From Pseudomonadota bacterium (GTDB lineage Bacteria > Myxococcota > Myxococcia > Myxococcales > Myxococcaceae), in contig WQTM01000232.1 in assembly GCA_009786315.1 (NCBI GenBank), positions 1 to 46,789 on the forward strand: a stretch of 46,789 nt of DNA. The letters run 5' to 3'. The notes beneath the pieces are model-generated. The model saw only the letters and a list, made by a program, of their open reading frames with translations. It did not search any database and was not told the origin of the DNA. How positions within the stretch are numbered: the first letter of the stretch is position 1; every line of letters starts with the position of its first letter. This document shows, one piece after another, positions 1 through 46,789 of this stretch. The position numbers were made by a program, and so were the translations under genes.

Positions 1-265
1 AAGTTCCCCGCCGGAGGCAAAATGCCCGGAGGGCGAGAAAGCCCGGGCCGCAGGCCCAGAGAGAACAACGCCCGAAGGGCGAAGAGAAACATTTCCAAAA
101 ATGGCCCGGGCCGCAGGCCCAAAGAGAACAACGCCCGAAGGGCGAAGAGAAACATTTCAAAAAAAAGCCCGGGCCGCAGGCCCAAAGAGAACAACACCCG
201 AAGGGTGAAGAGAAACATTTCAAAAAATGGCCCGGGCCGCAGGCCCAAAAACACATTGTCAGCTG
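1..265. repeat. Left copy of a GC-hairpin repeat element, inverted relative to the copy at 46607-46748
   Basis: nt 1-36 are the exact reverse complement of 46713-46748, with scattered mismatches after that. Both copies share the inner boundary ACATTGTCAGCTG (253-265 vs reverse complement of 46607-46619). The left copy has about 3.3 internal units and the right copy about 1.3. Confidence 0.85.
41..250 (-). repeat. 63-bp tandem repeat (about 3.3 copies). Each unit has two hairpin+U-tract modules when read on the minus strand
   Basis: GCCCGGGCCGCAGGCCC recurs at 41, 104, 167 and 230 (period 63). The minus-strand unit reads GGGCCTGCGGCCCGGGC-T(5-8)-GAAATGTTTCTCTT-CGCCCTTCGGGCG-TTGTTCTCTTT. It lies directly downstream of murI, which is on the minus strand. 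Confidence 0.85.
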
Positions 266-336
266 GCAACAACCCCGCCCGGAGGGCGAAAAAAGCAAAC
301 CCGCAGGCCCATACCTCCCCAGTCCCCACTCCTCTT

Positions 337-1137
337 TTAGAGTCTACACAAGAGAATGTTAGAGAGAGGGTGGCCGAGGAAGCGCTCTGCTTGTTGGGCA
401 AAGCGCTCCGGCTCATCCGTTACAAAACAGAGGTGAGAGGCTTGGGGTGTGTTTGCGCAGAGTGCATGCAAACGCAGCAAGGTGGACACATGCTGCGCTG
501 TTGCCACAGCCGAGTCCACCAGCTGCACCTCTGGGCACAGCACAGCCTCCAAAGTGGGGGCCAGCAGGGGGTAGTGCGTGCAGCCGAGCACCACCGTGTC
601 TGCGCCAAACTCTATAACAGGCTGTATATAGTGGCGAGCAACCAAAGTGGTTACTTCTCCTTGCAGCCAACCCTCCTCCACCAGGGGGACAAACAGCGGG
701 CATGGTTGGGCAAACACACAGAGGGAGGGTTGAATGTCCAACAATGCCCGGTGGTAGGCCTTGGAGCGTATGGTGCCCAAAGTCCCCAGCACAGCAATGC
801 GGCCATTGCGCGTATGCTTTGCCGCCTGCTGCGCTCCCGGTACAATGACGCCCACAACGGGAATGGAAAGCCGCTTTTGCAGGCCCTCCAAAGCCAGTGC
901 CGAGGCTGTGTTGCATGCTACCACCAACAGTTTTATGGAGTGGCCCAACAAAAACGCGGCGGCCTCCTGCGCATAGCGGCAAACCACCTCCGCGGACTTG
1001 TTGCCATAGGGGAGGCGCGCCAAGTCCCCCAAATAGACGGTATTCTCTTGGGGCAACAGTTGCTGGAGTGCCTTGAGGACAGTCAACCCTCCAAGGCCTG
1101 AGTCAAATACACCAATGGGGCGGTTGCTCGGGGACAT
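337..1137 (-). CDS. murI: Glutamate racemase
   Basis: Motifs IGVFDSGLGGLTV, VVACNTAS and LGCTHYP. The ATG at 1137 is preceded by a GGGAGAGGGG Shine-Dalgarno-like tract. The ORF-track start at 1161 is GTG and remains an alternative. Confidence 0.93.
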   Translation of the reverse strand: MSPSNRPIGVFDSGLGGLTVLKALQQLLPQENTVYLGDLARLPYGNKSAEVVCRYAQEAAAFLLGHSIKLLVVACNTASALALEGLQKRLSIPVVGVIVPGAQQAAKHTRNGRIAVLGTLGTIRSKAYHRALLDIQPSLCVFAQPCPLFVPLVEEGWLQGEVTTLVARHYIQPVIEFGADTVVLGCTHYPLLAPTLEAVLCPEVQLVDSAVATAQHVSTLLRLHALCANTPQASHLCFVTDEPERFAQQAERFLGHPLSNILLCRL

Positions 1138-1170
1138 GCCCCTCTCCCTAACACGGGGCACTTGGGGACA

Positions 1171-1989
1171 CTACCCAATAAGGTGCGCAGAGGTTGCCCA
1201 CAACAATAACGCACCCAAGGCAATGCGGTAGTAGGCAAAGCCGTTGAGGCTGTGGCGCCGCACCAAACGCATGAGAAACCAAATGGCCGCAATGCCAGAG
1301 AGGAAGGAAACCACCACGCCTGCGCACAACGCCCCCCACTCCTGCCCCACCCCCTGCTGAATAAGCGTGCGTAACTCAAAAAAACCGGCAAGGCCTGTGG
1401 CTGGAATGGACAACAAAAAGGAATAACGCGCCGCCTCTTCGCGTTTAAAGTTGGAAAACAATGCCCCCGTCAGCGTGGTGCCGGAGCGGGAAGCCCCCGG
1501 CACCAAAGCCAAAGCCTGCCAAAAGCCTATGAGCAAAGCATCCTTGAGTTTCATCTCTGACAAGGCCCGTTGCTGGCGCCCTCGCTTCTCCGCCAACAAC
1601 AACACCACGCCAAACAACAAAAGCGCGCTGGCAACCACCCACATGGAGCGCGCCTCATTCTCAATAAAACGCTTCAACACGAGGCCAAAAAAACAAATGG
1701 GGAGCGTGCCCAACGCCACAAACCAGGCCGTCTGGCTGTTGGTGCTATGGTAGGGGTTTTTTTGCTTCAGCGCTGCCCAGGAGGCTTTTGTCAGTTGGGC
1801 AATGTCCTTGCCAAAAAAAATAATGACCGCTGCCGTTGTGCCCAGCTGAATGACGGCGGAAAAAGCAGCCCCCACGTCCCCACCCTCCAGCAAGGCAGAA
1901 GCAATACGCAAATGCGCCGTGGAGCTAATGGGGAGAAACTCCGTCAGCCCCTGCACCACCCCCAAAACAATTGCTTCCCATAAATGCAT
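1171..1989 (-). CDS. uppP: Undecaprenyl-diphosphate phosphatase (BacA/UppP)
   Basis: N-terminus MHLWEAIVLGVVQGLTEFLPISSTAHL and the later SRSGTT motif. Polytopic membrane protein of 272 aa. Confidence 0.93.
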   Translation of the reverse strand: MHLWEAIVLGVVQGLTEFLPISSTAHLRIASALLEGGDVGAAFSAVIQLGTTAAVIIFFGKDIAQLTKASWAALKQKNPYHSTNSQTAWFVALGTLPICFFGLVLKRFIENEARSMWVVASALLLFGVVLLLAEKRGRQQRALSEMKLKDALLIGFWQALALVPGASRSGTTLTGALFSNFKREEAARYSFLLSIPATGLAGFFELRTLIQQGVGQEWGALCAGVVVSFLSGIAAIWFLMRLVRRHSLNGFAYYRIALGALLLWATSAHLIG

Positions 1990-2001
1990 GCAAAACCTCT
2001 C

Positions 2002-3156
2002 TTAGGCCAAAGCCTCGCGCAAAGCCTCCGTCTTGTCCGTGCGCTCCCAGCTGAAACCTTCGGACTCCCGGCCAAAATGCCCATAGGCAGCCGTGGGCTG
2101 GTAAATGGGGCGTAACAAGTTGAGGTGTTGAATAATTTGGAAGGGCCGCAAGTCAAACACGCGCGACACCGCCGCCTCTATTTTGCCCTCCTCCACCGTC
2201 GCCGTCCCAAAACTGTCAATGCTGAGGCTGACAGGTTTGGCAACGCCAATGGCATAGGCTATTTGTACTTCGCACTTGCGGGCAAGGCCTGCCGCTACAA
2301 TGTTTTTGGCAACATAACGCGCCATATAGGCGGCGGAGCGGTCTACTTTTGAGGGGTCCTTCCCGGAGAAGGCCCCTCCACCGTGCCTCCCCATGCCCCC
2401 ATAGGTGTCCACAATAATTTTACGCCCGGTGACGCCGGAGTCCCCCATGGGGCCCCCTATGACGAAACGCCCCGTGGGGTTAATGAAAAACTCGCAGTCC
2501 TTGCGCATGGCCTCGGGAATGACGGGGAAAACCACGTCTTCAATAATGGCCTCGCGCAATTGCTTGAGGGCAATGTCCAAAGAGTGTTGCGTGGAAACAA
2601 CCACGCTTTTTACCGCGACGGGCTTGTGCCCGCTATAGAGGAAGCTGACTTGCGCCTTGCCGTCCGGGCGCATCCACGTGTGTTGCTTGCGGCGGACTTC
2701 TGCAAGCTTCTTCGTCAGCGCGTGCGCATAAAAAATGGGGGCCGGCATTAACACCGGCGTCTCGTCGCAGGCATAGCCAAACATCATCCCCTGGTCCCCC
2801 GCCCCCTGCTCCTTGTTTTGGCTGGGCTCCACCCCCATTGCAATGTCCGGAGACTGGCCCTCAATGGCCACCATAACACCACAGGTGTTGCCGTCATAGC
2901 CCATGTCCGAGTGCGTGTAGCCAATGTCACAAATGGTTTTGCGGACAATGGTTGGCACGTCCACAAACCCCCTCGTTGTCACCTCCCCTGCAACAAAAGC
3001 CAGGCCCGTCTTCACCAGCACCTCAATGGCCACCTTGCTTTGCAAGTCCTGTCCCAACATGGCGTCGACAATGCCGTCGGCAATTTGGTCAGCAATTTTG
3101 TCAGGGTGTCCCTCCGTCACGGATTCAGACGTAAACAAAGTATTTTGAGTTTTCAT
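2002..3156 (-). CDS. metK: S-adenosylmethionine synthetase
   Basis: Motifs [44 protein letters not shown] and [19 protein letters not shown]. Length 384 aa. Confidence 0.97.
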
Positions 3157-3291
3157 GTCATTCCAGTTGAGGCCACCCGCTTGGGTGTGGCCGGTTTGTT
3201 TCTACAATGGGGGAATAGCCCCTTCAACATACCGGAGAAGCTCTAGCCCAGGGGGGTTGGGTTTGACAAGGGGGAGGGTGGGGGAAAAGGT

Positions 3292-4116
3292 TTAGGGCCT
3301 GGGCAATTCGCTGTTGGGGTGTATTTCGCTTTGGCGGACGGCGAGGGAGTTGGGGGGGATGCTTCGCGTAATGAAGGCATTGCCCGCGACAATGCTGTTT
3401 TCTCCAATAACGGTGGAGCCGCCGAGAATGGTGGCATTGGCATAGACGACGACGCCGTCTTCGAGGGTGGGGTGGCGTTTTTGGTTGGCCATATGTTTGG
3501 CCACCGTCAACGCGCCCAGCGTTACGCCCTGGTAGAGTTTGACGTTGTTGCCGATGTACGTGGTTCCGCCAATAACAATGCCGGTACCGTGGTCAATGAA
3601 AAAGCGGTTGCCGATGCGAGCGGCGGGGTGAATGTCAATGCCTGTTTTCCAGTGGGCAAACTCCGTCAGCATACGCGGCACCAGGGGCATGTTGTGCAAG
3701 TGGAGGGCGTGGGCGAGCCTATAGAGGGCGATGGCATAGAAGCCGGGGTAGGTAAGAATCACTTCATCCAAGCTTTGGGCGGCCGGGTCCCCCTCGAAAA
3801 TGGCCTGGGCATCCGCTTGCATGGACTCATGCAGGAGCCACAACTCTTGGGAGAAGCGCTCTGGGAATGAGGGCTCTCGCGTAGGCGCGCCCGGGGGGCA
3901 GACGGCCCGAGTCAACTTGCCGAGCAGTTGCAGCAGGGAGAGCAACTCTTCCTCGAGGGCGGCTTTGGAGCAAGAGGTAAAGGTGGAGAAGTGGGGGAAG
4001 AGGAGTCCCATGGTTTGGGAGGCGAATTGTTGCACCAGGGGCTGTATTTTTGAGGGGAAGCAGTGCGCGCTGTGCGCGGCAAACAGCTGCTCAACCAAAG
4101 GAGGGTGGAAAGTCAT
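3292..4116 (-). CDS. cysE: Serine O-acetyltransferase
   Basis: Hexapeptide-repeat core DIHPAARIGNRFFIDHGTGIVIGGTTYIGNNVKLYQGVTLG. Start taken at the ATG at 4116; the ORF-track start at 4125 is TTG. Confidence 0.85.
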   Translation of the reverse strand: MTFHPPLVEQLFAAHSAHCFPSKIQPLVQQFASQTMGLLFPHFSTFTSCSKAALEEELLSLLQLLGKLTRAVCPPGAPTREPSFPERFSQELWLLHESMQADAQAIFEGDPAAQSLDEVILTYPGFYAIALYRLAHALHLHNMPLVPRMLTEFAHWKTGIDIHPAARIGNRFFIDHGTGIVIGGTTYIGNNVKLYQGVTLGALTVAKHMANQKRHPTLEDGVVVYANATILGGSTVIGENSIVAGNAFITRSIPPNSLAVRQSEIHPNSELPRP

Positions 4117-4193
4117 CCCCCGCAAGCTAGCATGTTTGGAGCATACGGACCAACCCCGGCGGTTTTCTATTTTCCCCCCCTGCGCCCCTTTTC

Positions 4194-5141
4194 CTACCTG
4201 CTTTTCTCAAACAAAGTTGTGCGCAATATTTGGGCCGAGTCCAAGGCCTTGTTGAGTTTGCCGAGCAGGGACATGACTTCCAGGCGCGAAACCTTCGCCC
4301 CCGCCCCCTTCTTTTTCAACTCCGCAAGGCTTGCCCTCGCCAACAACAGAGGGAAAGCCACAAAGGCCAAAATTCCCCGGTTGGCCCCTCCCGCTTGCAA
4401 GGCGTCGACATAGTCAACGGCCCGGAGCAAGTCCGCCTCTGCCAAGGCAAACACGGCTTGGTGGGAAACATTCGCGGGCAAATAGCTGCGGCCGTCCTCC
4501 TTGTCGCTGCTCTGGTCTTTCAAAATATTGACCAGTTGCAGGCCCTCGCCAAACAAAACCTCCGTCTCCTTCAACCGGTCCTTCACAGCCTCAAGCGTTG
4601 GGCATGCCAACAAAAAAAGCTCCGTCAGCAACTCTCCGACAATGCCGGCCACCCAATAGCAATAGCGGCGCAAGTCCTCCAACGTGGACAACTCAAAGCT
4701 GCCCTTCTCGTCCGCGCGCTCGACAATTCCATACATGCCCTCGCAGGTACGTTTGACGTGCTGGCGAATAATGGTTTGGGCCTGGGGCGAGAGCGTCAGA
4801 AACGTTTCCACGACAGCAACGGATTGAGCAATCAGCTGTTGGTAGCCTTTGTGCGCGCTTGGCATGGGGGATGACCATTCCGGGACAAATTGGGCAGCAA
4901 CCGCTGCCGGCGCCTCTGCGTCCAGCAGTGTTTCAAGTTGCTTGAGTGCACCCAAACGTTTGGCCCTGGGCCAGGCCTCTGCGTCCTCAAAAGTGTCCGC
5001 AATGCGAAAAAACAAATAGGCCAACCCGACTTCCTTGCGCGTGGGCTCCGCAAGCAGAGGAATTGCCAGCGCGAAAGTCCGGCTTGTCTTCAATAACCAT
5101 TCGTCCAACAAAGCCATGAAAACCATGGCTACTAAATTCAT
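4194..5141 (-). CDS. Squalene synthase-like head-to-head trans-isoprenyl diphosphate synthase
   Basis: Motifs TSRTFALAIPLL, FRIADTFED (DTxED type as in Sqs, not the DDxxD of CrtB), YCYWVAGIVGELLTELF and LQLVNILKDQSSDKEDGRSYLP. Divergently paired with a squalene epoxidase-like gene. Confidence 0.7.
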   Translation of the reverse strand: MNLVAMVFMALLDEWLLKTSRTFALAIPLLAEPTRKEVGLAYLFFRIADTFEDAEAWPRAKRLGALKQLETLLDAEAPAAVAAQFVPEWSSPMPSAHKGYQQLIAQSVAVVETFLTLSPQAQTIIRQHVKRTCEGMYGIVERADEKGSFELSTLEDLRRYCYWVAGIVGELLTELFLLACPTLEAVKDRLKETEVLFGEGLQLVNILKDQSSDKEDGRSYLPANVSHQAVFALAEADLLRAVDYVDALQAGGANRGILAFVAFPLLLARASLAELKKKGAGAKVSRLEVMSLLGKLNKALDSAQILRTTLFEKSR

Positions 5142-5163
5142 TCACTAAGCGCCAACGGCTTTT

Positions 5164-5220
5164 CGCGCAAAAACAGCGCGCAAAAATACCCTTGTCGCGC
5201 AAAAATAGCGCACAAAAAAA
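5164..5220. promoter_or_regulatory. Three direct CGCGCAAAAA repeats plus one degenerate copy in the sqs/sqe divergent intergenic region
   Basis: CGCGCAAAAA occurs at 5164-5173, 5177-5186 and 5196-5205, and GCGCACAAAAAAA at 5208-5220. This lies inside the 123-bp gap between the divergent starts at 5141 and 5265. Confidence 0.45.
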
Positions 5221-5264
5221 CAAATTTAGTTGTGTGAAATCAAAAAAATTCATAAAAGCAGTCT

Positions 5265-6647
5265 ATGCCAAATTTAGACATTGCTATCGTAGGTGGAGCT
5301 TTCACGGGGTTGTCGGCGGCGGCAGCACTGGCCGCACAAGGCTTAAAAGTGGCCGTTTTCGACAGCCTTTCTGGTCCCAACCCTCAATACCGTGGTGAGC
5401 TGATTCACCCGCGGGGTGTGCGTGGGCTTTCAAAGTGGGGGCTTTTGGAGCCACTGAGGAAAGCCGGTGGGCTGGATTTGAGTGGTTTTGCTGTTGCGCC
5501 TGAGGAGGATGGGAGTGAGGCGGTGCTTTTGGACTACCCCTCGTGGGGGGGCCCCGGCCTTGGCATTGAGCAGCACGCCATTGTCAACACCATGCGGGCG
5601 GAGGTTGCTGCGCGCCCCAATGTGACGTTGCACCTTGGCAAGCGCGTGGAGGGTTTGCTCCGAGAAAATGGCCGCATTGTCGGCCTCTATTTGGACGGTG
5701 GTGAGGAGGTGCGCGCAAGCCTCACCATTGGCGCTGACGGCCGTCAGTCCCATATGCGCCAATGGTTGGGTGTCCCCCACAAAGTCAAACTCCTCTCCTA
5801 TTCCGTCATCCTCACGGTGACAGAGGACGCTCTCCCCTATGGACGCCGCGGGCACGTCTTCCTGGGGGCGCCGGGCACCATTTTGGCCTACCCCTATGGA
5901 GAAAACCTTGTGCGCCTGTGCATTGACGTCTCCGTGGACGCGCCCAAAGGGCCCTCTGCCTGGAGAAGCCTCTTGCTGAATGAATATGTGCCCAAAATGC
6001 ATGAGCCTTTGCGTACAGCCGTCGAAAAAGTCCTCAGCGACGAAAGCCAGCCCATTGTCGCCGCGGGGACGCACTCCATCCGCACGGAGGCTTGTGTTGT
6101 GCCTGGGGCGCTGCTGGCAGGAGACGCTGCAGGTTGTGCACACCCCTTGACGGCGGGCGGCATGTTGAATGCTGTCAACGACGTGCTGCTTTTCTCCGAG
6201 TGCCTGGCCAAAGAGGGCCCCACGGACGAGGCCCTCAAAAACTTCCAGCGTGCGCGCTACCGCTTTATTCGCTCTCGCGAAATGTTTACGGACGCCCTCT
6301 ATGAGGTATTCAGCAGCAAGGCCGAAGGCGCTCGTGGTTTGCGCAAGGGCATTGTCCGCTATTGGCTTGAAAGCGAGCGTGCACGTGCCGCTTCCATGCG
6401 CATTTTGTCCGGCGATGAAACCAGCCCCACGGCCTTCTTGGGTGAGTATACCCGCGTCATGGGCCTTTCCACCTTGTCCATTTGGAGGAGTGAAAACGAC
6501 AAACTCACCGAGCGGGCTTTGCGCTTGTCGGCGCTGCTTCAAACCTCGTTGGGACGCTTGGAGCGTGCTGCTGAAATTACCATTGGCCAAATTTATGCGG
6601 ACCAGAAAACCCGCCTCAGTGCACTTCCCCCTCTCAAAGGCGAATAG
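5265..6647 (+). CDS. FAD-dependent squalene monooxygenase (squalene epoxidase)-like
   Basis: N-terminal dinucleotide fold DIAIVGGAFTGLSAAAALAAQGLKVAVFD. It is followed by YRGELIHPRGVRGLSKWGL (compare eukaryotic IVGELLQPGG..L..LGL) and GDAAGCAHPLTAGGMLNAVNDV (compare GDAxNMRHPLTGGGMTV). Confidence 0.7.
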   Translation: MPNLDIAIVGGAFTGLSAAAALAAQGLKVAVFDSLSGPNPQYRGELIHPRGVRGLSKWGLLEPLRKAGGLDLSGFAVAPEEDGSEAVLLDYPSWGGPGLGIEQHAIVNTMRAEVAARPNVTLHLGKRVEGLLRENGRIVGLYLDGGEEVRASLTIGADGRQSHMRQWLGVPHKVKLLSYSVILTVTEDALPYGRRGHVFLGAPGTILAYPYGENLVRLCIDVSVDAPKGPSAWRSLLLNEYVPKMHEPLRTAVEKVLSDESQPIVAAGTHSIRTEACVVPGALLAGDAAGCAHPLTAGGMLNAVNDVLLFSECLAKEGPTDEALKNFQRARYRFIRSREMFTDALYEVFSSKAEGARGLRKGIVRYWLESERARAASMRILSGDETSPTAFLGEYTRVMGLSTLSIWRSENDKLTERALRLSALLQTSLGRLERAAEITIGQIYADQKTRLSALPPLKGE

Positions 6648-6761
6648 GACTTCTCCCTCTTCTCCAGGGTAGCCCCCTTGAAAAATACTCGCTTGGGCCC
6701 TTGTGGTTTGGGCGGGTTTTTGTTTTTGAGGGGGGCATGCCGTCTCCAAGGAGTGTATGCC

Positions 6762-7673
6762 GTGAAAGCAAAAAGCATTCTCGAGTTGGTTGGCCGAACG
6801 CCGCACTTGCAGCTTTGCAAACTGTTTCCTCAGGCGGAGGTGTGGATGAAGTTGGAGCGCCAAAACCCCGGCGGCAGCCTCAAGGACCGTGTTGCGTTGG
6901 CAATGGTGGAGGCTGCTGAGAGAAGCGGCCTTCTCCAGAAAGGCTATACCATTGTTGAGCCTACCTCGGGCAATACGGGCATAGGCCTTGCCATGGTATG
7001 CGCAGCCAAAGGCTATGCCCTCATTCTCACCATGCCCGAGTCCATGTCCGTTGAGCGGCGCAACCTGCTTGCAGCCTATGGTGCACAACTGGTGTTGACG
7101 CCACACGCCGAAGGCATGTCCGGCGCCATAGCCAAGGCGCACCTGATTGCCCAAACCATGCCTCAGAGTTTCATGCCCTCGCAGTTTGAAAACCCTGAAA
7201 ACCCCGCCTGCCATGAGAGACAAACTGCCCGGGAAATTCTCGAGGACTTCCCTGAAGGTTTGGACGTGCTGGTGGCGGGTGTGGGCACCGGCGGCCATAT
7301 TTCAGGGTTGGCCAAAACCCTCAAACCAGTTTGGCCCAACTTGCATGTTGTCGCCGTGGAGCCCGCCTTGTCACCTGTGCTTTCAGGGGGACAGGCAGGC
7401 CCTCACCCTTTGCAAGGTATTGGTGCAGGTTTTGTGCCCCAAATGCTGTCCAGGGAGTGGGTGGACGAGGTGCTTTGTGTGGAGGGGGGAGAAGCCTTTG
7501 CTTGGTTGCGCAGGGCAGCGCGGGAAGAGGGCCTTTTGTGTGGCATTTCTTCGGCGGCGGTTTTGGCTGCGGCCAGCCGGTTGCTTTCTCAAAATGCTGC
7601 CCAGGGCCGCATTCTAACGCTCTGCTATGACAGTGCGGAGCGTTATTTGTCTGTTGAGGGTTTGTTGGCCTGA
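6762..7673 (+). CDS. cysK: Cysteine synthase A (O-acetylserine sulfhydrylase)
   Basis: Motifs NPGGSLKDR (PLP lysine) and EPTSGNTGIGLA. The GTG at 6762 has AAGGAG 8 nt upstream and gives 303 aa. The ORF-track start at 6678 is TTG. Confidence 0.9.
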   Translation: MKAKSILELVGRTPHLQLCKLFPQAEVWMKLERQNPGGSLKDRVALAMVEAAERSGLLQKGYTIVEPTSGNTGIGLAMVCAAKGYALILTMPESMSVERRNLLAAYGAQLVLTPHAEGMSGAIAKAHLIAQTMPQSFMPSQFENPENPACHERQTAREILEDFPEGLDVLVAGVGTGGHISGLAKTLKPVWPNLHVVAVEPALSPVLSGGQAGPHPLQGIGAGFVPQMLSREWVDEVLCVEGGEAFAWLRRAAREEGLLCGISSAAVLAAASRLLSQNAAQGRILTLCYDSAERYLSVEGLLA

Positions 7674-7728
7674 GAGGGGAGGGGAGGGTGGGCGTTTTTG
7701 TCCCTCCGCCCCCGCCATTGGGCTTATT

Positions 7729-9297
7729 TTATTCCAAGGTTATTTTTCGAATGCGGTGGTTATAGTTGTCTGCCACATAGAGGTTGTTGCCCTCCGCGTC
7801 CACCACAATGCCTGTGGGGTTAAAGAAGCGAGCAACATCTCCTGTGCCATCGGCAAAGTCGCCGTTGCCATAACCTATAGGGCCGCTGCCAGCAAGGGTA
7901 CTGACGACGCCCTCGGGGGTTACCATTCGGATGCGGTGGTTAAACCTATCTGCCACATAGAGGGTGCCCTTTGCGTCCACGGCGAGACCCATGGGGTAGT
8001 TGAATTGAGCATGGCTTCCCTCGCCGTCGGCAAAACCTGCTGTGCCTCCGGCGATGGTGAGGATGTTTCTTGTGGGAGTCACTTTGCTGATGCGGTGGTT
8101 AATGGTGTCGAGCACATAGAGGTTTCCTTGTGCGTCCACGTCCACGTCATAGGGAAAATCAAACGGTGCGGCAACTCCGAAGCCGCCGATAAGCGTGCTG
8201 ACAAACCCATTCGGAGCCACTTTTCGGATGCAGTTGTTATCAACATCCGCCACATAGAGGTTGCCTTGCGAGTCTGTGTTGAGGCCGCGAGGGGTATACC
8301 ACTGAGCATGTGTTGCGGGGCCGTCGGCGAAGCCTCGTGTTGTTCCGGAGAGGGTGGTGACGATTCCGGTGGGTGTTATTTTGCGGATGCGGTGGTTTTG
8401 GCTATCCGACACATAGAGGTTGTTTTCCAAGTCTGTGGCTATTCCATGAGGGAAGTGAAACTGTGCGAGTGTTGCTATGCCGTCAGCAGAACCTTGTGTA
8501 CTTCCGGCAAAGGTAGAGACGACGCCCTCGGGTGTTATTTTTCGGATGAGGCTGTTTCCGGTGTCTGCCACATAAATGTTGTTGTCCGTATCCATGCTAA
8601 TGGCTTCAGGGCGACGGAACTGTGCCTCCGTGCTGTTGCCGTTGCTGTTTCCCGACGTGCCGTTGCCGGCCAAGGTAGAGACAGTGGCTGTCAGCACATA
8701 GGTGAAGTGGGTGTTGGAGGTAGCGGTGTCGAGGGAGGTGGTGACTTGCACAAGGCCGGAACAGAGTTTGTTTTTGGGCACTTCAACACGTATTTCGGTT
8801 TCTGAGGCCGAGAGGACAACAGCGGGGACACCATTCAGAGTGACGTTGTTTTCCGAGAGGACGGGGCTGAAGTTTGCTCCCTGAATGCTCAATACAGAGC
8901 CAAAGCCTGCCGAGGTAGGGTTGAAGCTGTGAATGACAGGTATGGCAGAGGGAGAGGGGGCCTGGGTTTGGGTTATGGCCACCGTTTTGCTGAGCAGGTT
9001 ATTGCTTGCTGTTATGGTTATGGTAGCGAAGCGGGCATCCAAGCTGTCGTTTTGAGCCACCCGCACCGTCAATGTTTGTTCGCCGGTGCCGGAGCTGGGC
9101 AGCACGCTGCACCAGTCCGCGTCACAGTGCGCGGTCCAGTCGGTATTGGAGATGACATTAAAGCTTTTCTCGCTGGAGGCTTTCGAATGAAAAACAAGCT
9201 CTGTTGGGTTGACATCCAGTATAACGCCACAAGCAACCGCCCCCGCTATTATTAAAAACAACAAAAAAATCGAATATTTTCTTTTTGCGGTGCTCAT
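7729..9297 (-). CDS. Secreted or lipoprotein-like protein with BACON-like, IPT/TIG and six NHL repeats
   Basis: Signal peptide with a possible lipobox (LIIAGAVAC). BACON-like segment DWCSVLPSSGTGEQTLTVRV...ATITITA. IPT-like segment IHSFNPTSAGFGSVLSIQGANF. Repeated NLYVAD..NHRIRKITP units. Confidence 0.75.
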   Translation of the reverse strand: MSTAKRKYSIFLLFLIIAGAVACGVILDVNPTELVFHSKASSEKSFNVISNTDWTAHCDADWCSVLPSSGTGEQTLTVRVAQNDSLDARFATITITASNNLLSKTVAITQTQAPSPSAIPVIHSFNPTSAGFGSVLSIQGANFSPVLSENNVTLNGVPAVVLSASETEIRVEVPKNKLCSGLVQVTTSLDTATSNTHFTYVLTATVSTLAGNGTSGNSNGNSTEAQFRRPEAISMDTDNNIYVADTGNSLIRKITPEGVVSTFAGSTQGSADGIATLAQFHFPHGIATDLENNLYVSDSQNHRIRKITPTGIVTTLSGTTRGFADGPATHAQWYTPRGLNTDSQGNLYVADVDNNCIRKVAPNGFVSTLIGGFGVAAPFDFPYDVDVDAQGNLYVLDTINHRISKVTPTRNILTIAGGTAGFADGEGSHAQFNYPMGLAVDAKGTLYVADRFNHRIRMVTPEGVVSTLAGSGPIGYGNGDFADGTGDVARFFNPTGIVVDAEGNNLYVADNYNHRIRKITLE

Positions 9298-9717
9298 TTT
9301 CTCTCCCGGTTTCTTTTCTGTAGTTCAGACGTCGGTGTGACATGTAGCCTATATGAATACGTATTGAATTCACAGCCTCATTCTAAACTTCGTAAACAAG
9401 GGTTCACATATTAAAGATGAAGCGTTTTAGCCTTGGTTTTGTTTCAGGCATTTTTATTTTGCCCAGTTTTTCTCGTATAGAGGGGGGTGGGGGCCACCCC
9501 CTAGGGGGCCCAAGGAGCTGAGTTTGTTTCCAAGTTGCCTTGAGTTGCTATGGTGCACACGCCAACTTGAGACGGGCCTAGGGGCCTGTTCGCGCGAACG
9601 CTCAACGCCCATCTTTTGGCGTATTTTCCGTAATACGTCGTTGTTCGCCGGTATATTCGCCCGCCTTGCGCCTCGTCTTGCGAAGAATTCGCTCAAAACC
9701 TGGACTGCTCACAGGCC

Positions 9718-12387
9718 CTAGTTTTTGCCTGTTGTTTTGTGGCCGAGTTTGGCTTGCCACTTGGCAATGCTGCTCAGTGCTTCGAGGGGTGTTGTTGTCG
9801 GCACGGGAAAAGCCGCAATGGCCTCAAGTATTTCTTCTGAGAATGCATAGCTGGGTTGCTTTGCCGCTTCTTCTTCAAACAGGCCCAGTTGTGTACGGCG
9901 TCTTTTTTTTGTCTCTTGGAGAATGCTGGGGCGTCCTGTCTCGTCCAACTCTTTGGCCTCCAGGTTGGCCAGCAACTCCTTGGCGCGTTTGAGTACGCGA
10001 GGAGGCAGGCCTGCCAGGCGTGCCACCTCAATGCCATAGGACTTGTTGGCAGGGCCTTCGACGAGTTTTCTGAGGAAGAGAATTTTGCCGTCTTTCTCTT
10101 GGACGGCAATGGAGCAATTTCTCACATTGGCTCGCTCGTGGGCCAAAACGGTTAACTCGTGGTAGTGCGTTGCAAACAAACAGCGCGCTTTCACCGCTTC
10201 ACACAAATATTCGGCCACAGCCCAGGCCAGGGACAACCCGTCGAAGGTTGCCGTCCCTCGGCCAATCTCATCCAAAATAATGAAGCTGCTTGGCGTCGCA
10301 TTGTGCAAAATATTGGCCGTCTCCACCATCTCAAGCATGAAAGTAGACTGCCCCCGAGACAAATTGTCTGAAGCCCCCACCCTCGAAAAAAGCCTGTCAC
10401 AAATACCCAACCGCATCCTCTGTGCAGGTACAAAACAACCTGCCTGCGCCATCACCACGCACAGCGCTACCTGACGCATAACGGTGCTTTTGCCCGCCAT
10501 GTTGGGGCCCGTAATTAAAACAACCTGCCCGTCGTCCGCACTCAGCGAGAGACTGTTCGGAATAAACGGCTGCGGCTTTATCATCTGCTCCACCACAGGG
10601 TGGCGCCCATCCACCATTTCAAGCGCAACGCCTTCCTCTATAACAGGCCGAGTGTAGCCGTTTTCAACCGCCAACTGAGCGAAGCTCGACAACACATCCA
10701 CCGTCGAAAGGGCGTCCGCCGCAGCCAAAATGGGTTGGACTTTTGCAATAATCTCCTGACGCAAAGTCTCAAACCAACGCAACTCAAGTTGAATACGCCG
10801 CTCCTGCGCGTCTAAAATTTTCCTCTCATATTCCTGCAACTCCTCTGTCACAAAACGCTCCGCCCCCACCATGGTTTGCTTGCGTGTCCAATGCGTTGGC
10901 ACCAAATGTAAATTGGCTTTGCTGACTTCCATATAGTAGCCAAACACCCGGTTATAGCGAAGCTTCAAACTGTGTATGCCTGTACACTTGCGCTCCTTCG
11001 CCTCCACCTTCAAAAGCCACTCTTTCCCCGAGGAAGCAAGCTCCATAACTTCGTCCAACTCTGGACAAAACCCCCCGCGCATAAACCCACCCTCCGTTAG
11101 GCTTATGGGAGGCTCGTCTATGAGTGCGTGAAGCAACTTTTCAGCCAGTACTTGCAATTCCTTGCTTTCCAACAAAGGCAGAAGGCAGTCCAACAAGGCC
11201 GACGGTATGCCGGAAACCACAGCCGTTATTTTCGGAAAAATAGAAAGCGTTTGCCCCAATACCCTCATGTCCCGCGGTGTTCCGGAAGCCAGAGACAGGC
11301 GGGCACATAAACGCTCAATGTCCGCCACCTCTTTCAAAAGCCCCCTCAGTTGCTCCCGCCCAGAGGACTTGTCCCTCCACGCCTCCACAAGGTTATAGCG
11401 GGCTTCAATCTCCTGCTTTTGGGTGAGGGGAGACAAAATCCAACGCGTCAGCTTTCGAGCACCCAACGTCGTTGTCGTCCTGTCTATAACACCCAACAGA
11501 GAGCCTTTGCGCTGGCCGTCACGGGCCGTTTTGACAATCTCCAAATGCCCAATGGTTGCATCATCCAAAAGCAAATGCTCGGAGCGACGGTAAAGCTGGA
11601 GTTGCGTTAGGTGGGTGGCCGCCGTCTTCTGCGTGTTGAGCAAATAATTCAACGCAGCACCCGCCGCAGCAATGGAAGCAGGGTTGTCTTTGAGGCCAAA
11701 GGACTCCAAACTCAATACATGAAAATGAGTGCAAAGCGCAGCATTCGCATTCGAAAAGTCAAAAGCCTCCTCCTCCAAGGGTACCAGCAAAGGACGAGGG
11801 GAAAACCCCTCCAATAAACGCTCTACCTCATAGCTTGGGCTTTCCTTGGAAAGGAGAAGCTCCCTCACAGAAAACTTCGCCAGCTCGTCCCGTAGGGACT
11901 CCCCATCCAATAGGGGAAAAACAAAAAACGCCCCCGTCGAAGCGTCCAGCATGGCTACCCCAAACGCCCCCCCCTTCGCATATTTCACCGCCGCCAAAAA
12001 ATTGTTCTCCTTCGCCTCCAATACCTCCTCGTCCACCACCATCCCCGGAGTAATGACTCGCACCACCTCCCGGCGGACAAGCCCGGACTTCCCAGGTGGC
12101 TCCACTTGCTCACAAATGGCTACCTTGAGGCCTGCCTCAATCAACTTCGCAATATATCTCCTCGCAGCATGGAATGGAATCCCTGCCATGGGGACTTTGT
12201 CTGGGCCTTTGGAGCGCGAAGTCAGCGTAATTTGCAAAATGTCTGCGGCCTTCAGCGCATCATCAAAAAACATCTCATAAAAATCCCCCAGACGAAAAAA
12301 CAAAATAGCATCCGGGTGTTGGGATTTGAGCTCGATGTATTGCTTCATCATCGGAGTCGCATTGCTTGCAGTGTTGTCCATGTCCAT
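9718..12387 (-). CDS. mutS: DNA mismatch repair protein MutS
   Basis: Motifs TPMMKQYIELKSQHPDAILFFRLGDFYEMF, GPNMAGKST, ILDEIGRGT and FATHYHEL. Start taken at the ATG at 12387 (889 aa). The ORF-track extension to 12561 would overlap the divergent ubiB-family gene. Confidence 0.96.
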   Translation of the reverse strand: MDMDNTASNATPMMKQYIELKSQHPDAILFFRLGDFYEMFFDDALKAADILQITLTSRSKGPDKVPMAGIPFHAARRYIAKLIEAGLKVAICEQVEPPGKSGLVRREVVRVITPGMVVDEEVLEAKENNFLAAVKYAKGGAFGVAMLDASTGAFFVFPLLDGESLRDELAKFSVRELLLSKESPSYEVERLLEGFSPRPLLVPLEEEAFDFSNANAALCTHFHVLSLESFGLKDNPASIAAAGAALNYLLNTQKTAATHLTQLQLYRRSEHLLLDDATIGHLEIVKTARDGQRKGSLLGVIDRTTTTLGARKLTRWILSPLTQKQEIEARYNLVEAWRDKSSGREQLRGLLKEVADIERLCARLSLASGTPRDMRVLGQTLSIFPKITAVVSGIPSALLDCLLPLLESKELQVLAEKLLHALIDEPPISLTEGGFMRGGFCPELDEVMELASSGKEWLLKVEAKERKCTGIHSLKLRYNRVFGYYMEVSKANLHLVPTHWTRKQTMVGAERFVTEELQEYERKILDAQERRIQLELRWFETLRQEIIAKVQPILAAADALSTVDVLSSFAQLAVENGYTRPVIEEGVALEMVDGRHPVVEQMIKPQPFIPNSLSLSADDGQVVLITGPNMAGKSTVMRQVALCVVMAQAGCFVPAQRMRLGICDRLFSRVGASDNLSRGQSTFMLEMVETANILHNATPSSFIILDEIGRGTATFDGLSLAWAVAEYLCEAVKARCLFATHYHELTVLAHERANVRNCSIAVQEKDGKILFLRKLVEGPANKSYGIEVARLAGLPPRVLKRAKELLANLEAKELDETGRPSILQETKKRRRTQLGLFEEEAAKQPSYAFSEEILEAIAAFPVPTTTPLEALSSIAKWQAKLGHKTTGKN

Positions 12388-12496
12388 TCCCAGTTTCAAA
12401 CAGCCCAGCTCCAAACAGTCGAGCAAAATTTTTGAAGGCCATTGAAGCACATATTCAAACCACTTTTCATAGCAAAAAACCCATTTCCCCGAAGAG

Positions 12497-14254
12497 TTGT
12501 TTATAAAGGGTGCTTTCCAAGAGTTGCGGTCCGCACCAACTCGTGAGAGGCTTTGTGGCATTGTGCTAAAAGGAGCTTTTCAAGACTTCAATCGCCTTCG
12601 ACAGGTTACAACCATTGCTGCAAGGTATGGTTTCGCGGATTTGTTCGAAAGGTCCGGCATCAGCAAACTCATTGGAAAAAAAATAGAACCTGAAAACGAA
12701 ACCGAAACGCGTCGCGGCTCCATCGCCCGCCGGTTTCGAGCTATGTTGGATGAGCTTGGCCCAAGCTTTGTGAAACTCGGACAGGTGCTGTCTACACGCG
12801 CGGATTTGCTCCCCCCTGAATTTATACAGGAGCTCGCCTGCTTGCAAGACAATGCCGCCCCTCTCCCTATTGCGCTTATACGCGAACAAATTGAATCCAG
12901 CTTTCAAAAAAAAACAGAAGAGCTTTTCTCCTCCATTGAGACAGAGCCTCTTGCTGCCGCATCCATCGCTCAAGTCCATAGGGCCAAAACACATGATGGC
13001 GATGAAGTGGTCGTTAAAGTCCAGCGCCCCGGCATTGCCCAAAACATTGATGCGGACCTCTCCATCCTCTATTATTTGGCCAAAGCCATGGAGGCCGTTA
13101 TTGAAGAAACGGGGCTCTATACCCTTAGCGGAATTGTTGAAGAATTCGACAAAGCCATCCATGAAGAGCTTAATTTTTTAAACGAAGCTCAAAATATTGA
13201 AATTTTCTTTGAAAACCACAAAGGAAGGGACAAAGTCCGCATCCCCCGCGTATACCGAGAATTGACCAGCACCACCGTGTTGACAATGGAGTCCATCCCC
13301 GGTCAAAAACTCTCCAAGGCTCGGCTTTCTCAAACTGAAAAAACCGCCTTGGCCCATCTTGCCATAGAAGAGGCTTTCTACCAACTGTTTGAAGATGGGC
13401 TCTTCCATGGAGACCCCCATCCAGGAAACTTGCTCGTCTTGGATGGACCCCAGTTGGCACTCATTGACTTTGGGCTTGTCGGCAAAATGACCAAGCCTAT
13501 GCAAGAAACTTTGGTGAACTTGGTCCTTGCTGTCTCCTTGAAGGATGCGGGCTCTGTGGCCCGGTTGCTCTATCGCATGGGAGAGCCTACGGAACGAACC
13601 AACTTGCTTGGGTTTCGCGATGATATTGAGCACATTTTCAGCAGCCATACCCTCGCCTCCCTGGCTGAATTGAGCGCCAAACACCTGCTGAATGATTTGA
13701 TGAGTTTGGCCATCAAATACCGTATCCGTATCCCCAAAGAATATGCTGTCCTGTGCCGAGCCGCTATTACCACCGAAGGAATCCTCCGCACCCTCCACCC
13801 GGATATGAATGTTTCGGAAATGGTCCTGCCTTATGCCAAAAAAATATTGGCAGAACGCTATGACATGTCTCACTTTCAAGAAAGCGGCATGCGCACCCTC
13901 TTTCGTCTAAGCACCTCCATCAACGAAGTCCCCTTGCAGCTTTCACAAATATTGTTGGACCTTGAAGCCGGAAAATTTTCTGTCAGCATTAACGCTGAAC
14001 AATTCGCCTGCCAAAACCAAAACATTCGCTCTCTGGGCGCTGTTATTTTTTCTGGGTTGTGCACCTGCGGCTTCATCATCGGCTCCTTCATCCTCTTCGC
14101 CTCAACCCCATGGGAATTCAACGGCATCCCAATCCTCGGTATCATCGGAATGGCCGTTGCAGGTTTTGTCTCCCTTGTCTCAGGCCTTTGGTATTTTTCA
14201 AGAGGTGGAACTTTTAAGCTCTCCCTCAAACGCTTTTTCCGCCCCCGCCCCTAG
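12497..14254 (+). CDS. ubiB: ABC1/UbiB-family atypical kinase with C-terminal TM helices
   Basis: Motifs LGPSFVKLGQVLSTRADLLPPEFIQELACLQDN, AAASIAQVHRA and HGDPHPGNL. The start is uncertain: TTG at 12497 or in-frame GTG at 12563. The motif KGAFQ(E/D) occurs twice, 22 codons apart. Confidence 0.85.
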   Translation: MFIKGAFQELRSAPTRERLCGIVLKGAFQDFNRLRQVTTIAARYGFADLFERSGISKLIGKKIEPENETETRRGSIARRFRAMLDELGPSFVKLGQVLSTRADLLPPEFIQELACLQDNAAPLPIALIREQIESSFQKKTEELFSSIETEPLAAASIAQVHRAKTHDGDEVVVKVQRPGIAQNIDADLSILYYLAKAMEAVIEETGLYTLSGIVEEFDKAIHEELNFLNEAQNIEIFFENHKGRDKVRIPRVYRELTSTTVLTMESIPGQKLSKARLSQTEKTALAHLAIEEAFYQLFEDGLFHGDPHPGNLLVLDGPQLALIDFGLVGKMTKPMQETLVNLVLAVSLKDAGSVARLLYRMGEPTERTNLLGFRDDIEHIFSSHTLASLAELSAKHLLNDLMSLAIKYRIRIPKEYAVLCRAAITTEGILRTLHPDMNVSEMVLPYAKKILAERYDMSHFQESGMRTLFRLSTSINEVPLQLSQILLDLEAGKFSVSINAEQFACQNQNIRSLGAVIFSGLCTCGFIIGSFILFASTPWEFNGIPILGIIGMAVAGFVSLVSGLWYFSRGGTFKLSLKRFFRPRP

Positions 14255-14341
14255 GTTTTATTGTTCCACGCAAAAAAATGTTTTTGAGGCCGAAGTTGTT
14301 GGACCCCATGCTCATTTAAAATACGGACTGCCGTGGATGAA

Positions 14342-16048
14342 ATGAATGACAACTCGGACGAAGTGCAACGCCTTCGAGAGCAACTCAAAAAATCTCAAAC
14401 GCAAATTGACGAGCTCACGCATCGCTTGGAACGTTATTTGACAAGCATAGAAGCCCATTTTTTTTCTGGCTTCAGCGATATTGCCATTGGCGCTCTGCTT
14501 GTGAATTTTGAACAAAAAATCGTCTTCGCGAACGCTGCAGCATCCACCATGCTTGCCAAACCCATAGAGCAACTCACCGGACAAGTCGTTACCTCCCTTT
14601 TCCCAAGCTTGCATGCCTTTGTCCAAAACCTGATTGTTGGCAAATCCAACAAAGGCCACACTGAAGTCCTCATGCGGGATGAAAACTTGTCAGCCGTTTG
14701 GCTTGCAATTTGGGCATCCAACATCCATGAGTTCATGGCTGATGAGCCTTATTTGCTGTTGATGGTTGAGAATATTACGGAGCTCAAACAGGCCGAAGAA
14801 AGAGCAAGACGCATCTCTTCAGAAAAAAGCATTCGTCGAAGGCTGGCTTTTCTTGCCGAACTCAGCAGCGCCATTTCTTCATCCCTGGAGCAATCTACCA
14901 TTATTGACCGCCTCACCCGGTTGTCCATTCCTGAGCTTGGGGGCTTTTGCATGTTTGAGCTCTTTGGCCATGCTCAAACTTTTGAAAGAGTTGCTTGTGC
15001 CAGCATTTCTCAGGTATTGGAAGCGCAACTTGCCAACTCTCAGTTTCATCAAACCCCCGCGTGGCAACAACTTCTAAAAACAACACTGGATGCTGGCTAC
15101 ACCTGCCATATCCGAAGCAATGGAAAATTTTGGGAAGAAACATGGAACAAACGCCAACATGACTTCGGTGAGCCCGTCCCTGCAAACTCCCTCCTCATCT
15201 CCCCTATTCTCATAGACAACGACTATCTCGGTTGCATTGTTTTCGGAAAAACAGCCCAGGAAGAACATTCTGAAGGTGATTTTGCCTTGGCGGAGGAGCT
15301 TTCACGCCGCGCAGTGTTGGCCTTTGACAATGCGCGACTTTACCAACAAGCCAAAGGGGCCAACAAACTGAAGGACGATTTTTTGGCCATTGTGTCGCAT
15401 GAATTGAGGACTCCGCTTGTGCCTATTTTGGGGTGGGCTCAACTCCTAAAAAGCAATTTGGACAATCTTCCAACACTCTCCAAGGGTTTGGATGTCATCG
15501 AAAGAAATGCTCGAATGTTGACGCAACTTATTGATGATTTGTTGGACGTGTCTCGAAGTATTGCAGGAAAACTTTCTTTGGAGTTTCGTCCCACCTCTTT
15601 TCAAGAAATTGTCAGCAACGTTGTTGAAGGACACAGACTTTCTGCATCCAACCAAAACATTTCTATTCACTGCATGGCCTCAGGCAAATTGCCTCTGGTG
15701 ATGGGGGACGCGTTGCGCCTGCAGCAGGTTGTTTCTAACCTGATGTCCAACGCCATCAAATTCTCTCACCCCGGAGGGGAAATTCACATTAGCCTGAAGC
15801 TTGAAGGAAGAAACTTGGCCCTAAAAGTTGTTGACAATGGCGTGGGGATTGAGCCCGGTTTTCTTGCACACCTGTTTGAGCGTTTCAGGCAAGGGGAATC
15901 TGCTTCCACGCGCAAACACGACGGCCTTGGCTTGGGACTTTCCATCGCTCAAAGCCTTGTTGAAACACACCATGGGAGCATTGAAGCCCAAAGCGAAGGT
16001 GTCGGCAAAGGAACGACAATGATTGTGCGGTTGCCAGCCATTCTTTGA
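14342..16048 (+). CDS. Soluble sensor histidine kinase (coiled-coil, PAS/GAF-like, HisKA, HATPase_c)
   Basis: H-box FLAIVSHELRTPL, N-box LMSNAIKFS, G-boxes DNGVGI and GLGLGLSI. No TM segment seen. Start at the ATG at 14342; the ORF-track start at 14333 is GTG. Confidence 0.88.
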   Translation: MNDNSDEVQRLREQLKKSQTQIDELTHRLERYLTSIEAHFFSGFSDIAIGALLVNFEQKIVFANAAASTMLAKPIEQLTGQVVTSLFPSLHAFVQNLIVGKSNKGHTEVLMRDENLSAVWLAIWASNIHEFMADEPYLLLMVENITELKQAEERARRISSEKSIRRRLAFLAELSSAISSSLEQSTIIDRLTRLSIPELGGFCMFELFGHAQTFERVACASISQVLEAQLANSQFHQTPAWQQLLKTTLDAGYTCHIRSNGKFWEETWNKRQHDFGEPVPANSLLISPILIDNDYLGCIVFGKTAQEEHSEGDFALAEELSRRAVLAFDNARLYQQAKGANKLKDDFLAIVSHELRTPLVPILGWAQLLKSNLDNLPTLSKGLDVIERNARMLTQLIDDLLDVSRSIAGKLSLEFRPTSFQEIVSNVVEGHRLSASNQNISIHCMASGKLPLVMGDALRLQQVVSNLMSNAIKFSHPGGEIHISLKLEGRNLALKVVDNGVGIEPGFLAHLFERFRQGESASTRKHDGLGLGLSIAQSLVETHHGSIEAQSEGVGKGTTMIVRLPAIL

Positions 16049-16079
16049 AACCAAACAACAACTTGAGATGAATAAAGTT

Positions 16080-17330
16080 TCAACTGACAGGAAATTCAAA
16101 CAGTTTTGGGAGGTTTACGTTTTGAATTTCTCCTGTTTTTTTCACGAATTCACGGGCATTGCTTGGCAATTTCACTTCGGTTTTGTCTTCTCTTTTCGAC
16201 GAAGCAAACCCCACATAGGCCAAAAGCCCCCCCAGCAAAGCGGCGAGCAACCACCACGGGAAACGCCCATGCCTCCTCTTTCTTGGTTGCCCCCGTTTGA
16301 CTTGCGCCGGTTGTTGCAAAAGCGTTTCGAGTACATCCGCAATCCACATTGCACGCGCAGGCCTCGCTTCGGGGTTTGTTTGAAGTACCTGAGAAAATAC
16401 CTCGTCCAAACCTTTCGGAAAATAACGTTCTCTCTCTGAAGGCAGTTTAAAGCACCCCACAGGAAGCTCTCCTGTCAACATTTCATAAAAAATAACTCCT
16501 AAGGCATAAATGTCTGCTCGGTTGTCTACACGCTTGGCATCCTTGCGTTGCTCCGGCGCCATATAATTCATGCTTCCCATGGCAACCGCTGTCGCCGTCA
16601 ACGCGAATTCCTGAGGGCCCCTTTGAATGCCCGCCAACCCAAAATCGGCCACCTTGAGGTTGCCCATCGCATCCGACAAAATGTTTTCAGGCTTGAGGTC
16701 TCTATGGATGACTCCCTGGGAGTGCATATAGTCCACCGCGCGCGCAATCCCTGAAATCAGTTGAATGGCCTCCTTCAAAGCCAAACGGCCTTTTGACATC
16801 TTCTCCCGAAGCGAGGGGCCCGACACATATTCCATCACAATATAATAGCGGCCACCTGCAATACCCCTGTCCACCACCTGGACAATGTTGGGGTGAGACA
16901 AAAGTGCCAATGCAGAGGCCTCCTTTTCAAACCGACTCACAAATTCCGGGGCACTCTCAAAATCACTCGGCAAAAGTTTGACGGCAACGGTTCGCTTTAA
17001 CGAAATCTGCTCGGCACGCCAGACTTCTCCCATGCCTCCACGCCCAACCACTTCACGCAAAGCATATCCAGGAATGTCAGGAGGCGTTGAAGGAACAACC
17101 CGTGTGTCTATCCCAGACTTCAATGAAGAAGCTTTTAAACCCGGCAAAGCGGGTTTGTTTTCCCCAGCTTTCGTTGAAACAGGTTTGTCTGCACCGGTTT
17201 TCGTTTCTGTTCGCACCACTTCAAACCGAATGCCGCATGTGCAAGTTATTTTCTGGCCGCTGATGTATATGGAAACATCATGCCGGCGAAAACAATTGGG
17301 ACACGCTTGCAGTCGCTCAAAATGGGACAT
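16080..17330 (-). CDS. Ser/Thr protein kinase with N-terminal zinc-ribbon-like CxxC..CxC and a C-terminal TM anchor
   Basis: Motifs GRGGMGEVWRA, VAVKLL, HRDLKPENIL, DFGLA and APEQ. N-terminus is CPNCFRRH...CTC and the C-terminal TM is FPWWLLAALLGGLLAYVGF. The ATG at 17330 lies 8 nt downstream of the upstream gene's stop. Confidence 0.9.
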   Translation of the reverse strand: MSHFERLQACPNCFRRHDVSIYISGQKITCTCGIRFEVVRTETKTGADKPVSTKAGENKPALPGLKASSLKSGIDTRVVPSTPPDIPGYALREVVGRGGMGEVWRAEQISLKRTVAVKLLPSDFESAPEFVSRFEKEASALALLSHPNIVQVVDRGIAGGRYYIVMEYVSGPSLREKMSKGRLALKEAIQLISGIARAVDYMHSQGVIHRDLKPENILSDAMGNLKVADFGLAGIQRGPQEFALTATAVAMGSMNYMAPEQRKDAKRVDNRADIYALGVIFYEMLTGELPVGCFKLPSERERYFPKGLDEVFSQVLQTNPEARPARAMWIADVLETLLQQPAQVKRGQPRKRRHGRFPWWLLAALLGGLLAYVGFASSKREDKTEVKLPSNAREFVKKTGEIQNVNLPKLFEFPVS

Positions 17331-17338
17331 GGCACGGA

Positions 17339-18976
17339 CTAACCCTTGGCTAAACCCAATACACGATAGGTGTCGACACCCTTCTCCTTGCCTCGAATAT
17401 GGACGACAGCTATGGGTTCTGCAACAAAGCTGCCACAGGCCTTTTCTAAGGTGCTTGCAGTTGTCAGAATTTCTCCCCCCTTCGCAAGGTTGCATAGACG
17501 GGATGCCACATTCACCGCATCGCCAATGGCCGTAAATTCATGCCGTTTTGTGGAACCCATATAACCTACAATCGCCGGGCCTGTGTTGACGCCAATGCCG
17601 ACAAAAAGTTGAGGCAACTGGGTTTTCTCCCGCTGAGTATTTAGCTTGGAAACGGTGTGCTGCATCTCAAGGGCAGCAGACAAAGCCCTGCTTGCATCGT
17701 CCTTGTGTGGCGAGGGCGGTCCCCATACGGCCATAATGCAATCACCAATAAACTTGTCCAAAGTCCCGTCAAAACGAAATACAATGTCCGCCATCGCCGA
17801 GAAAAATTCGTTGAGCATCGCAACCACTTTCTCGGGAGTTTCTTCTTCTGCAAGAGAAGTAAAACCCCGAATGTCCGCAAACAAAGTGCTGACTTCCGCT
17901 GAAACCCCCCTGCGTAATTCCTTTACGTCACCTTTAATGACCATTTCCGCCACCGCCGGCGACAAAAACCGCGAAAGCTCCGCCCGCGTCACCGCCTCCT
18001 TGCTGATTTTCTCCATCAACTCGGCATTCTCTAAAGACACCGCCGCTTGCCAAGCAATGCTCGAAAGCAACTGAAGGTCCTTTTCGCTAAACGCGTTGAC
18101 TCGCTCACGTGTGTCGCAAAACAAAACCCCTTTCAACTCACTCTTTGACAACAAAGGAACGGCCATCGCTGAGCGTATGCCCTGCGCAACAATGCTGTCT
18201 GAAGCCGAAAACCGGGAATCCAAAACAGCATCCGCTGTCAAAACCGCCTGCTGCGTCTCCACCACACGCTCCAGCAAAGTCTGGGAAACCACCACCTCCT
18301 CTTCTGCCCCCTCATCCTTCTGGTAAACCGCCTTCGGCCTTAATTTGTGCTCCGAGTCGAAAAGAAACAAAACAGCATTGTCCGCACTCATCAACTGAAA
18401 CGCTACTTGCAATATCTTCTTGAGCAAATTGTCAAAATCAGGCTCCATGCCAACAAGACGGTGAAACTCATTGGCAATCCTTAACTTCTCATAGTCTTGC
18501 TTCAACGTCTGCAAATCATCATATTGCTCCAACGGCCGAAATAACGTCGTCCCCTTCGCTTCAATCTCAGCCAACACCGCGGACTGAGTAACGTCAGCAT
18601 CCACCACCATGACGCCCGCATGCTTCGGAACGGATACCTCCTCAGCACGGAAAATAAACCAACTGTTGCCAAGCAAAATCTCATCACCATCCTCCAACTG
18701 AGCATCGCTGACCCGGTGCCCGTTGACAAAACTCCCGTTGGAGGATTTTAAATCCCTTAAAAAGAAAAAATTCCCGCGGCGCTCAATCATTGCGTGAAAC
18801 TTGGAAACTTCACGGTCTGTCAAATGAATGTCGTTTTGAGTGTGACGCCCAAGCGTTAGCCGCGGACCTATGGCCAACTCGGCAATCTGGTTCTGCCCAA
18901 ACTTCCCCAATAGCCTCGGCTCCTTCAATGAACCCACTGGCTCAACAACATGCTCTGCACTCGTTCTGACATTCAT
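17339..18976 (-). CDS. FHA-GAF-class III adenylate cyclase
   Basis: FHA segment: LTLGRHTQNDIHLTDREVSKFHAMI...SSNGSFVNG. Central GAF-like region. Cyclase segment: LFADIRGFTSLAE, DKFIGDCIMAVWG (Lys suggests ATP specificity), GIGVNTGPAIVGYMG and IGDAVNVASRL. Confidence 0.88.
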   Translation of the reverse strand: MNVRTSAEHVVEPVGSLKEPRLLGKFGQNQIAELAIGPRLTLGRHTQNDIHLTDREVSKFHAMIERRGNFFFLRDLKSSNGSFVNGHRVSDAQLEDGDEILLGNSWFIFRAEEVSVPKHAGVMVVDADVTQSAVLAEIEAKGTTLFRPLEQYDDLQTLKQDYEKLRIANEFHRLVGMEPDFDNLLKKILQVAFQLMSADNAVLFLFDSEHKLRPKAVYQKDEGAEEEVVVSQTLLERVVETQQAVLTADAVLDSRFSASDSIVAQGIRSAMAVPLLSKSELKGVLFCDTRERVNAFSEKDLQLLSSIAWQAAVSLENAELMEKISKEAVTRAELSRFLSPAVAEMVIKGDVKELRRGVSAEVSTLFADIRGFTSLAEEETPEKVVAMLNEFFSAMADIVFRFDGTLDKFIGDCIMAVWGPPSPHKDDASRALSAALEMQHTVSKLNTQREKTQLPQLFVGIGVNTGPAIVGYMGSTKRHEFTAIGDAVNVASRLCNLAKGGEILTTASTLEKACGSFVAEPIAVVHIRGKEKGVDTYRVLGLAKG

Positions 18977-19107
18977 AAATTGAGGCTTACATCGCTAATA
19001 TGGCCATTTCTTCTTTGCGCATGTCCCCTAGAAACGCTAGTTGCACAACCGAATACCCATGGGGGACGCCTACCCAACTTCCTCCTCCCACATATAGAGG
19101 CACTTCC

Positions 19108-20355
19108 ATGCGCTTAAAACAACGTCCCGAAGACTTTCTTGTCACAGAATCCTTTAGGTTTCGCAAGCATCCCGCCGGACGTTACCGCGTTTATTTGATG
19201 GATAAACAAAAACTCTCTACTTTTGACGCCGTCGAGCTCATTAGAGAACGCTTCGGCCTCAAACCCGGCTCCATCAGCTATTGCGGCCTTAAAGACAAAC
19301 AGGGACGTACGGAGCAGATTATTGCCGTGGAATCCGTGGACGTTGAAATGCAAGAGCCCAACCTGCGCCTCAAATTCCTCGGACGCACCGACTTGCCCCT
19401 CTCCGCCCAGAATACCACCTCCAACCGCTTCTCCGTTACCACCAGAGGTTTGAATACCCAGGAAATGGATGTGCTTGTTCAAAATGCAAATGAAATAAAA
19501 AAGATTGGATTTATTAATTATTTTGATAGCCAACGCTTTGGCTCCATCAAACATGGGCAGGGCTATATTGCTAAGGATTTGATTCGGGGCGATTTTGAGG
19601 CGGCTTTGCACAACTATATGGCCAAACCCTCCAAGTTGGACAAGTCTGATGACGCTAAAGTCAAACAATTCTGGGCCGAAAATTGGGGCAGGTTTGACGC
19701 TTATTGCCCCTATAAAGCCAATAAAAAATATGCGCGCATCCTCTTCTCCTTGCGCACAAACCCCAAGGACTTCGCCCGCGCTTTTATGCAAATAGATTCG
19801 GACTATAGGGCCATGCTGCTGTTCACCTATCAGTCCTTCCTCTGGAATGAGGGCGTGCGTAGGCTCCTGCAACTCATGTTCTCAAGAGAAGACTTGGCCG
19901 TTATGCCCTATCAGGCCGGCTCCCTGCTCTTTCACCTGCGCGCATCCTCTGAGCAAATAAATATCCTCAAACAACTGCACTTCCCCCTCCTCTCCCCTAA
20001 AAGTACCTTCTCAAACCCCCAAATTGAAGAGGCCGTCATGTGGGTGCTCGGTAAGGAAAAAATAAAACTCGAGGACTTGAAAGTCCCTCATGTGGGAGGA
20101 AAACTCTTCTTCAAGCACGAGGAGCGCCCTCTGCTGATTCTTCCTTATAAGCTGGTGGTGGGCAAAGTCCGCGAGGATGAGCTTAACCCACCTCATAAAA
20201 AAATTAACGTGGCCTTTACGCTTAAACCCGGCAGCTATGCCACCTTGCTTGTCAAACGCTTGTTCCTCGAGGGGAACAGCCCCGACTCCTCCTCCCCCAA
20301 ACCCTCCCGCCCCAAACCTGCGCCCAGAAAATACCCATACAGGCCCCATAAATAG
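19108..20355 (+). CDS. truD: tRNA pseudouridine(13) synthase TruD
   Basis: Motifs RPEDFLVTE and GLKDKQGRTEQ, plus a FGxQRFG-like NYFDSQRFGS. Start taken at the ATG at 19108, with the ATG at 19000 as alternative. The Pro-rich C-terminal tail overlaps the convergent PAP2 gene. Confidence 0.85.
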   Translation: MRLKQRPEDFLVTESFRFRKHPAGRYRVYLMDKQKLSTFDAVELIRERFGLKPGSISYCGLKDKQGRTEQIIAVESVDVEMQEPNLRLKFLGRTDLPLSAQNTTSNRFSVTTRGLNTQEMDVLVQNANEIKKIGFINYFDSQRFGSIKHGQGYIAKDLIRGDFEAALHNYMAKPSKLDKSDDAKVKQFWAENWGRFDAYCPYKANKKYARILFSLRTNPKDFARAFMQIDSDYRAMLLFTYQSFLWNEGVRRLLQLMFSREDLAVMPYQAGSLLFHLRASSEQINILKQLHFPLLSPKSTFSNPQIEEAVMWVLGKEKIKLEDLKVPHVGGKLFFKHEERPLLILPYKLVVGKVREDELNPPHKKINVAFTLKPGSYATLLVKRLFLEGNSPDSSSPKPSRPKPAPRKYPYRPHK

Positions 20356-20839
20356 CTCCTGCCAGCACGTCAGAGGGCCAGTGTACGCCGGCGCCTATGC
20401 GACTTAGGGCAATCAACGAGGCTGCCACAAGCCCCAACGGCGCTGTCTTCGGAAAAAAACACAACAAAGCAAATGCCGCAGCAAAAGCATTGGCCGCATG
20501 CAAACTCGGCATCGCACCCGAGTCCGCAATGGGCACCAATTGCCGCAGGCTTTCTGCTGGCAGGGCAAAACAGGGGCGTATACGCGCAAACCAAGGCTTC
20601 AACACCTGAGAGCCCAATATGTCCGTCGCCGCTATGGCAAAGGACAATGCCAACAACGGCCTCCATGCAGAAAACCGACTGTGCCAAACCAACGCACAGG
20701 CCACCAGCCCAAGGCCAATGACAGCCATCCAAATGGAGGACAATGCCACCCAAAACAACTCCACGGGGCGCCAGTCCCAATGGTTAATGGCAAAAAAAAT
20801 TTCTTCGTCCAGAGGAAAACGGTAGTCCTGCCCGCTCAT
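20252..20839 (-). CDS. PAP2-family (type 2 phosphatidic acid / lipid phosphate) phosphatase
   Basis: Motifs KPWFARIRP, PSLHAANAF and SRIGAGVHWPSDVLAG. The ATG at 20839 overlaps the Fur-family stop as ATGA. Confidence 0.85.
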   Translation of the reverse strand: MSGQDYRFPLDEEIFFAINHWDWRPVELFWVALSSIWMAVIGLGLVACALVWHSRFSAWRPLLALSFAIAATDILGSQVLKPWFARIRPCFALPAESLRQLVPIADSGAMPSLHAANAFAAAFALLCFFPKTAPLGLVAASLIALSRIGAGVHWPSDVLAGAIYGACMGIFWAQVWGGRVWGRRSRGCSPRGTSV

Positions 20840-21342
20840 TGGCTGCAATCATCACACTGCCCGCGAATTTGTACGGAAACACGCTGCTCGCTCAGGGCCT
20901 TGGGCACTTTGAAAGCGGCCTTGGCCTTGAAAGTCACTTCAGGCAAACACGAAACTTGGCCGCAGTCCACGCATGCGAAATGGGGGTGAGAGTTGCCTCC
21001 ACTGGCCTTCTGCCTCCTCTTCCCTTTTTGTCTGGGCGCCTCCCTCTCCAGGGCCCGCAATTCAAACCGCCATATGTGGTCGCCTAAGTCAATGCGCTCC
21101 AACAAACCCGCCTCCGTCAAATCCATCAGGTTGCGGTAGAGGGTGGCTCTGTCAAATTCACACCCCTCCAATGCAACCACCAACTCGGCATGCGAAACAG
21201 GGGCGCGCGTGCCTGTGAGGACTTGCATGACGGCTAAACGGGCTGAAGTCACTCGCAGCCCCACCTTGCGAATGGCCTCCCTCAGCACAGCCTCCTGTGC
21301 TGAGTTGCCTTTCAAAAAGTCCTTGTGTTCAAAGTTTCCCAT
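20836..21342 (-). CDS. Fur-family metalloregulator
   Basis: Winged-helix segment LRVTSARLAVMQVL...ATLYRNLMDLTEAGLL, and cysteine pairs CVDCG...CDDC. The metal specificity (Fur, Zur or PerR) cannot be told from the sequence. Confidence 0.8.
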   Translation of the reverse strand: MGNFEHKDFLKGNSAQEAVLREAIRKVGLRVTSARLAVMQVLTGTRAPVSHAELVVALEGCEFDRATLYRNLMDLTEAGLLERIDLGDHIWRFELRALEREAPRQKGKRRQKASGGNSHPHFACVDCGQVSCLPEVTFKAKAAFKVPKALSEQRVSVQIRGQCDDCSQ

Positions 21343-21363
21343 AAGCCGACTGTGCCATAGTAT

Positions 21364-21375
21364 AGCGTATACGCT
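21364..21375. promoter_or_regulatory. Perfect 12-bp palindrome AGCGTATACGCT upstream of the Fur-family gene (candidate auto-operator)
   Basis: Read directly from the sequence. It sits 22 bp upstream of the ATG at 21342, in the 74-bp scpB-fur gap. Confidence 0.35.
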
Positions 21376-21416
21376 TCCAATAAAACAAGCCTGCGGGCAT
21401 GGCCACCTCGCGTGGG

Positions 21417-22280
21417 CTATTCTGTGCGCTCATGCAAGGTGTTGAGGCTGGAGGCAACTCCTTTGGAGGAAACTTCTGCCTCTGAAATGGCTTGCTCCAA
21501 TTCCTTGAAGCTTTGTTCTGCTTCGTCATGCTTTTTCTTCAGCTTTTTCTGAAAAGTGTCGTCGGCCAACTGGGCGACGGACTCCAATGGCGGGGCTTCA
21601 CTCTCGAGAATGTCTTCATGCTCCTCCGTCAATTCGTGAAACTCTTGCAGCGAAGGCAAGGCAGAAAGGTTTTTGAGTGAGAAAAACTGCAAAAACTCCG
21701 GCGTCGTTCCATATAGGAGCGGCCTGCCCACCTCCTCCTTCTTCCCGAGAATTTTAATGAGTCTCCTCTCCAACAAAGCTTTCAAAACCCCGCCGGAGTC
21801 TACACCGCGAATGTCCTCAATTTCAGGCCGAGTCAGAGGCTGGCGGTAGGCAACTATGGCCAGTGTCTCCAGCGCGGAGCGCGTCAGCCTCTGTGGCTTG
21901 GCTTTCAAAAAACGCAGCGCATATTTTTGGGACACCTCGCTCGTCCTCAACTGCCAAGCATTGCTGACTTCATGTAAGACAATTCCCGAAACCTTCTCGC
22001 TATAAATCGCCTGTATGTTCTGCAACTCCAAAAGGAGGGCGGGTTTGGGAATTCCCGTCACCTCATAAAGCTGTGCCAGAGAGAGTGGCTTGGAGGAAAG
22101 AAACAACAAACTCTCTAAAATACAGCGTATGGTTTGTGGCTCAAGCCTGCTCCCTTCACGCGCCCACTCCGCAAAAGTTGCCGCCGCCTTGTCGTCCCCC
22201 TCGGGAGCGTCAATCTCCTCAGGACAAACAGGAGTCTCAGCCTCAGTCTCCGTTTCAGCCTCTTCTTCCCACGCATCCAC
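21417..22280 (-). CDS. scpB: Segregation and condensation protein B
   Basis: Motifs ESLLFLSSKPLSL, IVAYRQPLTRPEIEDIRGVDSGGVLKALLERRLI and GRPLLYGTTPEFL. GTG start. Acidic N-terminal and C-terminal extensions. Confidence 0.9.
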   Translation of the reverse strand: MDAWEEEAETETEAETPVCPEEIDAPEGDDKAAATFAEWAREGSRLEPQTIRCILESLLFLSSKPLSLAQLYEVTGIPKPALLLELQNIQAIYSEKVSGIVLHEVSNAWQLRTSEVSQKYALRFLKAKPQRLTRSALETLAIVAYRQPLTRPEIEDIRGVDSGGVLKALLERRLIKILGKKEEVGRPLLYGTTPEFLQFFSLKNLSALPSLQEFHELTEEHEDILESEAPPLESVAQLADDTFQKKLKKKHDEAEQSFKELEQAISEAEVSSKGVASSLNTLHERTE

Positions 22281-22330
22281 AATTCGTCTCCTTCTGGTTC
22301 ATGCCACCCCCGCCTCCACCCCATGTGCCG

Positions 22331-23143
22331 TTAGGTCCAACTGGCCTCCAGTTGGTTTGCCTCCTGCAAATTTATACCCGCCGCCTTCTCCTCCAATGCC
22401 TCCCGGGCAACAATCCATATGTCGCCTGTCTCAACTTGCTGCTGAATACGAATGAGTTTGAGACGACACATTTCTAATATGCCGAGGAATAAAATGGTTA
22501 TTTCGGACTTGGAGCGGGCAGCCCCAAGCAACTCCAAAAACGCCCGGGAGGGCTTCTCTTGCAGTTGCACCATCAGCCCCTGTATCGCTTTGGACAAACT
22601 CAATTGCTCGCGTATCACCTCGTGCTGCAACTTCGGCTCCAGCTTTTTTAGGGCTTCGCTGAAAATGTCTATCAGGCGGTAGACGGAAACCTCCACAAAC
22701 TTGGACTCCCCCTCCCCAAGGGGGACTTTCTCCGCTTGGGCAACTCTGCAAAATACGGTCTTTCCAAGCAGCGGCATGGAGGCAAGTTGCTGGGCTGCGG
22801 CTTTGTATTTTTGGTATTCCAATAACCTGCGCACCAATTCCTCGCGGACATCCCCGCTGGGGGCCCCCTCTCCCTCCACTTCTTCTATGTCCGCTTTGGG
22901 CGCTGGCACCAAAAGCCGGGACTTCAGTTGCAGCAGCGTTGCGGCCATCAACAAAAATTCGCTGCAAATGTCCAGGTGAATGGTGTGCATCCGTTCCAGC
23001 ATTTCAAGGTATTTTTCTGTAATGAGGGCAATGGGTATGTCAAAAATGTCTATTCGGTGCTCTCGAATGAGGTGCAGCAGGAGGTCCAAAGGGCCTTCAA
23101 AATTTGGCAGGGCAATTCGAAAGTCTTCACGTGCAACACTCAT
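22331..23143 (-). CDS. scpA: Segregation and condensation protein A
   Basis: Motif FEGPLDLLLHLIREHRIDIFDIPIALITEKYLEML. Start taken at the ATG at 23143, just downstream of the trpS stop. The ORF-track start at 23227 would overlap trpS. Confidence 0.9.
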   Translation of the reverse strand: MSVAREDFRIALPNFEGPLDLLLHLIREHRIDIFDIPIALITEKYLEMLERMHTIHLDICSEFLLMAATLLQLKSRLLVPAPKADIEEVEGEGAPSGDVREELVRRLLEYQKYKAAAQQLASMPLLGKTVFCRVAQAEKVPLGEGESKFVEVSVYRLIDIFSEALKKLEPKLQHEVIREQLSLSKAIQGLMVQLQEKPSRAFLELLGAARSKSEITILFLGILEMCRLKLIRIQQQVETGDIWIVAREALEEKAAGINLQEANQLEASWT

Positions 23144-23168
23144 CGGGTTCCTCGAAAAGTTGGAGGCT

Positions 23169-24188
23169 TTAGCCACTGCGCGAAATGCCCACCGCTGCCC
23201 GCATTTTTTGAATAATGGGTGCAGCATATGCGCGCGCCCTCTGCGCCCCCTTCTCCAATATCTTCTCCAACTCCGCTTTGTCCCCCATCAACTCAGCAAA
23301 CCGCTTCCTCGGTTCGTCAAAATAAAGGTGGAAATAGTCCACCAACTTCTTTTTGTAGGTTCCATAACCTATGCCGCCTTCGCGCCAACTCGTTTCAATC
23401 TCCGGCCACTCGCCCGGCGGCGCCATGGCTTGGAGCAGCCCAAACAAGGCAGAGTTTTCAGCCGGCTTGGGCGCTTCTATGGGAGAAGAGTCGGTTTTTA
23501 TGGACATCATCTTCTTCTTCACCTCTTTGTCTTCTCCAAACAACTCAATGGTGTTGCCATAGCTTTTGGACATTTTCTGGCCGTCAATGCCTAACAAAAC
23601 CGCCGTCTCCTCACATACAAAAGCTTCCGGCAACTTGAAAATTCCTTGAGGGCTTCCGTTTTCTCCATTGGGGTTTGCAGCATCGTAGCCAGGTACGTAG
23701 GCAACATTAAATTTGGTTGCCCAGTCCCTGCAAAACTCCAAATGCTGAATCTGGTCTTTGCCTACGGGTACCACGTCGGAGCCATAAATGAGAATGTCCG
23801 CCGCCATCAACACAGGGTAGGCAAACAAACCAAAATCCGCAGGAAGGCCACGCGCCTTTTTGTCCTTGTAGCTGTGCGCCCTCTCAAGGTTGCCCATCGG
23901 CACCAAAGTCCCCAATACCCAATAGGCCTCCCCCAACTCCCCTATGTCGCTTTGGCGAAACAAAATCGCCTTGTCGGCATCCAACCCCAAAGCCAAAAAC
24001 GCAGCGGCCGTTTCCAAAGTCAACGCATAGGCAAGTCGCCCGTCGCGGACACTGTTGAGGGCGTGGAGGTTTGCAATAAAATAGAGGGCCTCGCCTTTGT
24101 GCTGCAATTCAACAAACTGGCGTATGGCTCCAAAATAGTTTCCAAGGTGTAATTTCCCTGAAGGTTGGACTCCGGAGAGAATTCGCAC
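23169..24188 (-). CDS. trpS: Tryptophan--tRNA ligase
   Basis: Motifs SGVQPSGKLHLGNYFGA (HIGH region) and KMSKS. GTG start. Length 339 aa. Confidence 0.95.
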   Translation of the reverse strand: MRILSGVQPSGKLHLGNYFGAIRQFVELQHKGEALYFIANLHALNSVRDGRLAYALTLETAAAFLALGLDADKAILFRQSDIGELGEAYWVLGTLVPMGNLERAHSYKDKKARGLPADFGLFAYPVLMAADILIYGSDVVPVGKDQIQHLEFCRDWATKFNVAYVPGYDAANPNGENGSPQGIFKLPEAFVCEETAVLLGIDGQKMSKSYGNTIELFGEDKEVKKKMMSIKTDSSPIEAPKPAENSALFGLLQAMAPPGEWPEIETSWREGGIGYGTYKKKLVDYFHLYFDEPRKRFAELMGDKAELEKILEKGAQRARAYAAPIIQKMRAAVGISRSG

Positions 24189-24196
24189 GGCAACTC

Positions 24197-25114
24197 CTAG
24201 CTTGGGTGTTGGGGAGGGGGGTGTTTTCGGCTTCGTGGGTGCGCGGCGTCATAAACGTTGCGTAGGCGTTGGGTGTCTACGTGCGTATAAATTTGAGTTG
24301 TGCAGAGGTCTGCATGCCCCAACATCGCCTGGACGGCACGTAAATCCGCCCCCCGTTCCAACAAGTGTGTTGCGAAGGAGTGGCGAATTTTGTGTGGTGA
24401 AATGTTTTGGGTGATGCCCGCTTTCAAAGCATAGCGTCGAAGCAGTTTCCAAAACCCCATGCGAGACATCGGCTTTTGCCTTGGAGAAATGAAAAGGGCC
24501 TTCGAGGTTTTTCCCTTCAACAAACCTGGCCGCCCCCCTTGGAGGTAGTCCGCCATGGCTTGGGAGGCTGAGCGGCCCAAAGGAATGAGGCGCTCCTTTT
24601 GGCCTTTGCCCATAACGCGCACATAGCCCTCCTCCAAGCGAATGGCCTCCAAACCCAGGTTGACAAGCTCGCTGACGCGCATGCCTGTTGCATATAGCAA
24701 TTCCAGCATGGCCTTGTCCCTCAACCCCGCCGCCCCTTTCGCTTTGGGCGCCCCCAACAAGGCATCCACCTCCTCAAGGCTTAGGAATATGGGCAGCTTG
24801 TTGGAAAATTTGACGGAGTGGAGGTGGAGGGTTGGGTTGGAGGGGGAGAGTTTTTCGTCTTCGAGGAAGCGGTGGAAGCCGCGAATGGCGGCGAGGTGGC
24901 GCGCACGGCTGCGTGCAGACAAACCTTTTTTCTCAAGTTGCTCCAAATGTGCCAACAAGTTTTCCTGCGTCGCTGAAGCTGCGAGGACACCCCCTTCCTC
25001 CAACCCATGGAGGTATTGGGCAATATCGGCGGCATAGGCATCCACGGTTTTGGCCGCCACGTTTTTTTCTGCTCGCAAAAAAGCAATAAAGTTTTCCAGC
25101 AACGCCTCTTGCAT
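24197..25114 (-). CDS. xerC: Tyrosine recombinase of the XerC/XerD family
   Basis: Motifs LLYATGMRVSELVNL, PHKIRHSFATHLLERGADLRAVQAMLGH and TTQIYTHV. The C-terminal VYDAAHPR resembles E. coli XerC, but XerC vs XerD is not certain. The ATG at 25114 shares one base with the tsaC stop (TGATG). Confidence 0.85.
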   Translation of the reverse strand: MQEALLENFIAFLRAEKNVAAKTVDAYAADIAQYLHGLEEGGVLAASATQENLLAHLEQLEKKGLSARSRARHLAAIRGFHRFLEDEKLSPSNPTLHLHSVKFSNKLPIFLSLEEVDALLGAPKAKGAAGLRDKAMLELLYATGMRVSELVNLGLEAIRLEEGYVRVMGKGQKERLIPLGRSASQAMADYLQGGRPGLLKGKTSKALFISPRQKPMSRMGFWKLLRRYALKAGITQNISPHKIRHSFATHLLERGADLRAVQAMLGHADLCTTQIYTHVDTQRLRNVYDAAHPRSRKHPPPQHPS

Positions 25115-25734
25115 CAACTCAAAATGCCTTTCCCCTGTCGAATTAACGTTATTTCGTCGCCAATGAGTGAAACCACGGTGGAAGGCTCATTGGGCTGCAT
25201 GCCCCCGTCCAAAATGAAGTCAATGCGGTTGCCGAGTATTTCCTTAATGCTGCGTGCATCCACCAAAGCCTCCCCCCCTTTTGGGTCCACCGCTGAGGTG
25301 GTGACAATGGGGCGCCCCAATTCAGCGGCAACCGCCAAAATAAAAGGCGCATTGGGGACGCGAATGCCCACTTGGCTCTGGCGGTTTTGCATGATTTCAG
25401 GCACGGTGCGCGTGGCGGTCAAAATGAATGTAAACGGCCCCGGAGTTAGTTGTTTCATGGTGCGGTAGGCAAAGTTGGAAACCAGCCCATATTTGGCGAC
25501 GTCGGACAAGTCCGGGCACAAAAGGGAGAAGGGTTTTTTTCTGTCTCTGTCTCTGTCTTTGAGTTGGTAGAGGCGGTCAATTCCTTTTTTTGAGAAAATG
25601 GCGCAGCCAATGCCATAATTCGTGTCAGTGGGGTAGGCCATCACCCCATCGGCACGCAGCACCTCCACCGCCTTCTGTATGTGGCGGGGGTGGGGGTGGT
25701 CGGAGTGGACTTCGAGGATAGGTGCTACGGACAT
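25114..25734 (-). CDS. tsaC: L-threonylcarbamoyladenylate synthase (YrdC/TsaC type, no Sua5 domain)
   Basis: YrdC-fold motifs YPTDTNYGIGC, RKKPFSLL and PGPFTFIL. Start taken at the ATG at 25734; the ORF-track start at 25764 is TTG. Confidence 0.85.
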   Translation of the reverse strand: MSVAPILEVHSDHPHPRHIQKAVEVLRADGVMAYPTDTNYGIGCAIFSKKGIDRLYQLKDRDRDRKKPFSLLCPDLSDVAKYGLVSNFAYRTMKQLTPGPFTFILTATRTVPEIMQNRQSQVGIRVPNAPFILAVAAELGRPIVTTSAVDPKGGEALVDARSIKEILGNRIDFILDGGMQPNEPSTVVSLIGDEITLIRQGKGILS

Positions 25735-25753
25735 AATTGCAGACGCATGGGGT

Positions 25754-27766
25754 TTAGGGTGCAAGCATTTGCACCATCAACCCCTGTTGGCCCTCTTTAA
25801 ATTGGAAAAGCAAACGACTTCGAAAAGCTTTTAGCTCTGCGTAGGCCAACTCGACACCTCTCCCATGCGCAGAAGGATCTCTCAATGTCTGCTTGGCCCA
25901 AGAAACAAACGCAATCAAATCAGCATAAAAATCATCTGAAAACCCATAGTTTTCATTCAAAAATGTACGAAATGTTTCCAAATAGGACTCCTGGCGCTTC
26001 TCCAAAGCCCTCATAATTTCTCCCATGGAAGGAATTCGCCGGTTGTCTGTACCATCAAAGGCAGCGACAAAGTTGTCAAAATATTCTGCCCGGCTTCCAC
26101 GTTTTTCACGAATGGCTTTGGCAATCAGTTTTTCTCTGCGCAACTTATCCACATTTAGCCAGGCCTCAAAGCGCTCTACGAAGAGGACACACAACAAACG
26201 CTCCAACACGCCAGAATACAAAACCGCAATGGCCGCCGCAGGCAGTTGGGTGTAGAGCGCTGTTTGGAATGTACGCTCAGCTATACGAAACAATTTCATG
26301 AGGGGTGCAGGGCACTGGTGTGTGTGCTCGTTCAAAGCCAAAGCAATGTTTTCTTCTGTTTTGTGCTCAATCTCTTTTTCTCGGTTTATCAGCTCCGCTT
26401 GCAGTTGTGTTTTGAGGTCTTCTTTTTTTGACTGCTCTATGTTGCTGATGCGCTCTTGCGTTTCTTGGACCAGTTGGTTGGTTTGTTGCTCGGCTTTTGT
26501 GCGAGCAGAGCGAAGTTTTTGCAACTCTTCGCGCAAAGCAGACAATTCATTTTCACGCAACATGAAGTGGGACTTCAGCGCCTTTATTTCCGCATGGGTC
26601 TTTTCAAGCTGAGCCTTGGCTTCTTGTTCTAACTTTTGTTTCCAAGCAGTCCTCTTCTCCACCAACTCAAGCCCCTGTATGGCCTCAGGGTATGCATTCC
26701 AATAACTCAGCGCTTTTTGGAAATGCTCTGCAGCCATTTTAAAGTCGGCTTTTTCAATGAAAATATGCCCCATGTCCGCGTGAATGAAAGCCAACAGCAT
26801 GTGGCTTTGAAGTTGACGTACCCCCAATGCTTGCAACAACACTGCATGGGCCTCGTCGTTTTGGCCGGATAGGCGCAAGGCATGCCCCTTCTCCGCAAAA
26901 AACTCCACCTCAAGCTCGTCTGAGTTTGAGGTGTCTTCTAAATAGCGCAAAGCAAGCGCGGGTTGGTGTCGTTGGTTTGCAATACGTGCCATCCACAACC
27001 TCTCCTCCACACTCGGCCCCGCTTCTAAAAAATGCACCATCAACGTGTCTGCCTTCTCTATTTTTCCAGCAAGCTGTGCGGCATAGGCCATTATGGCCTC
27101 CTGCTCCTTGGGCAACTTCTTCTGCTGCTCCAACTCCTCGAAAAACGCATAGGCGGTTTGTGGCTCGTTCGAATAGAGACGACAAATGGCTTGAGCGGAC
27201 AAAATGGATGATTCAAACGGAGACGCGTCTTTTTGGCGCAAAATCTCTTCAAGCATGGCTTCTGCTTCGGAAAATTTGGCCATGAGAATTTTCACCCATG
27301 CGGTCATTAACCGAACACGTGCGTTGGGTGCACGCAAAATGGCAAGGCCCAAAACCGATGCCGCTTCATGCAAACGGCCAGCTTTGAGCAGCGCATGGGC
27401 ATAGTCCACCAGAAAGTCAGGCTCCTTCAAAAGCTGCGCTTTTATTTTGCCAAACAAAGCCAGGCCCTCTTCTACATCATCCTCCTCTGTTACAATCGCC
27501 GCCCACAAAGCTTGGACACGTAAATTTTCTGGGTGTGTGTCCAACAGGCGCCTGAGCTCGGCCTTCGCTTCTTCCACCTTTGAGGCCTCTCGGAGCAGGC
27601 TGGCAAAAAGTATGTGGACATCCAAGCTGTTCATCTCGGAGGAATGTACAACCTCCCTCAATAACTCAATCGCACGCTCATTCTCATTATTGGCCTTGTA
27701 CATGAGTGCAGACTTGACCAATGAAACGGCACGCCGTTTGCTAAGCCTTGCTTTTTTGTTCGCCAT
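25754..27766 (-). CDS. TPR-repeat / coiled-coil protein with a C-terminal HEPN-like domain (LRDPSAHG)
   Basis: About 370 aa of TPR-like helical repeats, then about 110 aa of heptad-rich coiled coil (EQEAKAQLEKTHAEIKALK...). A roughly 190-aa helical C-terminal domain carries RDPSAH (Rx4H) about 40 aa from the end. Confidence 0.6.
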   Translation of the reverse strand: MANKKARLSKRRAVSLVKSALMYKANNENERAIELLREVVHSSEMNSLDVHILFASLLREASKVEEAKAELRRLLDTHPENLRVQALWAAIVTEEDDVEEGLALFGKIKAQLLKEPDFLVDYAHALLKAGRLHEAASVLGLAILRAPNARVRLMTAWVKILMAKFSEAEAMLEEILRQKDASPFESSILSAQAICRLYSNEPQTAYAFFEELEQQKKLPKEQEAIMAYAAQLAGKIEKADTLMVHFLEAGPSVEERLWMARIANQRHQPALALRYLEDTSNSDELEVEFFAEKGHALRLSGQNDEAHAVLLQALGVRQLQSHMLLAFIHADMGHIFIEKADFKMAAEHFQKALSYWNAYPEAIQGLELVEKRTAWKQKLEQEAKAQLEKTHAEIKALKSHFMLRENELSALREELQKLRSARTKAEQQTNQLVQETQERISNIEQSKKEDLKTQLQAELINREKEIEHKTEENIALALNEHTHQCPAPLMKLFRIAERTFQTALYTQLPAAAIAVLYSGVLERLLCVLFVERFEAWLNVDKLRREKLIAKAIREKRGSRAEYFDNFVAAFDGTDNRRIPSMGEIMRALEKRQESYLETFRTFLNENYGFSDDFYADLIAFVSWAKQTLRDPSAHGRGVELAYAELKAFRSRLLFQFKEGQQGLMVQMLAP

Positions 27767-27983
27767 CTGAAGAACCTATCATAAAAAAGCCCCTGACTAC
27801 AGGCACTTCTTGAGTGCCCACAGCCAACTTGCCCAAATGTCTTTCGAATTTGGAGCGCGTTTTTAGAAGAAAAACACCATTTCCCAGCAACTCTTGGGCC
27901 TCTAAAAACAAAAAACGCAAACAGGGACTAAATTTCATATTGCAAATTAAACCTCTTATGGAAAATCCGGGTATATATAGCAT

Positions 27984-29303
27984 GTGTTTCAACAGCTGCG
28001 ACTGCTCTTTTGTTGCTTCGACTTCGTCCCGACAGCTTCCATGCTCTCGCGGCGCATTACCTATTATATTAAGGCCCTCTCAAAAAATTTTGACGTCTCG
28101 CTCCTGTGCATCAAAGGCGCAGAGCACCCGCACATTGAGCACTATGAGAAAGCACGTATCCTGCGCGTCCCTCTAAAACAAGGGACGCTTCAAGAGCGCA
28201 TGGAACAGTTCGAACGTGCCCTCAGACGCCAACTCGAAAGCGAAGACTATACCGTTGTGCATAGCTTTGACTTTGTCTGCGGCTCTGTCCTCGCCGACCT
28301 TAAAAAACAGCTCGGCTACCACTTGGTCTTCGAAGCTTCAACACTCTGCTCGCAAGAGTGGCCCTATAGCCCACTCGAGTTGGCCCCCTCCCCAAAATTC
28401 CTGGAAAATATAAAATCTGCCGAAAACCACGTAGCCTCCCATTCGGATGCCCTCATCGTCGCTACCGCTCAACAAAAAAAATACTTGCAAAACCAGGGGC
28501 TTGGAAAAATTCCTGTCCATGTCCTCTATACCCCGGCCTCCCCTTTGACAAAAAAACCAATAAATACCAAACCCTATTTCCAGCTCCTCCACCTGGGTGG
28601 ACAAAACCAATATGCCTCCGCGCGAACCACCCTTAACGCCTTCAATACCCTCCCTCCACCATTGAAAATTCAACTGGCCTTCGGCGGCCACTATTGTGCA
28701 AAAACAAAAGCACGCCTAAATACATTTAGAGAAACCCTCAACCCTAAGGGAATTGTGGTATGGCCAAACCTAGACTGTGAAACAGAAACAGGCCCCCTCT
28801 GCGCCCAGGCCAATGCAGGCCTGCTCGCGTTGGAGCTTGAACCTAGAAATGTGGAGTTTGGGGGCGCTATGCCGGAATTAGCAGATTTTTGTCGCTGGGG
28901 GTTGCCTATCATCGCTGCCAACCTCCCTTGCATCCGTGAGTTCCTTAACCAAAACGAAGCCCTCTTCTTCCCTCCAGGCAACAGCACCATGCTGGCTGAA
29001 TGTATGAAAACACTGGCCTCTTCCCCCAAATTGCAAACCTATCTCTCCTCGGCCTCCCTCGCAAAAGCCCCCCTCTTCCGCCCTTCTGTCTTCACCAATG
29101 AGACTTTGCGCCTCTATCATGAATGGACTGGCAAACAACTCGTACCATCAGAAACGTTTTTCGAGCTCATGCCGGATATAACCCCTGCTGCTTTTACCCC
29201 CTCGAAGGCTTGTACGACACCTGGCCTGCCCTCCTCCTTCCTCCCCCAAGAACAAGATACCATTATCTCCCCACCCGCTTCACTTTCTCCATTCCTCGAG
29301 TAA
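27984..29303 (+). CDS. GT-B fold glycosyltransferase (GT4-like, divergent)
   Basis: N-terminal beta1-like LRLLFCCFDF requires the GTG start at 27984. The C-terminal EFGGAMPELADFCRWGLPIIAANLPCIREF resembles the GT4 E-x7-E region. Confidence 0.55.
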   Translation: MFQQLRLLFCCFDFVPTASMLSRRITYYIKALSKNFDVSLLCIKGAEHPHIEHYEKARILRVPLKQGTLQERMEQFERALRRQLESEDYTVVHSFDFVCGSVLADLKKQLGYHLVFEASTLCSQEWPYSPLELAPSPKFLENIKSAENHVASHSDALIVATAQQKKYLQNQGLGKIPVHVLYTPASPLTKKPINTKPYFQLLHLGGQNQYASARTTLNAFNTLPPPLKIQLAFGGHYCAKTKARLNTFRETLNPKGIVVWPNLDCETETGPLCAQANAGLLALELEPRNVEFGGAMPELADFCRWGLPIIAANLPCIREFLNQNEALFFPPGNSTMLAECMKTLASSPKLQTYLSSASLAKAPLFRPSVFTNETLRLYHEWTGKQLVPSETFFELMPDITPAAFTPSKACTTPGLPSSFLPQEQDTIISPPASLSPFLE

Positions 29304-29436
29304 AATGCCTCCACCCGCAAAACAGTTGTTCGGCCCTGCTGTCTAGAACAGTAGACTCCCTAAGAATTTTTTGTCGCAACCCTGGCGTATCCCATTCATC
29401 CCTCTAAAATGACACACACCTTTGAACCTTAAACTC

Positions 29437-32400
29437 ATGAATCGGCGAATCCTCATAGTTGAAAACGAAGAAGCGTTGGCAAACAACCTCGTCGCTGCCC
29501 TTACAGCCGCAGGTTATGAAACAACTTGTGTCTCGAGAGCATCCGATGCTTCCCAGGAATTTAAGAAACAGCCTCCCAGCGCTGTCTTGCTTAGAGCAGA
29601 AATCCCCGACGGGGGCTTCTCCCTATGCAGTGCCGTCCAAAAAGGAAAATTGGGACCAAGGGTGCCTGTTATTCTCGTCTCTTCAGACGTCCCCCAGGAC
29701 AGCCTGGAACAACACGCCCAAAGCCCCAGCGCTGCACAGGCTTATTTCTCCATCCCCCTCGACATGAATGCCTTGCTCCAGCAGCTTCAAACCCTCGTGC
29801 CCTTGCCTCAAAACGAACAGCTCGTTCAGGGCGAAATGGAAAACCCTCCCAACGAAGAGGAAGAATTTTTGGAGCGTACGCCTACCAACCCAACTCCCTT
29901 CCCTGTCCAAGAAGACTTGCCAGAACTCGAGGAGTCTCCCCCAGCCTCCCTGCCCCAGGAGCAAATGCCTGAGGACTTGTCCGAAAGTACTGTGGTTGGC
30001 GCCAAAGCCACCCCCCCCACGGCAGAACCCCCCGGGAGTGCCTCTTTGGATTCTTCGGAGGCAACGGATTCGGATGAGCTCGATGCAAGCTTTGAGTCCG
30101 CCTTGGCAGGAGAAATTCCCTCGCCTAAACCCCCTGCCCCCACCCCTGCCCCTATCCGCCTAACCGTAAATGTGCCCCCAAGGCTTCCTCGCCGCGAACG
30201 CCGCAGCTTGCTTTCTGAAGAGGACCGCAACTTTTTGGAGCGCGCTTTTCAGTCGGTCGCCGACAGAAAGACAGAGCTGCTTGCAGAGTCCAGGGAAACA
30301 CGCCGCCCCAGTATCCGAAGAGACCTCATGGGGACTCCCGAAGGAAAAATCCAAATCCTCAGGGAGGAATTGAAAGCACGCGAAGCACAGGTCGCTCGTT
30401 TGTCAGAAATCTGGTCTGTCCGCGAGAGGGAGCTCAACTCTGTCGAAAGCTTCATCAATGAAAAAGATACGGAGCTCTATGGCCTCAAAACTCAGTTTGA
30501 TGAGTTGGCTCGTCGACTTCAAGACGCCCAACAAAATCTCATCGACAAAGAGCGTGAGCATGGTCAAACCATTGAAGAGTTGTTGTTGCAAAAATACATC
30601 GGAGAAAAAGAAGTCATCGAAGTCGTTTCTCAAAAAGAAAAAGAAATTGACTCGCTCCGAATGGACATGCGCACCAAAGAAAGTGCGCTCGATAAAATTT
30701 CTGAAAACGTTGAAGAACAACGCAAAGAAATCGCCCGCCTTGAGCGCGAGCTGCAAGTCTTAACGTTTGAAAGTGAAGTGCGAGAGAAGGATTTGCAAGC
30801 AGCTGTTGAGTTTCGCGAGAGCGAGTTGGGGCGTCTCCAAACGGAAATTGAAGAAAATCGAAACCATTTTCAGGAGCTGTCTTCAGAGAGAGATATACGT
30901 TTTGCTGAATATGAAGACAAACTGAGCGGTCTCGAAAATGAACTCGAGCAAACCAAGGCAGAGCATTTTCAACAAACTCAAAATCTGCAAAACCAGCTGG
31001 GCAGCGCTACAGAAACAAATGAGCAACTCGAAAATGAGCTCTCCCAACTGAGAGCAGAAACCACAGAGGCAGCGGCTCAAACCGCAGAAAAACAAAGTTC
31101 GCTGGAAAGCGAGCTTTTTGTCCTGAGCACCAAGCTCGAGTCCATTGAGCAAGAGCGCGCAGAAATGGAACAATCCCTTTCTGATCGCATCGCCGACCAA
31201 GACAACCGCATCGTTGCGTTGGAGCGCGAACTTGCTGATACCTTGGAAAAAAGAGACCAGGAAGAATCTGAATTCCAACAACAAATTCAAGAAAAGTTGG
31301 AACGCATCGGTGAGCTGGAAGGTGAAGTGGAGGCCGTTCAGGCAGCCTTGGTTGATAGAGAAAACGAATTGCTGGAAGAGCTTCAGCAGTTGGAAGAAAC
31401 CAAAACTCAAATTGAGACGGAGCTCAAACAGCAACTGGAGGAATTGCAACAAAAACTTGCCGAAACCTTCGAAAAACTCGGTCGCTCTGAAAATACGGCA
31501 GAAGAGCGCGCAATTGAGCTTGAGCAGGCACAAGACGAGTTGCAAGACAAATCTTCAAAACTGGACACAGCACTTCTTTCCATTGAAGAGCTGGAGCGAG
31601 GGCTGGCCCAGCACCAGGAACAAATTGACGAATTGTCGAGAATATGTGCCGACAAAGAAACCTCTATCCGCAACCTCAATGCTGAATTGGAGCAGTTGGG
31701 CGCCACTCTAAGCAGCACGGAGCATGAGCTTGGTCAAACACACCATACGCTTCAAGCTCGCGAAGAAGAGCTCCAAGAGACACAAAGACATTTGGAGCGC
31801 GCTGAGCAAGACTTGCTGAGCACGAGAACATCTCTCGAGCTTTTGCGTGGCCGTTTTGAAGAGCTCACTGCAGAGAAAGAACAACTCCAAAACAACTTCG
31901 ACCAAACAGAAGCAGAGTTGAACGAGTTGCAGCAGAAACACAGCGACCAAAGCGAAGCTTTGGAGTTGGAGCGCGCGGCGCACGAAGACTTGCAAACAGA
32001 ATTGGATGAAAGCCTTGGAAAACTCAATTCTGAACTCAATAAGGTCCTCGAGCATAACCAAGACTTGGATGCCCTGTTAACCACCACGAAACAAGAGTTG
32101 GGAGCCAAGGTTGCCGAAGTGACTCAATTGTCGGCTTCTCTTGCTTATACGGAAGAAGGCCAAGCACGTGCCGAAGCGCGCCTTACGGCACTTTCAAATG
32201 AGTCTCAGCATACAGAAGAGCTTCTGCGAGGAGACTTGCTTCAAAAAGAAACCGAATGCGCAGATGCACTTCATCGCCTCGGTGTGTTGACGCAAGAGAA
32301 TAAGCGTATAGAAGAGGCACTCCAACGCGAAAGCCAAGCTCGAATAGAGGCCTTGCGCCAGTCAGAAGCCTCTTTCTATGAGCAACTCGCAGAGGCCAAA

Positions 32401-33288
32401 TCCGAAGCGGAAATCATGACAGCACGAGCTGCTGACTTTGAGATTGATTTGCGACGTGCTCGAGAAGAAATTGAACGCTTGCAACTCTTGGATACGCAAC
32501 GACAGTCTCTGGAGCAACGCTTCAACCAAAGACTGTCTGAAACCCAGGCGCATTCCGGCGAGCTTGCAACACGACTTCAACAAGAACAAGAGCTCAGCTC
32601 GCGTTTGCGCTCGGAACATAAACGCGCCGTTGATGAGCTTAACCTCAAACTTCAACGTACGGAAGGACGCGTTCAGCAGTTGCAGCATGAAACCAGCAAC
32701 AGAAGCGTTGACCAAGAAGCCAGACTCCGAGAAGCTCAAAATATGCTCAGCGCCCGCAGCAAACGCATTGCTGAGCTTGAGCAAAACTTGGAAGCAGCCA
32801 ATGCCAACCGAATCCGAATTGACAAAGAACAACAAACACGGATTGCTGTTGCCGAATCCAAAGCCGCTGAGTCAGCCAACCGTTTGGCCATTGCCTTGCG
32901 CGAAAAGAAAGAATTGGAATCCCGCCAGGACAAAGAGCTCAACGAATTGTTTTCTAAACAAAAAGCAGAAATGGAAAGAAGAGACGCCCTGCGCGGACAA
33001 GAACTCAAAAGACTTCAAGCCGCAGTGCAGGAAAAAAGCAAAGCCCTTAAAGTCGCTGAAATGGAGTTGGAGCGCTTGAGGAACCGTGCAACGCCTGGTG
33101 TTGCTGCTCGGGCGTCGTTTAGAGCTCCCACCATCCCCCCGGTGGCGCCTCGCTCCCCTCCTCCCCATCTCCCCCCGCACCCCTCTTCCCCGGGCATCCC
33201 TGCCGGCCCATTGGGCGGGCTACAGTCGAATGCTACGCCTGTTAGCGATGAAGATGTGGACAGTTTGGTTGAAAAGCTTAGTGATTAG
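29437..33288 (+). CDS. AglZ/FrzS-like protein: N-terminal pseudo-receiver, Pro/Glu-rich linker, coiled coil of about 950 aa, Pro-rich tail
   Basis: Receiver fold begins RILIVENEEALANNL. The phospho-acceptor position reads R (VLLRAEIPDGG) and the conserved Lys reads I (YFSIP). The rest is continuous heptad-rich E/Q/L/R sequence. Start at the ATG at 29437; the ORF-track start at 29422 is TTG. Confidence 0.75.
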   Translation: MNRRILIVENEEALANNLVAALTAAGYETTCVSRASDASQEFKKQPPSAVLLRAEIPDGGFSLCSAVQKGKLGPRVPVILVSSDVPQDSLEQHAQSPSAAQAYFSIPLDMNALLQQLQTLVPLPQNEQLVQGEMENPPNEEEEFLERTPTNPTPFPVQEDLPELEESPPASLPQEQMPEDLSESTVVGAKATPPTAEPPGSASLDSSEATDSDELDASFESALAGEIPSPKPPAPTPAPIRLTVNVPPRLPRRERRSLLSEEDRNFLERAFQSVADRKTELLAESRETRRPSIRRDLMGTPEGKIQILREELKAREAQVARLSEIWSVRERELNSVESFINEKDTELYGLKTQFDELARRLQDAQQNLIDKEREHGQTIEELLLQKYIGEKEVIEVVSQKEKEIDSLRMDMRTKESALDKISENVEEQRKEIARLERELQVLTFESEVREKDLQAAVEFRESELGRLQTEIEENRNHFQELSSERDIRFAEYEDKLSGLENELEQTKAEHFQQTQNLQNQLGSATETNEQLENELSQLRAETTEAAAQTAEKQSSLESELFVLSTKLESIEQERAEMEQSLSDRIADQDNRIVALERELADTLEKRDQEESEFQQQIQEKLERIGELEGEVEAVQAALVDRENELLEELQQLEETKTQIETELKQQLEELQQKLAETFEKLGRSENTAEERAIELEQAQDELQDKSSKLDTALLSIEELERGLAQHQEQIDELSRICADKETSIRNLNAELEQLGATLSSTEHELGQTHHTLQAREEELQETQRHLERAEQDLLSTRTSLELLRGRFEELTAEKEQLQNNFDQTEAELNELQQKHSDQSEALELERAAHEDLQTELDESLGKLNSELNKVLEHNQDLDALLTTTKQELGAKVAEVTQLSASLAYTEEGQARAEARLTALSNESQHTEELLRGDLLQKETECADALHRLGVLTQENKRIEEALQRESQARIEALRQSEASFYEQLAEAKSEAEIMTARAADFEIDLRRAREEIERLQLLDTQRQSLEQRFNQRLSETQAHSGELATRLQQEQELSSRLRSEHKRAVDELNLKLQRTEGRVQQLQHETSNRSVDQEARLREAQNMLSARSKRIAELEQNLEAANANRIRIDKEQQTRIAVAESKAAESANRLAIALREKKELESRQDKELNELFSKQKAEMERRDALRGQELKRLQAAVQEKSKALKVAEMELERLRNRATPGVAARASFRAPTIPPVAPRSPPPHLPPHPSSPGIPAGPLGGLQSNATPVSDEDVDSLVEKLSD

Positions 33289-33348
33289 AAATGTACAGCA
33301 TTCTCGCTTTGGGGCTTGCTCTGTGGATGCAGCAACCCCAACGCGAAG

Positions 33349-33437
33349 TTGTGCAAAAACTGTGCGCAAGCTGCTCCAAAACCTGTGCAGAAGCTGTGCG
33401 TAGACTGTGAATAGGTTGTGAACAAGCTGTGCGTAAC
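33349..33437. repeat. Eight tandem 11-bp units, consensus CTGTGCnnAAG, phased with the helical repeat
   Basis: TGTG (TGCT in unit 3) starts at 33350, 33361, 33372, 33384, 33395, 33406, 33417 and 33428. Non-coding, between the coiled-coil gene's stop (33288) and the tRNA-Gly promoter region. Confidence 0.8.
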
Positions 33438-33473
33438 ACGCAACGGAGGTGAAGGCAGAATTCTCTCTTGTAA

Positions 33474-33502
33474 CTTGACCCGGGCCGCTATGAGGGCTAG
33501 AA
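33474..33502 (+). promoter_or_regulatory. Candidate sigma70-type promoter for tRNA-Gly
   Basis: TTGACC (33474-33479), a 17-nt spacer, then TAGAAG (33497-33502), ending about 24 nt upstream of the mature tRNA 5' end. The -10 element is weak. Confidence 0.3.
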
Positions 33503-33525
33503 GCGGGCCGTAGTCAAGGCAGGCC

Positions 33526-33598
33526 GCGGTGGTAGCTCAGCTGGTAGAGCACGAGCTTCCCAAGCTCGGGGTCGCGGGTTCGATTCCCGTCCGCCGCT
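33526..33598 (+). tRNA. tRNA-Gly (anticodon CCC)
   Basis: Hand-folded. Acceptor GCGGTGG/CCGCCGC (one G-U pair). D arm GCTC-AGCTGGTA-GAGC. Anticodon stem CGAGC/GCTCG with loop TTCCCAA. T arm GCGGG-TTCGATT-CCCGT. Discriminator T. CCA is not encoded. Confidence 0.93.
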
Positions 33599-33619
33599 TC
33601 GAAGCACATTTTTTAAAAG

Positions 33620-33660
33620 CCCCACAAGGCCTCAAAAACTTTGTGGGGTTTTGTTTTTTT
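33620..33660 (+). terminator. Rho-independent terminator after tRNA-Gly
   Basis: Stem CCCCACAA (33620-33627) pairs with TTGTGGGG (33641-33648). It is followed by TTTTGTTTTTTT. Confidence 0.8.
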
Positions 33661-33898
33661 GCCCCTGCCTAAATGGTGAAATTAAAAAAATATGACTTGG
33701 CGAAAACACGTTTTTTTAGCAGGGGCAACTTCAGAGAGGGAAGCTCTTTTTTTTGAGGGGGTTGTCTGGCAATTTTCAAAAACCAACGGCCTGGTTGCAG
33801 GTTGCAAGAAGGCTTTTTAGAAAAGCAATGCCAGGTGATAGAAGTTATGAGACAGAAGTACGAGTTCCGCTGGCCTTAGGCGGTTTGAATGGCGAAGT

Positions 33899-36160
33899 TT
33901 GAATGAGGTGTTTGTGGAAAAAAAGGCGGTCCAAAAGAATACGGAGGCGTGGGCCCATTTCAAAACGCTGTTCGGCCAAGGCTTTCTGGTGAACTCGGCG
34001 TTGAAGCGCCTGTTCCATTTGTTGCTGCGCCTGGGGTCTCCTAAATTTGAGCAGGAAGGTTTCATATGGTTGGAGGACTTGGCACATTGGATGTGGCAGC
34101 CCGGGCGCGTCCCCAAATCCGTCCCGACAGACAACCGCTCCTTGGCACGCGCACGCTTGCTGCATGCGGTGTTAAAAGCCGAGCCTGCGCTGCACGAAAA
34201 ACTTCAGCGCTTTATGGCTTCCGTCGTCAAAAGCATGGATGTGGCGCATATGCTGACAGACACGGGCCTTCCTGGACAGCAGGCTTTTGGCAGCGAAATT
34301 CTCAACAGATTCATGCTGAATGTATTGCCGGCACCTCCTGTGGACCAGGAGTTTTCTTCTTTGTTGATGCGGCTTTTTCCCTCGGAGCGCGCGGTTGGGC
34401 GCTTTGAGCGTTTGGGAGCTGAAGGGCAAACTCTGTTGATGCATGTATTTTTTGGCGAAGAAAAAGCCCTGGCGCAACATTGGAAGGACCAAATGCGAAG
34501 GGCTTGCCGTGTGCTTGCCATGCGTATTTCCTCCAATGGCCTGGCCAACGACTTTGACGAGCGCGTGGACAAAACACGCTCTGGTGACAAATCTCCTTTT
34601 TTGAAGCTGCCCAGTTGCATTTTTGCCTATGTAGAAGAGCAAACAGAGTCCAACGAAAAAATGGAGCCTACCAAAAGTGGCAAGCACCCAAAAATGGAGG
34701 ACAAAGAAGCTCAAAAAACCGCTTGCCGAGAAATGATTGCCTCGTGTCGCCGTGTTGTACGAGAAGTTATGGACTCTCTCAACCACACCGGCATTAGCGT
34801 GGACCTTGTTTACCGCTTGGACTTATTGGGCCGCCGCTTGGACCGCCTCTATGCCCTGGTTTCCCTGTGTGCCCCCTCCTCCCCCGAGGGGATGGGGTTG
34901 AAGTTGGTGGGTACTCTGGTGAGGGGGTGCGAGAAAGACCGGAGTTTGGGTGAGTTGGTCCGTCGCAACGGCCGCTTGTTGGCGCGCCGAGTTATTGAGA
35001 GCGCCGGCCATAGCGGCGAGCACTATATTACGCAAACGCGCAAGGAACAGTTTCAAATGCTGGCTTCAGCCGCTGGAGGTGGCGTGCTGACAGCCATTGC
35101 TGTTGCCATTAAGGCAAGTTTGCACCTCCTCCAGGTGCTGGCCCAGACACCTCTGTTTAAGGGGCTTGCTGCGGGGATGAACTATGCTGGCGTCTTCGTG
35201 ACGATGCAGCTTTTGGGTTTCACACTCGCCACCAAGCAACCCTCCATGACGGCGGCCACCTTGGCAGGCGCCCTCAAGGAATATACCAGCTCCAGCGAGG
35301 CAGAAAAACGCTCCCTGGCCTCTTTGGCAGAGTTGGTGGTGCGCACCATTCGCACGCAGTTGTTTGCGCTTTTGGGCAATGTGGGCCTCGTTATTCCTGC
35401 AGCATTGTTGATAAACATGGGCCTGAAAGCCTGGGTGGGTTACCCGTTGATGACCATGGAGGAGGCCGAAAAAAGCCTCCACTCCTTCCACCTCTATGAA
35501 AGCCGAAGTTTGGCTTTTGCTGCACTGACAGGCGGCTACCTCTGGCTGTCGAGCATTTTGGCCGGTACTGTGGAAAACTGGGTGGTGTTTCGCAAGCTGC
35601 CTGAAGCCATTGCGAGCAACCGCAGGTTTAAGAAGCTGCTGGGGCAGAAGCGTACACACTACCTCGGACAATTTGTCCTCAAGAATGCCTCGGGTTTGGC
35701 GGGAAATATTTCACTGGGGTTTATGCTGGGGTTGACGCCGGCCATAGGCTTGTTTTTTGGCATGGACTTGGACATACGCCACATTACTTTTGCGGCGGGG
35801 CAGCTGATGTTTGCGGTGACGAGTATGGGCCCTGACGTCATGAGGACGCCAGAATTCCTCTGGGCCTTGGGCGGGCTTGCGGGCATTGCAGTGCTGAATT
35901 TCGGTGTTTCCTTCTCGCTGGCTTTGGTGGTGGCCCTGCGCGCCAGAGACGTGGACTTTTCAGGAGACAGACGCCTCATAAAACAGGTATTCCAACACTT
36001 CTTCCAGCGGCCTTTGGACTTTGTCTTTGCCCCGAGAATGGAGCTTGCCACGGTGCCTGTTGCCCCCGGGTTGAGCGACACTTTGAAGGAGGTACCCGCC
36101 AACACTCCCCCCACGGAGCAAACACAGGCCAAACCACCCGACAATATAGAGGGGACTTAG
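33899..36160 (+). CDS. Large polytopic membrane protein of unknown function, possibly the family annotated as 'site-specific recombinase' (PF10136)
   Basis: A roughly 380-aa soluble helical N-terminal half, then several hydrophobic helices (GGVLTAIAVAIKASL, AGVFVTMQLLGFTLA, LLGNVGLVIPAALLINMGL, GLAGIAVLNFGVSFSLALVVAL). The start codon is uncertain: TTG at 33899 or GTG at 33908/33914. The family assignment is from memory only. Confidence 0.5.
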   Translation: MNEVFVEKKAVQKNTEAWAHFKTLFGQGFLVNSALKRLFHLLLRLGSPKFEQEGFIWLEDLAHWMWQPGRVPKSVPTDNRSLARARLLHAVLKAEPALHEKLQRFMASVVKSMDVAHMLTDTGLPGQQAFGSEILNRFMLNVLPAPPVDQEFSSLLMRLFPSERAVGRFERLGAEGQTLLMHVFFGEEKALAQHWKDQMRRACRVLAMRISSNGLANDFDERVDKTRSGDKSPFLKLPSCIFAYVEEQTESNEKMEPTKSGKHPKMEDKEAQKTACREMIASCRRVVREVMDSLNHTGISVDLVYRLDLLGRRLDRLYALVSLCAPSSPEGMGLKLVGTLVRGCEKDRSLGELVRRNGRLLARRVIESAGHSGEHYITQTRKEQFQMLASAAGGGVLTAIAVAIKASLHLLQVLAQTPLFKGLAAGMNYAGVFVTMQLLGFTLATKQPSMTAATLAGALKEYTSSSEAEKRSLASLAELVVRTIRTQLFALLGNVGLVIPAALLINMGLKAWVGYPLMTMEEAEKSLHSFHLYESRSLAFAALTGGYLWLSSILAGTVENWVVFRKLPEAIASNRRFKKLLGQKRTHYLGQFVLKNASGLAGNISLGFMLGLTPAIGLFFGMDLDIRHITFAAGQLMFAVTSMGPDVMRTPEFLWALGGLAGIAVLNFGVSFSLALVVALRARDVDFSGDRRLIKQVFQHFFQRPLDFVFAPRMELATVPVAPGLSDTLKEVPANTPPTEQTQAKPPDNIEGT

Positions 36161-36243
36161 GCCGGGTTTGCCTCAAAGCAAGCCTATAAACCGGTTTTGC
36201 CAGGAGCACTCCATGCCCCCCCCTCCCGCTTTCATGCTTTCTC

Positions 36244-37323
36244 CTATTTCCAAATCAGAAACCGGGAGAAAAAATAGTTGATGAAAGCCCCCATGGCAAT
36301 GCCAACACCGGCCGCTAACCACCAAAAAACACCGTGACTTTGCAAAAATTCCGCGCTGGCAACGTTGGCAAAAGCACCCACCACGCAGGCGGCCACAAAT
36401 TTGCCATAGCCTATCAAAAGCGCTTTGAGGCCTCGCAAACGCTGCCGCCCAAAAGTGAGCCAGTTGTTTAAAAAATAGTTGGAAGTCATGGCGCATAATG
36501 TCGCAAAACTTTGCCCCAGCAGAAAAGACAGCCCCAGCCGCCGGTGCAAAAAAAACAGAATGGCCATGTGTACGCCCACGCCCAATAGGCCGACAAGGCA
36601 AAACATGGCAAACTGCGCATAGGCAAACCCGGAGAGCGTGCGGCTGAGCAAAAGCCACGCAAAATCCATTATTACGGGGTAGGAAAGTTTGGTGCTCCCA
36701 ACAGCCCGCTCCCGGAATATATAGGGGAACTCCTTTATGGAAAGGCGCAGCGTCGGCTGGGTGAGAATGTCAAAGAGAATTTTGAAGCCTCGCGACTGCA
36801 CCTTTTCTGCTACCGCGTCGATGAGGCCCCTGTTGAGGGCAAAAAAGCCGCTCATCGGATCGCTACAGGCCACCTTCATGCTTTTGCTGGCAAGCCAGGT
36901 GGCAAATTTGCTCAGGCCCACCCGGTTTTTGTCCCAACTCCCCGTCCCGCCTTCTTCCAAATAGCGGCTCGCCACCACCAGGTTGGCCTCACCCGAGGCC
37001 AAAGCCCCAAACATGGCAGGCAATAGGCACTCATCATGCTGCAAATCAGCATCCATCACCGCAAGACAGTCCGCCACCGTGGACATCATCCCCTCTACAC
37101 AGGCCGAAGCCAACCCCCGACGCCCCACACGCCGCAAAAAACGAACCCTGGGGTTATGCAAAGCCAGAGAGCGCAACTCCTCCACCGTGCCATCCGTGGA
37201 GCCATCATCCACAAAAACAACTTCCCAATCCAAATGCGCCAACACCTTCTCAAGACGCCTTGTCAAAGTGGTGACGTTGCGTGCCTCGTTCAACGTGGGA
37301 ACAATCACCGCATAGGCGGGCAT
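36244..37323 (-). CDS. GT2 polyprenyl-phosphate glycosyltransferase fused to a C-terminal GtrA-like membrane domain
   Basis: Motifs VIVPTLNEARNV, VVFVDDGSTDGT and MDADLQHD (DxD). The C-terminal ~120 aa have four TM helices ending in a GtrA-like FINYFFSRFLIW. Confidence 0.85.
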   Translation of the reverse strand: MPAYAVIVPTLNEARNVTTLTRRLEKVLAHLDWEVVFVDDGSTDGTVEELRSLALHNPRVRFLRRVGRRGLASACVEGMMSTVADCLAVMDADLQHDECLLPAMFGALASGEANLVVASRYLEEGGTGSWDKNRVGLSKFATWLASKSMKVACSDPMSGFFALNRGLIDAVAEKVQSRGFKILFDILTQPTLRLSIKEFPYIFRERAVGSTKLSYPVIMDFAWLLLSRTLSGFAYAQFAMFCLVGLLGVGVHMAILFFLHRRLGLSFLLGQSFATLCAMTSNYFLNNWLTFGRQRLRGLKALLIGYGKFVAACVVGAFANVASAEFLQSHGVFWWLAAGVGIAMGAFINYFFSRFLIWK

Positions 37324-37508
37324 GCCTCAAGTCCTCCGCCCTCTCAGGTTGCCGTCACCGGCCAGGGGCCTTTCAAAAAAAGCTCCACTCCCCAAAAGAA
37401 AGCAAAGCCAGAAAAACGTGCTCAAACACACCTTCGCCAAGCCTCCGGCCCCATAGCTTGGGCGTGCGAAAAACACAAGGGCGAAGCCGCTCCCTCCCAT
37501 GCCCCTGC

Positions 37509-38954
37509 CTATTTTGCCGTCGGCTCATTCAACAAATCCACGCTGGTGAAAACCAACAACTCCGGCGATTGCTTGCTCAACTTCAAACTTGGGTTGGAGC
37601 TCAACAAGTCCAAAATTTCACTTTTTTGGTTTTGATAGGGATACATGTCATGCATGGGAGCGACAAACACCATGCTGGAGTCAAAATGCTGGCCTGCCAT
37701 TGCAGGCGTCAAATAATATCTGTATTTGTGCAAAGAAAGCCGGGGGCCTATGCCGGTGGAGGCATAGATTTTCACTTCAGGAGGCAGAGGGAAGTGGGAG
37801 GAGAGCGCCTCATTGAGGCGGGGGATTTCAGACTCCAAGGGCCAACATGTCCGCAGGAAACGCAAAGGCATACGGCGGGAGCTGACAGTATAGGAGTCGA
37901 CGAAGGAGACGAGGAGGCAGAGGCAGGCCAAGGAGACGACAGTACGGCGCGAAAACCGCGCAAACCACGTTGTTTGCAGGAGGTGCAGCAAACCGAATGT
38001 GGAGGCGGCCAGAAAGAAAACTGTCGGCAAGTCCTGGTATTGGTGCGCGAAGCCATACATGGCCTGCCTCTCCGAAACCAAACCCAAACCCAAAAGGGGC
38101 AAAGCAGAGCACCCTGCCCAAAATGCGCGGCGACCCACCCAGGGCAGAAAAAACCAGAAGGCGACAAAGGCAAACAAAAAAAGTGCCTTTGCGTGCAACT
38201 CATAGAAAGGGCGAATGGAGCCGCTATAAATATAGTCCCCGCCCCCTGCAAAAAAGGGGATGATGTATTTGACGGCGGCGAAGAAATAGGCTGCTGACAG
38301 CAAGCATAGCACAAACCCCAGCCGGCGGTTTTGAGTAACCAACCAAGCATACATTCCGACGCCAAAAACGGCGACGGCCGCCCTCTCCTGCGCCAGGGCG
38401 ACAACAAAGCAAAAAAGGACAGCCCATATGAAGGCCCTGCGGTGCAGCGCAACCAGCGCGGCCAGCAAAAAAGGCATGACGAGCGTCGTCATATGGCTTT
38501 GAAAAGCCCATGCGCCGCAAAAACCCCGGAAGAGGGCCAGCGTCAGCAACAAAAACAAGGCAGGTGGAAGGTAGTCGTCCCGGCCATTTTGTTTCCAAAC
38601 TTCCCTGACAAAAACGGGGGTGAGGAAGAAGGTGGCGGCGAAGGCCAAACTGTGGAGGACAGAGAGCGTATAGTGGCTTGGGAAGAGGAGGAAAACCGGG
38701 GAGAGGGGGGCGGCAATCCAGGCGAGGTGGTCCGCCAGGAAGAGTACGCGGGGCTCCCCCTCATAGAGGGACATGCGCCAACCGTTGCCGTTTGCGAAAT
38801 TCCAAAGCAGGTTTGAAAAAATGCCATAGTCCCCGTCGTTGACTTGAAAGACATAGACTCGAAGCAAAGCCCCCACCAACCCTATCAGCGACAGCAGCAG
38901 CGGCGCCCCAACATGCACACTCAGCGGGTGCACAACAAACCGAAGTTTCCGCAT
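37509..38954 (-). CDS. DUF2079-like integral membrane protein (putative GT-C glycosyltransferase)
   Basis: More than 10 TM helices. The N-terminal loop DGDYGIFSNLLWNFANGNGW...LADHLAWIAAPLSP resembles the DUF2079 signature. The ATG at 38954 has GAGGGGGG 5 nt upstream; the ATG at 38993 is an alternative. Confidence 0.65.
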   Translation of the reverse strand: MRKLRFVVHPLSVHVGAPLLLSLIGLVGALLRVYVFQVNDGDYGIFSNLLWNFANGNGWRMSLYEGEPRVLFLADHLAWIAAPLSPVFLLFPSHYTLSVLHSLAFAATFFLTPVFVREVWKQNGRDDYLPPALFLLLTLALFRGFCGAWAFQSHMTTLVMPFLLAALVALHRRAFIWAVLFCFVVALAQERAAVAVFGVGMYAWLVTQNRRLGFVLCLLSAAYFFAAVKYIIPFFAGGGDYIYSGSIRPFYELHAKALFLFAFVAFWFFLPWVGRRAFWAGCSALPLLGLGLVSERQAMYGFAHQYQDLPTVFFLAASTFGLLHLLQTTWFARFSRRTVVSLACLCLLVSFVDSYTVSSRRMPLRFLRTCWPLESEIPRLNEALSSHFPLPPEVKIYASTGIGPRLSLHKYRYYLTPAMAGQHFDSSMVFVAPMHDMYPYQNQKSEILDLLSSNPSLKLSKQSPELLVFTSVDLLNEPTAK

Positions 38955-39069
38955 ATTACCCCCCTCTTTGCCATGTGGCCCTGGAAATGACATGTCCGTT
39001 GTTTTTCCTCTCTTGTTTGGGGCCCCCTCTTATTCCCTTGGAAAGCCCCCGTACAAGCAGAAAAACCAC

Positions 39070-42000
39070 CTAGCCCCCCTTCTTCAAAAGTGCTTTCAAC
39101 TCCCTATAGTTTGTTTTGCCGCTACCCAGGAGGGGGATGGTTTCCAGGAAAACAATGCGGCGTATGGAATAGAGGGCGGAGAGGCCGGCAGCACGCAAGG
39201 CGGCATTCACCTCTTTCACGGAGAGTTTCATAGGGGAGAAGACGACAATTTCAGGGCTGGTCTCTTCAGGGCTGGCTTCCACGGCAAGGGGGGGCTCCTC
39301 GGTGGGGGTGTCCTCGCGGTTTGCGAAGGCGGCAAGCAACGCCTCCTCTATTTGCGGCAACGAAATCATCTCCCCTCCTATTTTGATGAAGCGCTTGAGG
39401 CGGCCCTGGAAGAAGAGGCGCCCCGTGCTGTCCTGACTCAGCAAGTCTCCCGTGCGGTACCACATTTTGTTTTCAAACGTCACGAAGGGGGAGGGCACGT
39501 CCCCGAGGTAGCCGCCAAAAATGCTGGGCCCGCGCACCAGCAGCATGCCGGTTTCACCCATAGGGGTGCGGCCGAGAATATGCCCGTCCTCTTCGCGAAC
39601 AATGGCGGTTTCCACAGAGGCCATGGGGTGGCCGATGCTGCCAGGGAGGGTATTCCACGGGCGGTTAACAGAAATAACGGGGGAGCATTCCGTAATACCA
39701 TAAGCCTCGCAGAGGGCGGCCTGGGGGCATTGGCGGGCGAAAGCCTCATAGACATACTCCGGGCATTTTTCTGCGCCGACGAAGACGAAGCGCAAGGAGG
39801 AGAGCGCCTTTGTGCCGTGCGCACGCTCCAAGAGGGCGGCGAGGAAAGTAGGCGGGTTGGCGAGGAGGGAGAGTTTGAAGTCCCTCACCATAGCGATGAG
39901 GGGGCCCGGCTCCGTCGGGTTGGGATAATAAGCTGCGCGCAAGCCGAGGCCGAGGGGGATGACAATATTAACAATGAGGCCGAGGGAGTGGAAGGTAGGG
40001 GCCATAGCGAGGAGGGTGTCACTCCTGTTGACGCGCAGGGCTTCCATAGCGTCCTTCGCGTTGGTCATAAGGTTGTGGTGGGAGAGGGGGACAGCCTTAG
40101 GGAGGGCCTCCGAGCCGGAAGTAAAAAGCACCGCAGCCACCTCCGGGATGGCATAACCCTCCAGGGAGCGCATGAAGCGGGCCTTGAGTGCGCTGCTGAT
40201 TTTTTGCACCCAGCCAATGGACTTGGCCATTTTCTCAAGGGGAAGCCACTGGACGGGAATGTTTTGAGGGACAAAGCCCTGGCGTTTCAGTTTGTCCAGC
40301 AATGCGGAGGCGGTGAGGACATGGCTGACTTCTCCCAAGGCCACGCAGTGGCGCAAGTTGGTTTCTCCCACAGTCCAATTGAGGAAGACGGGCACTTTTC
40401 CGGCCAGCATGGAGGCCAGCCAGGCGATGACGCTGGCGGAGCTCGCCGGAAGCATAATGCCCAGGTGTTTGCCTGGGAGGGAGCGCAGGCAATGGGAGAA
40501 GGCGAGGGCCGCGGTGAGGACGTCCCTGCGGCTGCGCAGGGAGGAATACTCTGCGCACAGAGGCTCCTTTGGGGCTTTGCATACGAGGGAGAAGAAGGCT
40601 TCTGGAATGGAGGACACCGCTTCCTCCGCGAAGAGGATGGTTTCCTTGGAGGCGGGGGCGAACCAACCTGCGGGCACAACGCCTTTGGGTTTTTCCTCGC
40701 CGAGTTTGCCGGAGGCGGCTGCGAGACAGTCTCCAACGGTTGCCAACAACTCAAGGCTGGGGATAGAAAAGCCCTGAACGGCCTCCAGCCGAGGGCCCAA
40801 CTCCATGAGAGTGAGGCTGTCCAAGCCAATGTCCGCCGAAAGTTTTGTGGCTTCCTCCAAAGGGTGCTCCGCTGGGAGTTGGGCGGCTTCGCGAATGGCG
40901 GCATAGACGGCTTCTCTCAGAGCGGGGGAGACAGAAATTTCGCCTTGTGTTGCGCCGCGCTCTGCAAACTCGGCAATGGCATAGGGGGTTTTTCCTCGCC
41001 AGAAGAAGCGCGGCACAGCCATGGCTGGGCGCTCCGCTTTGGCATAAAATTTTTCCAGCCACGGGTTAAGCACGAGTTTGTCTCCGCAGCGTGGGAGGTT
41101 TTGTGGCTCCTCGAATTCCACGCTAACCTCACGGCGTGGGGTGAAGAAGAGGAAGTTGGCAAGCAAGGTGAGGGTGCCGCGCAAGAGTTGTTTGGCCAGG
41201 GAGGGAGGTTTCCCCTCTCCTGCATAGCTGAAGCTGCTTCCCCACAACCCGGTGGTACGCACCAGCACCACGCGCAGGCCCGGGAAGTTGCGCAAAATGT
41301 CCGCAGTGCCAAAGCTGCCGCCGATGGTTTCTCTTTTGGAGCGATAGAGGTGCCCGGAGGGATAGAGGAGCACCGAGTCTCCATTATGCAGCGCATTGGA
41401 GATGGCTTTCATTCCGGCTTCCAGAGCGCTTTTGGCCTCAAGGCCCTTTTTGCGTATGTCCGGAATACGCACAGCGCCGGCGAATTTGGAAGCGAACTTG
41501 CCCAAAATGCCGCGCGTACGGTTTTCGTCGGCCAAGGGGCGTGGAGAAACGCCGGCGAGCAGGGAATAGACAGTGATAGGGTCCACAAGGGCAGGGTGGT
41601 TGGGGAGGAAGAGAATAGGAGCCCCGGGAGAAGGGGCGGCAATGGCCTCAAGGCCGCTGATAGAAATTTTATAGCGCAGCCAGAGGCCCGCCCGCAGAAA
41701 CACTCCGACGAAGTTGCCGCGGGTGTCCGCGAGTGTTTTTTCAGGCAAAGTGTGCAGCTTTGTTTTGGCCCAGGCCAGGAATGCAAAAATAACAAAGCTT
41801 GCAAAAGCCAGCAGGAAGGCAGGGGGGAAGAAGCTAAGGAAGGAGAAGGCGAGGCCGGAGAGGAGGATGCCTGAGAAGGAGGCGAAGTTGGAGATGCCGA
41901 GGGTTTTGCCTTTCTCGTTGGCGGCGGGCCTTATTTGAATGAAGCTGACGAGGGGGATGAGATAGAGGCCGCCGCACATGCCGGTGAGGGTGAAGGAGGC

Positions 42001-43035
42001 GAAGAGCCAAGGCAGTTGCAGTGGGTTGGGCAGGTGAGGGGCGAAGGCGGCGGCGATGACGCCAAGAGCCATGCCCATGCCGGAAGGAAGCATAAAGCGT
42101 CGCCAGACGCTGGCCTCATAGCGTCCGGCGAGGGCGGAGCCGATGCAAATGCCGACGGCGAGGGCGGCAGAAAGCAGGCTGCTGATGGTGAGGGAATAGC
42201 CGAGTTTGACGCCGAGGTTGGGGATGCACAGGAGGATGAAGGCAGAGATGCAATAGAAGAAGGCTTCTCCGGCGAGGGCGAGGAAGAGGGGAGCGTCCTT
42301 GTTTTTGCATTGGATGGCGTGGTGCAGGGAGTTTTTGGGGCCACCCCAAGGGAAGGGGGGTGGGGTGGCAGACATTTTTTGGGGGCTTGAGCGGATGCCA
42401 TAGGCTGCGGCAATGCCGATGACAGAAACCAGCACGGAGAAAGCGCCAATAGCGACGCGGCCGAAGGGCAAAGGCCCTTGGGGCAGGAAAGGGAGCATGA
42501 AGGTGGGTGGAGGAAGCTCCAAGACGAGGCCGGCCAGGGCAACACCCAGCAGAATGGTAGCGGTGGTTGCCAGTTTTAGCCAGGCGTTGACTTTGGGCAC
42601 CTCGCCAGCGGGGAAGTTTTCAGGGATGGCGCCGTTGAGGGCGGGGCTGAAGAAGGTGGACTGCAAGCCCATGAGGAAAACCACAGCCACCATGCCCCAC
42701 CAATGCGAGACGAAGCCGGTGGCGCAGAGGACGAAGACACCCAGCAGCATGGCGGCAAGCTCCATATATTTGGAGCGGACAATGACGCGCTTTTTGGAGA
42801 AGGCGTCGGCAAGCCACCCGCCCCAAGCGGAGAAGAGGACAAAGGGCAGCGCGAAAAAGGCCGTGGCGACGCCCTGAATCCACTCGAGGCTGGAGATGGC
42901 GGCCAGGCAGAGTGCGGCTTGTTTGAAGAAGTTGTCATTGAAGGTGCCCATGGCATAGGCGATGCCCATGCTGGCGAGGCGTTTTTGACGTACGGAATGG
43001 CTTTCAGAGGGAGAGGCTTCTTCGTTGGGACGCAT
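39070..43035 (-). CDS. Four-domain fusion: MFS lysophospholipid transporter (LplT-like), PlsC-type acyltransferase, carrier-protein-like domain, acyl-AMP/ACP ligase (Aas-like)
   Basis: About 420 aa of MFS with 12 TM helices. HX4D box in FLPNHPALVDP. Phosphopantetheine-like site in LSADIGLDSLTLMEL. Adenylation motifs FTSGSEALPKAV, YGITE, YRTGDL and GRLKRFIKIGGEMIS. Confidence 0.85.
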   Translation of the reverse strand: MRPNEEASPSESHSVRQKRLASMGIAYAMGTFNDNFFKQAALCLAAISSLEWIQGVATAFFALPFVLFSAWGGWLADAFSKKRVIVRSKYMELAAMLLGVFVLCATGFVSHWWGMVAVVFLMGLQSTFFSPALNGAIPENFPAGEVPKVNAWLKLATTATILLGVALAGLVLELPPPTFMLPFLPQGPLPFGRVAIGAFSVLVSVIGIAAAYGIRSSPQKMSATPPPFPWGGPKNSLHHAIQCKNKDAPLFLALAGEAFFYCISAFILLCIPNLGVKLGYSLTISSLLSAALAVGICIGSALAGRYEASVWRRFMLPSGMGMALGVIAAAFAPHLPNPLQLPWLFASFTLTGMCGGLYLIPLVSFIQIRPAANEKGKTLGISNFASFSGILLSGLAFSFLSFFPPAFLLAFASFVIFAFLAWAKTKLHTLPEKTLADTRGNFVGVFLRAGLWLRYKISISGLEAIAAPSPGAPILFLPNHPALVDPITVYSLLAGVSPRPLADENRTRGILGKFASKFAGAVRIPDIRKKGLEAKSALEAGMKAISNALHNGDSVLLYPSGHLYRSKRETIGGSFGTADILRNFPGLRVVLVRTTGLWGSSFSYAGEGKPPSLAKQLLRGTLTLLANFLFFTPRREVSVEFEEPQNLPRCGDKLVLNPWLEKFYAKAERPAMAVPRFFWRGKTPYAIAEFAERGATQGEISVSPALREAVYAAIREAAQLPAEHPLEEATKLSADIGLDSLTLMELGPRLEAVQGFSIPSLELLATVGDCLAAASGKLGEEKPKGVVPAGWFAPASKETILFAEEAVSSIPEAFFSLVCKAPKEPLCAEYSSLRSRRDVLTAALAFSHCLRSLPGKHLGIMLPASSASVIAWLASMLAGKVPVFLNWTVGETNLRHCVALGEVSHVLTASALLDKLKRQGFVPQNIPVQWLPLEKMAKSIGWVQKISSALKARFMRSLEGYAIPEVAAVLFTSGSEALPKAVPLSHHNLMTNAKDAMEALRVNRSDTLLAMAPTFHSLGLIVNIVIPLGLGLRAAYYPNPTEPGPLIAMVRDFKLSLLANPPTFLAALLERAHGTKALSSLRFVFVGAEKCPEYVYEAFARQCPQAALCEAYGITECSPVISVNRPWNTLPGSIGHPMASVETAIVREEDGHILGRTPMGETGMLLVRGPSIFGGYLGDVPSPFVTFENKMWYRTGDLLSQDSTGRLFFQGRLKRFIKIGGEMISLPQIEEALLAAFANREDTPTEEPPLAVEASPEETSPEIVVFSPMKLSVKEVNAALRAAGLSALYSIRRIVFLETIPLLGSGKTNYRELKALLKKGG

Positions 43036-43380
43036 GGGAAGCTTCTCCTATAGGTATCTTCGGTATACAATAAAAACGAGCATGAGGACCTACACCGAGG
43101 CCAAAGCCCACCCCCTTTCCCGCAATACCCATGCTCGTCCCCAACGCCCTGCCGCACCAGGGGCAACCGCGCCACCCCCTGCGGGTAGTCCAGTTGCGCC
43201 TCCTACGGAGTGAGGGGGAGGCCCTCATTGTTCGCAGGGCCAAAATATATTTGGCTCGCCTTCTATGTTTCCCAACACCATTGGGCGGCTCGCGGCAGCA
43301 AGAATTTGCTGCGGGCCAACAAGAGTTGTGGGGTTTCTCATCCGCGAGGGAAGGGAGGTTCTCCCCGCCATAGCCTTCAA

Positions 43381-46167
43381 CTATTGCGCGGAGGATGGGT
43401 TTTTTGCGCCAGAAAGAATTGTTGTCAGCCCAAGGTGGGTCTCCAAACACTTTTCCAGCTTTTCACGTTCCCTGCTTCCATCTGTACGGAAGCGCATGAG
43501 CGGTATTCCGAGGGTTTCAAAAATGGCGTCTTTCAAGCTGTCCCTCTCTTTCTGTCTGCTGCCTTTTTTATGAAAGACGACGCCATCCACCTCCACACCG
43601 AGAACGGGAACATTCCCCAACTGATTGCAGATTAACAGGTCCACATGCGTTTTCTCATGTTCAGCATATTTTCTTTGCTCATCGCTAAGCTGGTCGCCGG
43701 TCCTGAGCAATTTTTTCAATGGATAATGCATAGTTACGGTGTACTTTTCATATTTTTCTTGCTGCAAAATTTCGCAGACAAGGTGATACATCAGGTTTTC
43801 GCTATCATATTTTGACGGGCGTCTTCTGTTTTTGAAAAATTCCTGGCGTTCCTCGGTGTAGCATTTGTATAAATAGTCAAAAACTGAGCGTATTTCGCTG
43901 TGTACAACACCCATTTTGTTGTATTCGATGTATTGGATGAGATCATTCATATTGGAATCGCTGGTGTCCTCATTGCCGTGCATGAGCAACACCATGTGGC
44001 GCTCGGCCCTGGAGACGGCCACATTAATTCGGTTGGCATTGTCGACAAATTCATTGTAGTTGTTAGAAACTGTAGAAAAAATAATGGTTTTGTGCTCCCG
44101 GCCCTGGAACTTATCCACAGTATCCGCTTTGATTTTTGTGCCGTCAAACTCTCGTTTGAGCACATCCGCCTGGTTCACAAAGGGTGCTGTAATACCAATA
44201 GAGTCCTTGTCCGGATCCAAATTGAGGTCGCGAAAAATTTCGTTTTCAATGACATCAACCTGCCGCTGATTCATATTTCCTTGTGCATGATTGCCTTTCA
44301 CTGTCCGATATAGCCAGAGGGGTTTTCTGTCGTCTTTTGGGTCGGGCTCGGTTAAAACAATCAATTGGTTTTTATAAAATTTTTTATTGCAGAATTCGAT
44401 GATTTTTGGGTGGCAGCGGTAGTGTTCTCGCAGTTGTGTTTTGGGGATGTCCGGGAACAATTTGGACAAGGAGCTCAGGAGGTTATGGGTGGCATAATGG
44501 TAGGCCTCCGGCAAGGAGAACTCCTGAAATATGCGATTTGATAGGGCGATGTGTTCGTTTTTGACGATGTTGGGGAGCTGTTTCAAATCGCCAACGATGA
44601 CAGCTTTTTTGGCGCAGGCGAGAGCCAGAGCGCCTGCGGTTAGGTTTATCTGAGACGCTTCGTCCATGATGAGCGTATCATACATGACATTTTCGGAGAG
44701 GCTGCTCCTGATGGAGAATGTGGTGCTCAGGATGACTGGGTAGTTTTGGGCAAAGGCATCGGAATTTTTCCAGAGGTCGTCGAGTGTATATGTCTTTCGT
44801 TGGAGAGCCTTATATTTTTTGTGGAGAAAGGCTTTGAAGAGTTTCATGGACCCTTCGGTGTACTCCTTCATTTTTTTATCGAAGGAAAAGTCGGAAAGGT
44901 CAGTGGATAATTGTGCTATGCGCTCTCGAAGTTCAGCGCATTTTTTTTCGTAAAAGTGTTTTTGACAGACCAGAGACATGCCTTCGAAGGAAAGGCTATA
45001 AAAGCCAGCATCAGCAAGGCCGAAGCGGAATAGATTTTTGATACGTTTCCAAAAGCCAAATTGCTTGTTGCGCTCGGCGGTGTCCTCACAGGTTAGCCAG
45101 AGCCAGAGGGCTTTCCTGGCATCTATTTTTCGAAAAGTTTTCAAAGGAGGAGCGGCGGCATAAGCATCGCCATAATATTGGGTATAGTGAAAAATTTCGA
45201 CTTCAAGGGCTTCCAGTTCCCGTTTTAGCAGGGACATGTTGTTTTTCTTTGCCAGTTTCTCTTCCAGGTTAACAAAACTCTTATGGAGCTCGCCTCGAAG
45301 CGCTTCTTCTTGCTCTGGACTCATATTCCAGTCCGACATGTCCGGCAGTTTTGGTTGGTTGGCGATAAAGGCGCTTTTGTTGTCTTTTTTTCCGAGAGGG
45401 GCTGCGATAAACCCCAACCCATACTTTTCAAGTTTCTCCAGCACATTTGCGGTGGCAGCATTGTTGTTAGAGACCACGGCAACGAGCTCGTTATTCATGA
45501 CGGCGTTGGCCACGAGGTTTAGGATGGTTTGGGTTTTACCCGTACCGGGTGGCCCCTCAATAAGTACCAAAGGATGGCGCATGGACTGCTCTACGGCGGC
45601 TTTCTGGCTGAGATTGAAGCTGAAAGGATAGATGGGTGTTGGTGGCTCGTTTGGCAGTTGCGAAGGCTGCTTCCCGTGCAAATAGGTTGCCAGCACGCTG
45701 TCCTCTCGGACAAAAGAAAGACGGTCATATTGCTTTTTCAGAAAGCTTTCGCTCTCATCGTCCGGGTCTTTTTTATCAACGCATTCTGTGGCAACTCGTT
45801 TTAAGTATTCCAGGCAATCGTTCGAACGTTGAGCCGTCAGGCAGCTTCGCACAAATTGCACCTCGCCTTTTCCAAAAACCTTGGGAGGTTTTGACGCTTC
45901 TTTGTATACAATACGAACATGCCGGTCAAAAACCAGGGCATATTGCATGTCAAAAAGGTATTTGCCGTCCTTGAAAACCTTGACTTGTTCCGGCAAAAGT
46001 TTTTCTGGGTTTTGGTATACTTCGACATTATTTTTATTGAATGGATAGGGTTTTGTAAAATCGCGCACAAAGACGATGATAACCCTGTCGCCGAAGGTGT
46101 TGCAGGAATGTATGTCCTGAGTTCTGTCCTCACCCCTGACAAAAATGAGATGTTTTTCTTGGTCCAT
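43381..46167 (-). CDS. SF1B (Upf1/DNA2-like, AAA_11/AAA_12) helicase fused to a C-terminal DUF2726/Vsr-like PD-(D/E)xK nuclease, with an unassigned N-terminal domain
   Basis: Helicase motifs GPPGTGKTQT, LIMDEASQ, VIVGDLKQLPN, EHYRCHPKIIEFCNKKFY, VDKFQGREHKTIIFS and INVAVSRAERH. C-terminus HVDLLIC...VLGVEVDGVVFH...RDSLKDAIFETLGIPLMRF. Start at the ATG at 46167; the ORF-track start at 46179 is TTG. AT-rich relative to its neighbours. Confidence 0.85.
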   Translation of the reverse strand: MDQEKHLIFVRGEDRTQDIHSCNTFGDRVIIVFVRDFTKPYPFNKNNVEVYQNPEKLLPEQVKVFKDGKYLFDMQYALVFDRHVRIVYKEASKPPKVFGKGEVQFVRSCLTAQRSNDCLEYLKRVATECVDKKDPDDESESFLKKQYDRLSFVREDSVLATYLHGKQPSQLPNEPPTPIYPFSFNLSQKAAVEQSMRHPLVLIEGPPGTGKTQTILNLVANAVMNNELVAVVSNNNAATANVLEKLEKYGLGFIAAPLGKKDNKSAFIANQPKLPDMSDWNMSPEQEEALRGELHKSFVNLEEKLAKKNNMSLLKRELEALEVEIFHYTQYYGDAYAAAPPLKTFRKIDARKALWLWLTCEDTAERNKQFGFWKRIKNLFRFGLADAGFYSLSFEGMSLVCQKHFYEKKCAELRERIAQLSTDLSDFSFDKKMKEYTEGSMKLFKAFLHKKYKALQRKTYTLDDLWKNSDAFAQNYPVILSTTFSIRSSLSENVMYDTLIMDEASQINLTAGALALACAKKAVIVGDLKQLPNIVKNEHIALSNRIFQEFSLPEAYHYATHNLLSSLSKLFPDIPKTQLREHYRCHPKIIEFCNKKFYKNQLIVLTEPDPKDDRKPLWLYRTVKGNHAQGNMNQRQVDVIENEIFRDLNLDPDKDSIGITAPFVNQADVLKREFDGTKIKADTVDKFQGREHKTIIFSTVSNNYNEFVDNANRINVAVSRAERHMVLLMHGNEDTSDSNMNDLIQYIEYNKMGVVHSEIRSVFDYLYKCYTEERQEFFKNRRRPSKYDSENLMYHLVCEILQQEKYEKYTVTMHYPLKKLLRTGDQLSDEQRKYAEHEKTHVDLLICNQLGNVPVLGVEVDGVVFHKKGSRQKERDSLKDAIFETLGIPLMRFRTDGSREREKLEKCLETHLGLTTILSGAKNPSSAQ

Positions 46168-46307
46168 AGCGCTCTGCAAAGCCCCTTTAAGTTGGACAAT
46201 AGGTTTTTCTTGGCCTTCCGTCCACTGCGCCTGTTTCCGAAATGGTTTTTGCTTTTCCGGCCCCGCAGAGCGCGCACAGTTTCTGAAAAAACTGGGAAGT
46301 GTGCACG

Positions 46308-46323
46308 CATAGCAGTTGCTATG
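46308..46323. promoter_or_regulatory. 16-bp palindrome CATAGCAGTTGCTATG upstream of the helicase-nuclease gene
   Basis: Read directly: CATAGCA / TGCTATG arms with a 2-nt centre. It lies about 140 bp upstream of the ATG at 46167 on the minus strand. Confidence 0.3.
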
Positions 46324-46606
46324 TCGCTATTGCTTTCAATAATTTTTGGGGGGTGAGGGGCAGAATGCACCCCTCAGCCGAGAAGAGAGCAACGCTTCAG
46401 CGTGTGCCTACAGGCAAAACCGCTGTTTTTGAAAATGGGGCGCACACGGCCAATTGCACTATTTGGGTTTTGCGTTCCCCACAATACATACACCTATTAG
46501 CAGCTTTCGCCCACGGGTGGCTATAATAGGACATTAGGAGCAAGGGCAGTCGGAAAACGGATAAAGTGTGTTTTTGGAGGTAGGATATGCACACCGTGGA
46601 GGGGGT

Positions 46607-46748
46607 CAGCTGACAATGTTTTTTTTGGGCCTGCGGCCCGGGCTTTTTTTGAAAACATTTCTTTTCGCCCTTCGGGCGTTGTTCTTTCCTGGGCCATGCG
46701 GCCCGCGCTTTTTCGCCCTCCGGGCATTTTGCCTCCGGCGGGGAACTT
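46607..46748. repeat. Right copy of the GC-hairpin repeat element, inverted relative to 1-265
   Basis: Reverse complement of 46713-46748 equals nt 1-36. GGGCCTGCGGCCCGGGC+T7 at 46627-46650, CGCCCTTCGGGCG at 46667-46679, and GGGCCATGCGGCCCGCGC+T5 at 46691-46713. On the plus strand these read as hairpin+T-tract modules. Confidence 0.85.
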
Positions 46749-46769
46749 TTTGCTCGCCCAAAAAGTTCC
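46742..46769. repeat. 10-bp-stem palindrome GGAACTTTTT-N8-AAAAAGTTCC at the outer edge of the repeat element
   Basis: Read directly. The window starts (AAGTTCC...) inside the equivalent hairpin of the left copy, so the left copy is truncated by the window edge. Confidence 0.7.
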
Positions 46770-46789
46770 TCAAAAACGGCTCCCTCCGG

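Follow-up and report, generated by a model that had tools for sequence, protein, structure and literature searches.

Sterol synthesis is well documented in Myxococcota, and the protosterol gene set of the Cystobacterineae reportedly goes back to Bode et al. in 2003. As described in Stigmatella aurantiaca (STAUR_5418-5420), Cystobacter fuscus (D187_003104-3106) and Corallococcus coralloides (COCOR_01775-01777; PMC4919349), this set comprises a squalene synthase (SQS), a squalene epoxidase (SE) and a cycloartenol-type oxidosqualene cyclase (OSC), with the SQS and the SE in divergent arrangement and no downstream demethylation genes. According to Wei et al. 2016 (PMC4919349), the locus tags of the SE and of the cycloartenol synthase (CAS) differ by two in Stigmatella, Cystobacter and Corallococcus. 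Among the later sterol genes, the Cystobacterineae keep only SQMO and OSC (Hoshino and Gaucher 2021, PMC8237579). Hopanoid producers reach the same product, squalene, by the HpnC/HpnD/HpnE route, also via PF00494-family enzymes, and further points of comparison are given by the eukaryote-type SQS (human FDFT1, PDB 3VJ8/1EZF; Aspergillus flavus, 7WGH) and by human SQLE (PDB 6C6N/6C6P/6C6R; Padyana et al. 2019, PMC6327030).

The locus analysed here lies in a window of 46,789 nucleotides (i.e., the whole stretch of DNA under study) and holds an SQS and an SE in the same divergent arrangement. Together with a cyclase encoded elsewhere in the genome, they very probably make up a minimal bacterial sterol pathway, the divergent pair providing the first two committed enzymes and the unlinked cyclase the third. 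The three-gene protosterol set of the Cystobacterineae having been described already, these genes add no new biochemistry; what is unusual is the host-associated lineage, not the pathway, which is the three-enzyme one ordinarily found in myxobacteria. In contrast to the described sets, the cyclase gene lies apart from the other two, upstream of tolQRAB, the pair itself is found between cysE and cysK, the FAD motif of the epoxidase (GGAFTG) carries genus-specific substitutions, and the hosts have termite-gut genomes of 2.1-2.7 Mb (vs 4.4-11.5 Mb in other sampled members of the family).

Layout of the locus and its relatives

The features of the locus are as follows, in coordinates of the window.

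3292-4125, minus strand: serine O-acetyltransferase (cysE / EpsC type); NF041874 EpsC-type SAT, 164 bits (cut-off 150)
4194-5141, minus strand: squalene synthase, a short bacterial form of the single-enzyme Sqs type; ORF of 315 aa, PF00494 and fold
5142-5264, no strand assigned: predicted divergent promoter/control region; 123 bp between the two ORFs
5265-6647, plus strand: squalene epoxidase / squalene monooxygenase, FAD-dependent, myxobacterial clade; ORF of 460 aa, PF08491 and fold
6687-6717, plus strand: terminator-like hairpin, a 13-bp stem followed by TTTTTGTTTTT; from a consensus scan only
most likely 6762-7673, plus strand: cysteine synthase A (cysK); TIGR01139, 382 bits (cut-off 351)

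A first-pass annotation of this DNA had proposed a minus-strand synthase and a plus-strand epoxidase flanked by cysE and cysK. Both ORFs are located and oriented as it claimed, and all the motifs it listed are present, namely TSRTFA, DTFED, YCYWVAGIVGE and NILKD...GRSYLP in the minus-strand translation, and GELIHPRG and GDAAGCAHPLTAGGM in the plus-strand one. The flanking genes are likewise borne out by NCBIfam matches above cut-off (NF041874 and TIGR01139); the cysE ORF also matches TIGR01172 cysE at 171 bits, and the length of cysK (303 aa) is that of the gene called at the congener loci. These two genes are context, outside the sterol module, and the hairpin, which separates the stop codon of the epoxidase from the start of cysK, would imply that epoxidase and cysK have separate transcripts.

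The same annotation considered the placement of the pair consistent with an insertion into an ancestral cysE/cysK locus. An ancestral neighbourhood has indeed been split, cysE and cysK being adjacent and co-directional at 9 of 10 loci in the family, but a simple insertion between the two genes is rejected as the full story, because cysE is inverted at the window locus and its position on the opposite strand is not given by a simple insertion. Moreover, the corresponding locus of one congener (G002) reads metK-SQS-SE, with neither cysE nor cysK there. As for more distant relatives, free-living Myxococcaceae carry orthologues of the SE and the SQS (about 50% identical) in cyclase-SQS-SE clusters, and their OSC orthologues are about 60% identical to the cyclase described below. 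An Archangium metagenome-assembled genome (MAG) has OSC(+)-SQS(-)-SE(+) side by side, and the SE orthologue is found at most 10 kb from a cyclase in G006, G011, G015 and G040.

The squalene epoxidase and the squalene synthase

The plus-strand protein groups with squalene epoxidase and not with UbiH or geranylgeranyl reductase, in agreement with the first-pass annotation, and this is reflected in both a bit-score gap and a fold gap. Human SQLE (6c6n) is its top PDB sequence by phmmer (83 bits, the next at 43 bits), in an alignment that spans residues 5-420 and includes the C-terminal helical domain. In a Foldseek search of the PDB, its AF2 model (pLDDT 87.7) retrieves SQLE at ranks 1-3 (E 2.5e-31, TM 0.84-0.86), the best non-SQLE match having an E of 6.5e-22 and a TMq of 0.66, all others a TMq of at most about 0.70, and UbiH appearing at rank 49. 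The Pfam profile PF08491 scores 100 bits on the epoxidase, a match that was rejected as proof of SE identity since the model is also above cut-off in E. coli and Caulobacter. NCBIfam matches include no SE model, the best being the Ubi-OHase subfamily (88 bits, under cut-off). In an ML tree that combined human SQLE, the SE clade and a second, SE-like clade of myxobacteria with two outgroup FAD monooxygenases, the outgroups have very long branches (8-9 changes/site) and an arbitrary position; the tree is therefore not used for rooting, and the fold and bit-score gaps are relied on instead.

The epoxidase shares with human SQLE the three-domain fold of a group A flavoprotein monooxygenase, including the SE-specific substrate domain and the C-terminal helical (membrane) domain, in spite of an identity of ~23% and the lack of the N-terminal regulatory domain. 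A GD motif is found at 286-287 and the HPLT-GGM motif is kept (HPLTAGGM, 293-300), as are human L473, F477, L509 and V526 (L345, F349, L381 and V398) and Tyr335 (Y209), which in the human enzyme holds water at the flavin N5. It differs from human SQLE in the changes H522 to E and P505 to S, and in the replacement by Phe75/His48 of the conserved Tyr195/Gln168 pair, on which human SQLE activity depends. In human SQLE, the Y195F change abolishes more than 90% of the activity (PMC6327030). The F/H pair is invariant in 121/121 members of the clade, including orthologues adjoining cyclases, and it is a clade-level difference from the eukaryotic SQLE, not a gene-specific defect. Closer to the genus, the FAD-binding GxGxxG is GGAFTG, with Ala at the third position in the genus and Gly in 111/121 clade members, and the substitutions G12A, E33D and F364V are genus-specific at otherwise conserved positions.

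Could the genes be intact and the pathway nonetheless halt at squalene in vivo, with an epoxidase that is inactive or unexpressed in a low-oxygen gut? The enzyme requires O2 and the gut is largely anoxic, which speaks against the pathway proposed here, and no RNA run was found to hold the gene. In addition, C. coralloides, with the same gene set (SE and CAS homologues included), yielded squalene alone in culture (PMC4919349), and the Phe in place of the catalytically important Y195, along with the extra genus substitutions, would fit an impaired enzyme. Nevertheless, of the nine genes for which dN/dS was computed the epoxidase is the most constrained (0.04-0.06), and selection also constrains the cyclase, which would be hard to explain if they were unused in such reduced genomes, and the F/H pair is clade-wide, common also to the orthologues that adjoin cyclases. 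A halt at squalene is considered quite improbable.

Regarding the synthase, the first-pass annotation had read it as a squalene synthase, and at the level of both profiles and structure it does group with these and not with CrtM/CrtB. PF00494 scores 119 bits on it. Among NCBIfam models the squalene synthase model TIGR01559 scores highest (90.5 bits), though under its curated cut-off of 286.75, the model being based on longer eukaryote-type enzymes; the rival models score lower (HpnD 48, HpnC 43 and CrtB 39 bits). Its best-scoring PDB sequences are squalene synthases, and Foldseek matches of its AF2 model (pLDDT 94.4) in the PDB are all SQS at ranks 1-41 (E 9e-10 to 2e-7), CrtM following from rank 42 (E about 2e-6). 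Its fold is the all-helical one of class I terpenoid synthases, as in the eukaryote-type SQS (TMq up to 0.78), with which it also shares the first of the Asp-rich motifs (here DTFED) and the Tyr of YCxxVAG (in YCYWVAGIVGE), the section-A residue numbered Y171 in the rat and human enzymes. In the second motif DQSSD aligns with DYLED, and both outer Asp (D219/D223) are kept. Alignment A2 shows no variation at the corresponding synthase residues D41, D45, D201, D205 and Y152. Unlike the eukaryote-type enzymes, the synthase is shorter, lacks the C-terminal membrane anchor and shows about 22% identity to them. Its true start is likely the third Met (Met9, at 5117), giving ~307 aa, as proposed from the comparison with the G002 orthologue and from homologues of 300-303 aa.

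The HpnC/HpnD/HpnE route differs in that only one SQS/PSY-family (PF00494) gene, the synthase itself, was found in the assembly, on which the HpnC and HpnD models score below the Sqs model; a squalene-hopene cyclase was not found in the MAG, and the partner cyclase is itself closer to OSC. Because the synthase is the sole PF00494 gene found, and because an epoxidase and a cyclase that require squalene are under selection, we infer that it carries out the NADPH-dependent reduction of presqualene diphosphate to squalene. It is very unlikely that the pair belongs instead to another isoprenoid pathway, as a CrtM/CrtB-type dehydrosqualene/phytoene synthase with a UbiH-like hydroxylase or a geranylgeranyl reductase. 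The Ubi-OHase match of the flavoprotein, the PF08491 match in E. coli and a CrtI-family gene on contig C6 of the MAG would favour it, but SQLE and SQS come clearly first by sequence and fold, and oxidosqualene cyclases are recurrent syntenic neighbours in the family. The CrtI-family gene was rejected as a partner, since it is unlinked, a counterpart was not found in the congener G001, and G002 has no more than a weaker, partial match. Among amine-oxidase-family genes considered as HpnE/CrtN partners, that on contig C113 of the MAG is protoporphyrinogen-oxidase-like.

The cyclase in the assembly gap

The window has no cyclase gene, as noted in the first-pass annotation, and searches of the whole MAG (2.1 Mb, 94.7% complete) gave no match to PF13243 and none by tblastn, from which a true loss was first considered. 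However, both congeners carry an oxidosqualene cyclase upstream of tolQRAB, and in the MAG contig C57 stops just upstream of the expected start of the cyclase while contig C216 starts inside tolA, the orthologous tolQ and tolR being likewise missing. Bridging contigs were provided by independent assemblies of the runs that hold the window, the matching runs being all termite-gut metagenomes. The Logan contig L029 is identical to C57 (100% over 3944 bp) and continues into the cyclase (at about 4056-5981 of L029), tolQ and tolR, and a 35.6-kb contig of run X2 (depth 80 vs 76 for the window) matches both C57 and C216 with zero mismatches, with the segment of the cyclase, tolQ and tolR between them. 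Since independent contigs run from C57 into an intact cyclase and join C216, a loss is rejected: the absence from the MAG is an assembly artefact and the gene exists in the same organism. The cyclase that the first-pass annotation left to be sought elsewhere in the genome is therefore there, unlinked to the synthase/epoxidase pair. A truncated pathway, in which the cyclase was lost and squalene and/or 2,3-oxidosqualene served the membrane or a partner organism as final products, would account for the null searches and the split cluster, but is extremely improbable in view of these contigs, of the same position of the gene in both congeners and of its dN/dS of 0.09-0.12.

The protein scores 570 bits against human lanosterol synthase and 142 bits against SHC. 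Of the profiles, TIGR01787 is passed with 571 bits (cut-off 323), while TIGR03463 (690 bits, cut-off 851) and the hopene cyclase model (239 bits) stay under their thresholds. Its acid motif, ISDCTGE, is of the xxDCTAE type and not the DxDD of squalene-hopene cyclases. By alignment it has Y381/H449/I453 (human numbering), the cycloartenol synthase signature, of which I453 correlated fully with cycloartenol in the bacteria tested (PMC4919349).

Beyond this case, the cyclase would have been wrongly scored as absent on the strength of a MAG of 94.7% completeness, had congeners and other same-run assemblies reaching across contig ends not been compared. Calls of cyclase absence in MAG surveys of sterols or hopanoids hence need a check of contig ends and congeners.

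Probable protosterol synthesis in a termite-gut lineage

In the minimal sterol pathway proposed here, the synthase would join two farnesyl diphosphates, derived from the mevalonate pathway, head-to-head and reduce the product to squalene; the FAD-dependent monooxygenase would convert squalene, with O2 and reducing equivalents, to 2,3-oxidosqualene; and the unlinked cycloartenol-synthase-type cyclase, encoded directly upstream of tolQ-tolR-tolA-tolB, would turn the epoxide into a protosterol, most likely cycloartenol. HMG-CoA reductase occurs in each of the three species of the genus. A genome search for a sterol demethylase, which the first-pass annotation had advised, was run: no P450 or ERG4/24 family genes (CYP51, ERG24) were found in the three species, both being found in G011 and G015. 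Because neither a 14-demethylase nor a C-14 reductase was found, the pathway probably ends with the unmodified protosterol, as it does in Stigmatella and Cystobacter. What the data establish is the identity of the genes (by sequence, fold and synteny), the occurrence of the cyclase in the same organism and the purifying selection on all three; the enzymatic activities, the product and any expression in the gut are inferred.

Strong purifying selection acts on each of the three genes (dN/dS 0.04-0.16 overall, 0.11-0.16 for the synthase; metK, for comparison, 0.08-0.09). That the mevalonate pathway, SQS, SE and OSC are kept under such selection without CYP51 and ERG24 suggests that the protosterol has a real function in this reduced, host-associated bacterium. 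The insect host is sterol-auxotrophic, and protosterol synthesis might be kept for the association with the termite, either to provide a cycloartenol-type sterol to the insect or to meet a need of the bacterium itself when it lives on or inside host tissue at the micro-oxic wall of the gut; as a specific explanation, this is judged quite unlikely. If it were true, the move of the cyclase beside the Tol-Pal genes and the conserved, operator-like GCGCAAAAA boxes would amount to a lineage-specific control of envelope sterols.

These boxes belong to the predicted control region between the two ORFs (5142-5264), where a consensus scan gave no match to the sigma-70 consensus. Besides the three GCGCAAAAA boxes, located at 5164-5220, the region holds GTTGTGTG and TTCATAAA blocks, and its mean column identity across the three species is 86%, the flanking genes having a dS of 0.4-1.2.

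Identity of the divergent gene pair

The squalene synthase (SQS) and squalene epoxidase (SE) ORFs, both taken from the ORF listing of the window, are divergent, with 123 bp between them, and lie within the cysE and cysK flanks claimed by the first-pass annotation, whose model matches both exceed the cut-off:

3292-4125, minus strand: serine O-acetyltransferase, cysE (NF041874, 164 bits)
4194-5141, minus strand: SQS ORF, 315 aa
5265-6647, plus strand: SE ORF, 460 aa
6687-6717: terminator-like hairpin with a 13-bp stem, between SE and cysK
6762 (likely start), 3' of SE: cysteine synthase A, cysK (TIGR01139, 382 bits)

Every motif quoted for the two proteins in that annotation is present in the translations. 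Comparison with the orthologue of the congeneric genome G002 suggests that the true SQS start would be the third Met, at 5117, giving a protein of about 307 aa, close in length to the homologues of 300-303 aa.

The minus-strand product matches PF00494 (119 bits) and, among NCBIfam models, scores best with squalene synthase (TIGR01559, 90 bits, versus 48 for HpnD, 43 for HpnC and 39 for CrtB, all of them below the curated cut-offs). In the PDB, the closest sequences belong to squalene synthases of fungi and human; aligned with them, the protein retains the first Asp-rich motif (DTFED), the two outer Asp residues of the second (DQSSD versus DYLED) and the Tyr of YCxxVAG. In PDB comparisons, its AlphaFold model (pLDDT 94.4, from an alignment of 29 homologues) finds squalene synthases at ranks 1-41 (E 9e-10 to 2e-7), before the first CrtM-type enzymes at rank 42 (E ~2e-6), so that the proposed identity as a squalene synthase holds. 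A two-paralogue HpnC/HpnD route is argued against, since this is the sole SQS/PSY-family gene found in the assembly of G000, the MAG holding the window.

The plus-strand product matches the SE model PF08491 (100 bits), a match not relied on for its identity because the model also matches in E. coli and Caulobacter. Human squalene epoxidase (SQLE) is its top PDB sequence (83 bits; runner-up 43), aligned from residue 5 to 420 and thus including the C-terminal helical domain. The AlphaFold model (pLDDT 87.7, pTM 0.88) matches three human SQLE structures (E 2.5e-31 to 1e-29, TM 0.84-0.86), followed by KMO and PqsL (~1e-21, TMq 0.63-0.70), with UbiH only at rank 49; the product therefore groups with squalene monooxygenases and not with UbiH, in favour of the identity given in the first-pass annotation. 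Of the residues that Padyana et al. 2019 (PMC6327030) point out in the human enzyme, Y335, the HPLT-GGM motif, L473, F477, L509 and V526 are kept. Unlike in eukaryotic SE, however, Y195 and Q168 are replaced by F and H (residues 75 and 48 of the 5265-6647 product), and Y195F in human SQLE loses >90% of the activity (PMC6327030). Both residues are invariant in the myxobacterial SE clade (121/121 members, cyclase neighbours included), which makes the pair a clade character rather than a sign of decay, and suggests that the bacterial enzymes may hold the substrate or the flavin differently. The termite-gut genus has its own substitutions at three near-invariant SE positions: G12A (in GxGxxG), E33D and F364V.

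The cyclase and its pathway

The first-pass annotation had proposed searching the rest of the genome for an oxidosqualene cyclase (OSC). None was found in the G000 assembly (2.11 Mb, 232 contigs, 94.7% complete) by the PF13243 profile or tblastn, but both congeners, G001 (2.3 Mb) and G002 (2.7 Mb), have one. The G001 ORF has 653 aa and precedes tolQ, tolR, a TolA-like gene and tolB. Orthologous tolQ and tolR were not found in G000 either, where contig C57 (3944 bp) stops shortly before the expected cyclase start and contig C216 starts within the TolA-like gene. Three termite-gut metagenome runs hold the window pair (complete in two of them), and their Logan contigs span the G001 cyclase-tolQ-tolR region at ~85% identity, while matching C57 and C216 with zero mismatches and at depths (34-40 and 80) close to those of the window (38 and 76). 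One of these contigs, L029, comprises the whole of C57 at 100% identity and runs on into the cyclase gene (P0242), tolQ and tolR. The cyclase is therefore this organism's, lost only in assembly. In all three species (L029:3978-7452, L025:1363-6649 and L026), OSC immediately precedes tolQ-tolR-tolA-like-tolB in the same orientation, 66-80 bp from tolQ.

The cyclase passes TIGR01787 and scores 570 bits against human lanosterol synthase versus 142 against squalene-hopene cyclase. Its acid motif is SDCT, and its residues at human positions 381/449/453 are Y/H/I, the cycloartenol-synthase signature, I453 being fully correlated with cycloartenol in the tested bacteria (PMC4919349).

With HMG-CoA reductase present in the three species, FPP can come from the mevalonate pathway. 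P450 and ERG4/ERG24-family genes were not found in G000, G001 or G002, and both were found in the free-living family members G011 and G015; this lack fits the statement that Cystobacterineae keep, of the later sterol genes, only SQMO and OSC (Hoshino and Gaucher 2021, PMC8237579). Compared pairwise, the three species give dN/dS values of 0.04-0.06 (SE), 0.11-0.16 (SQS) and 0.09-0.12 (OSC), next to 0.08-0.09 for metK and 0.10-0.17 for uppP, cysK, cysE and mutS. Judged from these substitution patterns, the three genes are maintained and not decaying. A CrtI-family flavoprotein gene of G000 (C6:469-1881; TIGR02734, 115 bits, below cut-off) is unlinked to the sterol genes and was set aside; G001 yielded no counterpart, and G002 a weaker partial match at most.

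The cysE/cysK locus and the intergenic region

The pair had been regarded as an insertion into an ancestral cysE/cysK locus. In the family, cysE directly precedes cysK in the same direction at nine of the ten loci carrying the closest cysK orthologues, so this adjacency is ancestral, and it is interrupted by the pair in G000 and G001. That much stands. A single clean insertion does not: cysE is on the opposite strand in the window, which needs an extra inversion, and the G002 locus (L060, its contig C42) reads uppP-metK-SQS-SE, with neither cysE nor cysK there. The locus history is one of rearrangement during genome reduction. The best cysK-like gene of G002 is elsewhere (C6:75663-76565) and only 55% identical; the genus may thus show turnover of its genes for making cysteine.

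Between cysK and mutS, G000 has a BACON-TIG-NHL repeat protein (7729-9297) that is not at that spot in G001-type contigs. Taken with the breaks of the Logan contigs at 7729-7761, the doubled depth over 7676-7842 and the "goes back" joints across 7739-8000, this absence indicates that the sequence at this boundary is repeated.

Column identity in the SQS-SE intergenic region (5142-5264), the presumed divergent promoter, is 86% over the three species, despite a flanking dS of 0.4-1.2. Conserved there in all three are a trio of GCGCAAAAA boxes and the GTTGTGTG and TTCATAAA blocks, and the first box of G002 is a perfect palindrome, TTTTTGCGCAAAAA. The boxes are a likely operator.

Relatives and host genomes

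Homologues 92-95% identical come from MAGs labelled as Cystobacterineae, and the following tier (~50%) from Myxococcaceae and Archangiaceae. An Archangium MAG has OSC(+), SQS(-) and SE(+) contiguous, four further genomes, of which three belong to the same family and one to the same order, have the SE orthologue within 10 kb of a cyclase, and the locus tags given by Wei et al. 2016 (PMC4919349) imply such an arrangement in Stigmatella, Cystobacter and Corallococcus. The set of the window works like, and belongs to, the Cystobacterineae protosterol gene set, with three differences: the cluster is split, OSC being detached from the pair that it adjoins in free-living relatives and placed beside Tol-Pal genes; the host genomes, from termite guts, are of very small size; and the clade has the F/H pair where eukaryotes have Y195/Q168. 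We infer the enzyme activities, the product and the expression of the three genes; as Corallococcus shows, cultured cells can leave genes of this kind silent (PMC4919349). A role of the sterol in the association with the insect would be attractive, but has a low probability.

Every run holding the window is a termite-gut metagenome. The genomes of the genus (G000, G001 and G002) measure 2.1-2.7 Mb at 88-99% completeness, and the other sampled members of the GTDB family 4.4-11.5 Mb, an apparent case of strong genome reduction in a Myxococcaceae lineage associated with a host. At the contig start (window positions 1-300), a unit repeated in tandem is seen in every reading frame, e.g., PGRRPKENNARRAKRNISK.

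What the first reader, a model, noticed from the sequence alone, without database searches (positions are those of the whole stretch)
43381..46167. Isolated AT-rich helicase-nuclease fusion: candidate single-gene defence module with an unassigned N-terminal domain
**Domain structure (928 aa).**
- About 190 N-terminal residues (MDQEKHLIFVRGEDRTQDIH...) with no motif I can assign.
- A complete SF1B/Upf1-like helicase core, with an insertion of about 280 aa of helical sequence between motifs I and II.
- A C-terminal HVDLLIC..VLGVEVDGVVFH..RDSLKDAIFETLGIPLMRF module, which is the pattern of DUF2726/Vsr-like restriction-endonuclease-fold nucleases.

**Context.** Hand counts of sample 60-nt lines give about 32-52% GC inside the gene, against about 65% in the adjacent aas-fusion gene. 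The gene is a lone transcription unit. It is flanked by 345 bp and about 430 bp of non-coding DNA and abuts the repeat element at the contig edge.

**Interpretation.** Helicase+nuclease single proteins are a recurrent anti-phage design (for example Nhi and the Gao 'Hhe' type). The domain order, the large insertion and the N-terminal domain here do not match any system I can name.
Basis: partly seen in the sequence, partly recalled or inferred. Interest (0 to 1): 0.72.

Follow-up and report, generated by a model that had tools for sequence, protein, structure and literature searches.

The report
Stand-alone helicase-nuclease, probable defence gene
This is an intact, horizontally acquired gene for one protein that joins a Upf1-type helicase motor to a restriction-enzyme-like DNA cutter; it belongs to a large, unnamed family that travels alone between unrelated bacteria and often sits among anti-phage genes, so it is a plausible but untested single-gene immune system rather than something categorically new.

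Summary
The ORF is real (43381-46167, minus strand, 928 aa). Pfam places AAA_11, AAA_12 and DUF2726 above their gathering cut-offs, and an AlphaFold model (pLDDT 86) matches Upf1/IGHMBP2/senataxin/Dna2 helicases. All helicase motifs and the nuclease residues (E790, D843, E859, D861, K879) are invariant in 61 homologues, and dN/dS against a 79% homologue is 0.13.

It is not unique. More than 5,900 homologues share the architecture across many bacterial phyla. No partner gene, large or small, is conserved in 80 genomes. None of 80 relatives of the neighbouring aas-fusion gene carries it. The 79% homologue sits in a different locus, next to a tRNA and an IS fragment, and only the coding sequence is shared. 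The E. coli member occurs in 12% of complete genomes. Neighbours match 78-85 PADLOC families, against 17 for background loci.

It fails the membership tests for Mokosh II, Hhe, Nhi, ProA and CoCoNuT III-B, but it repeats their theme of a Upf1-like helicase followed by a nuclease. The helical insertion is a clade feature. Only residues 1-130 are truly unassigned: a family-specific β-module, probably duplicated, with no significant structural match.

Verdict: a new variant of a known kind. The defence role is inferred, not shown.

The parts
43381..46167 (-). Complete CDS of the helicase-nuclease fusion (928 aa, stop codon at 43381-43383)
   Evidence: ORF list. The same 928-aa product is called in two assemblies. 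dN/dS is 0.13 against the 79% homologue.
45832..46167 (-). Residues 1-112: family-specific all-beta N-terminal module, probably two tandem ~50-aa beta units
   Evidence: AlphaFold pLDDT is above 90 with 11 strands. No Pfam or PDB sequence match. No Foldseek hit at E<=1e-3 in PDB or BFVD; the weak top hits are tandem Tudor domains of FMRP/FXR. The two halves align in register with hhalign P=2e-4. In the listed hits the module is found only at the N-terminus of this family.
45619..45831 (-). Residues 113-183: helical linker and N-terminal extension of the helicase core
   Evidence: Helices at 113-129, 142-148 and 158-164 in the model. The PADLOC MkoA model aligns from residue 135. Y121, L143, P181 and F182 are invariant.
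45358..45618 (-). Residues 184-270: first part of RecA1 with the Q-like motif (N185-x-S-Q188) and Walker A GPPGTGKT (205-212)
   Evidence: Pfam AAA_11/AAA_19/AAA_30. Invariant columns.
44740..45357 (-). Residues 271-476: all-helical insertion in RecA1 between motifs I/Ia and II, including helices of 49 and 31 residues
   Evidence: DSSP of the model, pLDDT mostly 86-97. Present in all 120 homologues with occupancy of about 1.0. The same feature is described for CnuH helicases (PMC11090510).
44488..44739 (-). Residues 477-560: rest of RecA1 with motif II DEASQ (502-506) and motif III GDxKQLP (526-532)
   Evidence: Invariant D502, E503, S505, Q506, G526, D527, Q530 and L531.
43984..44481 (-). Residues 563-728: RecA2 (AAA_12) with conserved REHYRCH (580-586), QGRE (688-691) and VAVSRA (716-721) stretches
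   Evidence: Pfam AAA_12 at 1.8e-26. Invariant columns. Foldseek top hits are SETX, IGHMBP2, UPF1, Sen1 and Dna2, E 1e-22 to 1e-18.
43450..43809 (-). Residues 787-906: DUF2726, a Vsr-like restriction-endonuclease-fold nuclease domain
   Evidence: Pfam PF10881 at 52.5 bits, cut-off 24.7. Invariant S789, E790, N791, D843, E859, V860, D861, G862, H866, Q872, R875, D876 and K879. Predicted alpha-beta-beta-beta-alpha-beta order. Some homologues also hit DUF559 (PF04480) or REase_MTES_1575 (PF18741).
43036..43380 (.). 345-bp spacer between the gene's stop codon and the start of the aas-fusion gene; lineage-specific
   Evidence: DNA similarity to the closest relative (L090) ends at 43050. No terminator-like site. 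The structured RNA fold has z=-3.2 but no U-tract.
46168..46789 (.). Upstream non-coding DNA, with a tract of GC hairpins at 46620-46745 where the assemblies break
   Evidence: The ENA and JGI contigs are identical here and both end in the repeat tract.

Best explanation
The gene encodes a self-contained, horizontally mobile helicase-nuclease that most likely acts in defence against phages or other invading DNA.

Proposed mechanism (inferred):
1. The Upf1-like SF1B motor loads on single-stranded nucleic acid, such as phage replication or recombination intermediates, or possibly transcripts.
2. It translocates 5'->3' using ATP.
3. It delivers the C-terminal Mg-dependent Vsr-like (DUF2726) endonuclease, which nicks or degrades the nucleic acid.
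4. The family-specific N-terminal beta-module and the long helical insertion in RecA1 act as substrate- or trigger-recognition and gating elements that keep the nuclease quiet in uninfected cells.

Shown here: the architecture, intact and conserved catalytic motifs in both enzymes, purifying selection, single-gene mobility, patchy distribution, and neighbourhoods rich in defence genes.

Inferred: the defence role, the polarity, the substrate (DNA or RNA), and the regulatory role of the N-terminal module.
For: - Domains are above Pfam cut-offs.
- The model is confident (pLDDT 86, pTM 0.76), and its best structural matches are Upf1-family helicases.
- Walker A, DEASQ, QGRE and the nuclease residues D843/E859/D861/K879 are invariant in 61 sequences.
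- dN/dS is 0.13.
- 5,948 homologues share the architecture across many bacterial phyla, plus one MAG labelled as archaeal.
- No conserved neighbour was found.
- The gene is absent beside aas in 80 relatives, including the 82%-identical one.
- The 79% homologue shares only its coding sequence (81% nt). It lies after tRNA-Gly(GCC) and an IS3-type transposase fragment.
- The E. coli member is in 648 of 5,426 genomes, inside an IS-rich island.
- Gene GC is below flank GC in 51 of 66 loci.
- Adjacent ORFs match 78 PADLOC families and distal ORFs 85, including BREX, Shango, SIR2, DRT and type I/II/IV R-M. Background loci match 17.
- Validated analogues need both helicase and nuclease activities: Mokosh (bioRxiv 10.1101/2022.05.11.491447) and Nhi (bioRxiv 10.1101/776245).
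Against: - No experiment exists for any family member in the literature I could search.
- In this window the visible neighbours are ordinary chromosomal genes (aas fusion, DUF2079, glycosyltransferases, ScpAB, a XerC-like recombinase). The far side is lost at the contig end, so no defence island is shown for this copy.
- The neighbourhood comparison counts PADLOC families, not proteins. The background comes from other taxa with higher GC, so the roughly five-fold contrast is only semi-quantitative.
- Composition is only moderately atypical, with GC3 within the window's range.
- The C-terminal fold was not confirmed by a separate structure search, and no PDB sequence homologue exists.
Confidence: 0.55

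Rival explanations
1. RNA-directed variant of the same idea. The Upf1-like motor surveys transcripts or RNA-DNA hybrids of the invader and the nuclease cleaves RNA. This has been hypothesised for Mokosh and predicted for CoCoNuT systems.
For: The closest solved helicases are mostly RNA helicases: SETX, IGHMBP2, UPF1, Sen1 and Aquarius. The best PADLOC hits are MkoA and MkoC. The CoCoNuT paper argues for RNA targeting by CnuH-type helicases, including the type with a fused Vsr-like nuclease.
Against: The Vsr/DUF559/DUF2726 group consists of DNA endonucleases where characterised (PMC3424549). Upf1-family members such as Dna2 and IGHMBP2 also act on ssDNA. Nothing in the sequence discriminates RNA from DNA.
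Confidence: 0.15
2. ATP-dependent, modification-dependent (type IV-like) restriction enzyme in one polypeptide. The N-terminal beta-module reads a modified base or another DNA mark, and the helicase and nuclease then cleave. This is comparable in logic to SauUSI (recalled from memory).
For: The weak Foldseek hits of the N-terminal module are to tandem Tudor/Agenet 'reader' domains, with probability 0.5-0.8. Type IV enzymes are among the commonest immediate neighbours (3 of 140), which shows a shared habitat.
Against: No structural hit reaches E<=1e-3, and TM-scores are 0.2-0.3. About half of the family has a shorter N-terminus that lacks roughly one beta unit, which is unexpected for an essential reader. 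No known base-flipping or SRA/EVE/YTH-type fold was detected.
Confidence: 0.1
3. A housekeeping or mobile-element-maintenance helicase-nuclease used for DNA repair, recombination or replication (Dna2- or AddAB-like), or carried for the benefit of a mobile element. It would not be an immune gene.
For: Dna2 is a structural neighbour and is itself a helicase-nuclease. In this window the visible neighbours are ordinary chromosomal genes. Homologues occur on some plasmids and beside IS elements and a group II intron RT.
Against: The patchy distribution (12% of E. coli genomes), the absence from close relatives of this locus and the lack of any conserved partner or synteny argue against a core repair role. 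It is almost absent from phage genomes, with only 3 partial hits in 50,697 records. Only 18 of 72,556 plasmid records carry it, and 16 of those 18 are typed non-mobilizable, so it is not a standard mobile-element backbone gene.
Confidence: 0.12
4. A recently acquired gene with no current function in this host (neutral cargo on its way to decay).
For: It lies at the edge of a repeat-bounded segment. The E. coli homologue is split in O157:H7 strains. P0134 is a variant that lacks the helicase.
Against: The reading frame is intact and every catalytic motif is present. dN/dS is 0.13 over 913 codons at dS of about 0.86 against the 79% homologue.
Confidence: 0.05

Closest known systems
Mokosh type II (MkoC), Millman et al. 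2022
   Same: It is a single gene with a Upf1-like (COG1112) SF1 helicase followed by a C-terminal nuclease. Defence was shown to need both the ATP-binding site and the nuclease active site (bioRxiv 10.1101/2022.05.11.491447). The MkoA and MkoC models are the best PADLOC matches to this protein (169 and 163 bits).
   Different: The Mokosh nuclease is phospholipase-D type; here it is DUF2726 (restriction-endonuclease fold), and no PLD domain appears among the Pfam matches. The PADLOC matches cover only the helicase part of the models: MkoC best stretch at positions 625-940 of 1136, MkoA at 565-1072 of 1112. The roughly 560-620 N-terminal model positions are unmatched, and this protein has its own 130-residue beta/helix N-terminus.
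CoCoNuT type III-B CnuH helicase (Bell et al., eLife 2024, PMC11090510)
   Same: It is a UPF1-like SF1 helicase with a large helical, partly coiled-coil insertion right after Walker A, and a Vsr-like PD-(D/E)xK nuclease fused directly to the helicase.
   Different: CnuH works within an operon with McrB-like CnuB, McrC-like CnuC and coiled-coil CnuA, and it carries an N-terminal wHTH and an OB fold. Here there is no conserved partner of any size, no wHTH or OB fold was detected, and the N-terminus is a different beta-module. Direct sequence comparison was not possible because the CnuH III-B sequences are not held.
Hhe (Gao et al. 2020), NCBIfam NF042953 'DUF4011 domain-containing anti-phage protein Hhe'
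   Same: It is a single protein. As I recall it, not tested here, an AAA_11/AAA_12-type helicase is followed by a Vsr/DUF559-like endonuclease. There are partial HMM matches over the helicase core.
   Different: The Hhe models are about 1,800-1,900 positions long and are named for DUF4011. This protein scores 115.6 bits against a cut-off of 2000, matches model positions 1251-1460 only, and has no DUF4011 match.
Nhi (nuclease-helicase immunity), Bari et al. 2022
   Same: It is a compact single protein that combines a PD-(D/E)xK nuclease with an SF1 helicase. Homologues are spread by HGT and lie near defence genes. The proposed logic is degradation of phage replication intermediates, with an autoinhibited nuclease (bioRxiv 10.1101/776245).
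   Different: Nhi is 606 aa with the nuclease at the N-terminus and a DUF2075 (PF09848) helicase. Here the nuclease is C-terminal and the helicase is AAA_11/AAA_12. PF09848 scores 23.5 bits, below its cut-off of 24, and only over the P-loop. No Nhi model appears among the PADLOC hits.
Eukaryotic Upf1-family helicases (UPF1, IGHMBP2, senataxin/Sen1, Dna2)
   Same: The helicase core fold and motifs are shared: Foldseek E 1e-22 to 1e-18 and phmmer E down to 7e-19. Dna2 also combines this helicase with a PD-(D/E)xK nuclease.
   Different: Sequence identity is only 14-18%. The accessory domains differ. In Dna2 the nuclease is N-terminal (recalled) and the protein is a core replication and repair factor, whereas this family is accessory and mobile.

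Membership tests
Upf1-like SF1B helicases (Pfam AAA_11 + AAA_12) | Both Pfam domains above the gathering score | tested here: met
   AAA_11 scores 86.0 bits and AAA_12 scores 93.4 bits; the cut-off is 27 for each.
Upf1-like SF1B helicases (Pfam AAA_11 + AAA_12) | Helicase motifs I, II, III and the C-terminal arginine-containing motifs intact and conserved | tested here: met
   GPPGTGKT 205-212, DEASQ 502-506, GDxKQLP 526-532, QGRE 688-691 and VAVSRA 716-721 are invariant or nearly so in 61 sequences.
Upf1-like SF1B helicases (Pfam AAA_11 + AAA_12) | Fold similarity to solved Upf1-family structures | tested here: met
   Foldseek top 40 hits are SETX, IGHMBP2, UPF1, Sen1, Dna2 and Aquarius, with probability 1.00 and E down to 1.5e-22.
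Upf1-like SF1B helicases (Pfam AAA_11 + AAA_12) | 5'->3' ATP-dependent unwinding activity | not testable with these tools
   This needs a biochemical assay.
DUF2726 (PF10881) / Vsr-like PD-(D/E)xK nucleases | Pfam match above the gathering score | tested here: met
   52.5 bits against a cut-off of 24.7, residues 787-906, profile positions 6-121 of 126.
DUF2726 (PF10881) / Vsr-like PD-(D/E)xK nucleases | Conserved acidic and basic putative catalytic residues on the core strands and helix | tested here: met
   E790, D843, E859, D861, H866, R875, D876 and K879 are invariant in 61 sequences. The strand and helix order fits an alpha-beta-beta-beta-alpha-beta core.
DUF2726 (PF10881) / Vsr-like PD-(D/E)xK nucleases | Restriction-endonuclease fold confirmed against solved structures | tested here: inconclusive
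   A profile search of the C-terminal 178 residues against PDB sequences found nothing. Full-length hits are dominated by the helicase.
Mokosh type II (MkoC) | Upf1-like/COG1112 helicase domain | tested here: met
   PADLOC MkoC at 2.3e-48 and MkoA at 3.8e-50, over the helicase core.
Mokosh type II (MkoC) | C-terminal PLD-family nuclease | tested here: not met
   No PLD domain appears among the 25 Pfam matches at E<=1. The C-terminus is DUF2726.
Mokosh type II (MkoC) | Match along the whole MkoC model | tested here: not met
   The best-scoring stretch covers only model positions 625-940 of 1136. The same holds in five other family members.
Hhe | NCBIfam equivalog NF042953 above its cut-off | tested here: not met
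   115.6 bits against a cut-off of 2000; model positions 1251-1460 of 1797 only.
Hhe | N-terminal DUF4011 region | tested here: not met
   No DUF4011 match appears in Pfam, and the N-terminal 185 residues match no Pfam family.
Nhi | DUF2075 (PF09848) helicase domain | tested here: not met
   PF09848 scores 23.5 bits, below the cut-off of 24, over residues 200-248 only.
Nhi | N-terminal PD-(D/E)xK nuclease (first ~230 aa), protein of ~600 aa | tested here: not met
   The nuclease domain here is C-terminal (787-906) and the protein is 928 aa. Nhi's features are taken from bioRxiv 10.1101/776245.
CoCoNuT type III-B (CnuH) | UPF1-like helicase with a large helical insertion after Walker A and a fused Vsr-like nuclease | tested here: met
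   The family description is in PMC11090510.
CoCoNuT type III-B (CnuH) | Operon with McrB-like CnuB GTPase, McrC-like CnuC and coiled-coil CnuA | tested here: not met
   In the window the flanks are the aas gene and non-coding DNA. No recurrent neighbour was found in 80 loci. AAA_5 (the Pfam family that I recall includes McrB-type NTPases) was matched by only 2 of 140 adjacent ORFs.
CoCoNuT type III-B (CnuH) | Sequence clustering with CnuH III-B representatives | not testable with these tools
   The supplementary sheet with the III-B sequences is truncated in the held copy.
ProA / PLuB helicase-like anti-phage proteins (NCBIfam) | Score above the curated cut-off | tested here: not met
   ProA scores 128.7 against a cut-off of 1500; PLuB scores 102.5 against 999.
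Anti-phage defence genes in general (guilt by association) | Accessory, horizontally mobile, and enriched next to known defence genes | tested here: met
   The gene is patchy and occupies different loci. Neighbours match 78 and 85 PADLOC families, against 17 in the background set. This is semi-quantitative only.
Anti-phage defence genes in general (guilt by association) | Protection against phage on expression | not testable with these tools
   This needs an experiment. No published test of this family was found.

The most novel reading that the evidence does not exclude
The family is a widespread, so far unnamed single-protein immune system. Its family-specific N-terminal beta-module, with no detectable relative in the PDB or in the viral structure library, would be the sensor that licenses a Upf1-type motor to drive a Vsr-like nuclease on invader nucleic acid. 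That would add a fourth nuclease/helicase pairing to the Mokosh/Hhe/CnuH group. It would also give a compact, experimentally tractable model, because an E. coli member exists in 12% of genomes, for how Upf1-like helicases are gated in immunity.
Probability: 0.45. Interest if true: 0.55.

Novelty: new variant of a known kind. Interest (0 to 1): 0.42.

Why it matters
Upf1-like helicases joined to nucleases recur in bacterial immunity (Mokosh, Hhe, CoCoNuT), yet how the motor recognises an invader and gates the nuclease is unknown. This family is the most compact version found here: about 850-930 aa, no partner genes, and a small family-specific N-terminal module. It is abundant, with thousands of homologues, and an E. 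coli member is present in 648 of 5,426 complete genomes, so it can be tested directly in a model host. If it defends, it would fill an annotation gap, since these proteins are currently labelled only 'AAA domain-containing protein' or 'DUF2726 domain-containing protein'. It would also offer a simple system for studying helicase-nuclease coupling. If it does not, it would be a caution against reading every helicase-nuclease fusion as immunity.

Tried and rejected
1. Conserved partner gene. All-against-all clustering of 1,111 ORFs of 80 aa or more from 80 loci found only the focal family to be recurrent: 76 loci, against 8 scattered loci for the next cluster. The same test for 25-120-aa ORFs within 700 bp found nothing.
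2. Assigning the N-terminal domain. None of these gave a significant match: Pfam scans of 20 members, a PDB profile search, and Foldseek against PDB and BFVD. A profile search of 1.84 billion representatives, in its 150 listed hits, found the module only in this family.
3. Confirming the nuclease fold through a PDB sequence profile gave no hits.
4. Looking for an 'empty site'. The closest aas relative (L090) has an ArsR-type HTH gene upstream instead, and no sequence there matches the far side of the helicase. So there is no clean insertion scar and no target-site duplication.
5. Shared ancestry of the locus with the 79% homologue, suggested because both lie next to MFS-acyltransferase genes. 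I rejected this. The neighbours are 47% identical and oppositely oriented, and only the coding sequence is similar at the DNA level.
6. Using ORFs 6 or more genes away as a neutral control. This failed because they too are rich in defence genes. It was replaced by unrelated loci.
7. Promoter and terminator scans gave nothing decisive. The only promoter-like site on the gene's strand near its start lies inside the ORF, and there is no terminator between the gene and aas.
8. Phage origin. Only three partial hits on uncultured faecal contigs were found.
9. Obtaining CnuH III-B sequences from the paper's supplement. The sheet is truncated.

Full report

Yes. The minus strand carries an uninterrupted ORF from 46167 (ATG; a TTG lies four codons upstream at 46179) to the stop at 43381-43383, giving 928 aa. 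The same 928-aa product is called on two independently assembled metagenome contigs: ENA ERZ27257339 (47 kb) and JGI 3300002552 (13.7 kb). They have the same gene order and an identical 631-bp upstream sequence, so the junction with the aas-fusion gene is not an assembly chimera.

Pfam places three domains above their gathering scores:
- AAA_11, residues 184-537, 86 bits
- AAA_12, residues 563-728, 93 bits
- DUF2726, residues 787-906, 52.5 bits

The gene is 46.0% GC, the aas gene 59.9% and the whole window 53.1%. It is the lowest-GC 2.8-kb stretch of the window. Its GC3 (0.54), however, lies inside the range of other genes here (0.51-0.72).

'Lone transcription unit' cannot be established. The gene is co-directional with aas, and no terminator-like site lies between them.

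**2. Anatomy**

An AlphaFold2 model built on 61 homologues is confident (mean pLDDT 86, pTM 0.76). Its best structural neighbours in the PDB are all Upf1-family SF1B helicases: senataxin/Sen1, IGHMBP2, UPF1, Dna2, Aquarius and nsp13, with E from 1e-22 to 1e-14. A sequence search of PDB chains agrees.

Across 61 sequences from many phyla, the following are invariant or nearly so:
- Walker A motif GPPGTGKT (205-212)
- DEASQ (502-506)
- GDxKQLP (526-532)
- QGRE (688-691)
- VAVSRA (716-721)
- nuclease-domain residues E790, D843, E859, D861, H866, R875, D876 and K879

The C-terminal domain is predicted as alpha-beta-beta-beta-alpha-beta, the core order of restriction-endonuclease-fold enzymes. Some homologues additionally hit DUF559 or REase_MTES_1575. 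The published survey of this superfamily lists DUF2726 both beside Vsr and DUF559 and as its own group (PMC3424549).

Between motifs I/Ia and II there is an all-helical segment of about 205 residues (271-476), with helices of 49 and 31 residues. It is present in every homologue.

The 'unassigned 190 residues' shrink on inspection. The MkoA helicase model already aligns from residue 135, which leaves residues 1 to about 130 unassigned. These form a very confidently predicted all-beta module (1-112, pLDDT above 90) followed by a helix. The evidence on this module is as follows:
- It has no Pfam match, no PDB sequence match and no significant Foldseek match. Zero hits reach E<=1e-3 in the PDB or the viral library, and the weak leaders are tandem Tudor domains of FMRP/FXR.
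- Its two halves align in register (hhalign P=2e-4).
- The shorter size class of the family (about 850 aa) lacks roughly one such unit.
- A profile of the module finds 840 cluster representatives among 1.84 billion proteins. [quoted passage not shown]

So the module is specific to this family.

**3. How common is it, and does it travel?**

The protein is not an oddity. 5,948 proteins passed E<=1e-5 among the 8,000 candidates scored. The best 120 all share the same three-domain architecture, in two length classes of about 850 and about 905 aa. They come from Desulfovibrionaceae, Oscillospiraceae, Chryseobacterium, Sphingobacterium, Treponema, Elusimicrobium, Brevibacillus, Synergistaceae and a MAG labelled Bathyarchaeota.

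A scan of species-representative genomes returned 80 loci that add Campylobacterota, Chlorobiaceae, Fibrobacter, Deferribacteraceae, Streptococcus, Paenibacillus, Leifsonia and others. In these loci nothing recurs next to the gene. The only ORF cluster found in more than 8 loci is the gene itself, and no small ORF within 700 bp is conserved either. It is therefore a single-gene module.

Of 80 metagenomic relatives of the aas-fusion gene (37-82% identity), none has the helicase-nuclease in its flanks. In the closest relative, an ArsR-type HTH gene sits upstream of aas, and DNA similarity to the window stops at 43050, 15 bp upstream of the aas start codon.

The nearest homologue (79% aa, 81% nt) is in a Desulfovibrionaceae MAG. 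There, only the coding sequence is similar to the window (43413-46158). Its flanks are a tRNA-Gly(GCC) plus an IS3-type transposase fragment on one side, and on the other a convergent MFS-acyltransferase that is only 47% identical to the window's aas fusion. So the same gene sits in different places in related organisms.

The two copies differ by dS of about 0.86 and dN of about 0.11 (dN/dS 0.13), which indicates purifying selection.

Further signs of mobility:
- The E. coli member (31% identical) occurs in 648 of 5,426 complete genomes, almost always chromosomal, within an island full of IS1 and IS66 elements. It is split in O157:H7 strains.
- Family-wide, the gene is lower in GC than its flanks in 51 of 66 loci.
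- It is essentially absent from phage genomes (3 partial hits in 50,697 records) and rare on plasmids (18 of 72,556 records).

**4. Neighbourhoods**

The 140 ORFs immediately adjacent to family members match 78 PADLOC families at E<=1e-10. These include type IV and type I restriction enzymes, PbeA, PDC-S72, PDC-S01/S02 and PDC-M66A (a HipA-like kinase). Pfam adds ResIII, Fic, DUF2971 and DUF1016.

ORFs six or more genes away in the same loci match 85 families. Very strong hits include BrxL, PglZ and BrxD (BREX), SngB (Shango), SIR2, a DRT reverse transcriptase, and type I, II and IV R-M.

A background of 137 ORFs from the unrelated aas-relative loci, called by the same method, matches 17 families, mostly generic ones (Lon-like 'BrxL', mad3/mad8, Csa3).

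The contrast of roughly five-fold supports a defence-island habitat. It is only semi-quantitative, however, because it counts families rather than proteins and the background comes from other taxa.

Annotated examples show the same picture. One 902-aa homologue sits beside a group II intron RT, a DDE transposase and DUF6088, with a segment carrying a DruA-domain gene present in some contigs and absent in others.

For the window's own copy, no defence neighbour can be shown. One side is ordinary chromosome (aas fusion, DUF2079, glycosyltransferases, ScpAB, a XerC-like recombinase) and the other side ends in repeats.

**5. Most likely mechanism**

I commit to a single-polypeptide nucleic-acid-degrading immune enzyme. 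The Upf1-type motor loads on single-stranded regions of invader nucleic acid and translocates with ATP. The fused Vsr-like nuclease cuts. The N-terminal beta-module and the helical insertion recognise the trigger or restrain the nuclease.

Shown: the architecture, intact catalytic residues, purifying selection, single-gene mobility, and the defence-rich habitat of the family.

Inferred: everything about the substrate, polarity, trigger and gating.

The inference leans on validated analogues. Mokosh needs both its helicase ATP site and its nuclease site (bioRxiv 10.1101/2022.05.11.491447). Nhi's nuclease is autoinhibited in the full-length protein and is proposed to act on phage replication intermediates (bioRxiv 10.1101/776245).

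Confidence that the family is a defence or anti-mobile-element system is about 0.55. The rivals are an RNA-targeting version, a modification-dependent restriction enzyme, a repair or mobile-element maintenance enzyme, and inert cargo. They are scored separately.

**6. Comparison with known systems**

It works like the Mokosh II / Hhe / CnuH III-B group, but it is a member of none.
- Mokosh II: the helicase clade is shared, but the nuclease must be PLD. Here it is not, and only the helicase part of the MkoC model is matched.
- Hhe: it scores 115.6 bits against an NCBIfam cut-off of 2000 and has no DUF4011.
- ProA and PLuB: it falls far below both cut-offs.
- Nhi: it has the opposite domain order and a DUF2075 helicase, and PF09848 is below its cut-off here.
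- CoCoNuT III-B CnuH: this is the closest description on paper, a UPF1-like helicase with a helical insertion after Walker A and a directly fused Vsr-like nuclease. It is defined, however, by its McrBC-like partners, which are absent here and in 80 other loci.

**7. Novelty and verdict**

NCBIfam (June 2026) and PADLOC-DB 2.0 have no model for this family. Sources name it only 'AAA domain-containing protein', 'DUF2726 domain-containing protein' or 'superfamily I DNA and/or RNA helicase'. Full-text searches found no paper that tests or names it.

It is best filed as a new variant of a known kind: a helicase-nuclease defence candidate. It is real, intact and mobile, but neither rare nor mechanistically surprising. 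Its practical value is that it is abundant, compact and directly testable in E. coli.

Noticed in passing
window 41-249 and 46620-46745 (also L090 8069-8211): Both ends of the contig stop in the same family of GC-hairpin repeats. There are 3.3 tandem copies of a 63-bp unit (two hairpins per unit) at 41-249, and related hairpins in the opposite orientation at 46620-46745. The motif GGGCCTGCGGCCCGGGC occurs 5 times in the window where 0 are expected by chance. Copies also occur in the closest relative's contig. The ENA and JGI assemblies both break here, so this is probably a dispersed REP-like element.
   Followed up: partly
window 33526-33598 and 33899-36160: tRNA-Gly(CCC) is followed 300 bp later by a 753-aa PF10136 'site-specific recombinase' (E 1e-180). 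This might mark the border of a variable segment that includes the glycosyltransferase, DUF2079 and aas genes.
   Followed up: no
window 36244-38993 compared with L090 5608-5657: In the closest relative, the sequence just after aas matches window 36000-36049. That contig therefore lacks the DUF2079 and GT2/GtrA genes present here, and the region around aas is variable beyond the helicase gene.
   Followed up: partly
P0134 (257 aa, from the representative library): This protein joins the N-terminal beta-module directly to the DUF2726 nuclease, with the whole helicase missing. It is either a natural deletion derivative or an assembly artefact. If real, it hints that the module and the nuclease can work together.
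   Followed up: no
E. coli O157:H7 genomes (hits H22-H24); L086/L087: The E. coli family member is annotated as two pieces ('AAA domain-containing protein | hypothetical protein') in O157:H7 strains, which suggests a frameshift, and is intact in other lineages. It lies upstream of a PAPS-reductase plus ParB/IbrB-like gene pair, in an island with IS1 and IS66 elements.
   Followed up: partly
L088 47-121, about 300-460, 6224-6297 and 6399-7412: The 79% homologue lies after tRNA-Gly(GCC) and a truncated IS3-type transposase HTH fragment. A DUF1016/YhcG PD-(D/E)xK nuclease gene and tRNA-Cys lie a few kb downstream, which is a typical integration-hotspot layout.
   Followed up: yes
window 43200-43395 (minus strand): The RNA just downstream of the stop codon folds much better than shuffled controls (z=-3.2). 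It has no U-tract, so it is not a canonical intrinsic terminator, and its role is unknown.
   Followed up: partly
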